Sequence record: NC_052659.1
Length of the DNA stretch: 64,000 bases
Source: Escherichia phage nieznany
Direction: 5' to 3' (one strand)
This document shows positions 1 through 64,000 of this stretch, one piece after another. Under the pieces are notes generated by a model. That model searched no databases. It was not told the origin of the DNA and was given only the letters and a program-made list of their open reading frames with translations. A program made the position numbers and the translations under genes. Every line of letters begins with the position of its first letter. Positions within the stretch are counted from its first letter, which is position 1.

Positions 1-243
1 GTGACCAAAGATCCAATTAATTTGCCTCCTAATGTGGTAGCTTGTTGTGGGAGTGGTTCAGGGGAAGTGGAGCCTGTATCCCGTTGGGAATTAACTAAAG
101 CTGTTTCAAAACGAAACGGTGAAGTTTTGAATATTGATATCGAGCAAATATGGACTTCTCCAGCAGCTAAATGGAATGATCCGAATGGTTGGGACTTGTT
201 CTTCTGGGATAATGAAACTGATGATGAGGTATTTTTAAAATGA
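1..243 (+). CDS. hypothetical protein (possibly 5' truncated at window edge)
   Basis: ORF begins at base 1 with GTG; no recognisable motif. Confidence 0.25.
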   Translation: MTKDPINLPPNVVACCGSGSGEVEPVSRWELTKAVSKRNGEVLNIDIEQIWTSPAAKWNDPNGWDLFFWDNETDDEVFLK

Positions 244-426
244 AATACTTGTTGGTTGTGTTTGAAAATATTTGTTTTGCAATAGGGTTGTTTGTTGTAA
301 TTTTTGTATTGACAAGCGTAATCAACGGCAGTAAAGTGAGTTTATACCGAGATGGAGAGCAACTTTATTGCTTCTCTGGAGATTTCAAACACAGATGTAT
401 TAATAGCCAAAACGAGGAAAGCAAAT

Positions 427-864
427 ATGAAAAAACTAGCCCTGATTTTAATTGGTTGTATCTTTTTAACAGCTTGCGAGGATGAGACAAATCCTGCACA
501 ATACCAACAACCTCCTCAACAATACGCTCAACAAGGATCTGACGGAGATACAACTATTATCAACAATGGTGGCGGTTCTAGTAGTAGCGGTGTTGGTGAG
601 TTTGCTACAGGTATGTTGTTAGGGCATATGATGAGTGGCGGTAGTAATCGTAGCAGTGGGGATTATAACGATAACAGAACGATTATTAATAAGCATTATA
701 ATACACCTAAACCGAAAACTAATTTTTATGGTAAGCCTAAACAAGAGATAAAAACTTATGAAAAGCCGAGACAAACTTTTAAAACAAATAGTAGCTATAC
801 AACTCGTAAATCTTACAATAGCCCTTTAAGTAAAAAGAGTTCATCTCGTAGCAAGCGACGTTAA
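427..864 (+). CDS. putative lipoprotein, Gly/Ser-rich
   Basis: Internal ATG at 427 preceded by AGGAAA; N-terminus MKKLALILIGCIFLTAC = signal peptide with lipobox Cys; track start 352 rejected. Confidence 0.5.
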   Translation: MKKLALILIGCIFLTACEDETNPAQYQQPPQQYAQQGSDGDTTIINNGGGSSSSGVGEFATGMLLGHMMSGGSNRSSGDYNDNRTIINKHYNTPKPKTNFYGKPKQEIKTYEKPRQTFKTNSSYTTRKSYNSPLSKKSSSRSKRR

Positions 865-878
865 TAAGGAGAAAAACA

Positions 879-1472
879 ATGACAATTTCTATTCGTACTT
901 CCATTACAGGTGTTAAAAGTTTGCCTAATGCTTTGCAAATCACACGTGCTTTGAGGGATACGTTCTCTGCTGTGGATGAGCATAAGATGCTCGATAATCT
1001 CTCAAATTGGCCCTATTTTCATTATTTTAAAAATGAAGACGACGAGTTTATAGACGCTGTTTCTTACGGTTATGATTTCGGTAAGGAGGTTTCTCCTGAA
1101 GAATTTGTAGTTATGGTGTTCCCAAACGGTTTGCCTACTCGCAGTAAACGTAAAAAAGGACCAAAAAACAAGAAACGTGCTACTAATAAAGCTACCATTT
1201 TCTTTACTGATGGCACACAATATACGATTAAAGATTTTGAAGAGGTATCTTATACAGCAGGTGGGAATCTTTCTTTCTACACCATCAAAAAACAAAACTC
1301 TACGTTCAGCCATGTTTCTAACATGATTGAAATGTTAGTAGAAGATATTGAAAGCGTAGCTGTGTTAGGTATGCATAAAAGCTTTTTAATTACAAATATT
1401 TCAGATTTCAGTGCACGTTTATCTGGTCCTGATTTTGAAACCACGACCACGCATTTCACTTTTAAGGTGTAA
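879..1472 (+). CDS. hypothetical protein
   Basis: ORF with RBS AAGGAG upstream of ATG. Confidence 0.45.
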   Translation: MTISIRTSITGVKSLPNALQITRALRDTFSAVDEHKMLDNLSNWPYFHYFKNEDDEFIDAVSYGYDFGKEVSPEEFVVMVFPNGLPTRSKRKKGPKNKKRATNKATIFFTDGTQYTIKDFEEVSYTAGGNLSFYTIKKQNSTFSHVSNMIEMLVEDIESVAVLGMHKSFLITNISDFSARLSGPDFETTTTHFTFKV

Positions 1473-1475
1473 GTT

Positions 1476-2066
1476 ATGTATACCGAGAGAGACTTGCAAC
1501 TCTTGTGGTGGGAAGTGATGCAGGAAATAAAAGAAGATTTTCCTGTTTACTACAACATGTTACGTGAAGCAGGATATAAAGCTTGTGTTAGAAACAAAGT
1601 GAATAACTCTTTCGGTTGGTGCAACTACCGAGATAAAATTGTTGTTGTAAATTGGCACTTGCATAAGAACTCTACAAGAGATATGATCGTGGATACAATG
1701 AAGCACGAAATTGCTCATGCTATTGATGGTTGTATGGGTAAGTTTAGTAGACACGGTGCTCATTGGCAAAAACTGGCAGCAGAGTTAGGGGCTAATCCTA
1801 AAGCCACTTCCAAAGAGCCGTTGAACCACGAATATAAATATGTTCTTGTTCTGGTAGATAGGTTTGCGACAAGATGTGTTAGAGGTTATAATCGTAAACC
1901 TAATCGCATGTACCCAGGTAAGCAACCTAATATGTGGTTGAAATCAGATAAAGAAGGGACCGAAGGAAAATTATGGTTGTATAAATGGGACGATTGGGTT
2001 AAAGTAGCTAAAGAGTACGGTGTTTCACCATATATAAGAGATGCAGAAGAGGAGAATGAAGAATGA
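1476..2066 (+). CDS. putative SprT-like zinc metalloprotease
   Basis: HEIAH (HExxH) motif followed by a downstream His, as in SprT-like domains. Confidence 0.4.
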   Translation: MYTERDLQLLWWEVMQEIKEDFPVYYNMLREAGYKACVRNKVNNSFGWCNYRDKIVVVNWHLHKNSTRDMIVDTMKHEIAHAIDGCMGKFSRHGAHWQKLAAELGANPKATSKEPLNHEYKYVLVLVDRFATRCVRGYNRKPNRMYPGKQPNMWLKSDKEGTEGKLWLYKWDDWVKVAKEYGVSPYIRDAEEENEE

Positions 2067-3175
2067 CAAGTCCATTTTTAAAAGCAGCTACTGGCGGTCA
2101 GAAGAAGCCTGAAATGAGCGTATTTGCTGCAACAACAGATGCAAGTAAATCTGTATTCGCTCCAAGCGTGTTAGATGCCAGTCCTGTTTATGCACCAGCG
2201 GCACCGCAAGAAGTTCCAGTTTTGCCTTCTATGACCCGACAAGAGATCGAAGAGATTGGGGCAGAGGCAGGAACAACCTTGCGTTCCTTGAATGCCGAGG
2301 TATTAAAACATCAACGTAGTAATCAAGGCGATCAGATGAGTGAACGACTCACAGCTTTGATTAAACAGGCAAAACAACTTGATCCAAACTCTATTAAACA
2401 AAGCAAGGGTATTACTAAACTCATTAAAAAAGTTATGGGTATGAAAGAAGATCTGTTTGGGGAGTTTGATAATGTTAATAACCGTATTGAAGAGTTGGTA
2501 AAAAACCTTCAAATGGATATTCGCAAAGAAGAAGATTCCTTGGTATATCTTGAAAAGCTACATCAAGCTATTGGACAATATGCTGCAAGTTTGAACCGAG
2601 ATATGCAGCTTCTAACAGCAACCTATGAAAAAGAAGAACAAGCTTTGGCTGCTCTTCCAGAAGATGCAGTAGAACAGCGACAAGTGATCCGAGATACTTT
2701 GGATCTTCTGGAGATTCGTATTGCAGATTTAAAAGCATTGCGCCTACTGTGTGTCCAAATGGGACCGCGTGTACAAGGTATGCAAAAAGTTTCTGCAAGC
2801 TTAATGCGATCTGCGCGTAACATAGTAAATAATGTTATTCCTGCTTACTCTGCTAACTTCTCAATGTATATCGAGAGCTTACGTCAAATGAAAGCAGCAG
2901 AGACGCAGAATAACGTTCTTGATGAATTTAACCTGGCAATTAAACTGGGTAGCGATCTTGCCACACAGAATCAGATCGAAGCAGCAGCACTGGCTAACCG
3001 TCAAGTGTTGGATATTGAAACTCTGCGTCACGATCAGGAAAACTTGGTTAAGATGTTGGAAGAAACTAACCGCATCAATACGGAAGCCCGTGCTGCTCGT
3101 GTTGATTATATTAATGAAGTTCAATCTTTGGAAGACGGGATGGTAGCTGCTGTGAAACGAGGGCTTGGTAAATGA
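2063..3175 (+). CDS. alpha-helical coiled-coil protein, possibly TelA-like (toxic anion resistance family)
   Basis: 370 aa, predicted helical with coiled-coil character; sits upstream of vWA and TerD genes; family assignment is inference only. Confidence 0.35.
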   Translation: MTSPFLKAATGGQKKPEMSVFAATTDASKSVFAPSVLDASPVYAPAAPQEVPVLPSMTRQEIEEIGAEAGTTLRSLNAEVLKHQRSNQGDQMSERLTALIKQAKQLDPNSIKQSKGITKLIKKVMGMKEDLFGEFDNVNNRIEELVKNLQMDIRKEEDSLVYLEKLHQAIGQYAASLNRDMQLLTATYEKEEQALAALPEDAVEQRQVIRDTLDLLEIRIADLKALRLLCVQMGPRVQGMQKVSASLMRSARNIVNNVIPAYSANFSMYIESLRQMKAAETQNNVLDEFNLAIKLGSDLATQNQIEAAALANRQVLDIETLRHDQENLVKMLEETNRINTEARAARVDYINEVQSLEDGMVAAVKRGLGK

Positions 3176-3372
3176 GAATCCGTATCTATATAATTGATGA
3201 GGACATTGGTGTCCGTTATGATGACGAAAAACGATTCGCGCCGATGGGAGGCATATATCCCCCAAGTGTTCTAGCAGTTTGTCGTGATTGTTATATTTAT
3301 GAAGGTTGTCGTAACTTCCGTAAATTCGAACTCCTTGCAGATATTGACTTCAATGAGGAGGAGGAGGAGTAA
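3172..3372 (+). CDS. hypothetical protein
   Basis: ORF overlapping upstream stop by 4 nt (translational coupling); acidic C-terminus. Confidence 0.3.
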   Translation: MRIRIYIIDEDIGVRYDDEKRFAPMGGIYPPSVLAVCRDCYIYEGCRNFRKFELLADIDFNEEEEE

Positions 3373-3545
3373 TGAAAATATTACGAGTGAATATTGAAAC
3401 TGCTTGGTGTGGATGCAATGAGGTTGTGGATATCGAAATTGAAGATGATATGTCTCAAGAGGATATAGAAGATCTTGCACACGAAACCTTTCAGGACTAT
3501 TGTAATTACGGGTTCCATATTTTAGAGGAGGAAGAGGATGTTTAA
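3372..3545 (+). CDS. hypothetical small acidic protein (57 aa)
   Basis: ATG at 3372 preceded by GAGGAGGAGG; below the 60-aa cutoff of the ORF track. Confidence 0.25.
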   Translation: MKILRVNIETAWCGCNEVVDIEIEDDMSQEDIEDLAHETFQDYCNYGFHILEEEEDV

Positions 3546-3741
3546 CTACGATAACGACCCTAATATTATCCAGTTAACCCGACAAGAACTGATCACAATC
3601 ATTGAAGATGCTTTTATTGATGGCTGGAATACACAAGACAATGATTGGGGTGGACCCGAAGCTTTTCTGGAACATCATAAAGCTTATGGAGAATTTTGTG
3701 AAACCACTGTAGCTCTTGATAATCTGAAGGAGGGTTTGTAA
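3538..3741 (+). CDS. hypothetical protein
   Basis: ORF in tight early-gene array. Confidence 0.35.
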   Translation: MFNYDNDPNIIQLTRQELITIIEDAFIDGWNTQDNDWGGPEAFLEHHKAYGEFCETTVALDNLKEGL

Positions 3742-4304
3742 TGGGTTGTTTTAGCTTTTTGTGCAAAGAATCGGGCAAAGCTGCCCTTTCTACTTCTTTC
3801 GACGGATCACCTTGTTATCTCTTTCTTTTGAAGGACGGTGTTGTTATTGAAGAGATGTATGGCAACTATGATAGTTATGGTTGTGTTTTCTCTGGAAAGG
3901 AGGATGAAAATGGCGTTCGTGAACGGTTCGAATGGGCTATGGATTGGGGTAAGGTTTGTGATTTAATGCATTCCTCGAATCCAAGGGATGGTATCGCTAT
4001 GGTGCTGGAAGAGTATTTTACAGGTGAAATCCCTACAGAACAATCTGACGGAGATCCTAACCAAGGTTGGGGTGATGGCGAAGAAGATCCAGATTGTTTT
4101 TTCAGCACAGAAAAGAATAAGTTTAAACGTGTTGACAACCCTTATCACAAAGTGCATAATACTCTCATTGAAACAGAAGATGACAAGATGGAAATTGAAG
4201 AAGATGATCCTCTTGTAACACTTCCTATAAGTGAGTTACAAAAGATCACTAAGGAAGCTTACGATTTGGGCTTCAAAATTGGTAGAGGAGGTATGCGTGT
4301 TTAG
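3741..4304 (+). CDS. hypothetical protein
   Basis: ORF, RBS GGAGGG upstream. Confidence 0.4.
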   Translation: MGCFSFLCKESGKAALSTSFDGSPCYLFLLKDGVVIEEMYGNYDSYGCVFSGKEDENGVRERFEWAMDWGKVCDLMHSSNPRDGIAMVLEEYFTGEIPTEQSDGDPNQGWGDGEEDPDCFFSTEKNKFKRVDNPYHKVHNTLIETEDDKMEIEEDDPLVTLPISELQKITKEAYDLGFKIGRGGMRV

Positions 4305-4575
4305 ATTCAATATTCAAGAAGAAAAAAGTCAGGATTTACCTATTGCTTTCGAAGATCTTGACGTAGGGGCCACATTCATGTATTATGATGCCTATGAAGA
4401 CGCAGGGTTGGATACCTACCGTAACTTGGTGTTCATTAAAAATTCCACAAACAGTGCGATTTGTATTAATGGATCACTAGCACAACGAGGCTATACTCAT
4501 TGCATCCCACCAGATACAAATATGGTGGAAGTAGATTTAGAAGTTACCAATATTACACTTAAGAAGGAGAAATAA
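4297..4575 (+). CDS. small protein, paralog A of duplicated Ter-associated ORF
   Basis: GTG start 6 nt after GAGGAGG; paralogous to 5597..5866 (shared DLDVG.TF, ITLK); directly precedes vWA gene. Confidence 0.45.
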   Translation: MFRFNIQEEKSQDLPIAFEDLDVGATFMYYDAYEDAGLDTYRNLVFIKNSTNSAICINGSLAQRGYTHCIPPDTNMVEVDLEVTNITLKKEK

Positions 4576-4576
4576 T

Positions 4577-5371
4577 ATGTCCGAGAAAATCAGCCTGAAA
4601 AAACGTCAAGAAAACCTTGCTTTCTCTCTGAAAAAGAATAAGAACCTGAATGAAGGTAAGATTGTTCTTCGTGTAGCATGTGCTCTAGATATTTCTGGTA
4701 GTATGCATGGTCTATATTCTAGTGGGGTAGTGAGTGATTTTGTAGGTAAACTGCTTCCTTTTGGTATGCTGTTCGACGATAATCAACAAATTGATATGTG
4801 GGCCTTCAATACGAGTTCCCAAGAGCTTACTCCAGCAACAGCAGACGTTTACGATGACTATGTTGGTAAATGTATGCGTAATGTTCGTATCGGAGGTGGA
4901 ACAAATTACGCCCCTGTAATGGCAGATATCTACGATGAGTATTTTGGCACTGTTACCAAATATATTACCACTAAACAAGTGGTACAAGAGGAGGCTCCAA
5001 AGAAAGGCTTCTTTAATCGTCTGCTTGGTAAAACTGAAACAGTGTCTGTAGAGCGTGAAAAAGTTGTAGCTGTATCTGAACCAGGTGCTGACGTTACCCC
5101 TGGTGTTGTATTCTTCCAGACGGATGGTGAGAATGGTGATCCTAGTGCTGTTCGTCGTCTTATTGAAGAGAATAAGAATAAACCTATTTATTGGTTCATG
5201 GTTGGCGTTGGTAATGAGAAGTTTGGCTTCCTGAAAGAACTGGCAAATGCTTATGATAATGTTGGTTTTATTGGCATTAAAGATTTAGACTTGACAGATT
5301 CAGAGCTTTATGACAAACTCTTATCTGAAGAGTTCGGAGAGTGGGTTGTTAAAGTAGGTGCTAAAAAATGA
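4577..5371 (+). CDS. von Willebrand factor A domain protein with TerD-like N-terminal leader (TerY/TerF-like)
   Basis: MIDAS-like DISGS motif, GGGTNY and TDGENGD motifs; N-terminus SEKISLKK resembles TerD N-terminus. Confidence 0.55.
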   Translation: MSEKISLKKRQENLAFSLKKNKNLNEGKIVLRVACALDISGSMHGLYSSGVVSDFVGKLLPFGMLFDDNQQIDMWAFNTSSQELTPATADVYDDYVGKCMRNVRIGGGTNYAPVMADIYDEYFGTVTKYITTKQVVQEEAPKKGFFNRLLGKTETVSVEREKVVAVSEPGADVTPGVVFFQTDGENGDPSAVRRLIEENKNKPIYWFMVGVGNEKFGFLKELANAYDNVGFIGIKDLDLTDSELYDKLLSEEFGEWVVKVGAKK

Positions 5372-5616
5372 TCGACGAGCTTGCCTCTCAAGTCGTAGAA
5401 AATTATTGGCGCGAGAGAGAAGCTTTCATTATGCGCAGTCTCAAAGAGTATTTCATTGGGACTGTGCGAATGGAAGATATTGTAAGTAGAGTAGAGATTC
5501 ATGTATGGCCCGATTATGAAGAATGGGTTGACAAAGAAAATGAAAATGCTATAATTCTTCGTATATACAAACCGGAGATAACATTAGGAGGAAGAAGTGT
5601 TAAACTTCGAAATTGA
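5368..5616 (+). CDS. hypothetical protein
   Basis: ORF overlapping neighbours by a few nt. Confidence 0.35.
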   Translation: MIDELASQVVENYWREREAFIMRSLKEYFIGTVRMEDIVSRVEIHVWPDYEEWVDKENENAIILRIYKPEITLGGRSVKLRN

Positions 5617-5866
5617 TGAGCAAAAAGTAAATAAACGATGCCTTACCATTAAAGATTTGGATGTAGGAGATACTTTCGTCTATGAAAATGCATTTGACGA
5701 AAATGGTTTAGACCTTAGTGAAATCATTGTTTATTTAAAAGTAGATGATGGGGAAAATGATTATTCTGCTGTAGAACTAAACCATCATGCACAATTAGTA
5801 TCAATCCAAAACACATCTAAGCTTTTGGAAGTAGAATTGACTGTAACTGGTATTACACTTAAATAA
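5597..5866 (+). CDS. small protein, paralog B of duplicated Ter-associated ORF
   Basis: GTG start after AGGAGG; paralog of 4297..4575; directly precedes TerD gene. Confidence 0.45.
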   Translation: MLNFEIDEQKVNKRCLTIKDLDVGDTFVYENAFDENGLDLSEIIVYLKVDDGENDYSAVELNHHAQLVSIQNTSKLLEVELTVTGITLK

Positions 5867-5881
5867 TAGAGGAGACAAAAG

Positions 5882-6484
5882 ATGACTGATAAAATTTCCC
5901 TGAAAAAAGGCTCTAGCGAAAAAATTTCCCTGAAGAAAGTTGCTCCGGCTCTGAAAGAACTGCGCCTGGAATTCTCTTGGAAATCTGATTCTAAACTGGA
6001 TCTGGATGTAAGTGCACTGGTTTGTCGTCACAATGCCGCTGGCAATCCTGAAATGCTGTCTGCACGTCATCTGGTTTGCTATGCTAACAAGTTTGATCCT
6101 GAACGTTCTACCTTCGCTGGTGACGATGTTCGTGATGGGACTGGCAGCATGGAGCAGATTGATATTACTCTGGCTAAAATCTCTCCTGATGCACAAGAGA
6201 TTGCCTTTGTTCTGACCATTGATGATGATACAGGTCTGAAACGTTTTGGTCATGCTTCTGAAGGTATGCTTAAAATCTTCGACTCCGAGCGTAATGTGGA
6301 AATTCTGGATTTTGACTTCCTGGCTCCTGAAGTAGCTGGCAACACAATCTGCCACGTGGCTTCCCTGGTTCGTGAAGATGGAGAATGGAAGCTGAAAGCA
6401 TATGGTGTAGGTAAAGCTGGTCTGGATATTTGCGATGTGGTGATGGCCTTCGGTGGTAAAAAAGAATGGTATGAATGTCCATAA
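5882..6484 (+). CDS. TerD-domain protein (tellurite resistance TerD/TerE/TerZ family)
   Basis: N-terminal repeated KISLKKG/KISLKKV, central LTIDDDTG acidic patch, C-terminal GEWK.KAYGVGKAGLD, about 200 aa: pattern of TerD family. Confidence 0.7.
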   Translation: MTDKISLKKGSSEKISLKKVAPALKELRLEFSWKSDSKLDLDVSALVCRHNAAGNPEMLSARHLVCYANKFDPERSTFAGDDVRDGTGSMEQIDITLAKISPDAQEIAFVLTIDDDTGLKRFGHASEGMLKIFDSERNVEILDFDFLAPEVAGNTICHVASLVREDGEWKLKAYGVGKAGLDICDVVMAFGGKKEWYECP

Positions 6485-6502
6485 TAATTAACAAATGATT
6501 TT

Positions 6503-6523
6503 GAGGGGGAGAAGTCCCCCCTC
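6503..6523 (+). terminator. GC-rich hairpin after TerD gene (weak intrinsic terminator)
   Basis: GAGGGGGAG..TCCCCCCTC stem; no clear T-run. Confidence 0.3.
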
Positions 6524-6524
6524 T

Positions 6525-6553
6525 TGCAATAAAGCCTCTATCGTGTTATACTA
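6525..6553 (+). promoter_or_regulatory. sigma70-like promoter (TTGCAA-17-TATACT)
   Basis: -35 TTGCAA 6525..6530, 17-nt spacer, -10 TATACT 6548..6553; RBS AGGAGG and TTG start at 6585 follow. Confidence 0.5.
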
Positions 6554-6584
6554 GAAGTTCGTTAACTTAAAAAGGAGGCAAAAT

Positions 6585-7106
6585 TTGCTGATAAAAAACT
6601 TTGTAACAGTTGCGTTACTATCCTTAACTGCTTTTACATTTACACCTGTTGTGGCGAAAGCCGAAGCTGCAAACGTAAAAACCGCTAAAGTAGTTCACAA
6701 ATGTACAAAGCAATATAATGATAAAATTCTATTAGCTTGTGCAATTTACGCAGAAGGTCGCGGTCTGGGTAAAAAAGGAATGAATGCCGTTGGGAATGTG
6801 GTAATCAACAGAAGAAATGATGCCTACTTCCCTAACACAGTCAAGGGAGTCTTGTTCCAGAAAGGGCAATTCTCATATGCGAAAACTTTTAACGTGACAG
6901 AGAAAGATAAGTGGCAGGAAGCAAAAGCAATAGCGGAGCGTTTACTTTATTTAGAGAAACATTTTCCTGAATTGCGGTCTGTTTTAGATGTTACTAAAGG
7001 TGCTCTATACTTCAAGAAACGGAATATAAGGACACACTGGGAGCGTGATATGCGTCTTGTTTATCGAGATAAAGTGCATGGTTTCTATCTACCAAAGGGG
7101 AGTTAA
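6585..7106 (+). CDS. SleB/CwlJ-like cell wall hydrolase with N-terminal signal sequence (endolysin candidate)
   Basis: AIYAEGRG...GMNAVGNVVINRR...VLFQKGQFSYA matches Hydrolase_2 signature; hydrophobic N-terminus. Confidence 0.55.
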   Translation: MLIKNFVTVALLSLTAFTFTPVVAKAEAANVKTAKVVHKCTKQYNDKILLACAIYAEGRGLGKKGMNAVGNVVINRRNDAYFPNTVKGVLFQKGQFSYAKTFNVTEKDKWQEAKAIAERLLYLEKHFPELRSVLDVTKGALYFKKRNIRTHWERDMRLVYRDKVHGFYLPKGS

Positions 7107-7107
7107 A

Positions 7108-7392
7108 ATGCAAGAAGATAATACTGTTGTTGTAGCAAGTTACCTGGTTGTCGGTCTTACCGAAGAGGACGTATACTACACCCGTAAACATTTGGAAGCA
7201 TACGCTACTTTGTTTATGGAAGATGAAAAGGATGTAGATAAATATAGCATTGATATGATCAACGACAGTATTTATCCTTGTATGGTTCTTAAAGTAGATG
7301 CTGTGCTGTGGGAGCGTTTTGCAAGGACTCATGATGCTGTAGAATGCTCCGCAGTAATGTCTCAAAACAACATTTTAGGGGAGATTCACTGA
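7108..7392 (+). CDS. hypothetical protein
   Basis: ATG at 7108 after AGGGGAG; track start 7045 rejected. Confidence 0.4.
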   Translation: MQEDNTVVVASYLVVGLTEEDVYYTRKHLEAYATLFMEDEKDVDKYSIDMINDSIYPCMVLKVDAVLWERFARTHDAVECSAVMSQNNILGEIH

Positions 7393-7622
7393 TGGGAGAA
7401 GTCATTGAAGTAAATTTTCGCACTAAACAAAAAGTGCAAAAATATGTTGTTATTAAAAACATTTGCGTTGTCTGCTTCAATACTGTAATATACGATTCAC
7501 GACGCGGAGAAAACGAAAATGAACCTTACATTGAAATTTCTAAGAACAAAGGTCAATGTATTTGTAAGAACTGTGCAGTAGCTATTAAGGAGGTTGTAAA
7601 TGAAAACGCTTGGGACCAATGA
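7392..7622 (+). CDS. putative zinc-ribbon protein
   Basis: ATGA overlap with upstream stop; two CxxC pairs (CVVC, CKNC). Confidence 0.35.
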   Translation: MGEVIEVNFRTKQKVQKYVVIKNICVVCFNTVIYDSRRGENENEPYIEISKNKGQCICKNCAVAIKEVVNENAWDQ

Positions 7623-7791
7623 AACTGGCGAGATCTCTCTTCAAGAAGTGACAAACGACAAGCTGATTAAACTACGGGATGTAGCTCGTGACCATCTCCA
7701 AGAATCTTTTAAAGAATATATGGAAGCACGAGATCGTGTCATCCAAATCCAACAAGAAATGATTAAACGTGGGATTGTAGCTGACAGTTAA
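7600..7791 (+). CDS. hypothetical protein
   Basis: ATG after AAGGAGG. Confidence 0.35.
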   Translation: MKTLGTNETGEISLQEVTNDKLIKLRDVARDHLQESFKEYMEARDRVIQIQQEMIKRGIVADS

Positions 7792-7807
7792 TATAACGGA
7801 GGGGAGA

Positions 7808-8371
7808 ATGATTTATTATATTACTCCCTATCTGACAGGAAATATCGGCAAGGCTATCAATGAAGCTATTGCCGTTCTTCCAGATGATAGTTGGGTGTGC
7901 TTAAGAGATACCGATACAATGTTCCTCCTGCCTGATCAACCATCTATGCTTGAAGAGCTTATTATGTCAAACCCGCCTTTTGATGTAATAGGTGCAACTT
8001 GTAACAGGTTAGGTAGTGGTTATCAGCTTTTCTCTAACCAAATTAACGATGATCCAAATATTCTAAACCATATAGAATATGCTAAGATTGCAAGAGAATA
8101 TCATAAAGTGAGTGTTGAAGAAGTTCCTTTCGGAACACCTCTGGCAGGTTTCTTTTTGCTTTTTAGAAAATCATTGTGGAATGAAATTCCTTTCGAAGAA
8201 AAATCTATCCAATTCGACCTAATTTTCTCTCGCACTTTACATGAAAAAGGAAAAAGGTTAGGATTGATGCGGGGAATGTATCTGTTTCACATTTACAGAT
8301 TAGGTCAAACAAATCCTCAACGGTCTATACATCATTTATTACACTGTCACGATCACAGTAAAACTATCTAG
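7808..8371 (+). CDS. hypothetical protein, possible GT-A-like glycosyltransferase
   Basis: DTD acidic motif; adjacency to other putative glycosyltransferases; weak. Confidence 0.3.
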   Translation: MIYYITPYLTGNIGKAINEAIAVLPDDSWVCLRDTDTMFLLPDQPSMLEELIMSNPPFDVIGATCNRLGSGYQLFSNQINDDPNILNHIEYAKIAREYHKVSVEEVPFGTPLAGFFLLFRKSLWNEIPFEEKSIQFDLIFSRTLHEKGKRLGLMRGMYLFHIYRLGQTNPQRSIHHLLHCHDHSKTI

Positions 8372-8379
8372 GAGAGAAA

Positions 8380-9063
8380 ATGGAAAATATTAAAATCGGA
8401 GTGGGTGTTATCACTGTAGGTGTCCGTCCACTTAAAGACTATCTTGTAACAGATCCACATGCAGATTTTCGAGTATTCAACGATCCAGATCGTAAAGGTG
8501 TAGCTTACGCCAGGAATGAACTTATGCACCAGTTTTATGAAGAAGGTTATGATTATTGGTTTATTTTTGACGACGATTGCTACCCAATCATGGAGGGATG
8601 GGAAACATATTTTGTAGATCAAGCTGTCTCTGGAGGATGGGATTTCTTTGGTATGCCGGAGTATTTCAAAGATAAAGTTGTTGGGAGTAAAGGAGAAGTT
8701 ATTCTCTGGGAACTTGCAATGTGTCAATTTGCAATGTATTCTCGTGCCGTTGTTGAGAAGATGGGTTATTTCCGCCCTTACACTCACGGCTATGGTTTTG
8801 AAGATGCTGAATGGGTACACCGTTTGAAAGCTGCTGGTTTGAATCAGGGCATTCAGGCAATACCTTGTCCACTTCATATCATGGCTTATATCCACCCAGA
8901 CGATGTTTTTGGAAACAATCCTATGCCTTTTGCTAATCTGACAAAAGAAGAGAAAGAAGCTGCTATTGGCATTAACTGGGAAGAATATAAAGCGTCTTTA
9001 GAAGATATTAAAAATGGGAAAATCCGAATTTCTTATGAGGAGGCACTGGCACATGTCAAATAA
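8380..9063 (+). CDS. hypothetical protein, possible GT-A-like glycosyltransferase (DxD)
   Basis: FIFDDDCYP motif resembles DxD of GT-A fold enzymes; weak. Confidence 0.3.
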   Translation: MENIKIGVGVITVGVRPLKDYLVTDPHADFRVFNDPDRKGVAYARNELMHQFYEEGYDYWFIFDDDCYPIMEGWETYFVDQAVSGGWDFFGMPEYFKDKVVGSKGEVILWELAMCQFAMYSRAVVEKMGYFRPYTHGYGFEDAEWVHRLKAAGLNQGIQAIPCPLHIMAYIHPDDVFGNNPMPFANLTKEEKEAAIGINWEEYKASLEDIKNGKIRISYEEALAHVK

Positions 9064-10000
9064 AAAATGGACTAAACTGAAAATTGATGCAAAACCTCAC
9101 AGTGGTTGTGATTATCATCGTATTGTTATACCATTTAACAACAATAATCTTCAACCTAAGAAAGATGTTGTTGTGTTTAACCGTATTCACTCTAAAGGTG
9201 CAGAATATGTTTTGTCCCTGAAACGTCAAGGTGTTAAGATTGTTGTAGATTTAGATGATTTCTACCAACTTAATCCAGAACATTATTTAGCAAGTCTATA
9301 CGAGTCAAACACCCATTCTATTGTAGCTATGGTTAAGCTTGCTGATGTGGTCATTGTGACTACGGAATACTTGGCATATAAGATCCGTCACTTAAATAGG
9401 AATGTTGTTGTGATCCGAAATGCACTTCCTTTTGATAGCGGACAATTCACTTTGTCAAATGATCGTTCATCCGGTACCCCTGTCGTATGGGCTGGCGGTG
9501 CTAGTCACGAACCCGACTTACGACTAGTCTCTAATACTTTCGACGATGACCTTCTTACTATTGCGGGATATGAGGCATCACAGAGCATCACGGGACAAGA
9601 GTGGATTAAGATTCGCAGAAATTTACCAAATGCCAAATATAAAGCCGCTGTAAAAGATTTAGATAATTACATGAGTGTTTACGAGGGTCATGCTATTGCT
9701 ATAGCTCCTCTGGTAGATAACGATTTTAATAATTGTAAAAGTAATCTCAAAATCTTGGAAGCTGGGGCAAAAGGTATTCCAATTGTTTGTTCTAAGGTAT
9801 TACCTTATTTTAACCCTGTAGATGCTCGCGCTGTTGCTTACGCAGAGAATAAAGCAGAATGGCATTACGAAATTGTTAAGCTTCTTCGCAATCCGAACTA
9901 TCGGGAAGATCGTGGCTTGTTCTTAGCGGAACATGTTCGAACACATTATAATCTGGCAGATGCAAACGAATTGCGACGCCAGGTTATTGAAAGTTTGTAG
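9053..10000 (+). CDS. putative GT-B fold glycosyltransferase (paralog 1)
   Basis: ATG 9053 after GAGGAGG; C-terminal NNCKSNLKILEAGAKGIPIVCS resembles GT1/GT4 motif; paralog of 10008..10952. Confidence 0.45.
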   Translation: MSNKKWTKLKIDAKPHSGCDYHRIVIPFNNNNLQPKKDVVVFNRIHSKGAEYVLSLKRQGVKIVVDLDDFYQLNPEHYLASLYESNTHSIVAMVKLADVVIVTTEYLAYKIRHLNRNVVVIRNALPFDSGQFTLSNDRSSGTPVVWAGGASHEPDLRLVSNTFDDDLLTIAGYEASQSITGQEWIKIRRNLPNAKYKAAVKDLDNYMSVYEGHAIAIAPLVDNDFNNCKSNLKILEAGAKGIPIVCSKVLPYFNPVDARAVAYAENKAEWHYEIVKLLRNPNYREDRGLFLAEHVRTHYNLADANELRRQVIESL

Positions 10001-10007
10001 GTGAAGT

Positions 10008-10952
10008 ATGGGACAAATAATTCTTGACAATCGTAACGGAATCAATTATAGTGTCTGCGATTTCCATAGGGTAGTGCTGCCTTACTCAAGGCAGTTCTCT
10101 TCACAACCTAAATACAACGTTTTCGTTTTTAACGGAGTGCCAACAAAAGGTAAAGAGGGCTTTTTAGCCCTTAAAAACCTGGGCTTTAAAATGGTTATGG
10201 ATTTGGATGACTCTTTAGTTATTCCAAAAGGACACATGTTAGAAGGTATTTTTGAATCAGGTATTCGTGAACATTTAAAATGGTTTTTAGAGCACAGTGA
10301 TCTTGTTACAACTACGACACCTGCCTTGCAAGTTGAACTTTCACAATACAATGATAATGTGCACATAATCCCTAATGGACTTCCTTACGATGAAGGTCAA
10401 TTTGTGTTGACCCGTGATCGCTACTCCAAAACTCCATTAGTCTGGGCTGGAAGTGAAACACATAAACAAGATTTGGCTATCTTGCCCGATTTTGGTAAAG
10501 ATCTTACAATATGTGGTTTTCGTAGGGATTCTGAAGTTTTAAGTAGTCGTGAATGGTCTTTAATCAGGGAAAATGTAGCACCAACTTGTGTTTATGAAGG
10601 TGTAAGACCATATGCCAACTACATGGAATCTTACGATGGTCATCAAATCAGTCTTGCACCATTGATCGATAACGTGTTTAATAATGCAAAAAGCAATCTT
10701 AAAATTCTTGAGGCAGGTGCTAAGGGTTTACCTTTAATCTGCTCTCCTCGTGAGAATTATCATACACAAGAGTTTAAAGATTTGTTATTCTTTGCTGAAA
10801 CACCTTCCGAGTGGAAAGATATTACGGAATACTTATTAAGTGCTCCCGATGTTTGCATGGAGAAAGGATTAGCATTAGCTAAGTATGTCAGGACTCATTA
10901 TCACATTGATGTGTTGAATGAGCGTCGTAGACTTTTATTTGAGGAGCTATAA
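10008..10952 (+). CDS. putative GT-B fold glycosyltransferase (paralog 2)
   Basis: Shares CD(Y/F)HR, DLDD, PLVWAG, NNAKSNLKILEAGAKGLPLICS with 9053..10000. Confidence 0.45.
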   Translation: MGQIILDNRNGINYSVCDFHRVVLPYSRQFSSQPKYNVFVFNGVPTKGKEGFLALKNLGFKMVMDLDDSLVIPKGHMLEGIFESGIREHLKWFLEHSDLVTTTTPALQVELSQYNDNVHIIPNGLPYDEGQFVLTRDRYSKTPLVWAGSETHKQDLAILPDFGKDLTICGFRRDSEVLSSREWSLIRENVAPTCVYEGVRPYANYMESYDGHQISLAPLIDNVFNNAKSNLKILEAGAKGLPLICSPRENYHTQEFKDLLFFAETPSEWKDITEYLLSAPDVCMEKGLALAKYVRTHYHIDVLNERRRLLFEEL

Positions 10953-11230
10953 TGATTAACACTTTTGATTTTGAATACACCACTCGTAACGGGAAAGCCT
11001 TGGTTGTGGAGGTGGATTACTATTATGAAGAACCTAATCCACTTTCTCGTGAAAGCGATTGGGATTACCACGGAGGGCTTTTAATTGACGGTATTCGTTT
11101 TTATGAAGGATCTACAGAAGTTTTTGAAAAAGATTTAAATGTAACTGTAGCAGAAATTGCTTTCCAATTTAGAAAGCACATGGAAGAACTAGAAGCAGAA
11201 TATATGATGGAGACTAACGAACCATTTTAA
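10952..11230 (+). CDS. hypothetical protein
   Basis: ATGA overlap with upstream gene. Confidence 0.4.
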   Translation: MINTFDFEYTTRNGKALVVEVDYYYEEPNPLSRESDWDYHGGLLIDGIRFYEGSTEVFEKDLNVTVAEIAFQFRKHMEELEAEYMMETNEPF

Positions 11231-11242
11231 CAGGAGAACAAA

Positions 11243-13021
11243 GTGTCGCACATTATAACTAAATATGGATTTGATGTTGATCTTAGCAAGGAAGGGCATA
11301 CAGGTTGTCCGCGCTGCATGAAAAATGGCAAGGATCGCTCTCGTAATAACCTGATGGTTTATGGATTAGATTCTAATGGAGAGCATAAAGGTGCTAAGTG
11401 CTTTGCGTGTGAATACACTATTCCTAGCGTAGAATGGTTACGAGAAAATGGTGAAGTTTTAGAAGAAGAGGAGGAGATTGTGGGTTCGGAATTTAATAAA
11501 CAGATTCATCGTAAAATTGTTCAAGAAACATCAACCAACCCACGTGGTTATCGAGGCATTAAAGAAAAAGTTTCATCTTTCTATGGTGTTCGTTATGAAT
11601 ACCGTCAGGAAGGGGATCAGATGGTAGTAGAAAGTTGTTTATATCCAACTACTATCGGTAAAGAATTGGTTGGTTTTAAGCGTCGTATTCATCCTAAAGA
11701 TTTCAGTAAACCTATTGGTCAAGTAGGTAAAGATGTAGATCTTTTTGGACAAATTCGTTTTGCAGACCGTTCTCATACTGTGGTAATTACAGGTGGTGAA
11801 CACGATGCTCTGGCAGCTTATCAAATGCTGTCTGAAAACTTGGACAACAAATATGAACTTCCAGCAGTAGTTAGTGGCACAACTGGTGAAACCAGTATGT
11901 ATAAACAAGTTCAGGCACAATACCCTTTCTTTGAAAAATTTAAGAAGATTATTGTTTGCATGGATAATGACAAAGCAGGTAATGAGGCATTTGAAAATAT
12001 TGTTAAGGTGCTGCCTCGTAACAAAGTCTACCGTATGCAGATGGATCTTAAGGATGCCAATCAGTATCTGGAAGAAGGTCGTGCAAAAGATTTCGTAAAA
12101 GCTTTTTGGAGTGCTCGTCTATACACCCCAGCAGGTGTTTATGCTTCTAATGTCTTGTATGAAGCTGCATTAGAATGCTTGGAATCCAAGATGATTACCT
12201 TGCCTCCTTTTATGCGTGTTGCTGCAAATATGCTGGGTGGTGGTTTAGTAGAGGAAGAGATTACAGTCATCCTGGCAAAGACCAGTATCGGTAAAACTTT
12301 GATGGTGAACGAGATCACCAAACATATTATTGTTGCGCACCCAGAACATACCCTAGGTATTCTGTCCTTGGAAGCAACTTATAAGAAATATTCTCGTAAC
12401 CTGTTGTCCTCGTTCCTGCATATTCCTCTACACAGGAAAACACCGGAAGAGAAATTTCAAATCTTGGAAGAGAATAAAGAAAAAATCCTAGATTTTTACG
12501 AAAGAGAAGATGGATCACCACGTTTTTATGTGTGTGATGATCGTGGAGCAGATGTGGAGTCTATCAAAGAAAAAGTTTTGGAGATGATCATCTATTTTGG
12601 AGTAACAATTCTTGTTATCGACCCTTATTCTGATTTGCTTTCTGGTATGGATGTTCAAGCCCAGGAAGAGTTAGCAACATGGTTGAAGCGCATCATGAAA
12701 GAGTATGCTATAACTATTATCGTCATCTCACACGTTAAGAAATCGGCTAATGGTGGCAATGAACACTTAACAGAGGACGATGCAATGGGTAGTAGTTTCT
12801 TGGCTAAAGGTGCTGGTATTACCTTGGCTTTGGAACGAGATAAAGCCGCTGAAGACCCTGTAGAACGCAATACGACTCATTGCTTTATCCTAAAAAACCG
12901 TGAGTTCTCGGAAACTGGTCCGGCAGGGCAGTTTTACTATGACATTAGAACTGCAACTCTGCATGACAAAGAGCAGTATTTCAACAATCCTGCTAATTTG
13001 CCTACGGATAGCAACTACTAA
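11243..13021 (+). CDS. bifunctional DNA primase/helicase (T7 gp4-like)
   Basis: N-terminal Zn finger CPRC...CFAC, TOPRIM-like region, Walker A SIGKT and Walker B ILVIDPY of DnaB-like helicase. Confidence 0.85.
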   Translation: MSHIITKYGFDVDLSKEGHTGCPRCMKNGKDRSRNNLMVYGLDSNGEHKGAKCFACEYTIPSVEWLRENGEVLEEEEEIVGSEFNKQIHRKIVQETSTNPRGYRGIKEKVSSFYGVRYEYRQEGDQMVVESCLYPTTIGKELVGFKRRIHPKDFSKPIGQVGKDVDLFGQIRFADRSHTVVITGGEHDALAAYQMLSENLDNKYELPAVVSGTTGETSMYKQVQAQYPFFEKFKKIIVCMDNDKAGNEAFENIVKVLPRNKVYRMQMDLKDANQYLEEGRAKDFVKAFWSARLYTPAGVYASNVLYEAALECLESKMITLPPFMRVAANMLGGGLVEEEITVILAKTSIGKTLMVNEITKHIIVAHPEHTLGILSLEATYKKYSRNLLSSFLHIPLHRKTPEEKFQILEENKEKILDFYEREDGSPRFYVCDDRGADVESIKEKVLEMIIYFGVTILVIDPYSDLLSGMDVQAQEELATWLKRIMKEYAITIIVISHVKKSANGGNEHLTEDDAMGSSFLAKGAGITLALERDKAAEDPVERNTTHCFILKNREFSETGPAGQFYYDIRTATLHDKEQYFNNPANLPTDSNY

Positions 13022-13040
13022 GGGCTTCGGCCCTTTTATT
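13021..13040 (+). terminator. rho-independent terminator
   Basis: AGGGC-TTCG-GCCCT hairpin followed by TTTTATT. Confidence 0.6.
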
Positions 13041-13051
13041 AAAAATACCTG

Positions 13052-13080
13052 TTGACAACTTTGCGGAAGGGACTTATACT
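13052..13080 (+). promoter_or_regulatory. sigma70-like promoter (TTGACA-17-TATACT)
   Basis: Consensus -35 TTGACA 13052..13057, 17-nt spacer, -10 TATACT 13075..13080; strong RBS and ATG 13114 downstream. Confidence 0.6.
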
Positions 13081-13113
13081 TGTCTCATCAACCAAACAAG
13101 AGGAGAAGTAAAA

Positions 13114-13545
13114 ATGCGTATGACAATCGATCTGAATGCAAAAGTTAAAGCTGCTGGTGCTCTGGGTGCTGGTGTTATTAAACACAAACAAGCGTTGGCA
13201 TTTGCCATCCCACATATGATTGTTGAGGATCATCCTGAAGAGTTTGCTGTAAAAGTTGTTGAGAACAATGTCTCTGTTATTGAACATCTTCCAACTGGAC
13301 GTTCTTACCGTGTTGTTTCTTCTAAAGGTTTCCGTTTCGATGTAAGCCCTTCTTTCACAAAAGGTGCTGGTCGTAGTAAAGTGGGTATTCTTTCTTACAA
13401 ATATTATATCGATAAAGTTGCAGATGGTGTTGCATTCTGTCGTGTAAGTGAAGGTAAAGTAGATATCATCTTTAAAAATACCAAAAACATGGTTATTTCT
13501 GACGATGGTAAAGTTGACCTCACTATTGAGTTCGCTAACAACTAA
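13114..13545 (+). CDS. hypothetical protein (likely highly expressed)
   Basis: Behind near-consensus promoter and strong RBS; no recognisable motif. Confidence 0.5.
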   Translation: MRMTIDLNAKVKAAGALGAGVIKHKQALAFAIPHMIVEDHPEEFAVKVVENNVSVIEHLPTGRSYRVVSSKGFRFDVSPSFTKGAGRSKVGILSYKYYIDKVADGVAFCRVSEGKVDIIFKNTKNMVISDDGKVDLTIEFANN

Positions 13546-13554
13546 GGAGGACTA

Positions 13555-14349
13555 TTGAGCAAGTTGAACACACTTGATCAATATTACACTAACCCCGCTT
13601 ATGCGGGGTTCTTATGTGATAAGATCAAAGAAATTTTTGGAGAGGAAGCTAACTACGTAGAACCATCTGCGGGAGAAGGAGCTTTCTCTTCTTGTTTTAA
13701 AAACATAACTTCTTTTGATATTGATCCTAAGTTTGAAGATTGTATTGAGGCAGATTTTTTAGCTCAATCTGTAGAGTCTGTTGGTAGTGTAACTGCTTTT
13801 GTCGGTAATCCTCCGTTTGGAAAAAATGCTAGTCTTGCCATTAAGTTCTTTAACCATTGTGCTGAAATGTTGGATAACGAAGGTGGTATTTGTTTTATCT
13901 TGCCTCGCACATTTCAAAAAATCTTTTTTGCACACAAACTAAATCCCCACATGCATCTTCTTTACGAAGAAGAATGTCCAAAAGGATCTTTTATTCTTCA
14001 TGGAGAACCTTGGGATGTTCCTTGTGTATTCCAGATATGGACTAAACGCAACGAGAAGCGTTCTCCCGTTGTTTTAGGAGAAAATCGACTATTCGTATTA
14101 GGCAACAGTAAAGACTACGACATAGCCGTTAGGAGAGCGGGAGCAAGTGCAGGTAAAGTGTTATCAGAAGAAGATTCTTTATCTGAAGCATCTACCTATT
14201 TTTTAAAAGCCTTGACTTCTGATCTTAAAACGCGTATCATTGAGGCTTACCCGTTACTTAAAGCTGAAGCTAGTAAAACTGCGGGAGTAAGAAGTTTAAG
14301 TTTAAAAGAACTTCAGTGGGTTCTGGAGAACATTAGAAAGGAGGAATAG
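13555..14349 (+). CDS. putative DNA N6-adenine (or N4-cytosine) methyltransferase
   Basis: SAM-binding EPSAGEGAF followed by catalytic NPPF motif; TTG start after AAGGAGG. Confidence 0.55.
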   Translation: MSKLNTLDQYYTNPAYAGFLCDKIKEIFGEEANYVEPSAGEGAFSSCFKNITSFDIDPKFEDCIEADFLAQSVESVGSVTAFVGNPPFGKNASLAIKFFNHCAEMLDNEGGICFILPRTFQKIFFAHKLNPHMHLLYEEECPKGSFILHGEPWDVPCVFQIWTKRNEKRSPVVLGENRLFVLGNSKDYDIAVRRAGASAGKVLSEEDSLSEASTYFLKALTSDLKTRIIEAYPLLKAEASKTAGVRSLSLKELQWVLENIRKEE

Positions 14350-17300
14350 TGAGTAAGTTTACATGGGATATTGAAGCAAACGGATTGTTGAATAATGACA
14401 CTATTGATTATTTAGCTAGTCCTTATCGTCTCAAAGACACATTTCAAATGCACTGTATTGTCTTAGAGAACCATGAAACAGGAGAAATAGTAGCTTTCCA
14501 CGATGGCCCTAAATACATTTTTGATGGTCGTCCTTATGAAGAGTCAGATGATAAATATACATATGTTCTTAAAGAATATGTGGCGCAAGATTACACACAT
14601 TTTCAACTAAAAGATTTCCCAGATTTTATTAATCATGAAGGTTATTTTAAAGACAAGCCTGAATATTTGGTTGAAATGGCTGTGGCACACAACGGTATCA
14701 ACTATGACTGGTTGGCTACAAAACTGTTTTATGGATTAGATTACAGTGTTAAATATAACACGTGGGGTAAAAGCAAGGTAAAACTTATTGACTCCTTAAT
14801 TTTGAGTAAAGTGTTAAACCCAGATCGAAAGATTGAGGGCAAATCAGGACATAGTTTGGCAGCACTTTCTCGAAAGGCAGGTGGGGATGTAAAAATAGAT
14901 TTCCGTAAAGAGATTCCAGAAGAAGATCGATTTAAGACTTTTGCTGCGGATATGCTTTATTACTGTATCTATGACAACAAAGCCAATACGAGCGTATATA
15001 ATTACCTTATGGAAGAGTGGGGTGATTATGATAAATGGGAAGGTCCATTTGAACTTGAACAACGTGTAGCAGACATTATTACACGCCAGGAACACCGTGG
15101 GTTTGCTTTTAACATGAAGCAAGCAGAAGAGAACCTTGCTTTTTTAGATGCAGAAATGGAGCGTCTTCGTTTACTCGTTGAGCCTATTTTGCCACCTAAA
15201 CCAGCAACAAAAGGTTATCTTAAGGCTTTTATTCCACCTAAGTTGCAAATTAAAAAGAACTTAGAGCCAACTAACCATATGATCAATTTTGCTAAGAAAC
15301 ATGATGGTCATTTGGAAGAGAGGGATGGAGATTGGTGGTTAGTGATGTTGGGGAAAGAGTGGAAACTGCCAGTTGCAGCAGATGAGCCTTTGTGTGATCC
15401 TAATATCCCTGCAACATTGAACGATACAACCCATATTAAAAACTGGCTTGTAGGATTAGGTTGGGTACCATCGGAATATAAAGATAAAGATTTGACTCTT
15501 AAATCTGGCACCAAGATTAAAAAGAGTGAGGAAGAACTTCAGAAAGGTATTCGAGCTTACGTTGAGCAAACTCTATCTTCTAATTTTTGTCAAGACCGTT
15601 GTGATCATCTGGAGTGCACACCGGAAACCTTGGAAAGGAAGATTCAAGAGCGTATAGCAAAAGGTAAAGGTCGAGGTCTTAAAGTATTGACTAACCCATG
15701 TTTTACCAAAGGTCAGGAAAAAGAAATCTGTCCTAACCTGCAAGCTTTGGGTGAGAAATTTCCTTATGCTACACAGATTGTAGAATACTTAACGTATAAA
15801 CACCGTAGGAACTCTATTTTAGGTGGTGGTGCCGATTGGGAAGAAGACGAAGAAGATCAAGAATACAACAAAGGTTTCTTGGCAGCAGTTCGTGCAGATG
15901 GACGTATACCTACGCCAGCGGCTACATGCGATGCAGCAACCTCTCGTATGAAGCATAGGTCTGTAGCCAATATTCCTCGTGTTACCTCTTTGTTTGGATG
16001 GCAGATGCGTAACCTGTTTGGTGTAGAGGTTCCTAAATACTTCCAGATTGGTTATGACTTTGATTCATTAGAGGCGAAGATTGAGTCGCATTATACGTGG
16101 AGATATGATAATCCTGATCATGCTTACTGTAATGCACTTCTGTTAGAAAAACCAAACGATGTGCATACTATGATGGCAAAACATATTACTGATATTATTG
16201 GACGTAAGTTTGAACGTGGTCCTGCTAAGAGCGTTAAATACGGTTGTGTACCTGTAGATAATACGGAAGTGTTAACAAGAACGGGTTGGAAGAAACGTAA
16301 AGATCTTTTTGTAGGGGATGAAGTTTTATCTTATAATACTCACACCGCTCTTTACGAATATACCCCTATTCTTAAGCTGTGGGACTATAACGATGCAGAA
16401 GTTGTCTCTCTCGGTAACAAGTGGTTCAAAGTAGAAGTTACTAACGATCATATGTGGATTAACGCACAGAGAAAAACTATGCGATCAGATGGTAACAATG
16501 TTAAGTATATGCAAGTGGAGCGTAGATCTACAGAGGATTTAAACTCGGAGTCAAACATAATTGCAGCAGGGCGATCTGGTGTGGTGTCTACTCTAACAGT
16601 GGAAGAAGGTCGTTTCTTAGGCTGGCTTCTTTCGGATGGCTACTATAAGTGGTCTGGCAAAGCCAGAAATAAAGTAATGGGTATTACAGTCACGGTAGAT
16701 CAAGATGAGAAAAAATTCTTAGAAGAAGCACGTGAGGCTGTGGGAGATATCTTCACATTTGACGAGTATGTATCTGGAACGATGCATTCATTACGTCCTA
16801 ATAAGAGTCAGTTTAGGGAATTTTTGACTAAATGTGGCGTTGAAGTGGGTCAAAATAAGCACGAAGTGGACTGGTCTACATTAATTGCTAATCAAGGTCA
16901 AGCTGTGTTGGAAGCATTCTTAGAGGCATTCTGGATGGCAGATGGTCATAAGCGTCCAAACGGCAGTCTTGTTATCCGTCAAAAGAAAGGTAAGATTAGC
17001 GACGCTGTTTCTTTGGCTATCAATATGACAGGTAATATTGCGTATGGTTCTGTTCAAAAAGATGGCATGTTAACGTTGGCAATCAATAACGGACAAACTA
17101 TTTCAGGACAGAGGTTGACAAAAGCTTTTTCACGAGTAACAGATGTATTCTGTATCTCAACCAAGAATGAATCTTTTGTTATGCGTCAGAATGGTTTTAT
17201 CACGTTGACAGGTAACTGCACGTACGGCGCTCAAGCAGACAAGGTTGCTAAAACAATTGGTAGCGATAAATACACAGGGCAACTGGTGTTCGATGCTTTC

Positions 17301-17918
17301 TGGGAAGCTGCATTCCCACTGGCGCGTCTTAAAGAACGTTTAAACGATTTCTGGGTTAAGACTGGTAAACAGTATGTTTTGGGTATTGACGGTCGTAAGG
17401 TTCCTACTCGTTCTGCTCACGCGATTCTTAACTCTCTGTTCCAAAGTGGTGGGGTTATCTGTGCTAAACGTGCAATGGTTATTTATGACGACATGATCGA
17501 AGAAGAAGGGCTAAGTGTTGACTTCTTTAAAGATGACTGGAAGAATAAAGACTTCGTGCAACAAATGATTGCATATCACGATGAAGCCCAGCTTGAAGTT
17601 TCTCGTAACCTTGTAGAATTTAAATGGTTTTCACCTGAATCATTAGGTTGGAAGAAAGTAGACGATCCTGAAGAACAAAAGAAAATTGATAAAGAATGCC
17701 TTGCTAAAGTTGAAGAATGGAAGCATAATAAGGAAAAAGAGACAGGGCAAATTTGGGCTAACATTCATGAATCTCCCAAAGGTGGATGGTTTACAGCCTA
17801 TAGTCGGGCAGGTGAACTTGCTGCTTTAGCTGTTACTAAGGCTGGAGAATTTTACAATCTTAATGTTCAGCTTACTGCCGGATATGATGTGGGTAACTCC
17901 TGGGCGAGCTGCCATTAG
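14349..17918 (+). CDS. family A DNA polymerase with 3'-5' exonuclease domain, interrupted by an intein
   Basis: Exo I DIEANGL; motif A GYDFDSLEAK; motif B RGPAKSVKYG|intein|CTYGAQADK (compare T7 RDNAKTFIYGFLYGAG); motif C YHDE. Confidence 0.9.
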   Translation: MSKFTWDIEANGLLNNDTIDYLASPYRLKDTFQMHCIVLENHETGEIVAFHDGPKYIFDGRPYEESDDKYTYVLKEYVAQDYTHFQLKDFPDFINHEGYFKDKPEYLVEMAVAHNGINYDWLATKLFYGLDYSVKYNTWGKSKVKLIDSLILSKVLNPDRKIEGKSGHSLAALSRKAGGDVKIDFRKEIPEEDRFKTFAADMLYYCIYDNKANTSVYNYLMEEWGDYDKWEGPFELEQRVADIITRQEHRGFAFNMKQAEENLAFLDAEMERLRLLVEPILPPKPATKGYLKAFIPPKLQIKKNLEPTNHMINFAKKHDGHLEERDGDWWLVMLGKEWKLPVAADEPLCDPNIPATLNDTTHIKNWLVGLGWVPSEYKDKDLTLKSGTKIKKSEEELQKGIRAYVEQTLSSNFCQDRCDHLECTPETLERKIQERIAKGKGRGLKVLTNPCFTKGQEKEICPNLQALGEKFPYATQIVEYLTYKHRRNSILGGGADWEEDEEDQEYNKGFLAAVRADGRIPTPAATCDAATSRMKHRSVANIPRVTSLFGWQMRNLFGVEVPKYFQIGYDFDSLEAKIESHYTWRYDNPDHAYCNALLLEKPNDVHTMMAKHITDIIGRKFERGPAKSVKYGCVPVDNTEVLTRTGWKKRKDLFVGDEVLSYNTHTALYEYTPILKLWDYNDAEVVSLGNKWFKVEVTNDHMWINAQRKTMRSDGNNVKYMQVERRSTEDLNSESNIIAAGRSGVVSTLTVEEGRFLGWLLSDGYYKWSGKARNKVMGITVTVDQDEKKFLEEAREAVGDIFTFDEYVSGTMHSLRPNKSQFREFLTKCGVEVGQNKHEVDWSTLIANQGQAVLEAFLEAFWMADGHKRPNGSLVIRQKKGKISDAVSLAINMTGNIAYGSVQKDGMLTLAINNGQTISGQRLTKAFSRVTDVFCISTKNESFVMRQNGFITLTGNCTYGAQADKVAKTIGSDKYTGQLVFDAFWEAAFPLARLKERLNDFWVKTGKQYVLGIDGRKVPTRSAHAILNSLFQSGGVICAKRAMVIYDDMIEEEGLSVDFFKDDWKNKDFVQQMIAYHDEAQLEVSRNLVEFKWFSPESLGWKKVDDPEEQKKIDKECLAKVEEWKHNKEKETGQIWANIHESPKGGWFTAYSRAGELAALAVTKAGEFYNLNVQLTAGYDVGNSWASCH
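16245..17216 (+). mobile_element. intein (324 aa) with LAGLIDADG homing endonuclease, inserted in polymerase motif B
   Basis: Starts with Cys after KYG; ends ...FITLTGN before Cys+1; LAGLIDADG-like LGWLLSDGYY and LEAFWMADGH; excision restores motif B. Confidence 0.7.
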
Positions 17919-17947
17919 TCTAACATGTTGTTTATTAAGGAGGTTTT

Positions 17948-18526
17948 ATGGTTTATGATCATGGTGTTTTTGATGGAGATATTACCGTAAGATCTCCTGA
18001 AGGAGTTATGCATCCTGCTTATATGAAATGGATGGCTATGTTGGGGAGGTGTTACTCCCCTTGCCAGCAGGTAAGAGATGTTGCCTACCACGGTGTTACG
18101 GTTTGTGATGATTGGAAGTTATTCTCTAACTTCTATTCTTGGTTACAAACTTGGGACAACTGGGAAAAATTAGAACTTGACAAGGATCTTATAGGAGGGG
18201 GCGTTTACTCCCCTGCTTCTTGCTTGATGATTTCTGGAAACCTTAATAAGTTCTTAGCTTATAGGAAGAAGACGGGGCAAATGGTAGGTTGTAATTACGA
18301 AAAGGATCGCAAGAAATATAAGGCCCATATAAAAGTAGACGGTCGTATTATAACACTCGGACGTTTTGATACTGAACTTGAGGCACATCTTTGTTGGTTG
18401 AAAGCTAAAGCAGAACAACTCACAAAGTTTTTTGAAATAGAAGACAAGAGAGTTGTTCCTTATCTTAAAGCATTGTATAATGAAATGCTTGAGCACGTAG
18501 AACAACACAAAGAGTGGACACGATAG
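17948..18526 (+). CDS. AP2-domain DNA-binding protein, putative homing-endonuclease-like
   Basis: C-terminal YKAHIKVDGRIITLGRFDTELEAHLCW matches AP2 domain; N-terminal Y..W..M..RC motif common in phage HNH-AP2 proteins; no clear HNH catalytic motif seen. Confidence 0.5.
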   Translation: MVYDHGVFDGDITVRSPEGVMHPAYMKWMAMLGRCYSPCQQVRDVAYHGVTVCDDWKLFSNFYSWLQTWDNWEKLELDKDLIGGGVYSPASCLMISGNLNKFLAYRKKTGQMVGCNYEKDRKKYKAHIKVDGRIITLGRFDTELEAHLCWLKAKAEQLTKFFEIEDKRVVPYLKALYNEMLEHVEQHKEWTR

Positions 18527-18729
18527 GAGGAGATATGAGTTACGATTTAGATTACTTTGGACAGCCTTACCTGCCAGACGAATTCGCAGATGAGGCGGAG
18601 GGTCGTGAATGGGATGATGGGGATATCCGTTGTTGGTCTTGTGGTAAAGATATGTCCTATGAACAACATATGCACAATGATGGTTTCTGCATACATTGTT
18701 ATAATGAAATTGATCTGGAGGAAGATTAA
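18514..18729 (+). CDS. small zinc-ribbon protein
   Basis: CWSCG...CIHC pairs. Confidence 0.35.
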   Translation: MDTIGGDMSYDLDYFGQPYLPDEFADEAEGREWDDGDIRCWSCGKDMSYEQHMHNDGFCIHCYNEIDLEED

Positions 18730-18896
18730 TGGGAAATGGTATCATGATTTGCTATAAAATTGTGCGTATTGTCGGAGACGAAGTTACCACTCGGTATTTT
18801 ATGATAGAGTCTCAAGCCGATGAGGTTTACAATGACTGGCTTGAAAAAGGTGGATACGATTTTGTATCTAAAGAAACTTTCCGTTTAGAAGTATAA
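18729..18896 (+). CDS. hypothetical small protein (55 aa)
   Basis: TAATG overlap with upstream stop; below ORF-track cutoff. Confidence 0.2.
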   Translation: MGNGIMICYKIVRIVGDEVTTRYFMIESQADEVYNDWLEKGGYDFVSKETFRLEV

Positions 18897-18906
18897 GGAG
18901 AAAACA

Positions 18907-19125
18907 ATGCGTAAATTAGTGAGCTTTAATGTTTCAATTCTTGTTGATGAACAAAATGAAGATGTTATTAAAGGTCTTGCAAATAAGATTGCAGGTGGAA
19001 TGACGGAAGCTGAAGTGTGGGAAGAATGTGCTCGACTTTATGAGGAAGGTGTTATTGAGGTCTTGGGGGATGAGATTAATATGGACGATGTTGTAAAAGT
19101 AACTGTGGAGCGTATCAATGACTAA
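18907..19125 (+). CDS. hypothetical protein
   Basis: RBS AAGGAG upstream. Confidence 0.4.
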   Translation: MRKLVSFNVSILVDEQNEDVIKGLANKIAGGMTEAEVWEECARLYEEGVIEVLGDEINMDDVVKVTVERIND

Positions 19126-19711
19126 ATCAAAACAAATCAATATTGCCAAAGAAATTCTTACCGTATTAAAGATCGCTGATCCTAATTCTGTCTTGGCTGG
19201 CGGTGCTGTTCGTGATTGGCGTATTCTTGATATTGCTGGACGTGATCTGGATTTCTATACATCCCTTCCTGCACATCGGACTGAAGAACAAATACAAGGA
19301 TTAATTGCATCTGCTTTAATGGGAACCAATATTCGTAAACTAGGAAACAAAGAGGCTTCTGACAATTATGAAGGTGTTACTGGTCTTAAACACGTTTTTG
19401 AGTTTGAACGTGATGGTCAGCTTTGCAACCTTATGATTATGGAACCAAGCGTAATGACAACCTTTCTAAATGAGTTCGATCTGTCCATCTGCCAGGCTGC
19501 ATTTGATGGGAAGGACTGTTATTATTCTAAAGATTTTGAAACAACCTTGGAAACAGGGATCTGCTTCTTGCACAAAGATGTTAGAGAAGATGCCAAACAT
19601 GTTATTAAAATTGCTACACGTTTCCCATATCTTCGTTTTGTGAAAGAGGTTAAGGTTCCACGTCCACCTCAAGTAGATACCAGATTGGAAGAAGATGATA
19701 TTCCTTGGTAA
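19118..19711 (+). CDS. nucleotidyltransferase-fold protein, possible tRNA nucleotidyltransferase (CCA-adding) head domain
   Basis: LAGGAVRDW...DIAGRDLD resembles GG.VRD...D.D of Pol-beta-like tRNA nucleotidyltransferases. Confidence 0.4.
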   Translation: MTKSKQINIAKEILTVLKIADPNSVLAGGAVRDWRILDIAGRDLDFYTSLPAHRTEEQIQGLIASALMGTNIRKLGNKEASDNYEGVTGLKHVFEFERDGQLCNLMIMEPSVMTTFLNEFDLSICQAAFDGKDCYYSKDFETTLETGICFLHKDVREDAKHVIKIATRFPYLRFVKEVKVPRPPQVDTRLEEDDIPW

Positions 19712-19718
19712 TTAAAGC

Positions 19719-19748
19719 TTGACAATATTAAACATTTTATGATAGGAT
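19719..19748 (+). promoter_or_regulatory. sigma70-like promoter (TTGACA-18-TAGGAT)
   Basis: TTGACA 19719..19724 and TAGGAT 19743..19748; same ATG-TAGGAT-type -10 context as the minus-strand tRNA promoters; ATG 19757 only 8 nt downstream. Confidence 0.35.
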
Positions 19749-19756
19749 AGCATTCA

Positions 19757-20149
19757 ATGACTGAACGTTCTAAGATAGCTGTTGAAACTGTTTATGGAAA
19801 CTATACCAGTTTGACACTAGTTGAGAAAAATGTTGTAGGTCTTGACAACTCTTTTTATTTTCAAATTTTGGTTATTCAAGGTGGAAACAAGAAGCTAACT
19901 GCTCGTGTCGAAACATCTGAAATAATTGAAACCACTGTTACAAACAAAGAATTCATTTCACTGCAAGATACAATCCGAAACGTTATAGACGAAGAAGGCA
20001 AAGCTGCCACAATTAAACTCGGAGGTTTCCCAGTGCAAATAGTTCATTTTCCTAATGGTGAAATTGGAGTTGGAATAGGTAAAGGTAAATACCTGTTAGA
20101 GCAAGATGATATGGAAAGACTCCGCTCTTTCTGTGCAAAATTAATGTAA
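19757..20149 (+). CDS. hypothetical protein
   Basis: ORF; possibly leaderless given promoter position. Confidence 0.4.
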   Translation: MTERSKIAVETVYGNYTSLTLVEKNVVGLDNSFYFQILVIQGGNKKLTARVETSEIIETTVTNKEFISLQDTIRNVIDEEGKAATIKLGGFPVQIVHFPNGEIGVGIGKGKYLLEQDDMERLRSFCAKLM

Positions 20150-20165
20150 TGTAGAGGAGATAATA

Positions 20166-21098
20166 ATGTCCGTAATTAATACTGAAACTGATCGTAAAGG
20201 CAAAACCGTAACTTATGCAACTGGTATCGTAGACTACGTCAAACTGGATAAATTCGCTGAACCTAAAACTTTTCATTGGGAAGGAAAAACGATTGTTTCA
20301 ACTCACCGAGCCTCTCTTGTTCTGAAAGAGAAAGGTGCTAAACCAGATGAGAAAGGTGTTTGGATTTCTCTTGGTGACATTGAACTGAAAGAAGGTTATG
20401 AAAACCTGCAAGTCAAAGAAGGTGATAATTGGATCACTATTGAAAAAGGTGTAGAAGTAAGTATTGATATTGATCGCGTTGATAATAAAGGCGGTAAAAC
20501 TTACTACAATACTAAAAAATCTCGTATTACAGTATTGTCTACCGATGGTGTTCAGAAGTCTAACAAATCTTCTGGCAATAAAGGTTCCAACGATGCTGCT
20601 CCTAAGCAGTCCTATAAAAAACGTGATACTGTAGGTCTGGAAACTGGTCACGCAGTAAATGGTGCACTGGAACTGATTCGTAATGGTGTTAAAGGCGATG
20701 CTTTCGATATCGCTGGGGTTGTTCAATCTGCAACTGTCACGCTGAAATCTGAAATTGCTGAATCTCGTGGCGTTGATATTAATGATTATGATCTTGGGGC
20801 ATCTGTTGGTCACGCTATTCTCAATGCTTGTAAAGACCATACCATTAAGACTGTCTCTGTAGAAGATCTGATTGATTCTGCTCGTAAAGTTCTGGCTCTG
20901 TCTGATAAAGTTGCTGCTGCCATTCGTGGTTCCGCAGAACAGCCTAAGAAAGAAGAGAAGAAAGAAGTTAAGAAACCTGAACCACAACCAGAACCAACTC
21001 CAAGTAATCAAGAAGAACCTCCAATGGACTTCGACGATGATATTCCATTTGCCCCTATTGGACTGCAATATGGTCGAAACTTCCTGCATTGCTTCTAA
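20166..21098 (+). CDS. ssb: single-stranded DNA-binding protein
   Basis: OB-fold-like N-terminus, Gly/Ser/Pro-rich linker, acidic C-terminal tail MDFDDDIPF matching the bacterial SSB tail. Confidence 0.8.
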   Translation: MSVINTETDRKGKTVTYATGIVDYVKLDKFAEPKTFHWEGKTIVSTHRASLVLKEKGAKPDEKGVWISLGDIELKEGYENLQVKEGDNWITIEKGVEVSIDIDRVDNKGGKTYYNTKKSRITVLSTDGVQKSNKSSGNKGSNDAAPKQSYKKRDTVGLETGHAVNGALELIRNGVKGDAFDIAGVVQSATVTLKSEIAESRGVDINDYDLGASVGHAILNACKDHTIKTVSVEDLIDSARKVLALSDKVAAAIRGSAEQPKKEEKKEVKKPEPQPEPTPSNQEEPPMDFDDDIPFAPIGLQYGRNFLHCF

Positions 21099-21564
21099 GG
21101 TTTGTTTCAAGTGTGGGGTGTTAAAGCCCCTCACTGAATTTTACAAACATAAAGCTATGGCTGACGGTCACGTCAATAAATGCAAGGAATGTAATAAGAA
21201 AGATGTTAAACAGAATCGTAAAGATAAATCTGAATATTACAAAGAGTATGATAAAAACAGAGATCAGACCCCAGAGCGCAAAGCTTTGAAAGAGGCTTAC
21301 GCAAAAGGGAAAGGTAAAAATAAGGCCAATGAAGCTAAGAAACGTTACATCGAAAAGAATCCGAAAAAACGTTCTGCTCATATAGCTGTAGGTAACGCAC
21401 TCCGAGATGGAAAGTTAGTAAAACAACCTTGCCAAGTGTGTGGGTCTGTTGATGTTCATGCTCATCATTGTGATTATGATAAACCGTTAGATGTTCTATG
21501 GCTGTGTCCTCTACACCATGAGGCTTGGCATCAAGAACATGGTGAAGGATTGAACGCTGAATAA
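21070..21564 (+). CDS. HNH homing endonuclease
   Basis: CFKCG...CKEC zinc-finger-like N-terminus and HNH core VHAHHCDYDKPLDVLWLCPLHHEAWH; ATG 21070 overlaps SSB 3' end; alternative ATG 21037. Confidence 0.75.
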   Translation: MVETSCIASKVCFKCGVLKPLTEFYKHKAMADGHVNKCKECNKKDVKQNRKDKSEYYKEYDKNRDQTPERKALKEAYAKGKGKNKANEAKKRYIEKNPKKRSAHIAVGNALRDGKLVKQPCQVCGSVDVHAHHCDYDKPLDVLWLCPLHHEAWHQEHGEGLNAE

Positions 21565-21600
21565 AAGAAAAGGGAACCTTTACGGGTTCCCTTTTTTATT
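21563..21600. terminator. bidirectional rho-independent terminator
   Basis: GGGAACC..GGTTCCC hairpin flanked by A-run upstream and TTTTTT downstream; between convergent genes. Confidence 0.65.
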
Positions 21601-24274
21601 AGTCGTAATATTTCAAACCTGTAATGAACTTCGATCCCCAATCCGCACTTGCGGCGGTGAACGTCAACATCCAAGTTGTAGCTGTACCAGTGAAGACCTC
21701 TCGTTGCACAGTACCATCAGTGTGGTAAATGTCCACGCCAGTATGTCCATTCTTAGGAATAGTGAAGGTAACAGCACTGGTAGTGTCTCGTGCATAAGAA
21801 CAAACAAATGGTGTCCCCGCCCAAACTGGATTTGTCATATCACCCATCTCAAGCTGTGGAACCCAAGCAATAAGACCTGCCGTACCATCTCCTGCGAAAG
21901 TGTCTGATCCACTTGCATTCAAAGCTATAATCTCATAGGTTATAGATGCTTGTTTGGCAACTGTCACTTTGTGTAGAATTACACGATACCAACCATTCCC
22001 CATATCGATTATGTTTGCATCTGCACCTGTAAATGTTCCAGCTACAAGATCATAAGTCCCTTCGTTAATCTCATCTCCTGAAGTCAATTTGAGTTTCACT
22101 TTAGTGATCCCGTCTGGCTTCAAGAATACGGATGCCGCCCAGTGCTTACCTGCTGTAATATCAGAAGCTGTATTCACTGCTGATAAAATATGTTGTCCTG
22201 AAGTTGTAGAAGGTGTTAACTTGTAAGTGTTAGCCGTAGTTCCAACCGGAGAGTTGATTGTTGATGCTGTGACTGTCAAGTTCGTCTTCAACCACGGGGA
22301 AGCTGTTGTCAAGTTATTGTTGATAAAGATATGTGTACGGTTGGCTGCTACAACACGTCTACCTTGTGGAGTTGTACCAACATATTCTAAAGGTGCTACG
22401 GGAGCAGAACTCTCTGTAGGTACAAGGATATCTCCAGAAGCCCTGGCATAACGGTTACTCCTGTTGACCTTTACATCCGTTGGAATAGTTTCTTGCGTCA
22501 AATCATAGTCCATCACAATCACCACAGCATTCACTGCGAGATAAGAACTATCTTCGGCAGTTACCACACCTTGATAAGTTGCTCTACAACCGATACGACA
22601 ATCCCCATCAGCAACCGCTGTAATAACGCCTGTAACGGGGTCAACTGTTGCTACCGTAGGGTCATTAGAGAAATACTCAACAACCATACCAGGTAAGCTT
22701 GCTGCTCCTGTTGGCGTTATTTCTGCTACCATTGTTTGTGTTGTTCCTACATCCATCGCAGATAAGCTAGGGGTGTAAACGCTCAATGTTGAAGCATATC
22801 CTCCAGAGGTATCTGATAAAGTTGTTCCTTCAGCGTTTAAGGCTGTCATACCTGCATCAAAACCACCTTCTGCATGGAAAGTCATTAAACCAGTAGATGA
22901 TATTGTCATGTTTGCAGGGGCAGAAGAAGTGTATTTAATATTGAAAAGTTTACCTCCTTCTGGGCTAACAGAATGTGTCAACTGTTTAGTTCCACCTACA
23001 ATACAAATTCCTAAAGAATCTGTAGTTAAGTCAGTTGCCAGAATATCACCCGTAATCACGGAGCTTGCTATTGGTGTGAATTTATTATAGTTTAGACCGC
23101 TATTGAACAGATACGAGGCTTTCCCATCTTTCCAAATACCGGAATAATACATATCTCCATTATAAACGAAAAAGGTTCCTTGATAACCTAATTGGTTAGT
23201 AACATCCATATTCAGCGTATGAACGCTTGTGAGCTTGTTTATATCCCAGGAACCCACTCCTTCAGGTTTAACTGGTTTTCCCACTTGAAGTGGATCTCCG
23301 CTCGCAGAATCATACCCCAAACCTAAGTTTGCAGTGTAGTTCTTACCAATAGCCCACAAGGAATTATTGATCCCAACGAAAAAAGAGTGGCGGCTTGGTG
23401 GAAATTTCCATGTTGAGAAACCTGCTGCAAAGGTATTCAGTTTAGTATAGGTTGTTTCTGTATTAGATCTAACATATAAGTAGTTTACTGCACCCGTGCC
23501 ACCGGAGGTATCTCCTACAACTATTGTCTGGGAAACTGTATTGATGTAATCTTTGACATACACTGTTTCAGTAGCGGATATCTTGGCATTGACAAAAGCT
23601 GTTGTTGTGTTATTATTACCTGCTAAACCTTTACTAGCTCCACAAACACGCAAGGTTCCCACATTGTTGACATAAGAGCATTGGTTGTAACCTGCATCAA
23701 AAGCAACTGCTGCACTTGTTATCTGACGAGGAGTAGAAACTTCGTTAGTAGTACTTGCACCTAAACTGCCTACTGTGTTTTGACCAGATCCGTAAAGAAC
23801 ACCACTATTCATTAACCAGAGAGTGTTGTTATATCCTCCCTTAACCTCTTTAAGATTGGCTAAAGAGATAGTCCCTGTTATTACAGATGGAAAGCTGGTC
23901 CAAGTAGTTACACATGCGTCCGTACCACCTGCTGCTATAGATCCTACCAATCCTGCTGTCAATCCTGAATATTGCCATCCCCCACTGTTAGTTTTAATAA
24001 CAAAACAACGATCTGCGGTAAACACATCCGCTACTACAGTAGAAGCTAAGTGGAAATTATTGAATCGTGCACTACGAGTTCCATCTGCAATCTCACCAAA
24101 AAGGTTTGCGCCTTGAGTAAACAATCTACCATCATTAAGCAAAATTGCTAAACTGCTGTTAGAATTACCAGCATTATCTGGGTAATCTAAAGTGATTACT
24201 TTTTTAACAATACCTGCTGGCAGAGGAACGACACCAGTGCTGGTCATAATAGTAAATATTGGAATTGGAAACAT
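21599..24274 (-). CDS. tail fiber / receptor-binding protein (with Ig-like domain)
   Basis: 891 aa, Gly/Thr/Ser/Asn-rich beta-rich sequence, position at distal end of tail module. Confidence 0.45.
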   Translation of the reverse strand: MFPIPIFTIMTSTGVVPLPAGIVKKVITLDYPDNAGNSNSSLAILLNDGRLFTQGANLFGEIADGTRSARFNNFHLASTVVADVFTADRCFVIKTNSGGWQYSGLTAGLVGSIAAGGTDACVTTWTSFPSVITGTISLANLKEVKGGYNNTLWLMNSGVLYGSGQNTVGSLGASTTNEVSTPRQITSAAVAFDAGYNQCSYVNNVGTLRVCGASKGLAGNNNTTTAFVNAKISATETVYVKDYINTVSQTIVVGDTSGGTGAVNYLYVRSNTETTYTKLNTFAAGFSTWKFPPSRHSFFVGINNSLWAIGKNYTANLGLGYDSASGDPLQVGKPVKPEGVGSWDINKLTSVHTLNMDVTNQLGYQGTFFVYNGDMYYSGIWKDGKASYLFNSGLNYNKFTPIASSVITGDILATDLTTDSLGICIVGGTKQLTHSVSPEGGKLFNIKYTSSAPANMTISSTGLMTFHAEGGFDAGMTALNAEGTTLSDTSGGYASTLSVYTPSLSAMDVGTTQTMVAEITPTGAASLPGMVVEYFSNDPTVATVDPVTGVITAVADGDCRIGCRATYQGVVTAEDSSYLAVNAVVIVMDYDLTQETIPTDVKVNRSNRYARASGDILVPTESSAPVAPLEYVGTTPQGRRVVAANRTHIFINNNLTTASPWLKTNLTVTASTINSPVGTTANTYKLTPSTTSGQHILSAVNTASDITAGKHWAASVFLKPDGITKVKLKLTSGDEINEGTYDLVAGTFTGADANIIDMGNGWYRVILHKVTVAKQASITYEIIALNASGSDTFAGDGTAGLIAWVPQLEMGDMTNPVWAGTPFVCSYARDTTSAVTFTIPKNGHTGVDIYHTDGTVQREVFTGTATTWMLTFTAASADWGSKFITGLKYYD

Positions 24275-24285
24275 TTAAACCCTCC

Positions 24286-24311
24286 ATAAAAAGAAAGCCC
24301 CTTTCGGGGCT
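24286..24311 (-). terminator. rho-independent terminator (minus strand)
   Basis: AGCCCC-TTTC-GGGGCT hairpin with A-run on plus side (U-run on minus transcript). Confidence 0.5.
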
Positions 24312-24315
24312 TCTG

Positions 24316-26340
24316 TTATCGTGTTACAACAACCATGTCCACGATATCACCCACACCAGGATACGTTAATTGCAAAATTGTTACTGCGTTAGCAGTAGTT
24401 GCTATTTCTGTATCATTTAGTGCTCCATAAGACGCATCTAGTGTAACCGTGTGTCCCGTTGTATCTTGAATCAAATAAATCATTGCTGAAAACGCTTTAG
24501 GTTTTGTAGAGCCAGTGACACCAGGCCATGCTCCAACTGTCAGAGCGTCAGTTACTGTAACAACATACATATTGGAAGTTCCAGAAGGAGTCCAAGATGC
24601 TCCAGAGTTGGCAGTAGTTGTTTCAAGTTCCATGAAACCTGCTGTAACTTTAGTTGGTGTTATAGCTTCCGTAGGATCTGATCCTGATATTTCGATCCAG
24701 TTTCCATCAGAACGACCATACGTCAAGCCGTCTTGAGGGGCTTCTGGTATACTAGGAAGAGTTCCTATAAGTGTCCACGTAGAAGAATCTGTTTTCTTAA
24801 ACACTGCTCCAGTGGTAGTATTGAAGGCGTAATCATTGATAACACCGTCTCCTGCGACTGGATTAGTTGTTGCTACAAACCATTGTGCGCCGTCCTTACC
24901 GTTGGTCCCATTAGTACCATTGGTTCCGTTTGCTCCTGGATCACCTTTCTCACCTTTATCTCCCTTCTCGCCTTTGTCACCTTTAATACTCCCCATGTCA
25001 ACAAAAGATGCGGAATTGGTGTCTTGATCATAAGTATAGATGTAAAGATTACTGGTGTCTTCAGTTAAATAAGCATCGCCATAGTTATTATAAACGGGGA
25101 GAGCTTCTCCATTTGCAACATGACCTTTAGCTGTAATAGATCTACCACCCAAACTACCCACATTGAGCCACGTTTGATTGTCGTCGATCCACACGTAAAG
25201 GTCATTTTTTACAATGTAGGCATCACCAACCTCCGCTACAGACGGTAGTTCTGAAACATCTGACAATTCGCCATTTACAGAAAGACCTGCACCAACCGGA
25301 CCTTGGATACCTTGAACACCCTGTTCACCTTGTGGACCAGGATCTCCCTTATCTCCTTTGTCCCCCTTCTCTCCTTTTAAGGAAGCAACAAAATCTACTT
25401 CTGTCCCTTCATTACCAGCATCCAGCCAACTTTGATATGCAGATTTCCCTTCGTCTCCATCTGTTCCATCTAGACCGTCTTTACCTGCCTCACCTTGTGG
25501 ACCTTGAGGACCAACAATATTACCCATGTTGACCCAAGCTGTCCCATTAGAGACATAAAGATTGCCATTGATAGAATAAGCTTGGCTTACGTTTTCAGAG
25601 TTAGGTTGTGGTAAGTTACTTGTAGAAGGCAAATCCCCACGATAATCAAAACCGTTGGCGTTAACACCAGGTGCTCCCTGTGGCCCTGTAGGACCAACAT
25701 CGCCTTTATCGCCTTTTATAGAGGTAAGAAAATCATAAACAGACCCTGTATTACCATCTGCCAACCATACCTCGTAAGCTGATTTACCTTCTGGCCCAAG
25801 AGAAGAAATAAGTTTCCAAACAGAACCATCCCAAGCGTAAATCACATCACCTACAATATAACCATCCCCTGCAACGTTACCTGTAGATGGTAGTTCACTA
25901 GTGCTTGCTAATGATCCTTTAATATTAAGTTGAGCACCAGTATCCCCTTTCAAAGAGGCAAGCCATTGTGCTTCTGTTCCAACAAAACCATTATCAAGTG
26001 CGATCTGATAAGCCGATTTACCAGCTTCAGGTATTGTTTCCGACAGATCATCAATCTGTTGCTGCACTGCCGTAAACTTGGCATTGATAATTGCTATATC
26101 ATCAGCGGTCCCAACACTTTGCCATGCAAGGGAAGAAATACCACCTGTGGTGGCTGGCGTAGAGTTTGCTGGAACTACTTTAGGAAAAGTTCCTTTCCAT
26201 TGGTAATAATTCCCTTCTGCTGCTAACAGCAAAACTTCACGGGAATTACGTAATGTAAAACCTGCCTCAAAGCTGCGACGTTTTCGATAAGTAGCTTCTA
26301 CCAGATCGGCTATCGCACTATTAGGTCTTGTTAAATTCAT
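24316..26340 (-). CDS. tail fiber protein with collagen-like Gly-X-Y repeats
   Basis: GPQGPQGEAGKDGLDGTDG and KGDKGEKGDKGEKGDPGANGTNGTNGTNGKDG tracts; three copies of a ~30-aa GKSAY..WL..GN.G...F..SLKGD.G repeat. Confidence 0.6.
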   Translation of the reverse strand: MNLTRPNSAIADLVEATYRKRRSFEAGFTLRNSREVLLLAAEGNYYQWKGTFPKVVPANSTPATTGGISSLAWQSVGTADDIAIINAKFTAVQQQIDDLSETIPEAGKSAYQIALDNGFVGTEAQWLASLKGDTGAQLNIKGSLASTSELPSTGNVAGDGYIVGDVIYAWDGSVWKLISSLGPEGKSAYEVWLADGNTGSVYDFLTSIKGDKGDVGPTGPQGAPGVNANGFDYRGDLPSTSNLPQPNSENVSQAYSINGNLYVSNGTAWVNMGNIVGPQGPQGEAGKDGLDGTDGDEGKSAYQSWLDAGNEGTEVDFVASLKGEKGDKGDKGDPGPQGEQGVQGIQGPVGAGLSVNGELSDVSELPSVAEVGDAYIVKNDLYVWIDDNQTWLNVGSLGGRSITAKGHVANGEALPVYNNYGDAYLTEDTSNLYIYTYDQDTNSASFVDMGSIKGDKGEKGDKGEKGDPGANGTNGTNGTNGKDGAQWFVATTNPVAGDGVINDYAFNTTTGAVFKKTDSSTWTLIGTLPSIPEAPQDGLTYGRSDGNWIEISGSDPTEAITPTKVTAGFMELETTTANSGASWTPSGTSNMYVVTVTDALTVGAWPGVTGSTKPKAFSAMIYLIQDTTGHTVTLDASYGALNDTEIATTANAVTILQLTYPGVGDIVDMVVVTR

Positions 26341-26402
26341 TTATCTCTCCTATCATTAGACCATTCTATTGGAAGAAGAGGGGGGAATCCCCCTCTATTC
26401 CA

Positions 26403-29400
26403 TTAGGTTGTTGGCACATCTACTACTGGCGTTGGGCGAATAACCGCAGTATTACCTACAGAAACATTACTGGAATCATTAGGTATGGTTTTAATTCTAA
26501 CTCCAGCACTTGTAGGCGTTACAATTGGATCTGCAATGTCTATTTTAACTGGGTTAGTCCACGTATCATTATCTTGATAAGGTGCACGAGTAATAACTGT
26601 GTCCAAATCTGCTCCACCTACGCCAGCACCAGGAATACGGATACGTGTCCCTGCTGATAGAGGGTAATGATACAACCAAGAAGCATTTGTTGCTGTCCCG
26701 TTAGGAGTCAAGTTCTGTGTCAGGAAGGTATCTCCTGCCTGTGTAGCTCGAATACCGAAAGCTGGGATATCTGGAATATATGCCCCACTTGTTGTTACAA
26801 GGAAGAACGTATTATCCGCCTTGACTATCATATCACCTTTGTCAAACTCTTTCCCTGTTGGGAAATGCATTCCATCAATGTTTCGACTAGGATTAGGCTC
26901 TAAGTAATAAACTTTGCCCGTTGTCCCTACAATAGCTCCAATACCACCTGCGATATTGGTATACATATTAGCTTCAACATTACAGTTGACACGATGAATA
27001 TCCGAGTAACGGCAACGGCTCCACTGTGGACGACCAGTAACCATCGTCTTGCCATCTGGGTAACAGTTTACGTTAACCATTTCAAGAACAGATTTTTCTC
27101 TACGGAAGAATCCATCATAAAATGTCCCTGGACCAGATTCAGGTTGACCAACACAATCGAAGATATTACAGGTGATGTTAGACATTGAAAGCCAAGAAGC
27201 TATACCGAACAACTGCAATGCAGCGCAACGAATATTTTCAAAGCTAACTCTGTTTTCATAACCTGGCCCAGCGGAAACTCCTGCAAAAACACGCCCAGTT
27301 TTGGTGTGAATGTTACGAACAGAATAGTTAAAGCATGGGTTTGAAGGTCTACCCTGTGCCGGAACTACCGGATTACCCTCTTCGTCCAGAACTGCGTTAG
27401 TTCCCCACTCCAAATAAATCATACGGATATTACTTGCAAGTGTGCTACCGTCTGTTTTAGGTTCTCCATAAACACCGTCAATCGTAAAATCTTTACTTCC
27501 ATACATTACAACTGCGCCAGTTGCCAAACCTGTTCCAACAGATACGGTTTGATCTGGATCGCCATGAATGTTTTCGATAGAAATATTACGACCAACTTCT
27601 ACGTGGACAATCTGACGGCAACGTTTTGCAAAAACGTTACGAATTGTAATATTCTTGCAATATTGATCATCAGAGATTCCGTAACCATATGGTCCTTTAC
27701 CAGCTACACCGATACCGATACCCCAGTTGGACAGAGGAATAGGAGCGTTAGTCCCATCGATATTAGACAGGTAAATATTCTCAATCACACAACCATCGTC
27801 ATAATGTTTATTGATGACGTTCAGTTCTATTGCATCACCTTGCATGTCCATGAAGGTAAGGTTACGGAAGACACCGCGTGTTACTGGCTCCCCTGTCCCT
27901 TGTTGAAGGATGCCATATAACCCGTTTTTAAAAGTACAATTATCAATTTCAAAAGTACCTGATATTGGGTTGCCTTGGAATACCAAGCTACCAACTTGAC
28001 CTGCGCGAGGAGCACCGTCCCACAAACAATCGAACATGCGCACAGCACCACCCCAATACATAACACGAGAGTTACGGAAAGTTGTGCCTTCTACTGTAGC
28101 ATTCTGCACACGATAGTCGCGTTGACCACGGAACACACCCCCACGCAAAGTGATACCTTGAATATCAAAAGAGCTTGTCGTGAAAGTCATATCGCAACCG
28201 TAAGCATCGAGAATCTTACTTTTCGAAGCTTTTGCTGCTAACAGTGCCGCCTGGAAAGCTGCTTCTGGTGTGGTATAGGTGGTTGTATTGTTAGCAAATT
28301 CTGACAAGTAGACAACATCGAATAAATCATTGTATGTTCCACCGCGAGGGGTTAACAGTCCTTCTGTATTAGTTAGAACCCATGCGTTTGGACCTAATCC
28401 ACCGCTTGTCTCCAATGTGTCAGAGGCCAAAATACTTTTTGGTAAACTCCCCGCCCAACGATAACGACCAGCACCACGTCCAATCGTCTGATTTTTAGCT
28501 GTCAGAGTTACATTATTACCAAAGCTTGTAGGCAAATGAACAAACTGTCCACGTTCAACAGCCAGTGCAGAAAGATCTACAGATCCCCCAGAGTAAGTCA
28601 TTACTCCAGAAACAGACAGGGATGTTAAAGTTCCTGTAATGTTAGGAGGTAGTGTGTAGGAAGACTGTGCTACCGGATCATATAGGGCTTTAATACCTGT
28701 TAAAGACTGTCCTGCTGTAGCATAAGCTACCTCATCATCTAACAAACCATACTTACGAGCAATGGTTTGCAGCGGAACTTTATCCATGCTTTCTGTCAGT
28801 TCTTCAGTTTTTGTTTCTAAACTGACAAGACGGTTCTCTAAGTTAGGATCTGTATCTGCGGAAGCTACAATTTTACCAATGTAAGCAAAAAGCTTGTTTG
28901 GTAATCCTGTTGCAGGATCATGCCCCAAAGGTTCAGATAAAATGATTTTACTATCTTCTATGCGGAAAGCTTCTCCCAAAACCTGAATAACACCATTGAT
29001 CGTAACAATAGCACTATCAAAGATGTAGGGTGGACTGATTACTGTTTCATAACCAGTTGCACCAGAATATACCCAAGGGGTGACTTCTGTTGCCAATTGT
29101 TCTGTCTTCAGTCCCCACAATACCCAGTTGTTATCTCCTACTGGAGTCCCTTGCATAGGGATTGGGTTAACCAATGTAGCGTTAGGAGCATAGTAATAAC
29201 CGCTCAATACCCCATTCTGGAAATAACGAAGTTGGTTAAAAACTGTTTCGTTTGTGCCTTGCGCCCAATCTAATGGGCTTTTAAAGAAAAAGTTGTCAAC
29301 AAGGGCTTTTCTCAGGGTTGGTATCAACCCTGATTCTGTTTCAATACTCTCTGTAGCACTTCCATTAATAACATCATGGAGTTGGTTAGATGAGAAAATA

Positions 29401-29456
29401 ACCAGGTCTACGCCCTGTTCGAGAGACGTTGCTGGATATGTTGGGAATGTTGCCAT
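26403..29456 (-). CDS. large tail fiber / tailspike-like protein
   Basis: 1017 aa, beta-rich Asn/Gly/Thr-rich sequence; position among fiber genes. Confidence 0.4.
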   Translation of the reverse strand: MATFPTYPATSLEQGVDLVIFSSNQLHDVINGSATESIETESGLIPTLRKALVDNFFFKSPLDWAQGTNETVFNQLRYFQNGVLSGYYYAPNATLVNPIPMQGTPVGDNNWVLWGLKTEQLATEVTPWVYSGATGYETVISPPYIFDSAIVTINGVIQVLGEAFRIEDSKIILSEPLGHDPATGLPNKLFAYIGKIVASADTDPNLENRLVSLETKTEELTESMDKVPLQTIARKYGLLDDEVAYATAGQSLTGIKALYDPVAQSSYTLPPNITGTLTSLSVSGVMTYSGGSVDLSALAVERGQFVHLPTSFGNNVTLTAKNQTIGRGAGRYRWAGSLPKSILASDTLETSGGLGPNAWVLTNTEGLLTPRGGTYNDLFDVVYLSEFANNTTTYTTPEAAFQAALLAAKASKSKILDAYGCDMTFTTSSFDIQGITLRGGVFRGQRDYRVQNATVEGTTFRNSRVMYWGGAVRMFDCLWDGAPRAGQVGSLVFQGNPISGTFEIDNCTFKNGLYGILQQGTGEPVTRGVFRNLTFMDMQGDAIELNVINKHYDDGCVIENIYLSNIDGTNAPIPLSNWGIGIGVAGKGPYGYGISDDQYCKNITIRNVFAKRCRQIVHVEVGRNISIENIHGDPDQTVSVGTGLATGAVVMYGSKDFTIDGVYGEPKTDGSTLASNIRMIYLEWGTNAVLDEEGNPVVPAQGRPSNPCFNYSVRNIHTKTGRVFAGVSAGPGYENRVSFENIRCAALQLFGIASWLSMSNITCNIFDCVGQPESGPGTFYDGFFRREKSVLEMVNVNCYPDGKTMVTGRPQWSRCRYSDIHRVNCNVEANMYTNIAGGIGAIVGTTGKVYYLEPNPSRNIDGMHFPTGKEFDKGDMIVKADNTFFLVTTSGAYIPDIPAFGIRATQAGDTFLTQNLTPNGTATNASWLYHYPLSAGTRIRIPGAGVGGADLDTVITRAPYQDNDTWTNPVKIDIADPIVTPTSAGVRIKTIPNDSSNVSVGNTAVIRPTPVVDVPTT

Positions 29457-29459
29457 TAA

Positions 29460-29795
29460 TTACCCCTTATTCTGTGTACGTTTAACTATGTCATCTAGCA
29501 TCATTTGGATAGTCGCATTCTTGAGATCCATAATCTTTTCAATTTTTTGCTCAAGGGTGTTGTTATTTGCCATTAATGTAGAGTTAATTTGATTTAGCAT
29601 CTGGGTAAGTTCGGCTTTAGTTGCGTAAGTTGATTCAACAAAGACCAACTTCTTCTCTAGCTCTCGACTTTTCTCCTCCATTTCCTCAAGATCAGAGCCG
29701 AATTTATCCATTTTTTGTTTGAAAAAGAACCAGATGACTCCGATTAAAGGGATAATTGCATCCTTGGCAAGTCCCCATGCTTCTTGAAATTCCAT
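29460..29795 (-). CDS. hypothetical protein with N-terminal TM helix and coiled coil
   Basis: Hydrophobic AIIPLIGVIWFFF then heptad-like charged region. Confidence 0.35.
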   Translation of the reverse strand: MEFQEAWGLAKDAIIPLIGVIWFFFKQKMDKFGSDLEEMEEKSRELEKKLVFVESTYATKAELTQMLNQINSTLMANNNTLEQKIEKIMDLKNATIQMMLDDIVKRTQNKG

Positions 29796-29805
29796 ACTGT
29801 ATCCC

Positions 29806-30345
29806 TTACTGAGTAGGTCTATCAGGCCACTGAATGTTGTTCAAGTCTTTCAGATCTAATAGAACTAAAGATGCTCGGTATAACTTAACAGCTTTTAACC
29901 ATTTTTCTTGTTCCTCTGACAAACCTTGCAACTCCTGCAAATCTGTCAAAGCACCTATTTGGTTTCCAGCCCACGTCAATTCTGTCTCTAGTGTAGTATC
30001 CACGTCTTCTTGTGTCCAAGTATTGTGTTTTTCAAAAGTTGTTCCGTTATATCTCCATTGTCTTGGATATTCGGTCATACCTTTTGGAACACTATCTGTA
30101 ACAACAACACGCATATTGTGGGGGAATAATCCTACCGCATCTTCCCCTACACCTAAAACTAAATTATCAGTATTCAAACTAACAAAATATGCATCAGGAT
30201 ACTTAGCATCCAACTCTTTCGACAAATCGTACCAATCCCTGCCAGACGAATCTCTTAAAAATCCTACCCCTAAACCAATTAAAAAGAGCGTATCTTCATT
30301 AGGTTCTGGAGTATATAGTTCAAAACCATCGTAAACAATGTTCAT
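29806..30345 (-). CDS. hypothetical protein (possible tail fiber assembly protein)
   Basis: Position immediately downstream of fiber gene; no motif. Confidence 0.3.
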   Translation of the reverse strand: MNIVYDGFELYTPEPNEDTLFLIGLGVGFLRDSSGRDWYDLSKELDAKYPDAYFVSLNTDNLVLGVGEDAVGLFPHNMRVVVTDSVPKGMTEYPRQWRYNGTTFEKHNTWTQEDVDTTLETELTWAGNQIGALTDLQELQGLSEEQEKWLKAVKLYRASLVLLDLKDLNNIQWPDRPTQ

Positions 30346-30360
30346 TATTTATTCTCCTAC

Positions 30361-31392
30361 TTAGTAGCTTACTGTTACCCATCCACCATTTACATAGTAC
30401 TGCAATGGCCCAGACCAATAAGAAGCACCACGAAGTTCTTTCTTATTACCGAAAGCCCAACCAGTCATAACGTGACCAGCATAGTAAGGGGATTCTGATA
30501 CACCTAACTGAATACGTCCATTAATACGAACTGCCGTTACACGTGCATTCACTTGACTTTGAAGGGAGTTTATTTGATTTTGTAAGCTGTTTTGCAAATT
30601 ATCAATACGAGAATTTAAATTGCTATTAACATTATTCAAATTGTTTTGAACACTGTTAATGTTTGTTTGTAATGTATTTTGAAGAGAGCTTAAACGAGAG
30701 TTCAAATAATCTAAGCGGACCAAAGCATTTCCATTTGAAGTGTCTTGTCCATTGTTTGATCTTGGATTATCGATTAGAACATAACCCGCATCATATAAAC
30801 GAACGCCAGCAGCTACACTACCTGTGCTAGGATTTCTACGATAAATGTAAAGCTGACCACCGCTTTGATACTCAGCAGAAATCTCACCATTTGTTTGTCC
30901 TGCAAAGTTTTTGAAGAATAGAGTTGCAGGATCTGTTGTGGAAGTGCCATTAACATAGATATCTCCGCCGTAAATAGCACCACCTGCGTCACGTTTTACC
31001 AATACATTTGGTGTTACTATGGAACTAGTAGCATCTGTAATATTTGCCGACAAGTGATTATGACTGTTATCTAGAACTTGAATAGATAAAGTAACTTCTT
31101 TATCACCATTCCAAGTAGCCTCACCAGTAGCATCACCTGCCATTGTAATCTTAGTTCCAACTAAAGGTAAGTAAGTATTAGGTAAAGTTGGAAGAAAGTC
31201 ATCTACCAAATAGCGAATCCATAAACCGATATTATTAAGAATCCAGTTCATTTCTTCGCAAGTCATGATTTGACCATAATCCATACCAACTGTGCGGATG
31301 GTTTCTTTAGGTCTAATTTTGTTTGTGTTTAAAGTTCCTGGGAGCGTTACAGTTTGTGTAGCCCAGTCAGGATAATATATTGGCTTCGCCAT
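30361..31392 (-). CDS. tail fiber protein with Asn/Gln-rich coiled-coil repeats
   Basis: NINSVQNNLNNVNSNLNSRIDNLQNSLQNQINSLQSQVNA heptad-like repeats. Confidence 0.4.
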   Translation of the reverse strand: MAKPIYYPDWATQTVTLPGTLNTNKIRPKETIRTVGMDYGQIMTCEEMNWILNNIGLWIRYLVDDFLPTLPNTYLPLVGTKITMAGDATGEATWNGDKEVTLSIQVLDNSHNHLSANITDATSSIVTPNVLVKRDAGGAIYGGDIYVNGTSTTDPATLFFKNFAGQTNGEISAEYQSGGQLYIYRRNPSTGSVAAGVRLYDAGYVLIDNPRSNNGQDTSNGNALVRLDYLNSRLSSLQNTLQTNINSVQNNLNNVNSNLNSRIDNLQNSLQNQINSLQSQVNARVTAVRINGRIQLGVSESPYYAGHVMTGWAFGNKKELRGASYWSGPLQYYVNGGWVTVSY

Positions 31393-31401
31393 TTAAACTC
31401 C

Positions 31402-32031
31402 TTAATCTATTTGCTTGAGAAGCGTACACATGCGTCCTGTTTCATCCCCAGTAGATTCCATATACAGGGAACCTAAACCACCAATACCATGAGGCGGTTT
31501 GGTAGCATAATAAGAACTAAAACCAAAAGCTGATCCTGCTTTTGCTCCAAGACGGTAGCTACTAATGATAGGGAAAACACTTAGCAACTGTTCTAAAGCT
31601 TGATCAGATTGAAGACACAGGTTGTAGAAAAACACATCAAAGGTTTTATTCAAACCTACGTAAGTATTAAGCGTTTCACGCTCTGTTCCTGTGAAACGGG
31701 CGAAGATATCAATTATGTCACCACGAGTCCCCGATGAGGCTACGCGGTAAGCCCTGATTTTTAATATTGTTCTATACTCTTCATCATCAGAGCCATTACG
31801 TTCGATCCCCATTTCTTCTCCTAAGATATCTAGGTATTTGCCTGTGGCTGTGGAGATCAAGCGGTGTTTAGCAAGATAGATCATTGCCTGATCTATCTTT
31901 TGCTTTTCACTGGATACGATGTAGAGGAGCTTGACAATGTTAGGAGAAGATTTAAAATCTTCAATCAGAAGGTTTTTAACGTCTTCATTGATACTGGCCC
32001 AAGTTGTTACATGGTCAACACTCACTGCCAT
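31402..32031 (-). CDS. putative baseplate/tail protein
   Basis: Position downstream of baseplate J-like gene. Confidence 0.3.
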   Translation of the reverse strand: MAVSVDHVTTWASINEDVKNLLIEDFKSSPNIVKLLYIVSSEKQKIDQAMIYLAKHRLISTATGKYLDILGEEMGIERNGSDDEEYRTILKIRAYRVASSGTRGDIIDIFARFTGTERETLNTYVGLNKTFDVFFYNLCLQSDQALEQLLSVFPIISSYRLGAKAGSAFGFSSYYATKPPHGIGGLGSLYMESTGDETGRMCTLLKQID

Positions 32032-32033
32032 TT

Positions 32034-33521
32034 TTACACTCCATACTCGTAAGAAATGTTATCAAGGTCAAAAGAAGGGACAACATTATAAGCAGGAACT
32101 ATATTATTCTCTGTATATTTACTGTCATCCTCAGTATTAAGTTTAACATAAACACGAAGAGAAGTCAAGCGTCCAAAAGCAAGTGCTGCATAAATAACAC
32201 CTTTGATTTGATCGTTCGTTACTGAAGAACCTAATTCAAAGTAAGCTTGCAGGTTTTGTAAAGCTTCTACGATGTTTTGTTTTTCTGTTCCACTTAAAGT
32301 TGTTCCGTTGACAGTTTGATAAACAAGTTTTACAGAATACATAGCAGAAGCACCAGGGGAGAAGCGAATAATTTCTTGTCCTCCATCTTCTGTTGTAACT
32401 GTTATGTTAGTTGTTCCGTGTGTCAAAGTGTTGATTGGTTTGGTTTTATAGATAACATTTGCAATTTCTTCAGCACTCCCTCCATAAACTATAGTCTGGA
32501 AAGTCATAGCTGGAGCATGTTCTTGATCATGTAACGTAGGGTTATCATAAATCTTCACCTTAGTAACACCATCTGTAAGTAACAGAGCTTTCACAATAGC
32601 TGCTCGTGTCCCTGCGTTAGCTTCGTCAACGTTGTCATTGAAACGAGAGCGGAATTCTGCGTCTGTCTCAACATCTCGACCAGGGGAAAATGAATAGAAG
32701 TTACCACTATCAAGATAACCTGTAAAGGTAGAAGATATCCCTGTAATAGACTCCACACCAACAGGATTGTATCCTTTCTCTGCTGCAACTACCGGAATCT
32801 CACTCCACTTGGTTCCAACCGGAACACTAGCATAAAATTTAATAGGAGTTACCAGCCCCACTGGAGTATCACTGGTTAAAGAAGTAAAACCAATTGATAA
32901 GTTACCTGAATCAGAAAATACAAGACTACGATCAGCTTCTGTTAAATTCGCCTTGATAAAAGTTTCAAGATCGGTTATAAATGTAGAAGAACCAGGTGCA
33001 AGTGTTTTACTGTTTAGTCCTCCATCCACCGCACTTTGTGCATAAAAAGTAATATTTGGAACACCTGTAGCAGTTGCATTAGCACGAGAGATTTGATAAG
33101 CTGCAATCTTAGCATTCAACATAGTTGGTGTGCTAACATAGTAGTTCATATCACTATCAGAGTTGAAGTAAATATCCGTGCCTAACTCATAAGTCCAAGC
33201 TGCTTTGTTATTACTCTTAACATAGGCATAACCTGTACTTGCTGCTGCCCCTGCTCGATAGAAACCGCGTTTAGAAAAGATTTCGTCAAGATAAATACCT
33301 TCTGCACCATCCAGTGTTTGAGTATTATAAACACCTTGCATACCTTCCCACAATGTGTAATCTGTGTACGCAATTATTCTAAACAGTTGTCCGATCACAG
33401 TATCTTCCGAAGTGGCTGCATCTGCACCAAATGTGTTTTTTACTGCTGTCATATAATTGTTTAGAACATCGTCAAAAGTCGGGATTACAAATCCCGCATC
33501 TGTCAAACCATATTCGTCCAT
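32034..33521 (-). CDS. baseplate J-like protein
   Basis: Size, position and N-terminal character resemble baseplate J/gp6-family wedge proteins (inference). Confidence 0.4.
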   Translation of the reverse strand: MDEYGLTDAGFVIPTFDDVLNNYMTAVKNTFGADAATSEDTVIGQLFRIIAYTDYTLWEGMQGVYNTQTLDGAEGIYLDEIFSKRGFYRAGAAASTGYAYVKSNNKAAWTYELGTDIYFNSDSDMNYYVSTPTMLNAKIAAYQISRANATATGVPNITFYAQSAVDGGLNSKTLAPGSSTFITDLETFIKANLTEADRSLVFSDSGNLSIGFTSLTSDTPVGLVTPIKFYASVPVGTKWSEIPVVAAEKGYNPVGVESITGISSTFTGYLDSGNFYSFSPGRDVETDAEFRSRFNDNVDEANAGTRAAIVKALLLTDGVTKVKIYDNPTLHDQEHAPAMTFQTIVYGGSAEEIANVIYKTKPINTLTHGTTNITVTTEDGGQEIIRFSPGASAMYSVKLVYQTVNGTTLSGTEKQNIVEALQNLQAYFELGSSVTNDQIKGVIYAALAFGRLTSLRVYVKLNTEDDSKYTENNIVPAYNVVPSFDLDNISYEYGV

Positions 33522-33763
33522 TAGTCATCCTCTTTGGTAGATTGTGATCTGCCCCAACGTAAATCAATAAGATTTTTCATGAGGCGAGAAGGGGTTATCA
33601 TGAAAACAAAAGCCCAACCCATCCATTCAGGAATTTCTTTTTCTATTCCTAAAAAGATAAACATGCCTGTCATAACCGACATGCCTACAGCGTTCCAGAC
33701 TTTAGTAGAACTGACTTTATTATCAGGATATGTACAGAACATACCTATTAAAAATTTTCTCAT
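33521..33763 (-). CDS. small two-TM membrane protein, holin-like
   Basis: Two hydrophobic segments and charged C-terminus RWGRSQSTKEDD. Confidence 0.3.
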   Translation of the reverse strand: MRKFLIGMFCTYPDNKVSSTKVWNAVGMSVMTGMFIFLGIEKEIPEWMGWAFVFMITPSRLMKNLIDLRWGRSQSTKEDD

Positions 33764-34068
33764 AGTGCGTTCTCATTACTTTTTAAATCACGAGATACAA
33801 CTAATTCCCCAAGGTCTACAGAACCCGCTGAATGCACAAATACAGCAGCACTAAGACTAATGGCAGTAGTACCTGGGGCAATATCAGCAGGTAGGGAATA
33901 CGCCCTTTGCGTCTCCTTATCATAGATAACCTTATACCCACCCAAATCCACACCAACTGAGAAGTAAACAACCTCAGATTGTTTAACTCCAAAGTGACGG
34001 GCTACTGCTTGTTTATTGGTTAAGATTCCGGTTGAACCTTTACCACCTTGTGAGAACATTTCGTTCAT
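33760..34068 (-). CDS. hypothetical structural protein
   Basis: ORF in baseplate module. Confidence 0.35.
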   Translation of the reverse strand: MNEMFSQGGKGSTGILTNKQAVARHFGVKQSEVVYFSVGVDLGGYKVIYDKETQRAYSLPADIAPGTTAISLSAAVFVHSAGSVDLGELVVSRDLKSNENAL

Positions 34069-34088
34069 AACGACCTCTTTGTTTTTCT

Positions 34089-34116
34089 AAAAAACCCCTC
34101 CGAAGAGGGGTGCTTA
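34089..34116 (-). terminator. rho-independent terminator (minus strand)
   Basis: CCCCTC-CGAA-GAGGGG hairpin with A-run on plus side. Confidence 0.45.
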
Positions 34117-34141
34117 TTAATACTAACAATAGTCGATGTTT

Positions 34142-34423
34142 TCAACAGTCAATACTAGTTGCTGCGTAAGGAGGCGCTAATTTTGTGGGAACGTGACGCT
34201 GTTCGAAAGCAACGCACGCAGCGGCATACAGTGCATCTATTGCAGGCAACGGAAACATCGACAGTGCACAGGCGTCACGAAACTCGTTCAGATCAGGCTT
34301 ATTCCCATAGACTTTAACGGCAATATTTGGTTTAAGGTAAAAACCAGCACTCCACCCATCACCCCGTACTTCAAGAATGGCAACGCCAACCGCTGTAAAT
34401 TTTTCAAATTTCATCTTAAACAT
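34142..34423 (-). CDS. hypothetical protein
   Basis: ORF. Confidence 0.35.
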   Translation of the reverse strand: MFKMKFEKFTAVGVAILEVRGDGWSAGFYLKPNIAVKVYGNKPDLNEFRDACALSMFPLPAIDALYAAACVAFEQRHVPTKLAPPYAATSIDC

Positions 34424-34614
34424 TCTCCATAGATTCGTTGTTATGAGCAGAATTTTCTCGGTCTAACTCTGCCTGTAATGCATTCATCGCTACAGTAAAG
34501 GCAGGAACTTCCTGCCCAGTTAAATTAACTCTCAGCATAAACTGCATGATATTTTGAATAGTTTGCTTATCCATGATTATTCCTATTAAGTTGGGCCAAT
34601 AAGACCGTGTGTGA

Positions 34615-35973
34615 TTAGAGCATCAGATAATTTTTTACATATCTGGCCAATTCTACCAGCGTCATTGTTTCGGTATTTTTGACCGTGCCATCCGCTGTTC
34701 CACCTAGCTGGAAAATTCCAGTTTGTCTGACTGAAAGAACTTTAGTGCTGTTTATAGATATGTTCATATTTCTGAAGTTAAATGCACCTGTCGCATCTTC
34801 GTAACCAATCCACTTCGTTACTCCGGCGACCGGACCCCAGTAAATCCTATGGTCTATATCTAAGTTTATTGCATTACTTTCTTGAAATCTCGCACCAAGA
34901 GTGTTCAGACCATATGTGAAGTTGATTCCAGTTCCGTCAGCCCGTGGACCAAGTTTTATTCCTCCATAACGATGAAGGTTAGACACTGACCCTTCGATTT
35001 TCAGCTGTTGAGTATCTTCCAAATAAGCATTTTTCCAATCTCCGGAAGGGAGCACACCACCCCTTCTAAGCCTCATGCCTATCCACCAGCCAGACTCTCC
35101 TACTGGACGGTTTGAGCCATCTCCAACGTCAATTCCAATACCACAAGCTGAACCACCGTCCGCAGTAGTAACGATAAGACCTCGATAAGGCCCCTCCCCT
35201 GTGGGAAGGTTTTCCGGATGAGGCTGAGATGAGAATGAATTCACCAGATTTAATTCACATCCGACTAACTGAGAAGAGCGCACTCCAGAGCCATCATTAC
35301 CATTCCCTGCCTGACCCCAAAGACCCCAAACCCTCCCGTTTCGTCCTATAGCTTTACCAGAACCATGTACGCCTATAGCGTCAACTGATTTTCCAGAGGT
35401 TAATACATCACCAGCCGAAGATCTTACATAGCCCGAGACACCAATCCCAAAGGCTGACGCCTCCGGTTCAAGGGTTATCGTTCCCTGCATAGCAACATCA
35501 AACCATTTTGTGCCCCCCTCTTCCCTTTTCATCTTGGAGGTTTTTTCTGCCCAGATTAATGGGTAAGGGTTTTCGGCTCCGGCTCCGGGTAAACCGCGCT
35601 TTAATTTGAACCCACCAGAATAGTTCCTAAACGAAGGATATATATTAAACGTTGCATCAACAGTATTGGGCCAATACCCTTCTGGGACAAGGTAGGTAAG
35701 GCCCGTGTTGTTCGCGGCAGTAATAGCTACCGTATTGGATTCGGAATCCCCTTTGGCTCCGCCAGCGAACCCACCCCACGTAATTGGTTTTGGAATATCA
35801 CCAATAAGACCAGCCCCACCTGAATCTTTCAACTGGGTGGCTAAAACCACCCCAGTGTCAGTAAGAAAGTTGGAAACTGTGCTTTTAACAGTCTTATCAG
35901 GTTGATCTAAAACCAGGTAATCTGAACCATTAACTTTTGATGTTTCGGGTAAATTAGTAATTGTAGTTGACAT
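34615..35973 (-). CDS. tail/baseplate structural protein
   Basis: 452 aa Gly-rich beta-rich ORF in tail module. Confidence 0.4.
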   Translation of the reverse strand: MSTTITNLPETSKVNGSDYLVLDQPDKTVKSTVSNFLTDTGVVLATQLKDSGGAGLIGDIPKPITWGGFAGGAKGDSESNTVAITAANNTGLTYLVPEGYWPNTVDATFNIYPSFRNYSGGFKLKRGLPGAGAENPYPLIWAEKTSKMKREEGGTKWFDVAMQGTITLEPEASAFGIGVSGYVRSSAGDVLTSGKSVDAIGVHGSGKAIGRNGRVWGLWGQAGNGNDGSGVRSSQLVGCELNLVNSFSSQPHPENLPTGEGPYRGLIVTTADGGSACGIGIDVGDGSNRPVGESGWWIGMRLRRGGVLPSGDWKNAYLEDTQQLKIEGSVSNLHRYGGIKLGPRADGTGINFTYGLNTLGARFQESNAINLDIDHRIYWGPVAGVTKWIGYEDATGAFNFRNMNISINSTKVLSVRQTGIFQLGGTADGTVKNTETMTLVELARYVKNYLML

Positions 35974-35981
35974 TTTTACTC

Positions 35982-38135
35982 CTATATATAAAATTTTTGT
36001 GTTGTTACTAAATCTTCTCCAGATTTAGTGGCTAATGTAATTCCACTTATGGTGGCAATCTCAACATTTACCTGTTTAAGAGTGATATCCTGTAAATAAA
36101 CGTTCAAAGGCACGTTACCCATATAGAAAACTTGGGATTGAGAATTAACTACTGTGATAGAATCATGCATTATTTGAGGATAGGCCCATATATATTGTGT
36201 AAGTCCGTCAAACTTATTGGCGTTCAACACTATGTTACCTATAATCATCTTCCAAAGATATGTGCGGTAGTTTGATTTAGGATCAAAGCCATACAAAGGT
36301 GCAAGAGTAGCATCTGGAACAAAACCTGAAAGGTAGTGAATATCAGAATATTCAAAACCTAATTTTTCATGTGGTATAGTAATTGCATCAAATGCTTTCA
36401 TCATCTTACCTTCCAGAAGCCAGTCATAACACTCTGAACAGTAAAAATCAAAAGCTTCAGGAATGTAGTAATCAGACGGGAAGTTAACTTTCTCCATCAA
36501 ACCGTTGCCGATAATTGATGGCAAGAACGGAAGCAATGTTACCTTGGCTCCTGGGTAAGTTGCTCTAGTATCTGTTGCAAACTTTGTAACTCTTAATCCT
36601 AGTTTACGAGACAAAAATGCATAGTATTCGTCAAACGGCGTTCCTGTTTTATAATTATCTATTGTTCCTGCATCTTGTGCAAATAAACCTGTTTCTGTGT
36701 TGAATGCCAGTTTGGTAGTGTAATCATATATGCAAGGCATTTTACTTGCTGTATTATACCACCACCAAGGCTCACCAATTTGAATGACAACTGGAATATT
36801 ATTAGCTTGCGAAATAGATGCTATTTTATTAATAACATTTTGCAAATATTCCATACCTTCGTCAATAGTTGGAGACAACACATAACTAGGAGGTTTATAC
36901 CCTGTTGCTGCAAGAGCATCGTTCCAATCATGCTGAACCCATTCTACAGGACAAACTGTGCTCATCAATTCAAAACTTAAAGAGTTCATTATTGTGTAGC
37001 CCTTCTCGTTTGCTATAGAATGGAAGCTGTTAAGCCAAGCTTCTGTAGCCGGATTCAGGAAAACAGATTTATTTAAAGCCCAAGATGTTCCATTCCATGA
37101 GAACTCATAATAGTGAGACATTCCGTTATAATGGTTAATCATCCCACGATAACCTAGTGCATATGTATTATAAATAACTCTCTCTGGAGTCAGGTTATAC
37201 ATATCATCATAAGATGTGCACATGCGAATATCATGTTCAGGCTGGACAAGGTTGCTGACTTTCATCATACTGTAACCAGAGGTAGGTTCAAGAAGAGTGA
37301 AAGTAAACCAAGCCTCTTGACTGTCAATAGGTACAACCTCTTCTATTTCTTCGTACCTTGCTGTAATCAAAGAGAAGAAAATATTATCTACAGCACTCAT
37401 ATCCAAAGGAATATCATTATTAGGGCCAGAAAAGATATTACCAAAATCTAACTTGATTGTAGCTGTTTTACCATCTTCTGAAATATCTAAAGCGTAGAAT
37501 CCTAAACTGACATAATGAACACTTTTATCCAGGAGAGTTACAGTCAAAGTCGGCACCAAAGGTTCTTCTTTAAAACCTGGCATGTTTTGACTAATTTCCA
37601 TTTTAAACCAAAGTTTCTCTGAACTTAAATCTGTGTGGGGTAAATACCCAACACCTTTATGGTCATATTTGTCAACTGTGCTCCAGATAACCCCTGCCAA
37701 ACCTGCTGTTGTTCTGTTTACAAATCTTGCAGTAAAAGAGTCTCCATGAGATACAATAGAACAACTTTCCGTTGCTTGAGAATCTATTGTCCAATACATA
37801 GGAGAGAACATTTTAACGTCTTTTGTAGTCCAAGTTATTGGAGTAGTATTTTCTTGGATAGTAGTTATAATACAATTGATGGTTGTTTCAACCATCATAT
37901 TATTTTGACTAATCCCTGAAACTTGGAGGGAGAAGTTAAGATCTATTGAGTTCTTTGGTCGTTCAAATACTTCAACCACAATAGTAGCAGAATCAGCATC
38001 ATCAGGGAACACAAGTGTTCCCGATTTTGCAATATAATCTCTACCAGCGACTGCTGTTCCGTCAACAGTCGTGTAGTTAAATGAACTCGCATTTACTCTC
38101 TTGTCTCGCGTGACAGTAAATATAGCTTGTTTCAT
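35982..38135 (-). CDS. tail/baseplate structural protein
   Basis: 717 aa ORF in tail module. Confidence 0.4.
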   Translation of the reverse strand: MKQAIFTVTRDKRVNASSFNYTTVDGTAVAGRDYIAKSGTLVFPDDADSATIVVEVFERPKNSIDLNFSLQVSGISQNNMMVETTINCIITTIQENTTPITWTTKDVKMFSPMYWTIDSQATESCSIVSHGDSFTARFVNRTTAGLAGVIWSTVDKYDHKGVGYLPHTDLSSEKLWFKMEISQNMPGFKEEPLVPTLTVTLLDKSVHYVSLGFYALDISEDGKTATIKLDFGNIFSGPNNDIPLDMSAVDNIFFSLITARYEEIEEVVPIDSQEAWFTFTLLEPTSGYSMMKVSNLVQPEHDIRMCTSYDDMYNLTPERVIYNTYALGYRGMINHYNGMSHYYEFSWNGTSWALNKSVFLNPATEAWLNSFHSIANEKGYTIMNSLSFELMSTVCPVEWVQHDWNDALAATGYKPPSYVLSPTIDEGMEYLQNVINKIASISQANNIPVVIQIGEPWWWYNTASKMPCIYDYTTKLAFNTETGLFAQDAGTIDNYKTGTPFDEYYAFLSRKLGLRVTKFATDTRATYPGAKVTLLPFLPSIIGNGLMEKVNFPSDYYIPEAFDFYCSECYDWLLEGKMMKAFDAITIPHEKLGFEYSDIHYLSGFVPDATLAPLYGFDPKSNYRTYLWKMIIGNIVLNANKFDGLTQYIWAYPQIMHDSITVVNSQSQVFYMGNVPLNVYLQDITLKQVNVEIATISGITLATKSGEDLVTTQKFYI

Positions 38136-38143
38136 TTTACCCC

Positions 38144-41020
38144 TTACTCGGTAACGTCCACACTAATGTTTGCCATTGTCAAAACAGTAAGTGCAGGAAT
38201 ATTGCTCGAATCCAAAACAGGTAATGCATTTTGGGGATTAAGTTTTTTGTATAAAGCATACAACCCAAAACCACGTAACAACTCTCCAGCGTGGAAGCCA
38301 AAGAAGACTCCGTTATCACTGTCTGGTCTAGGAGCAGCACTCCAACAACCATTCATAACGTGATTAGGACCAAGAACAATATAGTTTTCCTGAATAAGTT
38401 CAAAACAGCGGTCTGCTACTATTTTAATGTTAGGAATTTCTGAATCATATCCAGCCATCCCCATTATAGCACATCCCGCCATAAAGAGCGCAGACATGTG
38501 ACTTGTAAAGTCATCTACAGGCGCAGCCACTTCTCCGTTGGGATAAAATATTGTTGGTGTTCTTCCTTCGTTGTTATCTTGGAACCACTTCAGGTAGTTG
38601 ATCCAGTTTTTACAAACTGTTAAAAGTTTTTCAGGAACTTCGGCTCCTCGTCGCTTTAGTTCGTATACCGTATGACACGCACAGAAGAATGCTCGTGCTT
38701 CATAACCATCCCAAGCTTTATCGTTCCAATGATACATTGTGAACTCATTTTTGTTTCCATATTTATGAGCATCCCAACGATCCCAAACATAAGCTTGTGC
38801 CATTGGCCCAGGCATTACAGGGGCAAACTTATTATAAAACCACATTTGTGAATCATATAAAAAGTCTATACTGTTGTTCATACGAACCCAGTCAATATCT
38901 CTCCCTTTAAAACAATATAAGGATGGGTATTGATAACCTGGGTAAGGAATACCACGCCAACCGTCATATAATGCTGTGTTAGGATCACTAATATTGGAAA
39001 ATGGAATGATTCCTGGAGTATAATTCAAACTGTCAAGTTTGTAGTCCAGTATTGTACAATCTCCAAGTTTTGCTGTATAAGGATTTTCAGATGAAACTGT
39101 AACCCTGAAATACATTGTGTAATCATCGCCAGCGGCTGAAGAATACAAAGATGGGATATCGTTAACGCAATAAAAGTCGATTGCCCCTGTCAAGCCATTT
39201 GCAGGTTCAGAATCCAATGCAATATTGATCTGATCAACAGCAGTCAGGTTTATTGACGAAGGTTTTGCCTCTGTGTCTTCGTGATTAGGTTGCCAAGTAC
39301 TTAATTTGAAATCGGCAGGACTTAAAGCTTTAGTAACCCATGCAGAATTTGTTTTTTCTAACATGGCCCACCATCTCCAACCTGCGGAATCCGTAATAGT
39401 GATGTTAAAATCATCTGCGTATGAACGATACGTAATAGATTTTAAATTGGCTGTTTTAGTTGGTGTTAACCAAAACCCAACAGTAAAACCACCATCTGAA
39501 TCCATATTAGCAGAAACTATCTGATCACTATTTGTCCCAGCAATACCAGTTGCATATTTATATTGTATCACAGTATTGCTTCCCCAGTCAACAATAATTC
39601 TGGGTTCAGCAATAATATATACACCACCTCCAGGAGGTTCGGTGCGCATAAAACTAGATAAAGGTATATCCATCTTAGTCATATTAGCTGCACCAAGAGG
39701 TAAGCCACAACGATATGTCACTGTGTCTGTTTCACTCTTAGTCTTGCTTAATTCTAACTCTGGACGGAAAAGAACACCTTCCCCTGCATCATCTACACCT
39801 TGAAACTCAATACGCAGTTTTGAATTCTGATCCACTCTGAACCAAACTGCCTGTTGTTCTAGAGTTGTTTGTGCTGAAACATCTTGGCGAATTACTGTGT
39901 ATCCTAATTCGTCACGAGAATATTTAGGTATTGCTGTAGATGGGTATGAGTAATCATACGAGATACCATCTGTAAAAGGAATTATTGCTGTCGTAGATCT
40001 ACGGAAGAATTTATCAAACATATCGATGTTTGAGTAGTCTTGACACAACAATAAAGAAGATTGCCAGCAAAGCCAGTATTTTCTCTCTCCTGTGATCTGA
40101 TACATCAAGTAGTTTGCATCACACCACCACGTTTCAGCATCGGAAGCATTATCTTGATAGCCTAACTCTACCGGAACGTTCACAGGACGGTTATGCCACA
40201 TCTCATTACGCTTAAGCAGATATCCACCGTGTTCTACAGGATTGCATGTAGCGTAGTTGAATTTATAGTCCCCGTTCACAGAAGCATTTTTAAGTTGCAC
40301 TGTTCCATATTCTGCGAAGCTGTGACCTGTAGATAAAATGTTACCATCCCAATCAACTTTACGTCCTAGACGATCTATAATCCATTCAACGTCCCACTGA
40401 TCTCCATATTCTTTCCAGTTGGTTGAACCATCTGGGTTAGTTGCATACACTGTTGCGTTAACAGAGTTCCAACCAAGATTACCATTGAAAGCAAACCAAG
40501 CTTTATCTAAGTATTCTCCCCAGTGTGGCGCACCTTTAGGAATAATAGTCCTTCCGTTAATCCAAGTCATCATGCTACCTTTGAACCCACCGTGCGTAGG
40601 ATACCCATCATCTGTGAGAGGGTAATGTGCTAAACGTGGTTCTTTACCATTGATGATCCAGTTGGGACGATATTTAGCCGGAGGATCAGGAATAGGTTGG
40701 CCCCCGAAGAAGTGATCTATATAGGCTTGCCAATACTTCTCGGCAGATTCAAGATATTTTTTATCCCCTGTAGCCAAATATGCATAAGCAAAACCAGTGA
40801 TAAGCACAGATTGACCTTCGGTAGTAGCGTCACCGTTTGGTTGCCCTTCCTGCGCTGTCCAGTTAATAAAGTGTCTGTTGTTCGCCAATACGTTTTGTGG
40901 GTTGATAATGTAATGCTGAACCGTAGGATCTATGGTAAGCCCAGTATTTCTTTCCAAAAACTGAACCAACCCTTCAATCAACTGAAACGTGTTGTCAATA
41001 TTGTGCTTAACTCTTGACAT
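38144..41020 (-). CDS. large tail/baseplate structural protein (possible enzymatic tailspike)
   Basis: 958 aa, Trp/Tyr-rich, in tail module; function inferred from position only. Confidence 0.35.
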   Translation of the reverse strand: MSRVKHNIDNTFQLIEGLVQFLERNTGLTIDPTVQHYIINPQNVLANNRHFINWTAQEGQPNGDATTEGQSVLITGFAYAYLATGDKKYLESAEKYWQAYIDHFFGGQPIPDPPAKYRPNWIINGKEPRLAHYPLTDDGYPTHGGFKGSMMTWINGRTIIPKGAPHWGEYLDKAWFAFNGNLGWNSVNATVYATNPDGSTNWKEYGDQWDVEWIIDRLGRKVDWDGNILSTGHSFAEYGTVQLKNASVNGDYKFNYATCNPVEHGGYLLKRNEMWHNRPVNVPVELGYQDNASDAETWWCDANYLMYQITGERKYWLCWQSSLLLCQDYSNIDMFDKFFRRSTTAIIPFTDGISYDYSYPSTAIPKYSRDELGYTVIRQDVSAQTTLEQQAVWFRVDQNSKLRIEFQGVDDAGEGVLFRPELELSKTKSETDTVTYRCGLPLGAANMTKMDIPLSSFMRTEPPGGGVYIIAEPRIIVDWGSNTVIQYKYATGIAGTNSDQIVSANMDSDGGFTVGFWLTPTKTANLKSITYRSYADDFNITITDSAGWRWWAMLEKTNSAWVTKALSPADFKLSTWQPNHEDTEAKPSSINLTAVDQINIALDSEPANGLTGAIDFYCVNDIPSLYSSAAGDDYTMYFRVTVSSENPYTAKLGDCTILDYKLDSLNYTPGIIPFSNISDPNTALYDGWRGIPYPGYQYPSLYCFKGRDIDWVRMNNSIDFLYDSQMWFYNKFAPVMPGPMAQAYVWDRWDAHKYGNKNEFTMYHWNDKAWDGYEARAFFCACHTVYELKRRGAEVPEKLLTVCKNWINYLKWFQDNNEGRTPTIFYPNGEVAAPVDDFTSHMSALFMAGCAIMGMAGYDSEIPNIKIVADRCFELIQENYIVLGPNHVMNGCWSAAPRPDSDNGVFFGFHAGELLRGFGLYALYKKLNPQNALPVLDSSNIPALTVLTMANISVDVTE

Positions 41021-41493
41021 TAAATAACTCCTGCTAAAACTAAGCTACCTGTCCAAGTTGCACCATTATCATAACTGATAAACTCAAAAGTGTCTGTTGC
41101 ACCTTGACGATAACTCAAAACTGGGGGACGACCAAAACTCCATTTTACAGAAGAAGGCCATACGACTTTATTTGCACCACTTCCTTGACGCAAAGCTAAA
41201 GTAAAGTTTAAAACTGCATTTGTTGCTACTGGAATATTAGTAAAACTAATTGTGCACGTTGCAGAAGATAAAGTTGCAGAAAAATATTCTGCTGAACTAA
41301 TATCTAATGCCAAGGTGCTGGTTACTGTTCCCCGTGCATTCAGACGGTTTCTAGTTACCCCTGCACCACTCAACAGCACTTTCAAAGAAGTTTTCTTTGT
41401 TATTCCAGCCTGATCTGTTACAAAGAAATCTGTATCAGACACAGAGGTTGTTTGTGTAAGATCAGAAATTTTGATCGTAGTTAAATCTGCCAT
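41020..41493 (-). CDS. hypothetical tail protein
   Basis: ORF, translationally coupled to neighbours. Confidence 0.35.
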   Translation of the reverse strand: MADLTTIKISDLTQTTSVSDTDFFVTDQAGITKKTSLKVLLSGAGVTRNRLNARGTVTSTLALDISSAEYFSATLSSATCTISFTNIPVATNAVLNFTLALRQGSGANKVVWPSSVKWSFGRPPVLSYRQGATDTFEFISYDNGATWTGSLVLAGVI

Positions 41494-42119
41494 TACTCTT
41501 CTACTCCTGTCATAGCTGTTATACCGAAATTATTGTTTGTAGTTAATGCATCACCTTTTTCGTTAACCATGATTCTTTCCACTGCTGACTCTGTAGACCA
41601 TTCATTCCACCAAGTAGAGTAGGTATCACGTGGCAAACCAACAAAGTTGATAAAGCGATAAAGTCTATTCGAATTCTCAACAATACTGTAAGCTTCACAA
41701 ATGATCGCTGCATTGTCTTCACCAGCTTCAGGGTAAATAAACTCTTCAGAAGGTTGAGTATTGAATATAGATGTTACTGTATCTGCTCCTACTGTGACCA
41801 TAACTGTCATTGAGTAATAACGTTGATCCATGTCATAAGCAGATTTATAACTGTTTATTGTATCTATGTAAACGTTTTTGGCAATCTCTGCTAAAAATAT
41901 TCTGTCTACAATATCTTTCTTTCTAGCAACACCAATAATCTCTTGTAAGTAAGGAACACCGAAGTTAGTATTTAAAAACCACTCCCCACGATACGTGTTC
42001 AGAGTTATCCCAAGAGTTTGTGCTGCAATTTCTGTTCTGGTTGTAGTGAGGACCAAATCCCCATCATCCATGATGAGGTCGTTGTTTGGTCCAAGTTTTA
42101 AGTCAAAAGGGATTCCCAT
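41493..42119 (-). CDS. putative baseplate protein
   Basis: ORF in baseplate module. Confidence 0.35.
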   Translation of the reverse strand: MGIPFDLKLGPNNDLIMDDGDLVLTTTRTEIAAQTLGITLNTYRGEWFLNTNFGVPYLQEIIGVARKKDIVDRIFLAEIAKNVYIDTINSYKSAYDMDQRYYSMTVMVTVGADTVTSIFNTQPSEEFIYPEAGEDNAAIICEAYSIVENSNRLYRFINFVGLPRDTYSTWWNEWSTESAVERIMVNEKGDALTTNNNFGITAMTGVEE

Positions 42120-42120
42120 G

Positions 42121-42855
42121 TTAGGCTCCTGTTGGTTTTAAGGACTCGGCACTTGAGCTACCGCTCTGAATGTTACGAACCGTGTGCGTGTGAGTATGGA
42201 ATCCGATGCCATTACCATCTGTCATCAAACCGTTCTGATCTATTTTAAGACCATTGATATCTGCCACGCCGCCTTTGAAAGTTAAATTACCACCTTTTAG
42301 ATCCAAAGTCCCTGTGCCATCTGTAATAGTAATACCGGAGGTAGTAATATCTATTTTCATCCCTTGACTATTCCATATTGAAATATTACCTGTAGGGTCG
42401 AAAGAAGCGTACGTGTTTTTGTTATTAGAAATAACTACCTTTTCAGAATCTACAGCTTCTGTTGAATCTGTTCCTGTAGCTATTTTGGGAATAAAACAAA
42501 TAGGGTATAATCCACAAGGCTGCATAAAAGTGGATGATGAAGAGGTTTCTCCACTAGTTTGCAGTGCATTAGAAGGATCTCTTTCAGAAAATATAACAGT
42601 TCCTAAATCGCCAGCTTTAATAGGGAATGAGATTCTTCCTGTCCCACCCCCATTAACCATAAAAGGAACATCTTCAAAAGTAGGGTAATCTATTTCATCT
42701 TCACTAGATCGTGTGTTTTTAACAATAGATTCTAAAGTGACAGTTTTAGCACCATAATTAACGCCAGTCACACGGACTGGCAGGGCTGTATGGACTTCTG
42801 CTAATTGTTCTGTCATTAAGCCACGCATTGCTGTGACAAAATTTAATGCATCCAT
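42121..42855 (-). CDS. putative baseplate spike/assembly protein (gpV-like)
   Basis: Gly-rich C-terminal repeats and position after hub-like gene. Confidence 0.35.
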   Translation of the reverse strand: MDALNFVTAMRGLMTEQLAEVHTALPVRVTGVNYGAKTVTLESIVKNTRSSEDEIDYPTFEDVPFMVNGGGTGRISFPIKAGDLGTVIFSERDPSNALQTSGETSSSSTFMQPCGLYPICFIPKIATGTDSTEAVDSEKVVISNNKNTYASFDPTGNISIWNSQGMKIDITTSGITITDGTGTLDLKGGNLTFKGGVADINGLKIDQNGLMTDGNGIGFHTHTHTVRNIQSGSSSAESLKPTGA

Positions 42856-43865
42856 TATTTCTCCTTAGTCATTATTTCAGACACGGATACACACTCCACT
42901 TCAGTAACCCACTCTTTACCCTCTTTATCACCATTGTGAGAAACAGAAACAACTTTAAATGGACCATCATAATCTCGGCTTTTTAACCAGATTGTTTTTT
43001 CTGGTAATATTGCACCATTCATTTGGCATTTGAATTTAACACCATCTGTAGGTTTCTTTGCCTTCTTAGATGACTTGGTAACTTTTTTAGTAGGTTTTAT
43101 ATCGTTGTGGAATGGTTCTGGACTTCCTATCAGACCAGTTTCAGGGCTAATGTAGGCGCTACGTGCACTAGACATTTGTGAACGAGGAGTGACATAAACA
43201 GATCCATCTTGTATTGACACATTGTGATCAATACTTTTACAAATATGTTCTAGGTAATGTGAAGTGTTTCCACACATAGCTGTTGCTGAGGATAAGGTTT
43301 GATCATTATCTACGTGTATATTACCTTCTGTAGTTCCTAAATCCTTTACCAAATCTGTCACAACACGTTTGATTTTAGTTCCTTTTGGATAACTGCGGCT
43401 TGTTCTTGCTTCTGCAATGTTAATACCGCCATCCAAACAGTGTAAAGTGGTTTTCCTGTCTACCGAGTCAAAAGTATCACTAACCCACTGGATAGTTCCT
43501 TTGAAGACCATAACCAACTCTTCACCTTCGTATCCTACCGCTAAAGCAACAGCCAAGTTATTTCGGATACCACGGTTTATATAGTTAACAGTATCATCCG
43601 AAAGGTTATAAACTACAATCTCTGCTTGGTTAGGATCTTTGTTATTATCTTTCTTAATACTGAAGGTTATTTGATGGTCTTGCAACAAATACAAATTAGA
43701 AGAGGATTTTTCTGTTGTTCCTAACTTGGTATCCAAATCTACTGTAGATTTAAATGCCGAGTTCTTAGTTCTCTTCTGTATTGTGTTTGTGGCAGAACCA
43801 ATTAATAGTTTGTATGCCCTGTTTAAATTAGGGGCAGGAGCTTTTGTATACTCTCTTTCTGCCAT
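42855..43865 (-). CDS. putative baseplate hub / tail protein
   Basis: Position between tape measure-proximal genes and spike. Confidence 0.3.
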   Translation of the reverse strand: MAEREYTKAPAPNLNRAYKLLIGSATNTIQKRTKNSAFKSTVDLDTKLGTTEKSSSNLYLLQDHQITFSIKKDNNKDPNQAEIVVYNLSDDTVNYINRGIRNNLAVALAVGYEGEELVMVFKGTIQWVSDTFDSVDRKTTLHCLDGGINIAEARTSRSYPKGTKIKRVVTDLVKDLGTTEGNIHVDNDQTLSSATAMCGNTSHYLEHICKSIDHNVSIQDGSVYVTPRSQMSSARSAYISPETGLIGSPEPFHNDIKPTKKVTKSSKKAKKPTDGVKFKCQMNGAILPEKTIWLKSRDYDGPFKVVSVSHNGDKEGKEWVTEVECVSVSEIMTKEK

Positions 43866-43874
43866 ATTATCTCC

Positions 43875-44288
43875 TTACGCCTGATTAGGTTTGTTATCAA
43901 TATAAACCAATACAAAACGTTTATCTCGACCTGTAGTTGTATACCCAGGACGACCATTAATCTTAACTGTATCTACTATATACAATTGACCATCTGGCAC
44001 ACTTTCAAGATATTTATAAGGTTTAAGAAGATCTAAACCATTTGTAACTTTGAAACTTATACTTGGATCATCTCCAGATAATCCAATCTGACATTGCCAA
44101 GACTCGTCCCTAGTGTTCCACCTTAAACGAATGTCATAATCAACCCCATCCAATGTAACTGTATATGTTTGATCAGGATACTCTTCAGTTTTCAGATACC
44201 ATGCAAAATAAGTAGAATGGTCCTCTAGATAAACTGCACTGTAGCCTGTATTACTTGTAGACCTTGTTGTTTTAGAATAAGTTGTCAC
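43875..44288 (-). CDS. hypothetical tail protein
   Basis: ORF. Confidence 0.35.
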   Translation of the reverse strand: MTTYSKTTRSTSNTGYSAVYLEDHSTYFAWYLKTEEYPDQTYTVTLDGVDYDIRLRWNTRDESWQCQIGLSGDDPSISFKVTNGLDLLKPYKYLESVPDGQLYIVDTVKINGRPGYTTTGRDKRFVLVYIDNKPNQA

Positions 44289-44290
44289 TA

Positions 44291-44992
44291 TTAACCTCCG
44301 TTGTTTGTTGGGGTATTAGTAGCTTCAGCAGTTCTTACTGTAATATCTGACTTAGGACCATTCGAAGCAACTTGACCTTTCACATCACCACCAGTCGATT
44401 TATTTGGTGCTGTTTTTACAGCAATAGCATTAGTAGTGGCCTTAGAAACGAGACGGATTTGTTCAAACTCTAAATCAAATTGCATAGCAAATTCAGATTT
44501 ATAATCATAAGAGTAGCCTTTGAGAATAACATTTTCAAAAGTCCTATGTTCTGTCAAAAGAACTATTGGTTGTCTTGACTCAAATATTTGATCTAAATAT
44601 TCTATTGCTTGAGAAATCCTTGCCCCATTTACACCTGCACTGTATAATTGATCTCGCATAAGCCGAATTGGTGTTTCGGTAATTATACCTGAAAGTTTAA
44701 ATCTGTTGTTTTTTATTTGAACGTGGTCACTTACATCCGATCCTGATTCTACTGGAAAACTTGTAACATCTGCCTCACGAGTTACACCTACTTCAGGGAC
44801 CGAATCGAAAGTAATTGCTTTAAAGTTTTGAATGTATTGATCACTTGAACTATTATAAACACTTGCTAAAATGCAGAAACCATTATCACCCTTTACAGTA
44901 GATGCCGAGGTATTTTTATTCTCGGTAGAGTTGATTTCCTGTTCTGCCTTATAGACGGCTCTCACCGACTGTTGTGGAGTCATTGCTGCCAT
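44291..44992 (-). CDS. hypothetical tail protein
   Basis: ORF immediately downstream of tape measure gene. Confidence 0.35.
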   Translation of the reverse strand: MAAMTPQQSVRAVYKAEQEINSTENKNTSASTVKGDNGFCILASVYNSSSDQYIQNFKAITFDSVPEVGVTREADVTSFPVESGSDVSDHVQIKNNRFKLSGIITETPIRLMRDQLYSAGVNGARISQAIEYLDQIFESRQPIVLLTEHRTFENVILKGYSYDYKSEFAMQFDLEFEQIRLVSKATTNAIAVKTAPNKSTGGDVKGQVASNGPKSDITVRTAEATNTPTNNGG

Positions 44993-45089
44993 GATAACCT
45001 CGTAGTAATGATAATGCCAAAAGGAAGATGCAAGATCTTCCCATATTGATTATTGTAACACATATAGAAACTTCGTGTCAAGGGAAACG

Positions 45090-45118
45090 AAAAAACCCCG
45101 CCGAAGCGAGGTATTTTA
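45090..45118. terminator. hairpin terminator downstream of tape measure gene
   Basis: CCCCGC-CGAA-GCGAGG hairpin with A-run upstream and T-rich run downstream on plus. Confidence 0.4.
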
Positions 45119-47107
45119 TTAACCACCAGTGTTAGATTGTCCACTTAGAGTTGAAAGAGACAAACGTTGGAAAATGCTATTTCCGCTATTTTGAATTCTT
45201 GCATCAAGAATATTTCCAAACTCTGAAGAAGGGCTGATCGTAACTTTGATAAGATCACTTGGTATTGCTACCGTATTCTCAACAACAGGTTGATTACGAG
45301 CCAAACTTACGTTAGGTGTATAAGCTGATTCACGTAAATCTTCAAGAGGATTACCAAATCCAAAAGCACGTGTCCTTGTTTGTTCTCCTCTCCACATACG
45401 ACCAATATCTTGTGTATCAATACCTGTTAAATTGTACAACCAATCTGCTACAGGATTGCTGTCTCCACTTTGCGTTGCCTCGTATGCTTTTTGTGCTATA
45501 GGTTTATTAGGATCTGTGTTGTCTCCGAATGTATCTGGGAATGTTTCTTTAAGCCAATTGGTAAAAGATCCGAAACCATCTCCCAATTCTTTAGCAAAAC
45601 CTCCTAATTGAACTGTTGTCTTACCGAGTTCTTCACCTAAATCTTTGGCAAACTGGTCTAGCACTTTAACGTTATCCAACCAAGAATCATCTTTAGGTAA
45701 GGCTTTCACAAAACCCTCTAAGAAGTGGTTCTGCATACCTTGACCTACAAGCTGAACTGTTGCAGCAAAACGAGTAAACTCTTTAGAAGCATCTATTTGT
45801 TCTTGAGTTAATGTTGCACCTGTTCTTTGAAGCATTTTCAATACTTCATTATACCCTTCGCCGTTTTTACTAAACATACGTTGGTAGTGCATAAGGTCAT
45901 CACCAAGGTTTTCAAGAAGTCGCCCGATTTGAGCAGAGTTCATACCTCGACGCTCACCTTCATTAACAGTAGCCTGAATAAAAGCTAAAGGATCGTTCTG
46001 TAAAGGTTTAAGCTGTTCTGGATTCCATCCAAACAAGTTCATAATGTCATTTATGCCATTATCACCGCCTTTCCACTTCCCTTCTTTCTCATTCCATTTT
46101 GAGGCTAAAACTGTATTACCAAGACGTTCACGAACGTCTTTAATATTATCTATTGACTTAATAATATTTGCAGAGTCTACACCGTTCTGTTCACCCCAAG
46201 CTGTCATTGCCAAAATAGCGTTGGCGTTTGTCTGAACGTTTTCAGCACCACGACTTACAAGTTTAATTCTTTCGTTAGTATTCATCAACGTGTTACCAAC
46301 TACAGAACCACCTGCAAACAGCCCAGCACCTATTAAAGAGGATGCAATCATGCGTGGATTAAGACCTGCTGCACCTTCTTTTAATTGTCCATATCGACGA
46401 TCACGATCACGTTTTTGTTGAGCTAATTCACGCTTACGGTTGCGTTCTATATCTCTAAGTTCACGATTTCGCATACGTATACGCATTTTAGCTTCTGCTT
46501 CTAGCTCTCTACGAATACGGCGACGACCGCGAACCTCGTCTTCTATTTCGGCATTCTTTTCACGATGAGATCTGCGTAAGGCATCTAACTGGTGAGCAAG
46601 AGCTTGGTTCATACGTTGAAGAGTTATTTCACCCTTTTTGTATTGCTCTACAGCTTTACCCATAACGTCCCTAGCTTCTTGCATAGCACCAGGACTGGCT
46701 TTACTAAATGCTCTTGCTCTGTAGTTAAAGTTCTGCAAACGAAGATTACCTAAATCTTCCCTACGTGCTGCTGCTTTAGCTTCGCGTTCAGCAGCTTTAC
46801 GAGCTTTTTCTTCTTCTCTTCCTTGCGGGGTTTTAGGAGTTCTAGGTCTACCAGATCCTCCTACAGGAGCACCCGCTCCAGCGTGAGTAGGTGCTCGCAT
46901 AGGTTTTTGACTTTGAGTTTGAGCTTTCTTAAGTTCACGCTCAATCTCTTTCATTTGTTGTCTAAACTTGGTCATGTTCATAGTGGGTTGCATTTTATTT
47001 GCAAACTTCTGAACACTCAACACGGCATCTTTTGCTTCCTTGAGACTGTTCTTGTCCACCTTAAACGTAACCACGTTACTAATTTTGGAGGCGTTAATTT
47101 CTAACAA
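45119..47107 (-). CDS. tail tape measure protein
   Basis: 662 aa, long charged coiled-coil segments (Arg/Glu/Lys-rich), downstream of tube and chaperone genes. Confidence 0.6.
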   Translation of the reverse strand: MLEINASKISNVVTFKVDKNSLKEAKDAVLSVQKFANKMQPTMNMTKFRQQMKEIERELKKAQTQSQKPMRAPTHAGAGAPVGGSGRPRTPKTPQGREEEKARKAAEREAKAAARREDLGNLRLQNFNYRARAFSKASPGAMQEARDVMGKAVEQYKKGEITLQRMNQALAHQLDALRRSHREKNAEIEDEVRGRRRIRRELEAEAKMRIRMRNRELRDIERNRKRELAQQKRDRDRRYGQLKEGAAGLNPRMIASSLIGAGLFAGGSVVGNTLMNTNERIKLVSRGAENVQTNANAILAMTAWGEQNGVDSANIIKSIDNIKDVRERLGNTVLASKWNEKEGKWKGGDNGINDIMNLFGWNPEQLKPLQNDPLAFIQATVNEGERRGMNSAQIGRLLENLGDDLMHYQRMFSKNGEGYNEVLKMLQRTGATLTQEQIDASKEFTRFAATVQLVGQGMQNHFLEGFVKALPKDDSWLDNVKVLDQFAKDLGEELGKTTVQLGGFAKELGDGFGSFTNWLKETFPDTFGDNTDPNKPIAQKAYEATQSGDSNPVADWLYNLTGIDTQDIGRMWRGEQTRTRAFGFGNPLEDLRESAYTPNVSLARNQPVVENTVAIPSDLIKVTISPSSEFGNILDARIQNSGNSIFQRLSLSTLSGQSNTGG

Positions 47108-47127
47108 AGTATGTTCCTCGTGTTGGA

Positions 47128-47346
47128 TTAAACAAGTTTCTTAAACAAATCTGACATTTTATTTGTCTGGTTTTGATGTTTTCTCTTTATTGAAGTGTCT
47201 TTAACATACATGGCTTCAACATACTCTTCGTATGTTAAATACTCATATAGTTTTAAAAGATAATCTACACCGTAGTTATCCAATGTTTTCAGTGTTTCCG
47301 AGGTATCTTTAACGACTTTGCAAAGAATAACCTCATACCACTTCAA
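47128..47346 (-). CDS. possible tail assembly chaperone (downstream segment)
   Basis: Small ORF between chaperone-position gene and tape measure. Confidence 0.3.
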   Translation of the reverse strand: MKWYEVILCKVVKDTSETLKTLDNYGVDYLLKLYEYLTYEEYVEAMYVKDTSIKRKHQNQTNKMSDLFKKLV

Positions 47347-47393
47347 AGTAAGGGTTTTCGTTGCTGTGTCGATAGCATGTTCAATCGCAGGTG

Positions 47394-47876
47394 TTAATTT
47401 GCTGCTAAACTCGTCATCGCCTGAAGCTGTGTGAACAGTTTTCCGAAACCTCGTTTGAAAAAAGGGCCGTAGTTTACCTCCAGAACTTTAGCAGTAAGAT
47501 CTAACACTAGTTCTGGGTGAGCCATAAATAATTCATCAAAATTTTCTGCAACGTTATAACCGTCTTGAGTATAAACCTCATCTAAAATTTTACGCAAAAA
47601 GACCGTTAAATTCTTTTCTTCCAAACCTGCAAAAAGTTGGATCAGTGCCATAGCAATACGTGACTCAAGGTCTTCGTCTGCGGACATTGTTGCTGTGCTA
47701 TACATAGTCATAGGAACAACCAGAACACTACCCAATTCTGGAATCCTGTCAAACACTTTAGATGGACTCCACTTCATAATACGGAAAGTAACAGATCTGT
47801 TTCCATCTAACGGAATCTCAACTACTTCTTCTGGTCGAGCATATTTTTGAATTGTGTTATCTTGTTCTTGTGACAT
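47394..47876 (-). CDS. putative tail assembly chaperone
   Basis: Position between tail tube and tape measure. Confidence 0.35.
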   Translation of the reverse strand: MSQEQDNTIQKYARPEEVVEIPLDGNRSVTFRIMKWSPSKVFDRIPELGSVLVVPMTMYSTATMSADEDLESRIAMALIQLFAGLEEKNLTVFLRKILDEVYTQDGYNVAENFDELFMAHPELVLDLTAKVLEVNYGPFFKRGFGKLFTQLQAMTSLAAN

Positions 47877-47894
47877 ATTTTCCTCTCTAATGAT

Positions 47895-47920
47895 AAAAAG
47901 GGCATTTCTGCCCTTTATTT
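47895..47920. terminator. bidirectional hairpin terminator after tail tube gene
   Basis: AGGGCA-TTTC-TGCCCT hairpin flanked by A-run and T-run. Confidence 0.5.
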
Positions 47921-47921
47921 A

Positions 47922-48401
47922 TTATTGAATTGTCAGAGCAGAGATTGAGTTAAGGGTGCTCAAACCTACACCAACTTCATTACGCAGAAGACTTGCATCT
48001 TTAAGACCAATAACCCATTGGTTCTCTGTAATCATTTCGCCAATAGTATCTTCAGGCTGACTTTGAATCCATCCAATCGTGCTAATGTAATAGCCACGTG
48101 GGTCTTCCAAGTAAACACTGAACGCTACTTGACGAGTAGAATACATTGTTTGTGCATATGTTGCAAGCACTTCGTTAGCTGGAGATGTGCGTTGCAAAGA
48201 CATTGTGAGTGTTCCCAAACGGTTACGACTCAAAGCTAGTGAAACGTCGCCATCAGTCCCTGAATAAGGGTTGATAATATCGTTAGATTTAGCAATAACG
48301 ATTTTAGTATCAGCCGCAAAACCCCACGGTTCCCAACCACCTAATGAAAGGATAACTTGAGATGGGTCGTAGGCCATTACGCCAGTAAGCATTTTATCCA
48401 T
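47922..48401 (-). CDS. tail tube protein
   Basis: 159 aa ORF immediately downstream of sheath gene. Confidence 0.5.
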   Translation of the reverse strand: MDKMLTGVMAYDPSQVILSLGGWEPWGFAADTKIVIAKSNDIINPYSGTDGDVSLALSRNRLGTLTMSLQRTSPANEVLATYAQTMYSTRQVAFSVYLEDPRGYYISTIGWIQSQPEDTIGEMITENQWVIGLKDASLLRNEVGVGLSTLNSISALTIQ

Positions 48402-48447
48402 TATAGATCCTCTTTATTTTGATAACGGGGGCTTAACCCCCGCCATA

Positions 48448-49821
48448 TTAGTTTGCAGTACGGTTAGTCAGGACGTTGACCTGAACTTTAACGTAATGGA
48501 AGAAGCCAGCGTAAACATATTCAATCTTCATCCCATCGACCAGACGAGCATTGATTTGCGCATCAGTCATATCGGCACGAGAAGGAATATAAACAATAGG
48601 TTTCAGATCGACACGCAAACCAGTCTCTTCAGAAGTAACAACTTCATTAGCGATGGAACCGTTGAGGATACCTACTTGGATCGGGTTAGCCAGAACAGCT
48701 TGTCGAATCAAAGCCAGACCGTTTGAAGTAGCACGAACACCACCACCCAGCATAGACTGTTGTTTAAACAGTGTAAACAGTGATTCTTCTGTGCGAGCTT
48801 TAAACCACAAAGCATGAACAACATAGTCAACAAAGAAACCGCTAACCATCAATCCATCACGATAGAACAGAGTTCCATGCTCTTTACGATAGATGTTACC
48901 GTTCTGTTGAACAATATTGTTTTCCGAAGTCTGATCCAGTTTCTCGATCTCTACACCTACCAGTGTTTTACCGTGAAGAGTAGTTAAACCAGGTTGACGA
49001 GAACAGATTGCACCAACAACTGCTGCTTCTGGGAATACAGAATCTGCATCGGTCATCCACAAAGCAAAGCAAGTGTTATTATAACCGAGGTCATTCAGTC
49101 GTTCCAGAACGTTATCTTCTGCTTTCGTTTTAATTCCAGGTTCAGAGCTAGAGAAGAAGTAAACTTTATCATTCTCTTCTACCCATGCAGCCAAAGCTAG
49201 AACATCTTCTGTTTCATGGGAATCTGAAAGGGTCCAGAACCAGCTACTATCAATATCATGCAGAGCAGCGATATCTTCCGTAATAGCATTAGCATAGACA
49301 GTTTCTTGAGTGAAACCTGTGCTGTCAATAGAACCAAACTTACCTTCTACTGGAGTGAAAGTCATTGCAGCGCCGTTGTTAGCTACTGTAAACAGTGGGC
49401 CATAAACAAGATCTGCATTGATCATTTCAGTCAGACCAACTACAATCTCTTGTGCAGTTGCAGTGTCATCAGCAATGAATTTAAATTCTTTTTTCTTGGT
49501 ACCATTTTTGATGGTAATTGTGTAAGTTGCACTATCTTCTACGATTGGAGTTAGAGTAAAGTTTGTAACTTCACGCTTACCAACCATGACTTGATCTGGT
49601 GGGAACAAACCGTTAAACAGTTTGACTGCCATAATATACGCTGGATCATTTAATCCATAACCTGCTTCCAAAAGTGCATCGGAAGAAGAGTAATATTGAA
49701 TCGCTTCGCCAGTTACGTTCTGACCTGTAAGGATCAGGGGAATATCGAACTGGGTTTCACGAATTGATGTAGCACCATACAGTAAAGTTACGGTTGCTAC
49801 CTTTTCACGAAAAGTTGCCAT
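48448..49821 (-). CDS. tail sheath protein
   Basis: 457 aa, position upstream of tube gene (contractile-tail order). Confidence 0.55.
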   Translation of the reverse strand: MATFREKVATVTLLYGATSIRETQFDIPLILTGQNVTGEAIQYYSSSDALLEAGYGLNDPAYIMAVKLFNGLFPPDQVMVGKREVTNFTLTPIVEDSATYTITIKNGTKKKEFKFIADDTATAQEIVVGLTEMINADLVYGPLFTVANNGAAMTFTPVEGKFGSIDSTGFTQETVYANAITEDIAALHDIDSSWFWTLSDSHETEDVLALAAWVEENDKVYFFSSSEPGIKTKAEDNVLERLNDLGYNNTCFALWMTDADSVFPEAAVVGAICSRQPGLTTLHGKTLVGVEIEKLDQTSENNIVQQNGNIYRKEHGTLFYRDGLMVSGFFVDYVVHALWFKARTEESLFTLFKQQSMLGGGVRATSNGLALIRQAVLANPIQVGILNGSIANEVVTSEETGLRVDLKPIVYIPSRADMTDAQINARLVDGMKIEYVYAGFFHYVKVQVNVLTNRTAN

Positions 49822-49855
49822 TTATGCTCCTGTTAGAAACTTAATTCCAATGAGT

Positions 49856-50515
49856 TTATTCGGTAGGGTTGTTAAATAATGATCCATTTTGATTGACTGA
49901 CGAGTATTCGCCTGGAACCAAAGTAATTGCATAAACCCTGTTTAGAATTAAATCTAAAGGGATAGGATCATTGTAACTATCTCTGAATGAACGGATGTGC
50001 ATGTTGATTGCTTCTATTGGTGTAGTAGCAATATCTTCAATACTCATACGAGTGTTGAACGTCATAACCATACGCGCTCTTAATTCAGTCTTATCTCCGT
50101 CTACAATTGTATTGGCTTGAGCTATATTGGAGGCTCCTAAAAAACCAAGACCTTTAGAATAGAGATGTTTGTATTTTAATTCCTCTGCACCACGGAGAGC
50201 AGCCAGAACATAGCTCATCAAAGTGGTAGGTCTTCCACGATAGGCTACAAGTTCAATCTCGTAGGTATTATCCATCTCGTAGGAATACATATCATTTTGA
50301 ATAGAGCTTCGGTAAGACCAACCTCCAGAATCGCTGGAAGTGATAATACGTAGTGCTAGGTAAGGAGTATCCGGTTTAATGAATGGCTTATCCATAACAT
50401 AGACTGGCAACCCCACTAATTCTTGAAGGAAGCCACCTATATTTAAGTAGATGGCATTTTCGTATGCTTCTATTTGTTGGTAAATATTAGCCAAAGTTTC
50501 CTCCTTCTGTTCCAT
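49856..50515 (-). CDS. putative head-tail joining / tail completion protein
   Basis: Position between capsid and sheath genes. Confidence 0.35.
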   Translation of the reverse strand: MEQKEETLANIYQQIEAYENAIYLNIGGFLQELVGLPVYVMDKPFIKPDTPYLALRIITSSDSGGWSYRSSIQNDMYSYEMDNTYEIELVAYRGRPTTLMSYVLAALRGAEELKYKHLYSKGLGFLGASNIAQANTIVDGDKTELRARMVMTFNTRMSIEDIATTPIEAINMHIRSFRDSYNDPIPLDLILNRVYAITLVPGEYSSVNQNGSLFNNPTE

Positions 50516-50936
50516 AAGACCAGGAGTTGTTTTGATCGTCTAATATTGCAACACAGTGATGATGGACTAAGAAAGATGTTCTGGTCCAATCTTTAAGGGA
50601 ATAAACAGAATACCATTTACCATCTATCAGTATTTGATCTGATAACTGTTCTGTTCCTTGTTGTAACCCCTTCATTTCTGTTTTAGTCCAGAAACTATAT
50701 TGAGCCTTAGATCTGTAACCTTCAGGTAGTGCATTCAGTGTTTTACCAGATATCGGTTGTAAGCTTGCCGCTTCAATGGTAAATGGTTCATATTCTACAC
50801 TACTTTCTAAGTTAGCAATAACTGAACCAACTGCCTCTTTGTAGACTCGTCTACGACCTTGGTATTCAGTTAGATCAAGGAGAGTAAATTGATCTAGTAA
50901 CACTTGTATCTCCTTTTTAGTATACATCAAAAACAA
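50487..50936 (-). CDS. putative head-tail connector protein
   Basis: Position. Confidence 0.35.
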   Translation of the reverse strand: MFLMYTKKEIQVLLDQFTLLDLTEYQGRRRVYKEAVGSVIANLESSVEYEPFTIEAASLQPISGKTLNALPEGYRSKAQYSFWTKTEMKGLQQGTEQLSDQILIDGKWYSVYSLKDWTRTSFLVHHHCVAILDDQNNSWSYGTEGGNFG

Positions 50937-50948
50937 AGTTTATGCAAG

Positions 50949-51437
50949 TTATTTTTTAGACTTGCTTTTTGTGATTTTTGTTTCGATTGCATTTATCATG
51001 TGTGCCGTATCTATTAAGATATGATTAGAATAGTTGCCTTTATCTTGTCGTATCTTAATTGTCACAGGAGATAAAGGACGATAACGTTGCATTGCAATCG
51101 CTTGAGCTATTCCTTCTCTAGAGGCTCTCGCTATAGGCTCAAAAACAGCTAACCCGACATTATTCAGTAAGTAATTTGCAAACACCTGCTTCATCTTTTT
51201 AGCGATATTGTTCTGTGAGATAACAGCACCATCTGTTATAAAAGGGCGAGCAGGTATGTTATTTGTTTCATTACCATATTGTTGAATAGCTGCTATTGCA
51301 GGAATAGTGAGATCTGATTCAGGATGCCTTTTGTTTGTTAAAAAACCAGCCTCGATTTGAACTTGTTCAAGGTCCATCATCTTTTTGATAATGGTTTCCC
51401 AATCTGTATCGTCACCTGGTAAGATCTCACTTTCCAT
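50949..51437 (-). CDS. putative head-tail connector protein
   Basis: Position. Confidence 0.35.
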   Translation of the reverse strand: MESEILPGDDTDWETIIKKMMDLEQVQIEAGFLTNKRHPESDLTIPAIAAIQQYGNETNNIPARPFITDGAVISQNNIAKKMKQVFANYLLNNVGLAVFEPIARASREGIAQAIAMQRYRPLSPVTIKIRQDKGNYSNHILIDTAHMINAIETKITKSKSKK

Positions 51438-51985
51438 TATTTGTCCCTACGATAAAAAGAAACAGGTCCGTAATTTCGCAAATAATTAACGTTGCGTGTA
51501 TTACGATCAACACTTGCAACATTACCAAGACCATTCACAGAGTTAGGATCGCTGTTTACTCGATCAATCTCACGAGCATCCACACCACCAATAAGAACTT
51601 TACTGGTTGCTCCTCGTCCTGCCGTGCACCCAGGAATGACCATAAGACCATTTAAATAGTTATGATAAATATCTTCCCACGGAGATTTATAAGTGACTTG
51701 ACCGTTGTTAAATTTAACTTCAACTTCGACTTCACCCATCTTTTCTCTGCGGGACATAGCTCCTCCTGTTTGAGTATTGTTGTTAAGAACATCGTTGTTC
51801 CATAAATACTCTAAAACAGAAATCAAGCTGTTCCACAATACTGCACACTTATCCTTATCTTCATTCCCTATAATATCAATCCAAGTTTGGATGATCTGAA
51901 TCAGCATTGCGTCTGGCAATACTTCTTGAGAAGGGTTATAAACAAGGATTCGGATCAGTGGTGCCAACTCTACCGCATTCAGCAT
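51437..51985 (-). CDS. putative head completion protein
   Basis: Position. Confidence 0.35.
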   Translation of the reverse strand: MLNAVELAPLIRILVYNPSQEVLPDAMLIQIIQTWIDIIGNEDKDKCAVLWNSLISVLEYLWNNDVLNNNTQTGGAMSRREKMGEVEVEVKFNNGQVTYKSPWEDIYHNYLNGLMVIPGCTAGRGATSKVLIGGVDAREIDRVNSDPNSVNGLGNVASVDRNTRNVNYLRNYGPVSFYRRDK

Positions 51986-51994
51986 AAGCCCACC

Positions 51995-52393
51995 TTATTT
52001 TTTACGAAGGGAACGTTTTTTAGCTGGAGTGTCTACCGCTTCTACTTTTAAAACTTCTTCTTTGATTTTTACAGGCGAATAGTCTTCATAACTTACAAGA
52101 TAGTAACCCATGTGTTCTTCACTTGCAAAAGGATGCACAAGAATACCTGTTTCTTCTCTCAAACGCGTGAGGAAGTGAATGAAGTTTCCACCTAATGCAA
52201 TACGACCATCTTTCAGATAGAAAGACATTGGTGGCGCAGATACTAATGTTTTATCAGCATCAATCAGTGGTGAAAGCGATTCGAAATCACGAATCATTTC
52301 GTGATAACTAAAGTAACGTTTCAATTCTGGGTTTGACATATCAATCTCCTCATTGTAAACTCTTATTGTAAACAGAAAAGGCTCGCCCATCAC
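51995..52393 (-). CDS. hypothetical head protein
   Basis: ORF after major capsid gene; ATG at 52390 behind AGAGG more likely than GTG 52393. Confidence 0.4.
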   Translation of the reverse strand: MMGEPFLFTIRVYNEEIDMSNPELKRYFSYHEMIRDFESLSPLIDADKTLVSAPPMSFYLKDGRIALGGNFIHFLTRLREETGILVHPFASEEHMGYYLVSYEDYSPVKIKEEVLKVEAVDTPAKKRSLRKK

Positions 52394-52423
52394 GGACGAG
52401 CCTCTAATATTAACAGAGTTCTA

Positions 52424-53425
52424 TTAAGCCGTAGTCAGTTTAACTACCAGTTCTGGACGGGTGTTAACTGCGAGCAGCGAGAATTCAGACTGAAGCTGAA
52501 TAGTGCGGTGCTGGCTGATCATGAAGGTATACAGTTCACGAGCCTGGGTGTTAGCCAGTTCTGGAGTATCCGCAGGAGCGTAGTGTGCCTGGAACATACC
52601 TTCGATACCCATAGGCAGAACATATGCTTCACCAGCAGGGATGTTACCGTGGATATCTTCAATGTAAGTTACACCGTTCCATTCGAACACCTGAACATCC
52701 ATGTTACCGCTAAGGCGGTCACGCAGAAGGTTAGGAGTTCCCTGGAAATACTGATATGCCTGGCGAACAAATGGAGAGTTAACCAGAGATGCGAAAAACT
52801 CACGAGAACACAGAGCTACGATACGGGTAGCGGTAGAGCCATCTTGTTTAGTATCGATGATGTAAGCACGAGCTTCTTGTTCGATAGTGGCTGCTGGAGA
52901 AACAGTGGTAGAAGCAAAGTCTACAGCAACAGATTTCTGGGTAGCACCCCATTCGGTATACCAGTTGTATGCAGAGTTAGCTGCACCACCTACGCCGTTA
53001 TAGGCACGACCCATAACTGCTTCTGCAAAGATTTTCTCTTTGGTTTTTGCTACGTCACGCAGAATCTGGGACATATAGCGGTTAACAACTTCAGCGTCTG
53101 TGCGCAGAGAGTCATTGATTCCTGCCATTGCAAAGCTACGGAAAGATTGAATATCTTGAGCTTTGATGTTTTTATCCAGAGGGAAGAACGGAATGCGGAA
53201 CGCTTTCAGTTCTGGATTTTTCATGGTCAGGAAGTTACGCTCACCACCACGCTCACGAGCGGAGATCAGAGCATCTTCAGCTTTTTCTTTACCGATTTCA
53301 ATAGCGGTAGTTGAATGATAGTCAACACTGAACAGATTCAGGCTGGCAATCAGTGTATCAGGGGAATCCTGAAGTTCGATCATAGGGCTGAAATCTACAA
53401 CCTGATCTAAAATTACTGCTGGCAT
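52424..53425 (-). CDS. major capsid protein
   Basis: 333 aa, position after scaffold/decoration genes, followed by a hairpin. Confidence 0.6.
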   Translation of the reverse strand: MPAVILDQVVDFSPMIELQDSPDTLIASLNLFSVDYHSTTAIEIGKEKAEDALISARERGGERNFLTMKNPELKAFRIPFFPLDKNIKAQDIQSFRSFAMAGINDSLRTDAEVVNRYMSQILRDVAKTKEKIFAEAVMGRAYNGVGGAANSAYNWYTEWGATQKSVAVDFASTTVSPAATIEQEARAYIIDTKQDGSTATRIVALCSREFFASLVNSPFVRQAYQYFQGTPNLLRDRLSGNMDVQVFEWNGVTYIEDIHGNIPAGEAYVLPMGIEGMFQAHYAPADTPELANTQARELYTFMISQHRTIQLQSEFSLLAVNTRPELVVKLTTA

Positions 53426-53446
53426 TATATTAATCTCCTATTAAAA

Positions 53447-53845
53447 TTAAGAAGTGAAAACGACTTTTTCGGTCAGTTTCAGATCATGTGTTTCCAGTGC
53501 TGCTACGCCAGCGTCATCTACCAGGGAGCCATCTTTGTAGTATACTGCAAAGCGGTTCAGAGTAAGATCACGTACGCCAACAACTGCGGTGAAAGTGTCA
53601 CCTACTGCTACATCGTCAATACCGAACAGAGCATCAGTCCAAAGCAGAACTTTAGCAGCATCGGCAGCTTCAGCTTTAGCAGCTTCAGTGTTGTCAGCTT
53701 TCAGGATAGAACCAATTTTCATGGTTGCTGTTTTAACCAGGTTAACTTCACGTACACAGTGTCCAAGGTCAGAGCTAAACACTCCACCCAGAACCAGGTG
53801 TCCGAATTCCTGGCGAGAGTTAGATAAAGTAATTCCTTTAGCCAT
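53447..53845 (-). CDS. putative head decoration protein
   Basis: 132 aa Ala/Gly/Val-rich ORF immediately upstream of major capsid gene. Confidence 0.3.
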   Translation of the reverse strand: MAKGITLSNSRQEFGHLVLGGVFSSDLGHCVREVNLVKTATMKIGSILKADNTEAAKAEAADAAKVLLWTDALFGIDDVAVGDTFTAVVGVRDLTLNRFAVYYKDGSLVDDAGVAALETHDLKLTEKVVFTS

Positions 53846-53864
53846 TTAATTTAATCTCCTAAGA

Positions 53865-54980
53865 TTATTGTTTCTGGGCTTTTTTAAGTTCAGCAGCTTT
53901 CTGACTAATCAGTTCAGAAGAAGATTTAGCTACAGGTTGAGTATTGATCACATCAACACCACGTTCTGTTCCAAATTCTTTCTTAACTGCGTCCACTTCT
54001 GCACGTGCTTTTTCGAATGCTTTGACGATAGTTTCAGCGATATCTTTATTGTCTACCAGATATTTAACGAGAGCTTCAACTTTGTCTTCTTCTACGAAAG
54101 AATAGGATTTAACAACAGTTGTATATTCTTCTTCGATACGAGCTTGTTCAGCTTTACGAAGTTCTTCTGCTTCCTGTTCTGCCTTAGCGATTTTTTCCTG
54201 TGCTTCAAGTTCTGCGGCTGCACGTGCATCTGCTGCTGCTTTTTCTACAGCTTCAGCGATCTGTGCTTTCATCAGTTCTTGGAATTCAGCAGATTTCAGG
54301 AATTCTTCTTTGTTGATATTTTCCAAAGGGGTTTCTCCTTTATTGATTCCAGTTGTGTTTGCAGATTTATCACCTGCGGGGTTAGCCTCTGCATCCACAG
54401 AGTTTGTATTAGCTTTAGCGTGAGCTTTCACTAAATAATCTTTAACTTGACTTTGTTTCAAGGAACTCTTAACGAGATTACTCAAAGCATCGTCTAAAAC
54501 GTCCTCAAAGAAATCAATGGAGATCATTACATCACCATCAACAACTTGATAATCAGTAACACGAACAACAGGTTTAGCAACCTCTTCAACTTCAACATTC
54601 AGTCCGTCAACTTTAAAGCCAACAGAGAACATACCGTTATCTGAACAGAAAATTGCAACGTTCGCATCGAAGTCAGCATCAATAACGTAAACCCAATCCC
54701 AACCAGCTTCAAATTTTTCACGCACTTTTTCAGAAATGCGATCCATCACTTGTTGAATATAGCTTTTACGTAACTCTGTAACATCTTCTCCCATTTTAGT
54801 GAGAGCTTCTAACTTTTCAAAAGTTATGTCTGGAGATCCGTCTGACTTAAATAAAAGGGGGGTATTATAACCAGATGCCGCTCCACCTTGAAAATCAAAA
54901 GTGTAAGCAATATGAGCACCTAGTGACTCTTCCGTAGCTTTTCCAGAAAAGTCTACGTTAGTTAAATATGTATTTGCCAC
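53865..54980 (-). CDS. putative scaffolding protein (possibly with protease function)
   Basis: C-terminal charged coiled coil KAEQEAEELRKAEQARIEEE; position between portal and capsid. Confidence 0.35.
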   Translation of the reverse strand: MANTYLTNVDFSGKATEESLGAHIAYTFDFQGGAASGYNTPLLFKSDGSPDITFEKLEALTKMGEDVTELRKSYIQQVMDRISEKVREKFEAGWDWVYVIDADFDANVAIFCSDNGMFSVGFKVDGLNVEVEEVAKPVVRVTDYQVVDGDVMISIDFFEDVLDDALSNLVKSSLKQSQVKDYLVKAHAKANTNSVDAEANPAGDKSANTTGINKGETPLENINKEEFLKSAEFQELMKAQIAEAVEKAAADARAAAELEAQEKIAKAEQEAEELRKAEQARIEEEYTTVVKSYSFVEEDKVEALVKYLVDNKDIAETIVKAFEKARAEVDAVKKEFGTERGVDVINTQPVAKSSSELISQKAAELKKAQKQ

Positions 54981-54982
54981 GA

Positions 54983-55462
54983 TTAGTCCTTCTTGACTTT
55001 AACGCCCATTGCGCCTATACTCAAACCTTTAAGAACGCCGTCTTTACGAGCTTGATATAATTCAGGGTCGTTGAATTGGATTTTAACGAGGGGAGTTCCT
55101 TCCACAACGAGTTCGTCACCAATGTAACAATCGACTTCATTTACCCAAGCTTTAATTGGAGAAAACTTATCGGTGTTCTTCATGTGACCAAGATTACCAC
55201 TAATGTTGGTAATATTCTCATTGAAGTTGTCAACCATCTTCCTGATTTCCAAATCAGACATGCGCTCTCCGTGGAGATCGTCTTCTTCAGGTGGACAATA
55301 CAAGACCTCAATAACCTGCATCTTTTCTTCATCAAATTTATTTTGTTTGACTAGAGTTTCAGGTTTTTGAGATGGTATAGAATCTTGTTGGGATTCAGAA
55401 TTCTCTTTAAAACCAGCGAAGGTTTTGAAGAGTTCCCACAGTGTATCTTTATTGAGTTCCAT
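54983..55462 (-). CDS. hypothetical head morphogenesis protein
   Basis: Position downstream of portal. Confidence 0.3.
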   Translation of the reverse strand: MELNKDTLWELFKTFAGFKENSESQQDSIPSQKPETLVKQNKFDEEKMQVIEVLYCPPEEDDLHGERMSDLEIRKMVDNFNENITNISGNLGHMKNTDKFSPIKAWVNEVDCYIGDELVVEGTPLVKIQFNDPELYQARKDGVLKGLSIGAMGVKVKKD

Positions 55463-55498
55463 TTGAAACCTCTTAAAAACAGATATCCCATAAATCTT

Positions 55499-55527
55499 AG
55501 TCTACAGGATATTTGTTGTTTTGTCAA
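55499..55527 (-). promoter_or_regulatory. sigma70-like promoter (TTGACA-17-TAGACT), minus strand
   Basis: Plus-strand TGTCAA at 55522..55527 within CTATTGACAA motif shared with tRNA promoters; weak -10. Confidence 0.3.
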
Positions 55528-55555
55528 TAGAAAAATTAAAAAATATTAAATATTT

Positions 55556-57121
55556 TTAATTCGACAGGTTTTGTGCTGAAGGATCTAAAGCAGAAACAGT
55601 ATCAGATGTTCCAGTTCCCGCTGTAGCTAAACCGTCTCCTGATCGTGAAGTTTTGTCAGGCATATAGTTATCCATGAATTCAAAGAATTTCTCTTTATTG
55701 GCAACAATATCGTCAGGGATGCGATATTCAAAACCAATTTTTTCAAGGAACTCGTTAATAACTTCTGGGGTTAAAGGTATTGCACCAGAGGCTACCAACT
55801 GCTGAATAGCTTTAGCATTTACTTCAATATCAGGATCACCCATTTCACCACTGACAAACTTAGGCATATCTTCATCAGAAAGGAAGATATTGTTTAGTCG
55901 TAGTGTTTGAGGGATCAGTTGAGAGTTTATAGCTTCTACAACAATATCTACATCTCGCTCAATAAAATGAGACAATAGTGTTTGTTTGTTGTCAGAAAGC
56001 GCAAAACTTCCTGCATCACCATCACCCATAATCAACACACCCGCACCAAAGCGGTTATAAATATCTAGCTTGCGTTGTTTGATTAGTGCTTGAGTGTCAA
56101 ACTGTTTACCCGTGCCATCAACACCTTGGAATACAAGATCGTATTGACGCATCACTGTGCCTTCATAAACGTCTGAAGGCAATACCATGTAGGCTTGCTC
56201 ACCAGAGTGCAGGTTAGCGATGTTGGCTTGGAGAACTCGAAGAGATTGTGCTTCATCCCCAGCAGGATCTAAAGATGCCCTGTTTAGAATGTCACTTGGA
56301 ACCTTAAGAACTGGCATACCACCTAAATCTTTAGATACCCCAATAACCTCAAATTCCTGAATAAGAGATTTTTCACGCCAGCTACGATATACAGCTAAAA
56401 GCGGACTAACTCCTAGTGGGTTATTCTCTGTAATGTTGCTACCAACAAATAGAACTTTACTGAAAGGAATTTCTTTAATACCAGTTTCTAAAGTTGTATT
56501 ACCTGGAGCTAACATCGTATTGGTGATATTCTGGTTAACAGATAGAATAGAACGTCCGTCTGCCGAATATGTAAAAGGTTGAGCCATGTGAAGAGTGTCT
56601 TGTGGTCTAAAAGCCAGTTTGGTTAATCGCCAATACCCAAAGTAAGGACTTTTAGGATCTTCATCCAACTCATAAACTTTCTCTGCGAATGCAAAACCAT
56701 ATTGCTTATATGTCAAAAGTGATCTAACATATTGACGTAGAGGGGCTTGCATATTGCGCAACATGTAATCAATAAACTTAGCAGCTTTTCTTGACTTTGC
56801 CGAGTTTACATTGTATTTTATCTTGAAATCAAAGAATGCTCTATCTACAAAGATATATGTAGCGTCAAGAGCAGTAGCTACATCAGGGTCTTCACCCATC
56901 TCTTTAAAAGTGCGAATACATTCTGGGAAACGAGTCTCATAAGGTTGCATGAAATTCGTAAATGCTTTGATTGAGTTTAATCCGATCGTTCCTATTTCAG
57001 GTGACAGGAGTAACGTTTTCTCTTTCTCTGCCTCTTTTGTTGGAGAGAGAGCAGCTTTATTTGCAGCACCTTTGTCCCAGTATTCTGACTTTTTAGTGTA
57101 CGTTCTTTTTCCTGTTGACAC
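55556..57121 (-). CDS. portal protein
   Basis: 521 aa ORF immediately downstream of large terminase. Confidence 0.5.
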   Translation of the reverse strand: MSTGKRTYTKKSEYWDKGAANKAALSPTKEAEKEKTLLLSPEIGTIGLNSIKAFTNFMQPYETRFPECIRTFKEMGEDPDVATALDATYIFVDRAFFDFKIKYNVNSAKSRKAAKFIDYMLRNMQAPLRQYVRSLLTYKQYGFAFAEKVYELDEDPKSPYFGYWRLTKLAFRPQDTLHMAQPFTYSADGRSILSVNQNITNTMLAPGNTTLETGIKEIPFSKVLFVGSNITENNPLGVSPLLAVYRSWREKSLIQEFEVIGVSKDLGGMPVLKVPSDILNRASLDPAGDEAQSLRVLQANIANLHSGEQAYMVLPSDVYEGTVMRQYDLVFQGVDGTGKQFDTQALIKQRKLDIYNRFGAGVLIMGDGDAGSFALSDNKQTLLSHFIERDVDIVVEAINSQLIPQTLRLNNIFLSDEDMPKFVSGEMGDPDIEVNAKAIQQLVASGAIPLTPEVINEFLEKIGFEYRIPDDIVANKEKFFEFMDNYMPDKTSRSGDGLATAGTGTSDTVSALDPSAQNLSN

Positions 57122-57190
57122 TTGTTCCTCCAGTCAGGTATAAAATCGTTAAGGCAAGGCTGTATTATATACAACCTCACCTATCTAGTT

Positions 57191-57219
57191 ATAATACACT
57201 TTAAAGTGACTTTTGTCAA
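57191..57219 (-). promoter_or_regulatory. sigma70-like promoter (TTGACA-17-TATTAT), minus strand
   Basis: Plus TGTCAA 57214..57219 and ATAATA 57191..57196 give consensus-like -35/-10 in the terminase-portal gap. Confidence 0.5.
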
Positions 57220-57222
57220 CAA

Positions 57223-59298
57223 TTATCTTTTACGGACACTATACGGTTGGTGAAATCCGCTGTTCATTCTACTGTATCCTGTAGGAGCATTTGTTGTTGT
57301 AGGGATAGCTACTGCTTTGAAAGTATTCTCTTTTGACAGAGTATTAAAACAAGAGGCAGCAGCATCGGGAATGTCATCTTTAATAGTGGCTGTAGATCTT
57401 TCACCATTGAAAGATTCCAATTCTTTATAAAAGTGGGTTAAAGTTTCCACATTAGGGAAAGAATCTTCAACAATATAAACAAAGCCGTTTTGACACGCAC
57501 TACTAAAAGGCATAAAACGCTGAAGCTTTTTCTTGTTACCTGGCATAGCATCTGGTTTAACAACAAAACCCTCTAGAATAAGTTTCTTTGCAGACTCTGT
57601 GTATTCTATTGTCCCAGCACCAGATGGGTCTTTAGGAAGCACTACTGTAACTTCTGGTCCATCAATCTTACATTGATTTAGAATCAGGTTATCCCTTTCC
57701 CCAGGTAGTCTTCGAAACCTTCCGAAAATTTTACTTTTCTCATCCACAGCATCATAATCATAGTCGCCAAAGATGTAGATATTACCATCTTGGTCTTTAC
57801 CCATTTTGACAGATGTTGTATAGTCTGGATAACGGTAAGTTTCTGTAGGAACTGAAACAGCTTTATCCCATGCTCGCATTAGTTTAAGATTGTTAGGAAC
57901 ATCTTTATAAGATATTTTATGTAACCATTCACGTTGAAAGAAAGATTCTTTCTGGATACGTGCAAACCAACAACCGTCCAGAAGCTGTGCTCTTTTTATC
58001 GCTGTTTGTGATTTAAGCTGTGCTAAGTAATTAGGGTTAAGCCTAATGAGTTCTGGGTTATCAAATATTGTCCCACCAATAAATACGAAAGTTTGTGGTT
58101 CAATAACAACTGTCTCCCCTGTATTAGGGTTTTCCATGAAACAGTTTTCTGGGTATTTTTCTTTCAGTTCTTCAGGTGTGTCAGCAAAAACAGGTTCATC
58201 GTTAACAATGATGAAATATTTTTGTTTACCACACATATCTTCTCTAGGATAACCACCCTCATCAAGATAAGGTAACACCCAATTCAAAACCCAACTATCT
58301 GCGTCAGGGTTACATGTGCACAACATGAAACTTGTTTCTGACTCTGAACGCATACGTCCCAGAAGATAGAGCATTTCATATTGTGTGAAGTGGGTTAACT
58401 CGTCAAAACCTACCATTGAATACTGTGTACCCTGATGGTTTGTTTCTGCTGTTACGTTATCATTTTCCAAATGGTCAAATTTGAGGGTTCCACCACCAGT
58501 GGCTTCAAAAATGATATCCATTGTACTTTCTTTTACGTGTGGTTGTAAAGGAAGATACAAACGTTTTGCTTCTGTAAACAGACCACCTGGTTTACGGTGA
58601 GCAGTGGTGTTCTTACGGAAAAGTATTCCACCAAACAAAGGGTCTTTGTAGGCGTATTTTAAAGCTTTCAGCAATAGCAGACGAGACTTGCCGCTATTCC
58701 CAGTAACGAAGCAGTGATCGCCACGTCTAAAGACAATATAGCTGCTTGGAGTCTCAAAACAATATTTCTTATCATCTGTTGAAATAACCTCGTGTATTTT
58801 TAAGTAAGTGCTCTTTTTACCAGGTATGTTAAAAGGAACACGTTTACCGAATGGATTTTCTACATAACCTTGCAGGGGTTTTCCTATTTGCTGTAATGCA
58901 ATAAGATCTCCTACAAGAATCTCGAAATGTTTCTTTGATTTCTTTTTCTTATAGAATACAAAACGGTGTTCCATACTAAGTTCTTGGAATAATCCTACAC
59001 CATTTGTTATTCTGTATAGGTTATCTCCATTTAAATCGTATTCTACAAAATAAGGTGTTACCAATTCTAAACGCTTATTCTTAGGATTGTATTGGTAAAT
59101 ATCCTCTCCCGAATATTCACTAATCTGCCTCCAACCATCTTTTGTAAGATATTCCGTTTCAGCAGAAACACATCCAGCGGCACCACCATAAATCATAACT
59201 TCTGGCATTAAATCCATTGCAAGAGTCTGTTTACCTGGTTGAGCCTTTACTTCAATATCTACTCCAGCTAAACTACCTGCTGCCTTTTTCTTTGCCAC
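57223..59298 (-). CDS. terminase large subunit, interrupted by a mini-intein in the Walker A P-loop
   Basis: Extein junction IYGGAAG|intein|SGKSRLLLLKA reconstitutes Walker A GGAAGSGKS; size and position upstream of portal. Confidence 0.8.
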   Translation of the reverse strand: MAKKKAAGSLAGVDIEVKAQPGKQTLAMDLMPEVMIYGGAAGCVSAETEYLTKDGWRQISEYSGEDIYQYNPKNKRLELVTPYFVEYDLNGDNLYRITNGVGLFQELSMEHRFVFYKKKKSKKHFEILVGDLIALQQIGKPLQGYVENPFGKRVPFNIPGKKSTYLKIHEVISTDDKKYCFETPSSYIVFRRGDHCFVTGNSGKSRLLLLKALKYAYKDPLFGGILFRKNTTAHRKPGGLFTEAKRLYLPLQPHVKESTMDIIFEATGGGTLKFDHLENDNVTAETNHQGTQYSMVGFDELTHFTQYEMLYLLGRMRSESETSFMLCTCNPDADSWVLNWVLPYLDEGGYPREDMCGKQKYFIIVNDEPVFADTPEELKEKYPENCFMENPNTGETVVIEPQTFVFIGGTIFDNPELIRLNPNYLAQLKSQTAIKRAQLLDGCWFARIQKESFFQREWLHKISYKDVPNNLKLMRAWDKAVSVPTETYRYPDYTTSVKMGKDQDGNIYIFGDYDYDAVDEKSKIFGRFRRLPGERDNLILNQCKIDGPEVTVVLPKDPSGAGTIEYTESAKKLILEGFVVKPDAMPGNKKKLQRFMPFSSACQNGFVYIVEDSFPNVETLTHFYKELESFNGERSTATIKDDIPDAAASCFNTLSKENTFKAVAIPTTTNAPTGYSRMNSGFHQPYSVRKR
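58696..59172 (-). mobile_element. mini-intein (159 aa) in terminase P-loop
   Basis: Cys1 codon TGT at 59170..59172, terminal Asn at 58696..58698, Ser+1; N- and C-terminal blocks homologous to the polymerase intein; no endonuclease domain. Confidence 0.65.
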
Positions 59299-59307
59299 AT
59301 TTCCTCC

Positions 59308-59652
59308 TTATTCAGCAATAATACCTTTTTCTTGCAGTGTTTTAATATATGTTTGTAAACCTAGAACCTTTCGTCTATCTTGCTCCCAAAGAGCATTGTT
59401 TTGAGTTTGGTTGTTAACAACTTCAGATCTACTAACCCCTTTTGCAATTTGATTTTTAGTGTATGGCACAGGTGTCGATACTTTATCCATCAAGTCCGAA
59501 TCTGGACCTTTAACCTTTTCTATGGCTACAGCCTTACACTCATCAATAAGAACTGGGGAAACTTTTGTTGATGATGAACAACCCGTCATCATTAGGGGCA
59601 AAGCAAGACATACTGCCAGAATTAGTTTTTGCATAATTCGTTGTATCCTCAT
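59308..59652 (-). CDS. o-spanin (Rz1-like outer-membrane lipoprotein)
   Basis: Signal peptide with lipobox LMMTGC; overlaps 3' end of i-spanin in another frame; alternative ATG at 59634. Confidence 0.5.
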   Translation of the reverse strand: MRIQRIMQKLILAVCLALPLMMTGCSSSTKVSPVLIDECKAVAIEKVKGPDSDLMDKVSTPVPYTKNQIAKGVSRSEVVNNQTQNNALWEQDRRKVLGLQTYIKTLQEKGIIAE

Positions 59653-59935
59653 TGATCGTTTGTTTCTTCTTCTCTAAATCTGCTTTTAATTGTGCATTGT
59701 TTTTAGACAAGTTGTTTATTTGAGTATTTAATAATGCTCTTTCTTCATCTGCTCTTTTTTGAAGAACATCAAAATCTTGTTTTGCTTTTGCTTGGGCTGC
59801 TTGATATACTTGCGTTTGATAGGCAACACCATCTTTGTAGCCAGACTCACGTATCTTGTTATAAGCAAACATTCCGGCAAGAATAAGAACAACAATTAAA
59901 ACAAAACTTAATACAGTTTTAGTCTTTAGATTCAT
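59543..59935 (-). CDS. i-spanin (Rz-like)
   Basis: N-terminal TM helix then periplasmic coiled coil; overlapped by o-spanin. Confidence 0.5.
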   Translation of the reverse strand: MNLKTKTVLSFVLIVVLILAGMFAYNKIRESGYKDGVAYQTQVYQAAQAKAKQDFDVLQKRADEERALLNTQINNLSKNNAQLKADLEKKKQTINEDTTNYAKTNSGSMSCFAPNDDGLFIINKSFPSSY

Positions 59936-60134
59936 TATCTTCTACTTCCTCATAAAATTTTATTTTAGGAAGAGAAGGGGCGTTGTTAACTATCTTCTTC
60001 ACTTCCATTGGTTGAGCCTCCGCTAGGATCTCTTCCCAAGTCTTCTCTGTCATCATAAAGTTCTTCCTCCAAGTTCCAAGCCCGTGTGTAATCATTCTTT
60101 TTATCTTTATGATAAGAAGAACGGTTAAAATCAT
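59919..60134 (-). CDS. hypothetical small protein
   Basis: ORF adjacent to spanins; start uncertain. Confidence 0.25.
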   Translation of the reverse strand: MILTVLLIIKIKRMITHGLGTWRKNFMMTEKTWEEILAEAQPMEVKKIVNNAPSLPKIKFYEEVEDNESKD

Positions 60135-60210
60135 TTTTAACTACAAAATTGCGCATATTTTATCCTCCTCATATCTGATCTTATCACAAAATGATATATA
60201 ATTGCAAGCA

Positions 60211-60248
60211 TTAAAAATAAAAAAGCCCCTAACCTTTCGGAGAGGGGT
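60211..60248 (-). terminator. rho-independent terminator (minus strand)
   Basis: GC-rich hairpin (CCCCT..AGGGG) with long A-run on plus side giving U-run on minus transcript. Confidence 0.5.
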
Positions 60249-60296
60249 GTTAAAAATAACAAGGAGGAGGGGCAAAGCCCCAAGAGAGGAGAGGGA

Positions 60297-60593
60297 TTAG
60301 ATTACGATCTTTTTAGGAACGTCATCTGTATTCTGCACGGCAGGGGTTTCTTCTTCCATAGCTTCATAATGTTCTTCTAACCATTCTTCTACTTGCTCTT
60401 TAATAGCTTTAGCTGCTTGGAAGCGGAGAGGTTTTGCTGCATCCTTATCATTAACAAGTTCAACAATATACCGCATAGCTTCTAAATAATGCTCTGCAAA
60501 TAATTCTTTTACACTTGCTTGCGCCGCATCCATTGCGTAAATCTGTTGCATTTCGGCTGTTGGTCTTCCACGACCACGTTTTAGTTTAGGCAT
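60297..60593 (-). CDS. small DNA-binding-like protein (possible terminase small subunit)
   Basis: N-terminal KRGRGRP AT-hook-like motif, helical acidic remainder; function is inference. Confidence 0.3.
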   Translation of the reverse strand: MPKLKRGRGRPTAEMQQIYAMDAAQASVKELFAEHYLEAMRYIVELVNDKDAAKPLRFQAAKAIKEQVEEWLEEHYEAMEEETPAVQNTDDVPKKIVI

Positions 60594-60613
60594 AATAAAA
60601 TCCTCCTAAACTT

Positions 60614-60642
60614 TATCTTAACATATAAAAAATAATAAGTCA
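60614..60642 (-). promoter_or_regulatory. sigma70-like promoter (TTGACT-17-TAAGAT), minus strand
   Basis: Plus AGTCAA 60637..60642 and ATCTTA 60614..60619; RBS and start 60593 immediately downstream. Confidence 0.3.
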
Positions 60643-60661
60643 AGTTTTATTCAATAGATAG

Positions 60662-60685
60662 CAAAAAGCCTCCAATAAGGAGGCT
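60662..60685 (-). terminator. rho-independent terminator downstream of tRNA cluster (minus strand)
   Basis: GCCTCC-AATAA-GGAGGC hairpin with A-run on plus side. Confidence 0.45.
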
Positions 60686-60800
60686 AATAAATACTGTTAA
60701 TTTGAAATGCTTTATTATAATTGTGCGTTAAGGAGTCGCACCCCTCCATCTTAGAAGGAACCAGGCAAGGTCTTCAAAGATACCGCTGGCAAGCGATATT

Positions 60801-60879
60801 TGGAGGCGGGAATTGGATTTGAACCAATGATCTCCAGCATATGAAACTGGCGAGGACGACCAGACTCCTCTATCCCGCT
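60801..60879 (-). tRNA. tRNA-Met or tRNA-Ile2 (anticodon CAT), CCA encoded
   Basis: Manual cloverleaf: acceptor AGCGGGA/TCCCGCC (1-72 mismatch), anticodon loop TTCATAT, T-arm ATTGG-TTCAAAT-CCAAT, discriminator U. Confidence 0.6.
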
Positions 60880-60885
60880 ATTAGG

Positions 60886-60955
60886 TATCCCGTGCTGGAT
60901 TCGAACCAGCATCACAATAAGCTGTGGAACTCTTATCCTGTAAGTCTAACGGGAA
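60886..60955 (-). tRNA. tRNA-like gene with non-canonical anticodon region (anticodon undetermined)
   Basis: Canonical T-arm GCTGG-TTCGAAT-CCAGC and 6-bp acceptor stem, but no D-arm and only a 5-bp stem with 10-nt loop where the anticodon arm should be. Confidence 0.35.
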
Positions 60956-60957
60956 AC

Positions 60958-61031
60958 TGGTTGTTTCGACAAGAATCGAACTTGTGTCTCACGATTATCA
61001 GTCGTGGGTTCTACCATTGAACTACGAAACA
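60958..61031 (-). tRNA. tRNA-Ile (anticodon GAT), CCA encoded
   Basis: Acceptor CGAAACA/TGTTTCG, D-arm GTTC-AATGGTA-GAAC, anticodon loop CTGATAA, T-loop TTCGATT. Confidence 0.8.
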
Positions 61032-61037
61032 TTAAAT

Positions 61038-61114
61038 TGGTCGGAATTGCAGGATTCGAACCTGCGACCCTACGCTCCCAAAGCGTATGCTCTACCAAAC
61101 TGAGCTAAATTCCG
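61038..61114 (-). tRNA. tRNA-Pro (anticodon TGG), CCA encoded
   Basis: Acceptor AATTCCG/CGGAATT, D-arm GCTC..GAGC, anticodon loop TTTGGGA, T-loop TTCGAAT. Confidence 0.8.
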
Positions 61115-61207
61115 TCATAACATTCTAAAGGTACACCGCAAAAGAAAGTGTTCGGCGGCTCCTCGTTTTTAACTTCACACTTGAGGTAGTGACTCACCTT
61201 TGTTATA

Positions 61208-61283
61208 TGGCTGGTCTGTCTGGATTTGAACCAAACCTACGACAGTCAAAGTGTCGTGTGCTACCGGACTACACTACAAACCA
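61208..61283 (-). tRNA. tRNA-Gln (anticodon TTG), CCA encoded
   Basis: Acceptor TGGTTTG/CAGACCA, anticodon stem CGACA/TGTCG, loop CTTTGAC, T-loop TTCAAAT. Confidence 0.7.
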
Positions 61284-61381
61284 ATAAATCATTTAATGAA
61301 GGGCAACCAGAAGAGGTGTGAGAGAAGGAGAAAACCATGAGTAAAAGAGAAAGTTTTCTGGCAACCCTTTATTAAATAATT

Positions 61382-61455
61382 TGGAGCGTTCTACGAGGAT
61401 CGAACTCGTGCCGCCGACTTGGAAGGACGGAATGCTACCGCTACACCAAGAACGC
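61382..61455 (-). tRNA. tRNA-Gly (anticodon TCC), CCA encoded
   Basis: Acceptor GCGTTCT/AGAACGC, anticodon loop CTTCCAA, discriminator U as typical of bacterial tRNA-Gly. Confidence 0.7.
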
Positions 61456-61466
61456 CCTACATCTTT

Positions 61467-61496
61467 ACTATACTACATTTTACTATTGGTTGTCAA
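61467..61496 (-). promoter_or_regulatory. sigma70-like promoter for tRNA sub-cluster 1 (TTGACA-18-TATAGT), minus strand
   Basis: Plus TGTCAA 61491..61496 within CTATTGACAA motif; -10 about 6 nt upstream of tRNA-Gly 5' end. Confidence 0.45.
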
Positions 61497-61771
61497 TAGT
61501 TTTATTGAGTGGGACAGTGACGAGTATCCCGTTGGGTGACTAGCCCTACGTTCGGTAAGCTAACTTAAAATAATACAAAACCAAAGTCAAATATTATTCT
61601 TCGTTGCTGTCGATGGGAGAGCCGCTTCTTCTTTTGCCCCATCCAACCCTACTCCGGTCAAGTTTCAGGTAACTCTTTTTGTGTGATCAACACAATACTA
61701 AGAACACTGTCTTTCGAACAGACCTTGTGCACAGGATACGACGATCAATCACAGTGCTCTTAATGTTGTGT

Positions 61772-61846
61772 TGGTGCTCCCACTCTGAATCGAACAGAGA
61801 TCCACGGATTACAAAACCGTTGTAATAGCCATTATACTATAGGAGC
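61772..61846 (-). tRNA. tRNA-Thr (anticodon TGT), CCA encoded
   Basis: Acceptor GCTCCTA/TGGGAGC, anticodon loop TTTGTAA, T-arm CTCTG-TTCGATT-CAGAG. Confidence 0.65.
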
Positions 61847-61852
61847 AAAGCT

Positions 61853-61929
61853 GGGACTCGGCAGGATTCGATACCTGCAATTCCAGAAGCCTCTTGGCGA
61901 CTGGGGGTTTACCTTAACTCTACAAGTCC
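61853..61929 (-). tRNA. tRNA-like gene with non-canonical T-loop and anticodon region (anticodon undetermined)
   Basis: 7-bp acceptor stem GGACTTG/CGAGTCC, T-stem GCAGG/CCTGC with 8-nt loop TATCGAAT, no clean 5-7-5 anticodon arm. Confidence 0.3.
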
Positions 61930-61936
61930 ATAATTC

Positions 61937-62023
61937 TGGCGATGAGTATAGGATTTGAACCTATATCGTTCTTTCGAACACGGATTAACAGTCCGCCGCT
62001 TAAACCATTCAGCCAACTCATCT
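61937..62023 (-). tRNA. tRNA with Asn anticodon (GTT) on a long-variable-arm scaffold, CCA encoded
   Basis: Perfect acceptor ACTCATC/GATGAGT, discriminator G, anticodon arm GCGGA-CTGTTAA-TCCGT, plus a 15-nt extra arm GTTCGAAAGAACGAT. Confidence 0.55.
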
Positions 62024-62028
62024 TAATT

Positions 62029-62116
62029 TGGTGGTGAGTGATGGAGTCGAACCACCCGAATCGCAATGATAACAGATTTACAGTCTGCCCCGCTACCCCT
62101 ACGGAATTAACTCACC
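62029..62116 (-). tRNA. tRNA-Tyr (anticodon GTA), type II, CCA encoded
   Basis: Acceptor ACTCACC/GGTGAGT, anticodon arm GCAGA-CTGTAAA-TCTGT, long variable arm, T-loop TTCGACT. Confidence 0.7.
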
Positions 62117-62245
62117 TAAATACTAATATTTAAATTCTTTTTAAAATAGCCAGTGTTCACACCACTAACTATGAGTTATCGGTAAGATGGTGGGGCCATC
62201 TGCCGAAAGTTTACTCTATTAAAGTAAGCCATATTAAAAAGAACT

Positions 62246-62331
62246 TGGCGGTAGATGTAGGACTCGAACCTACACGCCGTTTCCGACTACAGTTTAGCAA
62301 ACTGTCGTGGCTACCATTTCACCAATCTACC
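62246..62331 (-). tRNA. tRNA-Ser (anticodon GCT), type II, CCA encoded
   Basis: Acceptor ATCTACC/GGTAGAT, 3-bp D-stem GTG/CAC, anticodon arm ACAGT-TTGCTAA-ACTGT, 15-nt variable arm, discriminator G. Confidence 0.75.
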
Positions 62332-62336
62332 TAATC

Positions 62337-62427
62337 TGGCGGAAGGAGGGAGAGTCGAACTCCCAAGGCTCTTTCAAGCTCGGCGGTTTTCAAGACCGTT
62401 TTCGTCGCCACGTCGATTTGCCCTTCC
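62337..62427 (-). tRNA. tRNA-Ser (anticodon TGA), type II, CCA encoded
   Basis: Acceptor GGAAGGG/TCCTTCC, anticodon loop CTTGAAA, long variable arm, T-arm GGGAG-TTCGACT-CTCCC; D-region atypical. Confidence 0.6.
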
Positions 62428-62436
62428 ATACTTATA

Positions 62437-62465
62437 ATCTAACATAAAATAATGTTTGTTGTCAA
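62437..62465 (-). promoter_or_regulatory. sigma70-like promoter for tRNA sub-cluster 2 (TTGACA-17/18-TTAGAT), minus strand
   Basis: Plus TGTCAA 62460..62465 within CTATTGACAA motif; ends a few nt upstream of tRNA-Ser(TGA) 5' end. Confidence 0.4.
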
Positions 62466-62661
62466 TAGTTTTTTAAAACATTTTACCATGAATGGTGACT
62501 CCACCAACCCCCGTTCTCCACGAACGGTGCTCTTCGAGCATTTATGTCTTCTAATATAACCGTGGCCTTTGTTTATAATGTCTGACATACTTGCCTCATT
62601 CTCTGCCACCATGATCAGTAGTGGGTTCAAATCACTTGAGCTAATTCATGTTAAAATGTTC

Positions 62662-62736
62662 TGGTGTCTTTACAAGGAATCGAACCTTGACTAAGAGTTT
62701 AGAAGACTCCTGTGCTATCCATTACACCATAAAGAC
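62662..62736 (-). tRNA. tRNA-Arg (anticodon TCT), CCA encoded
   Basis: Acceptor TAAAGAC/GTCTTTA, D-arm GTGT..GCAC, anticodon loop CTTCTAA, T-arm CAAGG-TTCGATT-CCTTG. Confidence 0.75.
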
Positions 62737-62738
62737 GT

Positions 62739-62813
62739 TGGTGGCCCTGGCTGGTTTCGATCCAGCTACCTATCGGTTATGAGCCGACAGCTCTCCCATT
62801 GAGCTACAGGGCC
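62739..62813 (-). tRNA. tRNA-Met, elongator-type (anticodon CAT), CCA encoded
   Basis: Perfect acceptor CAGGGCC/GGCCCTG, D-arm GCTC-AATGGGA-GAGC, anticodon loop CTCATAA, atypical T-loop ATCGAAA. Confidence 0.65.
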
Positions 62814-63022
62814 ATAAATGTGGTAACAGAGACGCTGACGATTGTAGAGAACCGCTACATTCTCTAAGACCAAGCCCAACTTTCAGCGTAAAAGTTCTTG
62901 AGCCGAGACTGTTCCTTTTCCTCTTTGGTAGCTAACCTCTGAAGAAGTAGTCTCTAACACTACCGCAGTGCAAGCCCCTCTTAACAAAAGTCAACGACAC
63001 TGTTACCACACTTGATGAACGT

Positions 63023-63052
63023 ATCCTAACATATGAAGGATACGTTTGTCAA
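63023..63052 (-). promoter_or_regulatory. sigma70-like promoter for tRNA sub-cluster 3 (TTGACA-18-TAGGAT), minus strand
   Basis: Plus TGTCAA 63047..63052 within CTATTGACAA motif; -10 TAGGAT in the same ATG-TAGGAT context as plus-strand promoter at 19719. Confidence 0.4.
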
Positions 63053-63059
63053 TAGTTAT

Positions 63060-63308
63060 TTAAGCATATTCTGCTACTTCTTCACTATCTTTCTTTTCCA
63101 GAAGAGCAACAACCAAAGCTTCTGCGTTAAAAGTATTAATTTCAAGATCCATCTCTCGCATCAGAGCCAAGAAATCAATAACTTTAACATCTTTAGTGAT
63201 TACAATAGAAGTTGTACCATTGTTTTCAGATGTGTATTTTTCTGGATGGAAAAGAAAAACTGCATTGCCGTTACCATCTTCAAACACGTGTTTTTCTAAT
63301 AGAGACAT
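63060..63308 (-). CDS. hypothetical protein
   Basis: ORF with RBS AGGAGG before ATG 63308. Confidence 0.35.
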   Translation of the reverse strand: MSLLEKHVFEDGNGNAVFLFHPEKYTSENNGTTSIVITKDVKVIDFLALMREMDLEINTFNAEALVVALLEKKDSEEVAEYA

Positions 63309-63316
63309 TGTTCCTC

Positions 63317-63568
63317 CTAATCTGTTAGTTGTTCGTCCTCTACCAAGTTTGACACGAGAACGTCTGTTATATATTGATGCTGATAAACCCTTTCGGGACT
63401 ATCATCAAAAGCCAAACCTGTGCAAATAGAACAGAGGTCTGATTCCTTGATGACTCCATTTTTATCACGTCTGGAGTGGTTTGTCAAATGCCTATTACAA
63501 GCACGGCACCTAAAATAAAAGCTATTTTGCATATATCCTTCGAACCCCAAATGGGGAGTGATCGGCAT
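63317..63568 (-). CDS. putative zinc-ribbon protein
   Basis: CRACNRHL...CSICTG Cys pairs. Confidence 0.35.
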   Translation of the reverse strand: MPITPHLGFEGYMQNSFYFRCRACNRHLTNHSRRDKNGVIKESDLCSICTGLAFDDSPERVYQHQYITDVLVSNLVEDEQLTD

Positions 63569-63605
63569 CTCCTCACTTCTAGTTTAGCACGAAGGATATC
63601 TTAAG

Positions 63606-63791
63606 TCAACTAGGAATAATTTTATCCCTTTTGGTTTCATAACCAGTCCAATCTAAATCCTCCCAGCCTTCATCATCGTCTAACACATTGTCATCATCAT
63701 AAGATGCAATGTTATAAATAGAACGTGGATTACAAGACATACAATCTTTAATAGGCACATGATGCCATTTGCACGGATTCTCACTAATCAT
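63606..63791 (-). CDS. hypothetical small protein
   Basis: ORF with RBS GGAGG before ATG 63791. Confidence 0.3.
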   Translation of the reverse strand: MISENPCKWHHVPIKDCMSCNPRSIYNIASYDDDNVLDDDEGWEDLDWTGYETKRDKIIPS

Positions 63792-63799
63792 TGCACACC

Positions 63800-64000
63800 T
63801 CCATTCTTGTTAAGATATTTCGTACTGTACTTCATACTAATCTATAGATCAAGTATTATTTATAATAATTTATTATTTTATTTTTAATTGATAGAAGTTG
63901 ATCTGTACGTACCAGTTCTGATACACTGTACCTGTTTGTTAGATCTAATAATTATTTATTATTAATATTTAATAATTATTAATCTAGTACGGAGTACAGT
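63800..64000. repeat. AT-rich region with short direct and inverted repeats (GTAC- and AGATC-containing)
   Basis: Repeated ACTGTAC/GTACAGT and (T)AGATC motifs in ATTATT-rich sequence; no ORF. Confidence 0.4.

What the first reader, a model, noticed from the sequence alone, without database searches (positions are those of the whole stretch)
61937..62023. Chimeric-looking tRNA: Asn anticodon arm on a long-variable-arm scaffold
This gene has a perfect 7-bp acceptor stem, discriminator G, encoded CCA and a canonical T-arm. Its anticodon arm GCGGA-CTGTTAA-TCCGT is the tRNA-Asn type (anticodon GUU), yet it carries a 15-nt hairpin GTTCGAAAGAACGAT in the variable position, as in Ser/Leu/Tyr tRNAs, and sits beside tRNA-Tyr. 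If the extra arm and G73 recruit SerRS, it could mis-decode Asn codons; if AsnRS charges it, it is an unusual Asn tRNA architecture.
Basis: partly seen in the sequence, partly recalled or inferred. Interest (0 to 1): 0.6.

Follow-up and report, generated by a model that had tools for sequence, protein, structure and literature searches.

The report
Phage asparagine tRNA with extra arm
This is a real phage tRNA gene that reads asparagine codons but carries an extra hairpin normally seen only in serine, leucine and tyrosine tRNAs; the hairpin is conserved in many phages and appears to be an add-on to a normal asparagine tRNA, not a device for mis-reading the code.

Summary
Window 62022..61937 (minus strand) encodes an 86-nt tRNA with anticodon GUU, G73, encoded CCA and a 4-bp, GAAA-capped hairpin in the variable region. 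The window is Escherichia phage tuntematon (Phapecoctavirus), where the gene is annotated tRNA-Asn.

The architecture is not a one-off. Homologs occur in hundreds of phage records from four phage groups. The hairpin covaries and keeps one geometry: no 5' spacer, usually a 4-bp stem and a GNRA loop, then a 3-nt spacer. More long-arm GUU tRNAs occur in uncultured viral contigs and in bacterial tRNA arrays.

The serine-miscoding reading is not supported. Nucleotides 26-43 are identical to E. coli tRNA-Asn. The published AsnRS identity set (GUU + G73) is intact. Acceptor-end signatures of 97 long-arm GUU tRNAs match ordinary tRNA-Asn, not tRNA-Ser. Extra arms on other phage isoacceptors (Cys, Ile, Thr, Trp, Lys) keep their own discriminators.

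Best reading: a genuine Asn tRNA with a selected extra arm. Its role is untested. I infer steric protection from host tRNA-targeting nucleases, because PARIS AriB and P2 OLD cut E. coli tRNA-Asn in the anticodon stem next to where the arm emerges. I found no description of it in the searchable literature.

The parts
61937..62022 (-). Whole tRNA-Asn(GUU) gene, 86 nt including the encoded CCA
   Evidence: ARAGORN; Rfam RF00005 62.0 bits; MFE cloverleaf; annotated tRNA-Asn in MN850618
62016..62022 (-). Acceptor stem 5' strand GAUGAGU (G1-C72, A2-U71, U3-A70 ...)
   Evidence: all 7 pairs covary across 25 homologs
61998..62013 (-). D arm GCUGAAUGGUUUAAGC (3-bp stem, G13.A22; preceded by U8 G9)
   Evidence: identical in the short tRNA-Asn of Proteus phage PM2
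61980..61996 (-). Anticodon arm GCGGA-CUGUUAA-UCCGU; with G26 (61997) it is identical to E. coli tRNA-Asn nt 26-43
61987..61989 (-). Anticodon GUU (reads AAC/AAU, Asn)
61968..61979 (-). Extra (variable) arm hairpin GUUC-GAAA-GAAC, starting directly after nt 43
   Evidence: ARAGORN structure; MFE; 4 of 4 pairs change on both sides, 98% paired
61965..61967 (-). 3-nt spacer GAU between the extra arm and the T stem; the middle A is invariant in 25 homologs
   Evidence: Alignment A1
61948..61964 (-). T arm AUAGG-UUCAAAU-CCUAU
61941..61947 (-). Acceptor stem 3' strand ACUCAUC
61937..61940 (-). Discriminator G73 (61940) and encoded CCA (61937-61939)
   Evidence: G73 in 94 of 97 long-arm GUU tRNAs
62029..62116 (-). 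Neighbouring tRNA-Tyr(GUA), A73, CCA, class II; context only
   Evidence: Rfam 39 bits; sequence
62436..62465 (-). Promoter-like site TTGACA-18-TAGATT upstream of the Ser-Ser-Tyr-Asn-Thr sub-cluster; context only
   Evidence: Consensus match only; the number of sites in the region is not above the shuffle expectation

Best explanation
It is a functional, phage-encoded elongator tRNA that the host asparaginyl-tRNA synthetase charges with asparagine and that decodes AAC/AAU. Its AsnRS identity set (anticodon GUU plus discriminator G73) and its whole anticodon arm are unchanged from the host tRNA-Asn. A compact hairpin (4 bp, GAAA loop, no 5' spacer, 3-nt 3' spacer) has been added in the variable region. 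The hairpin is a selected add-on that does not change amino-acid identity.

Its most likely job, by inference only, is to make the phage copy a poor substrate for host factors that recognise ordinary tRNA-Asn. The main candidates are defence nucleases that cut the anticodon stem, such as PARIS AriB (cut at 40|41) and P2 OLD (paired CNG motif). The new helix emerges directly after nt 43, two to three base pairs from those cut sites. On this reading the phage keeps Asn decoding going when the host's tRNA-Asn is destroyed.

Shown: the structure, its conservation and covariation, the Asn-type identity signature, and restriction to phage or mobile-element tRNA sets. Inferred: charging by AsnRS (about 0.75-0.8) and the protective role of the arm (about 0.3-0.35).
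For: Structure.

Conservation: the gene matches 292 phage records. The T5-like version matches 586, of which 585 cover at least 80% of the query. The groups are Stephanstirmvirinae, Vequintavirinae, Straboviridae and Demerecviridae.

Covariation of the arm: GUUC/GAAC, GAAC/GUUC, GAGC/GCUC, AUCC/GGAU and GUCA/UGAC. In the 25-sequence alignment, 4 of 4 arm pairs change on both sides and 98% of cells pair.

Within the genus, the only changes are A5G (giving G.U), the first spacer nucleotide and a T-loop base.

Asn identity: GUU + G73 is the published E. coli set (PMC9976931). Nucleotides 26-43 are identical to E. coli tRNA-Asn. The acceptor signature of 97 long-arm GUU tRNAs (G73 97%, U1-A72 64%, C2-G71 43%) tracks short tRNA-Asn (100%, 62%, 68%), not tRNA-Ser (G1-C72 87%, G2-C71 93%, A3-U70 83%). 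The arm is gained or lost on one body: CBH8 against PM2.

Extra arms on other isoacceptors keep their cognate discriminators.

Defence context: AriB cleaves E. coli tRNA-Asn at 40|41 and phage tRNAs rescue (PMC12409363). P2 OLD also cleaves tRNA-Asn (PMC12445682). Bas33/HildyBeyeler carries the long-arm gene and needed only T5 tRNA-Lys to escape PARIS.

The gene has no match in 5,426 E. coli genomes or 72,556 plasmids. The bacterial-genome copies mostly lie in dense tRNA arrays.
Against: No aminoacylation, tRNA-seq or cleavage experiment exists for any long-arm tRNA-Asn. The T5 data (PARIS rescue, and no amber suppression after an anticodon swap) concern T5's own tRNA-Asn, which is short-armed with a remodelled anticodon stem.

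Class II synthetases approach tRNA from the variable-loop side (my recollection), so an extra arm could hinder AsnRS.

The gene keeps the AriB site UAAUC|C and the paired CNG motif, so any protection would have to be steric. T4 and T7, which lack a tRNA-Asn, were rescued from PARIS without one, so the Bas33 result is weak.

The gene has G1-C72, G73 and an arm the same size as the phage's own tRNA-Ser(GCU), so some serylation is conceivable.

Covariation shows that pairing is maintained, not what the arm is for. Much of the spread among enteric phages could be one gene moving horizontally. The 25-sequence alignment was filtered for at least 3 bp of pairing, and the collection scans required a host-like anticodon arm (GGACUGUUAAUCC).
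Confidence: 0.55

Rival explanations
1. Mis-decoding tRNA. The extra arm plus G73 recruit SerRS, which ignores anticodons, so the tRNA inserts serine at Asn codons, fully or alongside Asn charging.
For: It has an extra arm, G73 and G1-C72. Its variable region (15 nt, 4 bp, GAAA) is the same size as the phage's own tRNA-Ser(GCU). The D arm is class II-like, and Ser-type D arms are over-represented among nearest neighbours of the family (16 of 97 best hits against a 7% share). SerRS relies mainly on the arm and tertiary shape (PMC9976931). Natural precedents exist, such as nematode nev-tRNAs (PMC3333845) and allo-tRNAs (PMC7609411).
Against: The gene has A2-U71 and U3-A70 where phage tRNA-Ser keep G2-C71 (93%) and A3-U70 (83%). 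In the family, 2:71 varies freely, and 43% carry C2-G71, a published SerRS antideterminant. The arm geometry 0/4/4/3 differs from tRNA-Ser in the same genomes and is closer to tRNA-Tyr. E. coli tRNA-Tyr needed arm lengthening as well as G73 to accept serine (my recollection of Himeno et al. 1990, not checked here). The anticodon arm is held identical to host tRNA-Asn, which SerRS would not require. Extra arms on Cys, Ile, Lys, Val and Gly tRNAs keep non-G discriminators. It is the only GUU tRNA ARAGORN found in each phage tRNA cluster I fetched.
Confidence: 0.1
2. Tolerated passenger. The hairpin is a neutral insertion in a working tRNA-Asn. It stays paired only because an unpaired 15-nt loop would be harmful, and it spread by horizontal transfer of one gene among enteric phages.
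For: Enteric-phage copies are 75-87% identical and could be one gene family. PM2 works without the arm. Covariation proves only maintenance of pairing. I know of no factor shown to bind such an arm.
Against: The arm is retained with an exact geometry and an invariant spacer A across four phage groups. Stable GNRA or UUCG tetraloops are chosen repeatedly: 52 of 84 hairpins are GNRA. Other geometries in environmental phages suggest several origins. The same kind of arm appears on other isoacceptors in phage clusters. A 12-nt hairpin is easy to delete, yet PM2 was the only arm-less copy of this lineage among the ten homologs I retrieved.
Confidence: 0.2
3. A handle for something other than defence evasion. 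The arm might stabilise folding of a fast-made, under-modified tRNA, guide processing of the polycistronic precursor, or mark 'self' for a phage enzyme that degrades or modifies host tRNAs.
For: GNRA-capped hairpins are strong folding nuclei. The arm displaces the usual 44-48 loop, so G46 (m7G46 in E. coli tRNA-Asn, by my recollection) has no conserved equivalent in the spacer. The gene sits in a densely packed, co-oriented cluster of 12 tRNAs with promoter-like and terminator-like sites.
Against: Only this one of the phage's nine class I-type isoacceptor genes has the arm, which argues against a general processing or folding need. I looked for no phage factor that might bind it and know of none.
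Confidence: 0.1
4. Decoy. The RNA is not used in translation but soaks up or inhibits a host tRNase. The PARIS authors raised this possibility for some viral tRNAs.
For: The anticodon arm is identical to the host target, which would suit a competitive ligand. PMC12409363 discusses possible inhibition by overexpressed viral tRNAs.
Against: The full acceptor stem, G73, encoded CCA, canonical T arm and intact AsnRS identity set are all conserved, and a decoy would not need them. A bioRxiv study found that phage tRNA-Thr replaces host tRNA cleaved by OLD and does not inhibit OLD (10.64898/2026.07.10.737580).
Confidence: 0.05

Closest known systems
Bacterial tRNA-Asn (E. coli asnT/U/V/W type, class I)
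   Same: Anticodon GUU, G73 and CCA. Nucleotides 26-43 (G26 plus the whole anticodon arm) are identical. U33-G34-U35 and U36-A37 are present, which by my recollection is the context for Q34 and t6A37.
   Different: The variable region is 15 nt with a 4-bp hairpin instead of the 5-nt loop AUGUC. It has G1-C72, A2-U71 and U3-A70 instead of U1-A72, C2-G71 and C3-G70. The D stem has 3 bp with G9 and G13.A22 instead of a 4-bp GUUC/GAAC stem.
Phage T5 tRNA-Asn(GUU), shown to help neutralise PARIS (PMC12409363)
   Same: A phage-encoded GUU tRNA in a large tRNA cluster, for an isoacceptor that host Toprim nucleases attack.
   Different: T5's gene is class I (78 nt) and escapes through a remodelled anticodon stem and loop (GCAUC-UUGUUAA-GUUGA). 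This gene keeps the host anticodon arm and adds an arm instead. No experiment has tested the long-arm form directly.
Class II tRNAs (tRNA-Ser, tRNA-Leu and bacterial tRNA-Tyr)
   Same: A helical extra arm between the anticodon and T arms, and a class II-like D arm. The arm's size and geometry are closest to phage tRNA-Tyr arms (0-1 nt 5' spacer, 3-4 bp, 4-5 nt loop, 2-3 nt 3' spacer).
   Different: The anticodon is not Ser, Leu or Tyr. It has G73, not the A73 of Tyr and Leu. It lacks the G2-C71 and A3-U70 of tRNA-Ser. The arm is shorter than most tRNA-Ser arms and has no 5' spacer.
Natural mistranslating or identity-mismatched tRNAs (nematode nev-tRNAs, PMC3333845; allo-tRNAs, PMC7609411)
   Same: An extra arm combined with an anticodon that normally belongs to a class I isoacceptor.
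   Different: In those tRNAs the body carries the identity set of a synthetase that ignores the anticodon (LeuRS, SerRS or AlaRS). Here the acceptor end and anticodon carry the cognate Asn set.

Membership tests
tRNA (Rfam RF00005) | Cloverleaf that scores above the curated covariance-model threshold | tested here: met
   62.0 bits against a gathering score of 29, full-length match to model positions 1-71; ARAGORN call; MFE cloverleaf
Bacterial tRNA-Asn (AsnRS substrate) | Anticodon G34 U35 U36 | tested here: met
   CUGUUAA loop; identity rule from PMC9976931
Bacterial tRNA-Asn (AsnRS substrate) | Discriminator G73 | tested here: met
   G at 61940; G73 in 94 of 97 long-arm GUU tRNAs
Bacterial tRNA-Asn (AsnRS substrate) | Class I architecture with a 4-5 nt variable loop | tested here: not met
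   The variable region is 15 nt with a 4-bp hairpin
Bacterial tRNA-Asn (AsnRS substrate) | U1-A72 first pair, typical of bacterial tRNA-Asn and a GatCAB determinant | tested here: not met
   G1-C72 in this gene. U1-A72 occurs in 64% of the long-arm family and 62% of short phage tRNA-Asn. E. coli AsnRS identity does not list it.
Bacterial tRNA-Asn (AsnRS substrate) | Aminoacylation with asparagine | not testable with these tools
   Needs an in vitro charging assay or analysis of charged tRNA from infected cells
tRNA-Ser (SerRS substrate) | Long helical variable arm | tested here: inconclusive
   A 4-bp arm is present, the same size as the phage's tRNA-Ser(GCU). The geometry is 0/4/4/3, whereas tRNA-Ser in the same genomes mostly have 1-6 nt 5' spacers and 4-8 bp stems.
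tRNA-Ser (SerRS substrate) | G1-C72 and G2-C71, conserved in bacterial tRNA-Ser (PMC9976931) | tested here: not met
   G1-C72 is present but 2:71 is A-U. Phage tRNA-Ser have G2-C71 in 93% and A3-U70 in 83%; this gene has U3-A70.
tRNA-Ser (SerRS substrate) | Discriminator G73 | tested here: met
   G73, which is shared with Asn identity
tRNA-Ser (SerRS substrate) | Serine anticodon (NGA or GCU) | tested here: not met
   The anticodon is GUU. It differs from GCU by one base, but the whole arm equals host tRNA-Asn.
Bacterial tRNA-Tyr (class II) | A73 and anticodon GUA | tested here: not met
   The gene has G73 and GUU. All 72 phage tRNA-Tyr in the data have A73.
Identity-mismatched (mistranslating) tRNAs such as nev-tRNA and allo-tRNA | Body carries the identity set of an anticodon-blind synthetase, combined with a non-cognate anticodon | tested here: not met
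   The acceptor-end signature of the family follows tRNA-Asn, not tRNA-Ser. 43% carry C2-G71, the SerRS antideterminant.
Phage counter-defence tRNAs (nuclease-resistant variants) | Phage-encoded copy of an isoacceptor that a host defence tRNase targets | tested here: met
   The gene is phage-encoded. tRNA-Asn(GUU) is a target of PARIS AriB and of P2 OLD (PMC12409363, PMC12445682).
Phage counter-defence tRNAs (nuclease-resistant variants) | Substitutions at or around the nuclease cleavage site | tested here: not met
   The anticodon arm is identical to the host's, including UAAUC|C and the paired CNG motif. The difference lies in the adjacent extra arm instead.
Phage counter-defence tRNAs (nuclease-resistant variants) | Demonstrated resistance to cleavage, or rescue of infection | not testable with these tools
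   There is only indirect evidence: Bas33, which carries the long-arm gene, needed only T5 tRNA-Lys to escape PARIS.

The most novel reading that the evidence does not exclude
Short, tetraloop-capped extra arms on normally class I phage tRNAs (Asn here; also Cys, Ile, Thr, Trp, Lys and others) are a general, repeatedly evolved counter-defence module. A helix placed beside the anticodon stem would sterically block stem-cutting defence nucleases of the PARIS AriB and OLD type, or other host tRNA-recognising factors. It would leave synthetase identity elements untouched. That would make it a second escape route, alongside the known mutation of the cleavage site.
Probability: 0.3. Interest if true: 0.8.

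Novelty: new variant of a known kind. Interest (0 to 1): 0.55.

Why it matters
Textbook bacterial tRNAs fall into two classes, with extra arms reserved for Ser, Leu and Tyr (plus Sec). Here an Asn tRNA with a conserved, covarying extra arm is common in well-studied coliphage groups: phAPEC8-like phages, many T5-like and T4-like phages, and Vequintavirinae. Similar arms occur on other isoacceptors in phage tRNA clusters.

The searchable literature on phage tRNAs and tRNA-targeting immunity does not mention it. That includes papers that test tRNA-Asn directly.

If the arm protects against anticodon-stem nucleases, it would be a new structural escape route in the tRNA arms race. It would also give a simple design rule for nuclease-resistant tRNAs. 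If it does not hinder AsnRS, it would show that a class IIb synthetase tolerates an extra arm, which matters for tRNA engineering.

The practical point for annotators is that 'tRNA-Asn' is probably the right label, and the gene should not be read as a recoding device.

Tried and rejected
1. T5 annotation notes. T5 tRNA-Asn does not become an amber suppressor, whereas T5 tRNA-Ser1 and Ser3 do. I hoped this would test SerRS recognition. I rejected it because T5's own tRNA-Asn is short-armed with a different anticodon stem.

2. Bas34's PARIS sensitivity as evidence against protection. I first assumed Bas34 carried the long-arm gene. Bas34 is SelmaRatti. Its '77-nt tRNA-Asn' is a long-arm homolog with a broken acceptor stem that ARAGORN does not call. 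It says nothing about an intact gene.

3. Nearest-neighbour classification on D and T arms, with the anticodon arm and variable region masked. It was too noisy to decide the origin. The best hit for this gene is PM2's short tRNA-Asn, but Ser-type D arms are enriched across the family.

4. Origin by duplication of the adjacent tRNA-Tyr (GUA to GUU is one base). The acceptor stems are 6 of 7 identical, but the D arm, T arm and discriminator differ, and other phages show no such similarity. Unresolved, and probably not the origin.

5. A tRNA-Ser(GCU) paralog with C35U. Rejected because the whole anticodon arm equals host tRNA-Asn and differs from the phage's tRNA-Ser(GCU).

6. Literature searches for any description of long-arm tRNA-Asn or extra-arm class I tRNAs in phages or tRNA arrays found none. 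Older subscription papers are not searchable here, and Lenhard et al. 1999 could not be read.

7. Searches of E. coli genomes and plasmids for the gene found no match.

8. Many pattern hits in bacterial genomes were chance matches inside coding sequence and were discarded.

Full report
**What is there.** The window matches Escherichia phage tuntematon (Phapecoctavirus, Stephanstirmvirinae; MN850618) at 100% over the 3.5 kb queried. ARAGORN calls tRNA-Asn(gtt) at 61937-62022 on the minus strand. Rfam's tRNA model scores it 62.0 bits (gathering score 29) and places a 12-nt insertion in the variable region.

The RNA reads GAUGAGU-UG-GCUGAAUGGUUUAAGC-G-GCGGA-CUGUUAA-UCCGU-GUUC-GAAA-GAAC-GAU-AUAGG-UUCAAAU-CCUAU-ACUCAUC-G-CCA. 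The minimum-free-energy fold gives the same five-arm cloverleaf without any tRNA-specific model.

The gene lies in a co-oriented cluster of 12 tRNA genes, all with encoded CCA. On the minus strand a promoter-like repeat lies at 62465-62436 and a terminator-like hairpin at 60685-60667. These are consensus matches only. The neighbour at 62029-62116 is a tRNA-Tyr(GUA) that ARAGORN and the GenBank record miss.

**It is conserved, and the extra arm is under selection.** The gene matches 292 phage records, 65 of them at 95% identity or more. A T5-like version matches 586 records.

I retrieved homologs from Justusliebigvirus, Mydovirus and Henunavirus (Vequintavirinae), from Winklervirus and Karamvirus (T4-like Straboviridae), and from Epseptimavirus, Priunavirus and Novosibvirus (T5-like Demerecviridae). 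BLAST found all nine by sequence similarity, with no selection for pairing. All nine share one plan: the extra stem starts directly after nt 43, and three unpaired nucleotides follow it before the T stem. Eight have a 4-bp stem (CBH8 has 3 bp). Eight have a GNRA tetraloop (seven GAAA, one GCAA); KB57 has AUUA.

The stem sequences covary: GUUC/GAAC, GAAC/GUUC, GAGC/GCUC, AUCC/GGAT, GUCA/UGAC. On a 25-sequence alignment, all four arm pairs change on both sides and 98% of cells are paired. This matches the acceptor and T stems, and sliding the 3' partners by 1-3 columns drops pairing for the whole structure to 34-47%. That set was filtered for at least 3 bp of pairing, so the nine unfiltered sequences carry the argument. 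The middle spacer nucleotide is an invariant A.

Within the genus, the only substitutions are A5G (G.U-compatible), the first spacer base and one T-loop base.

**How widespread it is.** Many hits without an ARAGORN call were chance matches inside coding sequence.

ARAGORN still recovered 94 distinct long-arm GUU tRNAs; a later parse counted 97. Of those 97, 84 have a hairpin of at least 3 bp, and 52 of the 84 loops are GNRA. The bacterial-genome copies mostly sit in arrays of up to about 35 tRNA genes within 5-6 kb, in Micromonospora, Verrucosispora, Methyloprofundus and others. From my own knowledge, that organisation is typical of mobile elements.

The tuntematon gene has no match in 5,426 complete E. 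coli genomes or 72,556 plasmids.

In a sample of 120 viral loci chosen without regard to the variable arm, 2 of 18 tRNA-Asn were long-armed.

**Which amino acid?** Published E. coli rules say Asn identity rests on the GUU anticodon and G73. Ser identity rests on the extra arm and tertiary shape, a moderately important G73, and acceptor-stem pairs. G1-C72 and G2-C71 are conserved in bacterial tRNA-Ser, and C2-G71 is a SerRS antideterminant (PMC9976931).

The phage gene has GUU and G73. Its nucleotides 26-43 are identical to E. coli tRNA-Asn, whose sequence I verified in 5,425 of 5,426 genomes. Its acceptor stem has G1-C72 but A2-U71 and U3-A70.

| Class | n | Discriminator | 1:72 | 2:71 | 3:70 |
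|---|---|---|---|---|---|
| Long-arm GUU | 97 | G73 97% | U-A 64% | C-G 43% | varied |
| Short tRNA-Asn | 34 | G73 100% | U-A 62% | C-G 68% | C-G 62% |
| tRNA-Ser | 125 | G73 65% | G-C 87% | G-C 93% | A-U 83% |
| tRNA-Tyr | 72 | A73 100% | G-C 89% | G-C 64% | G-C 56% |
| tRNA-Leu | 162 | A73 98% | G-C 51% | C-G 64% | C-G 45% |

The long-arm family therefore evolves under tRNA-Asn constraints, not tRNA-Ser constraints.

The arm geometry (0-nt spacer, 4 bp, 4-nt loop, 3-nt spacer) also differs from tRNA-Ser in the same genomes. Those mostly have 1-6 nt 5' spacers and stems of 4-8 bp. The geometry is closer to phage tRNA-Tyr arms.

Serratia phage CBH8 and Proteus phage PM2 carry almost the same tRNA-Asn body, with and without the hairpin. 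The Vequintavirinae versions have a D arm nearly identical to E. coli tRNA-Asn. So the hairpin is an insertion or deletion within tRNA-Asn genes, not a swap of an anticodon arm onto a serine scaffold. A masked nearest-neighbour test was too noisy to settle the deeper origin.

**A broader pattern.** In the flanks of the fetched viral loci, which were not selected for isoacceptor, over-long variable regions occur on tRNA-Cys (7 of 35), Ile (10 of 59), Thr (7 of 51), Trp (4 of 38) and, more rarely, others. The unbiased sample shows the same. Of 82 such non-Asn tRNAs, 58 have a hairpin of at least 3 bp, and 18 of those loops are GNRA.

These tRNAs keep their own cognate discriminators: Cys U73 8 of 8, Ile A73 16 of 17, Val A73 5 of 5, Lys A73 3 of 3, Gly U73 3 of 3. 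There is no drift toward G73. The arm therefore behaves as an add-on unrelated to serine identity.

**What the arm may do.** This part is inference. E. coli tRNA-Asn(GUU) is a documented target of two prophage-borne Toprim nucleases. PARIS AriB cuts between nt 40 and 41 (UAAUC|C), and phage T5 tRNA-Lys, -Thr and -Asn together neutralise it (PMC12409363). P2 OLD cuts both strands at a paired CNG motif in the anticodon stem (PMC12445682).

T5's own tRNA-Asn is short-armed and escapes through a remodelled anticodon stem and loop. The tuntematon gene keeps the host stem, including both motifs, but places a new helix immediately after nt 43, two to three base pairs from the cut sites. I therefore propose the arm is an alternative, steric route to the same end.

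The cluster's tRNA-Thr(UGU) has a U31.U39 mismatch, which fits the 'shortened anticodon stem' signature reported for OLD-resistant phage tRNA-Thr.

The only indirect experimental hint concerns Bas33/HildyBeyeler. Its tRNA-Asn is the long-arm type, and it needed only T5 tRNA-Lys to escape PARIS. T4 and T7 lack any tRNA-Asn and were also rescued without one, so this hint is weak. Neither defence paper mentions the variable region.

**Rivals.**
- Serine miscoding is unlikely, at about 0.1, but no charging experiment excludes it.
- A neutral, tolerated insertion spread by horizontal transfer remains possible, at about 0.2. Against it stand the fixed geometry, the repeated choice of stable tetraloops, the several geometries in environmental phages and the recurrence on other isoacceptors.
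- A role in folding, processing or self-marking, or as a decoy, cannot be excluded.

**Novelty.** The gene is already annotated as tRNA-Asn in dozens of GenBank records. Eight full-text searches found no paper describing an extra-arm tRNA-Asn, or extra arms on class I isoacceptors, in phages (the most relevant were). Reviews of non-canonical tRNAs and tRNA identity were included. Older subscription literature could not be searched. I rate it a new variant of a known kind.

Noticed in passing
window 62337-62427 (-): An unannotated class II tRNA-like gene: anticodon loop CUUGAAA (UGA, Ser), extra arm GCUU-GAAA-GAGC, G73 and encoded CCA. ARAGORN, Rfam at gathering threshold and the GenBank record all miss it. 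The permissive Rfam scan hits only tRNA-Sec at 37.4 bits, below its threshold of 47. Its odd D arm resembles T5 tRNA-Ser2(GGA) and S114 tRNA-Ser(GGA). It is probably a tRNA-Ser(UGA); relatives annotate two tRNA-Ser genes here.
   Followed up: partly
window 62029-62116 (-): A tRNA-Tyr(GUA) with A73 and CCA that ARAGORN and the tuntematon GenBank annotation miss (Rfam 39 bits). Its acceptor stem GGUGAGU differs from the adjacent tRNA-Asn (GAUGAGU) by a single base pair. That is the closest pair among the 12 tRNAs of the cluster. Other phages I checked do not show this similarity, and its meaning is unknown.
   Followed up: partly
L319 14599-14683 (Escherichia phage SelmaRatti = Bas34, MZ501103): The gene annotated as a 77-nt tRNA-Asn is a long-arm homolog (hairpin GUC-GAAA-GAC-AAC, loop UUGUUAA). 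Its 3' acceptor strand ACCCGCU no longer pairs with the 5' strand GGGUCGU, and ARAGORN calls no gene there. It is probably a decayed copy. That would explain why Bas34 needed T5 tRNA-Asn in trans to escape PARIS despite 'encoding' one (PMC12409363).
   Followed up: partly
viral loci L077-L316, e.g. L008 2565-2651 (tRNA-Trp), L089 4406-4492 (tRNA-Thr), L081 9032-9115 (tRNA-Cys), L260 12382-12468 (tRNA-Lys): Many phage-encoded tRNAs of normally class I isoacceptors carry short extra arms, often GNRA-capped, and keep their cognate discriminators. In the flanks of the first viral scan the counts were Cys 7/35, Ile 10/59, Thr 7/51 and Trp 4/38.
   Followed up: partly
e.g. L207 4811-4905, L246 7993-8084, L296 2613-2706, L100 9355-9446: tRNA-Ile(UAU) genes in viral contigs have 90-96-nt bodies. 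Their long variable regions share a recurring CAGAUUAG- or CAGAUAAG-like motif in the loop. This is a distinct extra-arm type that I did not examine further.
   Followed up: no
L016 (Verrucosispora), L017/L026/L067 (Micromonospora), L071 (Methyloprofundus), L032 (Flavobacteriales MAG): Bacterial-genome copies of long-arm tRNA-Asn lie in arrays of up to about 35 tRNA genes within 5-6 kb. The Micromonospora-type copies have a 6-bp extra stem and a bacterial-type UCC...GGA acceptor stem.
   Followed up: partly
L028, L040, L041, L053 (Hyphomicrobiaceae and other alphaproteobacterial MAGs); L036, L062 (Saprospiraceae); L012 (Actinomadura): tRNA-like sequences with a GUU anticodon loop and a long extra arm that ARAGORN does not call, for example ...GGUCGAGCACUGGACUGUUAAUCCAGCGGGCGAAAGCCCUGCGUGGGUUCGAAUCCCACA.... 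They may be non-canonical tRNAs of another kind.
   Followed up: no
window 61772-61846 (-): The phage tRNA-Thr(UGU) has a U31.U39 mismatch that shortens the anticodon stem to 4 bp. This matches the signature reported for phage tRNA-Thr that resist P2 OLD (PMC12445682).
   Followed up: no
window 61467-61496 and 62436-62465 (-): Two copies of a shared element containing TTGACA-18-TATAGT or TAGATT (CTATTGACAAC...) lie upstream of tRNA sub-clusters. GenBank annotates one as a repeat_region. They are probably the cluster's promoters.
   Followed up: no

What the first reader, a model, noticed from the sequence alone, without database searches (positions are those of the whole stretch)
63800..64000. 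AT-rich repeat-dense non-coding region at the window end
After the last minus-strand ORF the sequence becomes highly AT-rich with repeated GTAC-containing motifs in both orientations (cgtactgtac, tctgtacgtacc, acactgtacc, gagtacagt), recurring AGATC-containing motifs and ATTATT tracts. This could be a replication origin, a genome terminus or a regulatory hub with divergent promoters.
Basis: seen in the sequence. Interest (0 to 1): 0.4.

Follow-up and report, generated by a model that had tools for sequence, protein, structure and literature searches.

The report
Divergent promoter hub with GTAC repeats
The AT-rich, repeat-dense stretch at the window end is the first half of a 480-bp control region between two oppositely transcribed gene blocks of a phAPEC8-type coliphage; it most likely holds back-to-back promoters, it is not a genome end, and a role as replication origin remains untested.

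Summary
The window is a Phapecoctavirus genome, 100% identical to Escherichia phage tuntematon over its last 25 kb. GTAC is the most avoided 4-mer palindrome in that genome (obs/exp 0.33). Yet 10 GTACs sit within about 200 bp here, in the least stable DNA of the 150-kb genome.

The window end cuts a 480-bp divergent intergenic region. On the left lies a minus-strand arm (two or three small genes, the tRNA cluster, terminase, structural genes). On the right lies a plus-strand arm (small early-type genes, ligase, exonucleases, RNR).

Five genus-level lineages of Stephanstirmvirinae keep four sigma-70-like promoters at the same positions. The ATTATT tracts are the 45-bp AT tract between them. The GTACs overlap promoter cores or lie in a genus-specific inverted and tandem duplication of the leftward -10 segment.

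The genome-terminus reading is refuted: the 329-bp terminal repeat of phage Schickermooser maps about 53 kb away. The origin reading is neither supported nor excluded, and a region at about 18 kb looks more iteron-like.

Two lineages have convergently destroyed the GTACs, genome-wide and mostly by synonymous changes. Exact GTAC is therefore dispensable. Verdict: an ordinary kind of element with an interesting twist.

The parts
63606..63791 (-). First gene of the leftward arm (61-aa protein, tuntematon_170 homologue, phrog_26411, function unknown). Its ATG at 63791 bounds the intergenic region.
   Evidence: ORF list, annotation, translation, PHROG match E 3e-47.
63792..64000 (.). Left 209 bp of a 480-bp divergent intergenic region. 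It continues beyond the window to extrapolated coordinate 64271 (L001 7793-8272), where gene 171 starts on the + strand.
   Evidence: Annotation and sequence of the extended locus. The region is 93-100% identical in 63 Phapecoctavirus records.
63824..63852 (-). Predicted leftward promoter P_L: -35 TTGATC (63852..63847), 17-bp spacer, -10 TACAGT (63829..63824). The start site would lie about 26 nt before the ATG of gene 170, upstream of the GGAGG ribosome-binding site.
   Evidence: Scan. The same position holds TTGACT-N17/18-TAGAGT in phiWec188 and muut, and TTGACC-N17-TAGTAT or TACACT in Tr1 and phi1_175008. In BI-EHEC the -10 reads TACAAT.
63853..63897 (.). AT tract 1 (45 bp) between the back-to-back -35 hexamers of P_L and P_R1. 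It sits where UP elements would sit, and it is the second least stable 40-mer of the genome.
   Evidence: Sequence; nearest-neighbour ranking; AT-rich in all five lineages.
63898..63927 (+). Predicted rightward promoter P_R1: -35 TTGATC (63898-63903), 18-bp spacer containing GTACGTAC, extended -10 TGaTACACT (63919-63927).
   Evidence: The equivalent sites are TTGATC-N18-TGtTACTAT (phiWec188), TTGTTA-N17-TGtTAGTAT (muut), TTGTAA-N17-TGtTAGTAT (Tr1) and TTGATT-N17-TATAGT (phi1_175008).
63822..63839 (-). Left copy of an 18-nt inverted repeat (TAGTATGAAGTACAGTAC on the minus strand), overlapping the -10 and start site of P_L. It lies inside the 56-nt left arm that GenBank annotates as repeat_region.
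   Evidence: Inverted repeat I1, arms of 56 nt, 71% complementary. The 10-mer AGTACAGTAC is unique to these two places in the genome. repeat_region 102443-102497.
63946..63983 (.). AT tract 2: a 38-bp all-A/T near-palindrome (TAATAATTATTTATTATTAATATTTAATAATTATTAAT), the least stable 40-mer of the genome. It lies in the stretch where predicted P_R1 and P_X transcription would converge.
   Evidence: Inverted repeat I2, 18-nt arms, 89% complementary; tandem repeat finder; stability ranking.
63985..64000 (+). Right copy of the 18-nt inverted repeat (TAGTACGGAGTACAGTAC, runs to 64002) and the start of a 13-bp tandem duplication (GAGTACAGTACTT / GAGTACAGAGTACT, to about 64020). This block of about 40 bp is an insertion specific to Phapecoctavirus.
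   Evidence: It is a gap in phiWec188, muut, Tr1 and phi1_175008. It is intact in 61 of 63 records.
63942..63947 (.). AGATCT within the motif TGTTAGATCT, which all five lineages keep at this relative position. Two other GATCs (63847, 63900) are parts of the two TTGATC -35 hexamers.

Best explanation
The stretch is the left half of the main divergent transcription-control region of a phAPEC8-type myovirus. It lies between two arms:
- a leftward arm: small genes 170 and 169, the tRNA cluster, terminase and structural genes;
- a rightward arm: small early-type genes, then ligase, exonucleases and ribonucleotide reductase.

Host sigma-70 RNA polymerase is predicted to start at two back-to-back promoters. 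P_L points left and P_R1 points right. Both have TTGATC as -35 hexamer, and these hexamers flank a 45-bp A/T tract placed where UP elements would be.

Beyond the window end there are two more predicted promoters. P_X fires leftward (TTGACT-N18-TGtTACCCT) and P_R fires rightward, just upstream of gene 171. P_R1 and P_X would therefore converge across a second A/T palindrome.

The GTAC-rich repeats are not a genome-wide signal. Two lie on the -10 and start site of P_L, two in the P_R1 spacer and one at the P_R1 start. Five belong to a genus-specific block made by inverted and then tandem duplication of the P_L -10 segment. With its 7-nt deletion, that copy has only 10 bp between its -35-like and -10-like hexamers, so it is probably not a promoter itself. 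It may serve as a second operator or pause site, or it may do nothing.

Shown here: the anatomy, the statistics, the conservation, the position relative to genes, and the distance from the physical ends. Inferred: that the hexamer pairs are active promoters, and any role of the duplicated block.
For: Position:
- The locus is one of only two head-to-head junctions between the four long gene arms of the genome (a third, minor strand switch lies near 17.4 kb).

Promoter conservation:
- P_L, P_R1 and P_X are found at aligned positions in five lineages whose intergenic regions are only 55% identical: tuntematon, phiWec188, muut (Justusliebigvirus), Citrobacter Tr1 and Klebsiella phi1_175008.
- P_X is TTGACW-N17/18-TGnTACCCT in all five. 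P_R1 has an extended -10 in four of five.

Geometry:
- The P_L start site would lie about 26 nt before the ATG of gene 170, upstream of GGAGG.
- P_R (TTTACT-N17-TATCAT) lies about 38 nt before gene 171, upstream of a conserved hairpin and AGGAGG.

The AT tract:
- It lies exactly between the two -35 hexamers and is AT-rich in all lineages.
- In the sister genus the homologous region is likewise the AT-richest 150 bp of a 50-kb chunk.

The repeats:
- They are unique to this locus. AGTACAGTAC occurs twice in 150 kb, and blastn-short of the region against the genome finds no other copy.
- The right block is a lineage-specific insertion.
- When BI-EHEC lost its GTACs, the P_L -10 became TACAAT, closer to consensus.
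Against: - Individual promoter scores are modest, 8-9 of 12. The consensus scan finds no more promoter-like sites here than in shuffled sequence: 8 found against 8.2 expected over 2 kb. The case therefore rests on positional conservation, not on score.
- No transcription start data exist for this phage group in the searched literature.
- The block around P_X (TTAGGGTAGCATACTT and CTCGCTKCGCTCG) is conserved well beyond the hexamers. It may be something other than, or more than, a promoter.
- The explanation does not say why ten copies of a strongly avoided tetranucleotide persist in 61 of 63 genomes.
Confidence: 0.62

Rival explanations
1. Replication origin, possibly in addition to promoter function. 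Transcription from P_R1 and/or P_X into the most easily melted DNA of the genome opens it or leaves an RNA primer. The phage's T7-type primase-helicase and family-A DNA polymerase then load. This would resemble the T7 primary origin and T4 oriF/oriG (established knowledge). The GTAC repeats would bind an initiator or an accessory protein.
For: - The two least stable 40-mers of the genome and its least stable 100- and 200-bp windows are here, as is its most AT-rich 150 bp.
- Predicted promoters point into AT tract 2 from both sides.
- The genome encodes a gp4-type primase/helicase and a PolA-type polymerase, by annotation.
- The strand of the region folds with significant dyad symmetry, z = -3.85.
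- A local minimum of cumulative GC skew (102673) and the global minimum of cumulative AT skew (102590) fall here.
Against: - All four skew turning points coincide with switches of gene orientation, as reported for rV5 (PMC3606486), so skew is confounded.
- There are no regularly spaced direct iterons: the GTAC units are inverted and irregularly spaced, with only one 13-bp tandem pair.
- No DnaA box with one mismatch or fewer lies within 1 kb.
- The GTAC block is absent from four sister lineages and was destroyed in two Phapecoctavirus lineages.
- A competing region at tuntematon 18064-18392 has four 18-nt palindromes at an exact 29-bp period and a 138-bp direct repeat in GC 0.20 DNA.
Confidence: 0.2
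2. Physical genome terminus, terminal repeat or packaging (pac) site.
For: Only generic resemblance: an AT-rich, repeat-dense non-coding region about 4.5 kb upstream (in the direction of transcription) of the large terminase gene.
Against: - Schickermooser's read-defined ends (PMC6563267) give an exact 329-bp direct terminal repeat. It maps to tuntematon 4576-4910, inside a 1.6-kb non-coding gap.
- This locus sits at 54492-54968 of that 151-kb record.
- Many independently assembled records place the locus internally, at about 54-57 kb.
Confidence: 0.02
3. The GTAC array is an operator set for an unidentified phage or host DNA-binding protein. The protein would bind AGTACAG-type sites on the -10 of P_L and again 163 bp away. 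By occlusion, looping or roadblock it would switch the two arms between early and late expression.
For: - An 18-nt inverted repeat, 16 of 18 identical, has one copy exactly on the P_L -10 and start site and the other in the stretch where P_R1 and P_X converge.
- GTACAG has 5 of its 19 genomic copies here, three pointing one way and two the other.
- The array persists in 61 of 63 genomes although GTAC is avoided genome-wide.
Against: - BI-EHEC and KKP 3954 destroyed 9 and 7 of the 10 GTACs and are viable isolates.
- Among seven ordinary genomes the GTAC columns are no less variable than the other columns, 2/40 against 21/440.
- No partner protein is evident. Flanking genes 169-175 have no Pfam domain and only unknown-function PHROGs.
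- Centre-to-centre spacing of 163 bp is about 15.5 helical turns, so the two sites would face opposite sides of the helix.
- The array can be explained as a by-product of duplicating one GTAC-containing promoter segment.
Confidence: 0.15

Closest known systems
Bidirectional (back-to-back) sigma-70 promoter regions at head-to-head gene-arm junctions of large virulent phages. One example is the junction between genes 10 and 11 of phage rV5, where bidirectional promoters were predicted (PMC3606486).
   Same: Location at a switch of gene orientation. Host-type -35/-10 hexamers on both strands. An AT-rich tract between them. Skew turning points that track transcription direction.
   Different: The arrangement here is denser. 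It has four predicted promoters, two of them convergent. It also has a genus-specific inverted and tandem duplication of one promoter core, which makes a cluster of a tetranucleotide the genome otherwise avoids. None of the promoters has been mapped experimentally.
Transcription-activated phage origins: the T7 primary origin (promoters 1.1A/1.1B followed by an AT-rich segment) and T4 oriF/oriG (a middle promoter plus a downstream unwinding element). This is from established knowledge, not tested here.
   Same: Promoter(s) aimed into the most easily unwound DNA of the genome. A T7-type primase-helicase and a PolA-type polymerase are encoded.
   Different: No evidence of initiation here. The promoters are host-type rather than phage-RNAP or MotA-type. 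The AT-rich element is flanked by convergent promoters. A second, more iteron-like candidate exists elsewhere in the genome.
Restriction-site avoidance in phage genomes (under-representation of short palindromes).
   Same: GTAC, GGCC, CCGG and CTAG are all depleted. In two lineages GTAC was purged further, by substitutions that are 11:1 and 7:2 synonymous.
   Different: Avoidance explains the genome-wide scarcity, not the local pile-up. The cluster is an exception to avoidance that most genomes of the genus tolerate or need.

Membership tests
Divergent sigma-70 promoter region | -35 and -10 hexamers with 16-18 bp spacing on both strands | tested here: met
   P_L is TTGATC-17-TACAGT. P_R1 is TTGATC-18-TGaTACACT. 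P_X is TTGACT-18-TGtTACCCT. P_R is TTTACT-17-TATCAT. Scores are only 8-9 of 12, and the number of such sites is not above shuffled expectation.
Divergent sigma-70 promoter region | Promoter elements conserved in position across diverged relatives | tested here: met
   P_L, P_R1 and P_X are present at aligned positions in five lineages at 55% mean column identity.
Divergent sigma-70 promoter region | Sensible distance to the ribosome-binding site and start codon of the flanking genes | tested here: met
   The P_L -10 lies 33 nt from the ATG of gene 170, with GGAGG in between. The P_R -10 lies 45 nt from the ATG of gene 171, with AGGAGG in between.
Divergent sigma-70 promoter region | Mapped transcription start sites or promoter activity | not testable with these tools
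   No transcript data for Stephanstirmvirinae were found in the searched literature.
Iteron-type replication origin | Several direct repeats (iterons) at regular, helically phased spacing | tested here: not met
   The repeats are mainly inverted. CTGTAC copies are 78 and 23 bp apart, and there is only one 13-bp tandem pair.
Iteron-type replication origin | Adjacent AT-rich DNA unwinding element | tested here: met
   The least stable 40-, 100- and 200-bp windows of the genome are here.
Iteron-type replication origin | DnaA boxes or an adjacent initiator gene | tested here: not met
   No TTATCCACA with one mismatch or fewer lies within 1 kb. Flanking genes have no recognisable domains.
Transcription-activated origin (T7 / T4 type) | A promoter directed into a downstream AT-rich unwinding element | tested here: inconclusive
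   Predicted P_R1 and P_X both point into AT tract 2, but the promoters are only predictions.
Transcription-activated origin (T7 / T4 type) | Initiation of DNA synthesis at the site (copy-number peak, RNA-DNA junctions) | not testable with these tools
   Needs sequencing of replicating DNA.
Genome terminus / direct terminal repeat / pac site | Physical ends of virion DNA map to the locus | tested here: not met
   The exact 329-bp terminal repeat of Schickermooser maps to tuntematon 4576-4910. The locus is at 54.5 kb of that record.
Restriction-site avoidance (context of the GTAC motif) | Genome-wide under-representation of the palindrome, with losses biased to synonymous changes | tested here: met
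   GTAC obs/exp is 0.33. It is the top outlier among all 136 canonical 4-mers, with 57-60% of sites changed against 5-7% overall, in BI-EHEC and KKP 3954. The changes are 11:1 and 7:2 synonymous.

The most novel reading that the evidence does not exclude
The GTAC-palindrome array and the genome's most meltable DNA, entered by convergent promoters, might form a functional unit of its own. It could be a transcription-activated replication origin or an early/late switch bound by a still unidentified protein. Most Phapecoctavirus genomes would then keep it because it is useful, even though GTAC is under strong restriction-driven counter-selection. BI-EHEC and KKP 3954 would have sacrificed or rewired it under heavier restriction pressure.
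Probability: 0.15. Interest if true: 0.55.

Novelty: new member of a known kind. Interest (0 to 1): 0.3.

Why it matters
phAPEC8-type phages are widely isolated and used in therapy and biocontrol work, yet their transcription programme and origin of replication are unmapped. This analysis pins down one of the two main head-to-head junctions of the genome and proposes four testable promoters that are conserved across the subfamily. It also removes the 'terminus' reading and names a competing origin candidate near 18 kb. The GTAC story is a small but clean example of conflict between restriction avoidance and a non-coding element. Two lineages erased the sites convergently while leaving every neighbouring base alone, which gives natural mutants for testing what the repeats do.

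Tried and rejected
(1) 'GTAC is a chemically modified motif and the GTAC-to-GTAT changes in BI-EHEC and KKP 3954 are nanopore miscalls.'
- I held this view after learning that BI-EHEC is a nanopore-only assembly (PMC8686590) and that KKP 3954 has homopolymer indels and frameshifting GTATAC insertions.
- I rejected it because the coding-region changes are 11:1 and 7:2 synonymous, and the substituted base shifts with the codon frame. Codon-blind errors cannot do that.
- Some KKP 3954 indels probably are assembly errors.

(2) Known RNA families. Rfam finds only tRNAs in the window, and nothing at E <= 1 in L001 7500-8700.

(3) A genome-wide promoter or regulatory motif. No part of the 480 bp recurs elsewhere in the genome.

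(4) GC/AT skew as evidence for an origin. All turning points coincide with changes of gene orientation.

(5) DnaA boxes. None lie nearby.

(6) The GATC cluster as a Dam/SeqA-type signal. Three GATCs per 150 bp is ordinary in tuntematon. In phiWec188 the homologous region does hold the top GATC (5) and AGATCT (3) clusters of a 50-kb chunk, but GATC is not avoided there.

(7) The 'avoided but clustered' pattern as a general rule in the sister genus. Not found: GTAC obs/exp is 0.72 there and there is no cluster.

(8) An IMG/VR scan for more relatives gave a single contig of the Wecvirus type.

(9) Pfam on flanking proteins and on the three annotated methyltransferases gave no hits. PHROGs gave only 'unknown function' and 'DNA methyltransferase'.

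(10) By eye, LexA, PhoB and NarL half-site resemblances of CTGTAC and TACTC units were considered. The spacing rules of those sites are not met. This was not tested formally.

(11) A conserved RNA hairpin at the GAGCGMAGCGAG box. Only 8 pairs, 3 of them compensatory, in 5 sequences: too weak to claim.

Full report
WHAT THE WINDOW IS. The last 25 kb of the window is 100% identical to Escherichia phage tuntematon (MN850618; Phapecoctavirus, Stephanstirmvirinae). Window coordinate equals record coordinate minus 38620 over this part. Further upstream the window is 96-98.5% identical and carries about 2 kb of extra sequence. It therefore comes from a very close relative, not from the deposited record itself. 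I used the tuntematon record to extend the sequence past the window end (locus L001; L001 position + 55999 = window position) and for genome-wide statistics.

CHECK OF THE OBSERVATION. All quoted motifs are present at the stated places. GC is 0.23 for 63800-63999.

GTAC is strongly avoided:
- The window has 54 copies against 183 +/- 12 in dinucleotide-preserving shuffles.
- The whole genome has 150 against about 449 expected from a Markov model. That ratio, 0.33, is the lowest of all sixteen 4-base palindromes.

Against that background:
- Ten GTACs lie between window 63822 and extrapolated 64017. No other 250-bp window of the genome has more than four.
- GTACAG has 5 of its 19 genomic copies here, and AGTACAGTAC occurs only here, twice, inverted.
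- The locus contains the most AT-rich 150 bp of the genome.
- It contains the two least stable 40-mers and the least stable 100- and 200-bp windows of the genome.

The window cuts the feature: the non-coding region is 480 bp long, window 63792 to extrapolated 64271.

SETTING. The genome consists of four long arms:
- minus strand, about 137.9 kb through the record ends to 24.9 kb;
- plus strand, 25.0-60.2 kb (helicase, primase-helicase, DNA polymerase);
- minus strand, 60.2-102.4 kb (tail, head, terminase, ten or eleven tRNAs, small genes);
- plus strand, 102.9-137.9 kb (small genes, ligase, exonucleases, thymidylate synthase, RNR and others).

The finding lies at one of only two head-to-head junctions between these arms. 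Cumulative GC skew turns at 24982, about 60 kb, 102673 and 137970, which is exactly at the four switches of gene orientation. The same was reported for rV5 (PMC3606486). Skew therefore cannot serve as independent evidence for an origin.

NOT A TERMINUS. Korf et al. linearised the Phapecoctavirus Schickermooser at read-defined ends and reported a 328-bp terminal repeat (PMC6563267). The first 329 bases of its record equal the last 329. They map to tuntematon 4576-4910, inside a 1.6-kb non-coding gap. In that record the present locus lies at 54492-54968. The terminus reading is refuted for this genus.

ANATOMY AND COMPARATIVE EVIDENCE. The 480 bp are 93-100% identical in 63 Phapecoctavirus records. 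I located the homologous junction in four more lineages, through the flanking proteins and a conserved DNA block:
- phiWec179/188 and PsgM04F, proposed 'Wecvirus' (PMC12695924);
- muut (Justusliebigvirus);
- Citrobacter phage Tr1;
- Klebsiella phage phi1_175008.

The five-way alignment has 55% mean column identity. It keeps discrete blocks: AAGTCAA, an A/T tract, TGTTAGTAT-type and TGTTAGATCT motifs, CTCGCTKCGCTCG, TTAGGGTAGCATA and GTCAA. Read as promoters, these blocks give the following.
- P_L, leftward: TTGATC-17-TACAGT in tuntematon, and TTGACT-17/18-TAGAGT in phiWec188 and muut.
- P_R1, rightward: TTGATC-18-TGaTACACT, with an extended -10 in four of five lineages.
- P_X, leftward: TTGACW-17/18-TGnTACCCT in all five lineages.
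- P_R, rightward, next to gene 171: TTTACT-17-TATCAT, and TTGACA-17-TATCAT in phi1_175008.

- Two of the three GATCs are the TTGATC -35 hexamers of P_L and P_R1.
- The ATTATT tracts are the 45 bp between those back-to-back hexamers, plus a second A/T palindrome.
- Five GTACs sit on promoter cores: two on the P_L -10 and start site, two in the P_R1 spacer, one at the P_R1 start.

The other five GTACs are in a block of about 40 bp that the other four lineages lack. That block is an inverted copy of the P_L segment. TTAATCTA-GTACGGAGTACAGTAC matches TTGATCTA[TAGATTA]GTATGAAGTACAGTAC at 21 of 24 positions once the 7-nt deletion is allowed for. A 13-bp tandem duplication follows it. With only 10 bp between its hexamers, the copy is unlikely to be a promoter. 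GenBank marks one arm as 'repeat_region' without comment.

As a single strand the region folds with z = -3.85, and the outer GTAC arms pair.

Caveat: the hexamer scores are modest, and such sites are not more numerous here than in shuffled sequence. The argument rests on conservation of position and spacing.

THE GTAC TWIST. In a nine-genome alignment almost all substitutions in BI-EHEC and KKP 3954 fall on GTACs. They destroy 9 and 7 of the 10 sites, while the A/T tracts, the GATCs and the promoter blocks stay identical. I first suspected nanopore miscalls at a modified motif, for two reasons. BI-EHEC is a nanopore-only assembly (PMC8686590). KKP 3954 has homopolymer indels and frameshifting GTATAC insertions.

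Three further results argue against that:
- In 45 kb of aligned sequence both genomes also changed 12-13 of 25 GTACs outside the locus, against 5-7% for other 4-mers. GTAC is the top outlier of all 136 canonical 4-mers.
- In coding regions the changes are 11:1 and 7:2 synonymous. The altered base depends on the codon frame: TAC to TAT, GTA to GTG, GGT to GGC.
- The two genomes often changed the same site in different ways.

These are therefore real, convergent, selected losses, which is the signature of restriction avoidance. I withdrew the modification idea.

Consequences:
- Exact GTAC is dispensable in the control region, and the P_L -10 even improves to TACAAT in BI-EHEC.
- The cluster is nevertheless intact in 61 of 63 records.
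- Among seven ordinary genomes the GTAC columns are as variable as the other columns, 2/40 against 21/440. There is thus no direct sign of extra constraint; the genomes are simply too similar to tell.

ORIGIN? In favour: extreme meltability, dyad symmetry, predicted promoters aimed into the A/T palindrome, and a T7-type replisome by annotation. This is the architecture of T7 and T4 transcription-activated origins (established knowledge).

Against, or neutral:
- no phased direct iterons;
- no DnaA boxes;
- skew is confounded;
- the repeat block is lineage-specific and erasable;
- a more classical candidate exists at tuntematon 18064-18392, outside the window: four 18-nt palindromes at an exact 29-bp period, then a 138-bp direct repeat in GC 0.20 DNA.

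I put the origin reading at about 0.2. It is not exclusive of the promoter reading.

VERDICT. The element is a new, uncharacterised member of a familiar kind, the bidirectional promoter region at a junction of phage gene arms. Its unusual feature is a genus-specific palindrome array made of a tetranucleotide that the genome otherwise purges. No paper in the searched library maps promoters, origins or this repeat in the group.

Noticed in passing
whole window and tuntematon genome; BI-EHEC locus L020, KKP 3954 locus L021: GTAC is the most avoided 4-base palindrome (obs/exp 0.33); GGCC (0.39), CCGG (0.46) and CTAG (0.50) are also depleted. BI-EHEC and KKP 3954 have independently removed about half of the remaining GTACs by mainly synonymous changes (11:1 and 7:2). 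This points to ongoing selection by a GTAC-specific restriction system.
   Followed up: yes
L022 (phiWec188 record 40001-90000): CTAG is completely absent from 50 kb of phiWec188 (0 observed, about 77 expected). GTAC is only mildly depleted there (0.72). Sister genera thus show very different palindrome-avoidance profiles.
   Followed up: partly
L002 18064-18392 (tuntematon record, outside the window): Four 18-nt palindromic, Fur-box-like repeats (ATGATAATCATTCTCATT type) lie at an exact 29-bp period. A 72-nt direct repeat follows, spaced 138 bp, in GC 0.20 DNA. This is iteron-like and a competing origin candidate. Similar Fur-box-like sequences cluster at 4630-5627, around the terminal-repeat region.
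   Followed up: partly
window 14349-17918 (insertion at about 16245-17219) and 17948-18526: The DNA polymerase ORF in the window is 1189 aa. It carries an in-frame insertion of about 325 aa that tuntematon lacks, with LAGLIDADG-like motifs (LLSDGY, MADGH), so it looks like an intein. The adjacent 192-aa ORF is also absent from tuntematon.
   Followed up: partly
window 63317-63568 (-): An 83-aa ORF between genes 169 and 170 matches phrog_37033 at E 4.7e-61. It is not annotated in MN850618. phiWec188 annotates a gene at the same place.
   Followed up: partly
window 60801-62813 (-); 62032-62116 (-): A cluster of ten tRNA genes found by ARAGORN (Met, Ile, Pro, Gln, Gly, Thr, Asn, Ser, Arg, Met). 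Rfam finds an eleventh tRNA-like match at 39 bits that ARAGORN misses; some relatives annotate a tRNA-Tyr or a pseudo-tRNA there.
   Followed up: no
L001 8245-8257 (extrapolated window 64244-64256): The stem-loop GCGTC-AGA-GACGC lies immediately 5' of the ribosome-binding site of gene 171. Muut and Tr1 keep it with a different stem (GCTC/GAGC), so it is a conserved leader hairpin of unknown role.
   Followed up: no
L001 8040-8090 (extrapolated window 64039-64089): The blocks CTCGCTKCGCTCG and TTAGGGTAGCATACTT are invariant or nearly so in five genus-level lineages, well beyond what a -10 hexamer needs. A small hairpin around the first block shows 3 compensatory pairs out of 8.
   Followed up: partly
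L021 (KKP 3954, OR067838): The assembly has 31 indels against tuntematon in 45 kb. Many are in homopolymers, and several are 2-bp insertions at GTAC. They split conserved genes (head decoration protein, ThyX, RmlB), so they are probably assembly errors on top of real divergence.
   Followed up: partly
database hits H44, H42, H48: Records named Campylobacter phage B15, Acinetobacter phage vB_AbaM_ABPW7 and 'Dompiswa phage TSP7_1' are about 98% identical to coliphages across this locus. The host labels may not reflect the true host.
   Followed up: no
L018 (EP57, OR544956) 381-829: EP57 has a 40-bp deletion that removes the P_L -10 region and the left GTAC pair, and a second 20-bp deletion in the right half. 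The record is only 130.7 kb long. This is either a natural promoter deletion or an assembly defect.
   Followed up: no
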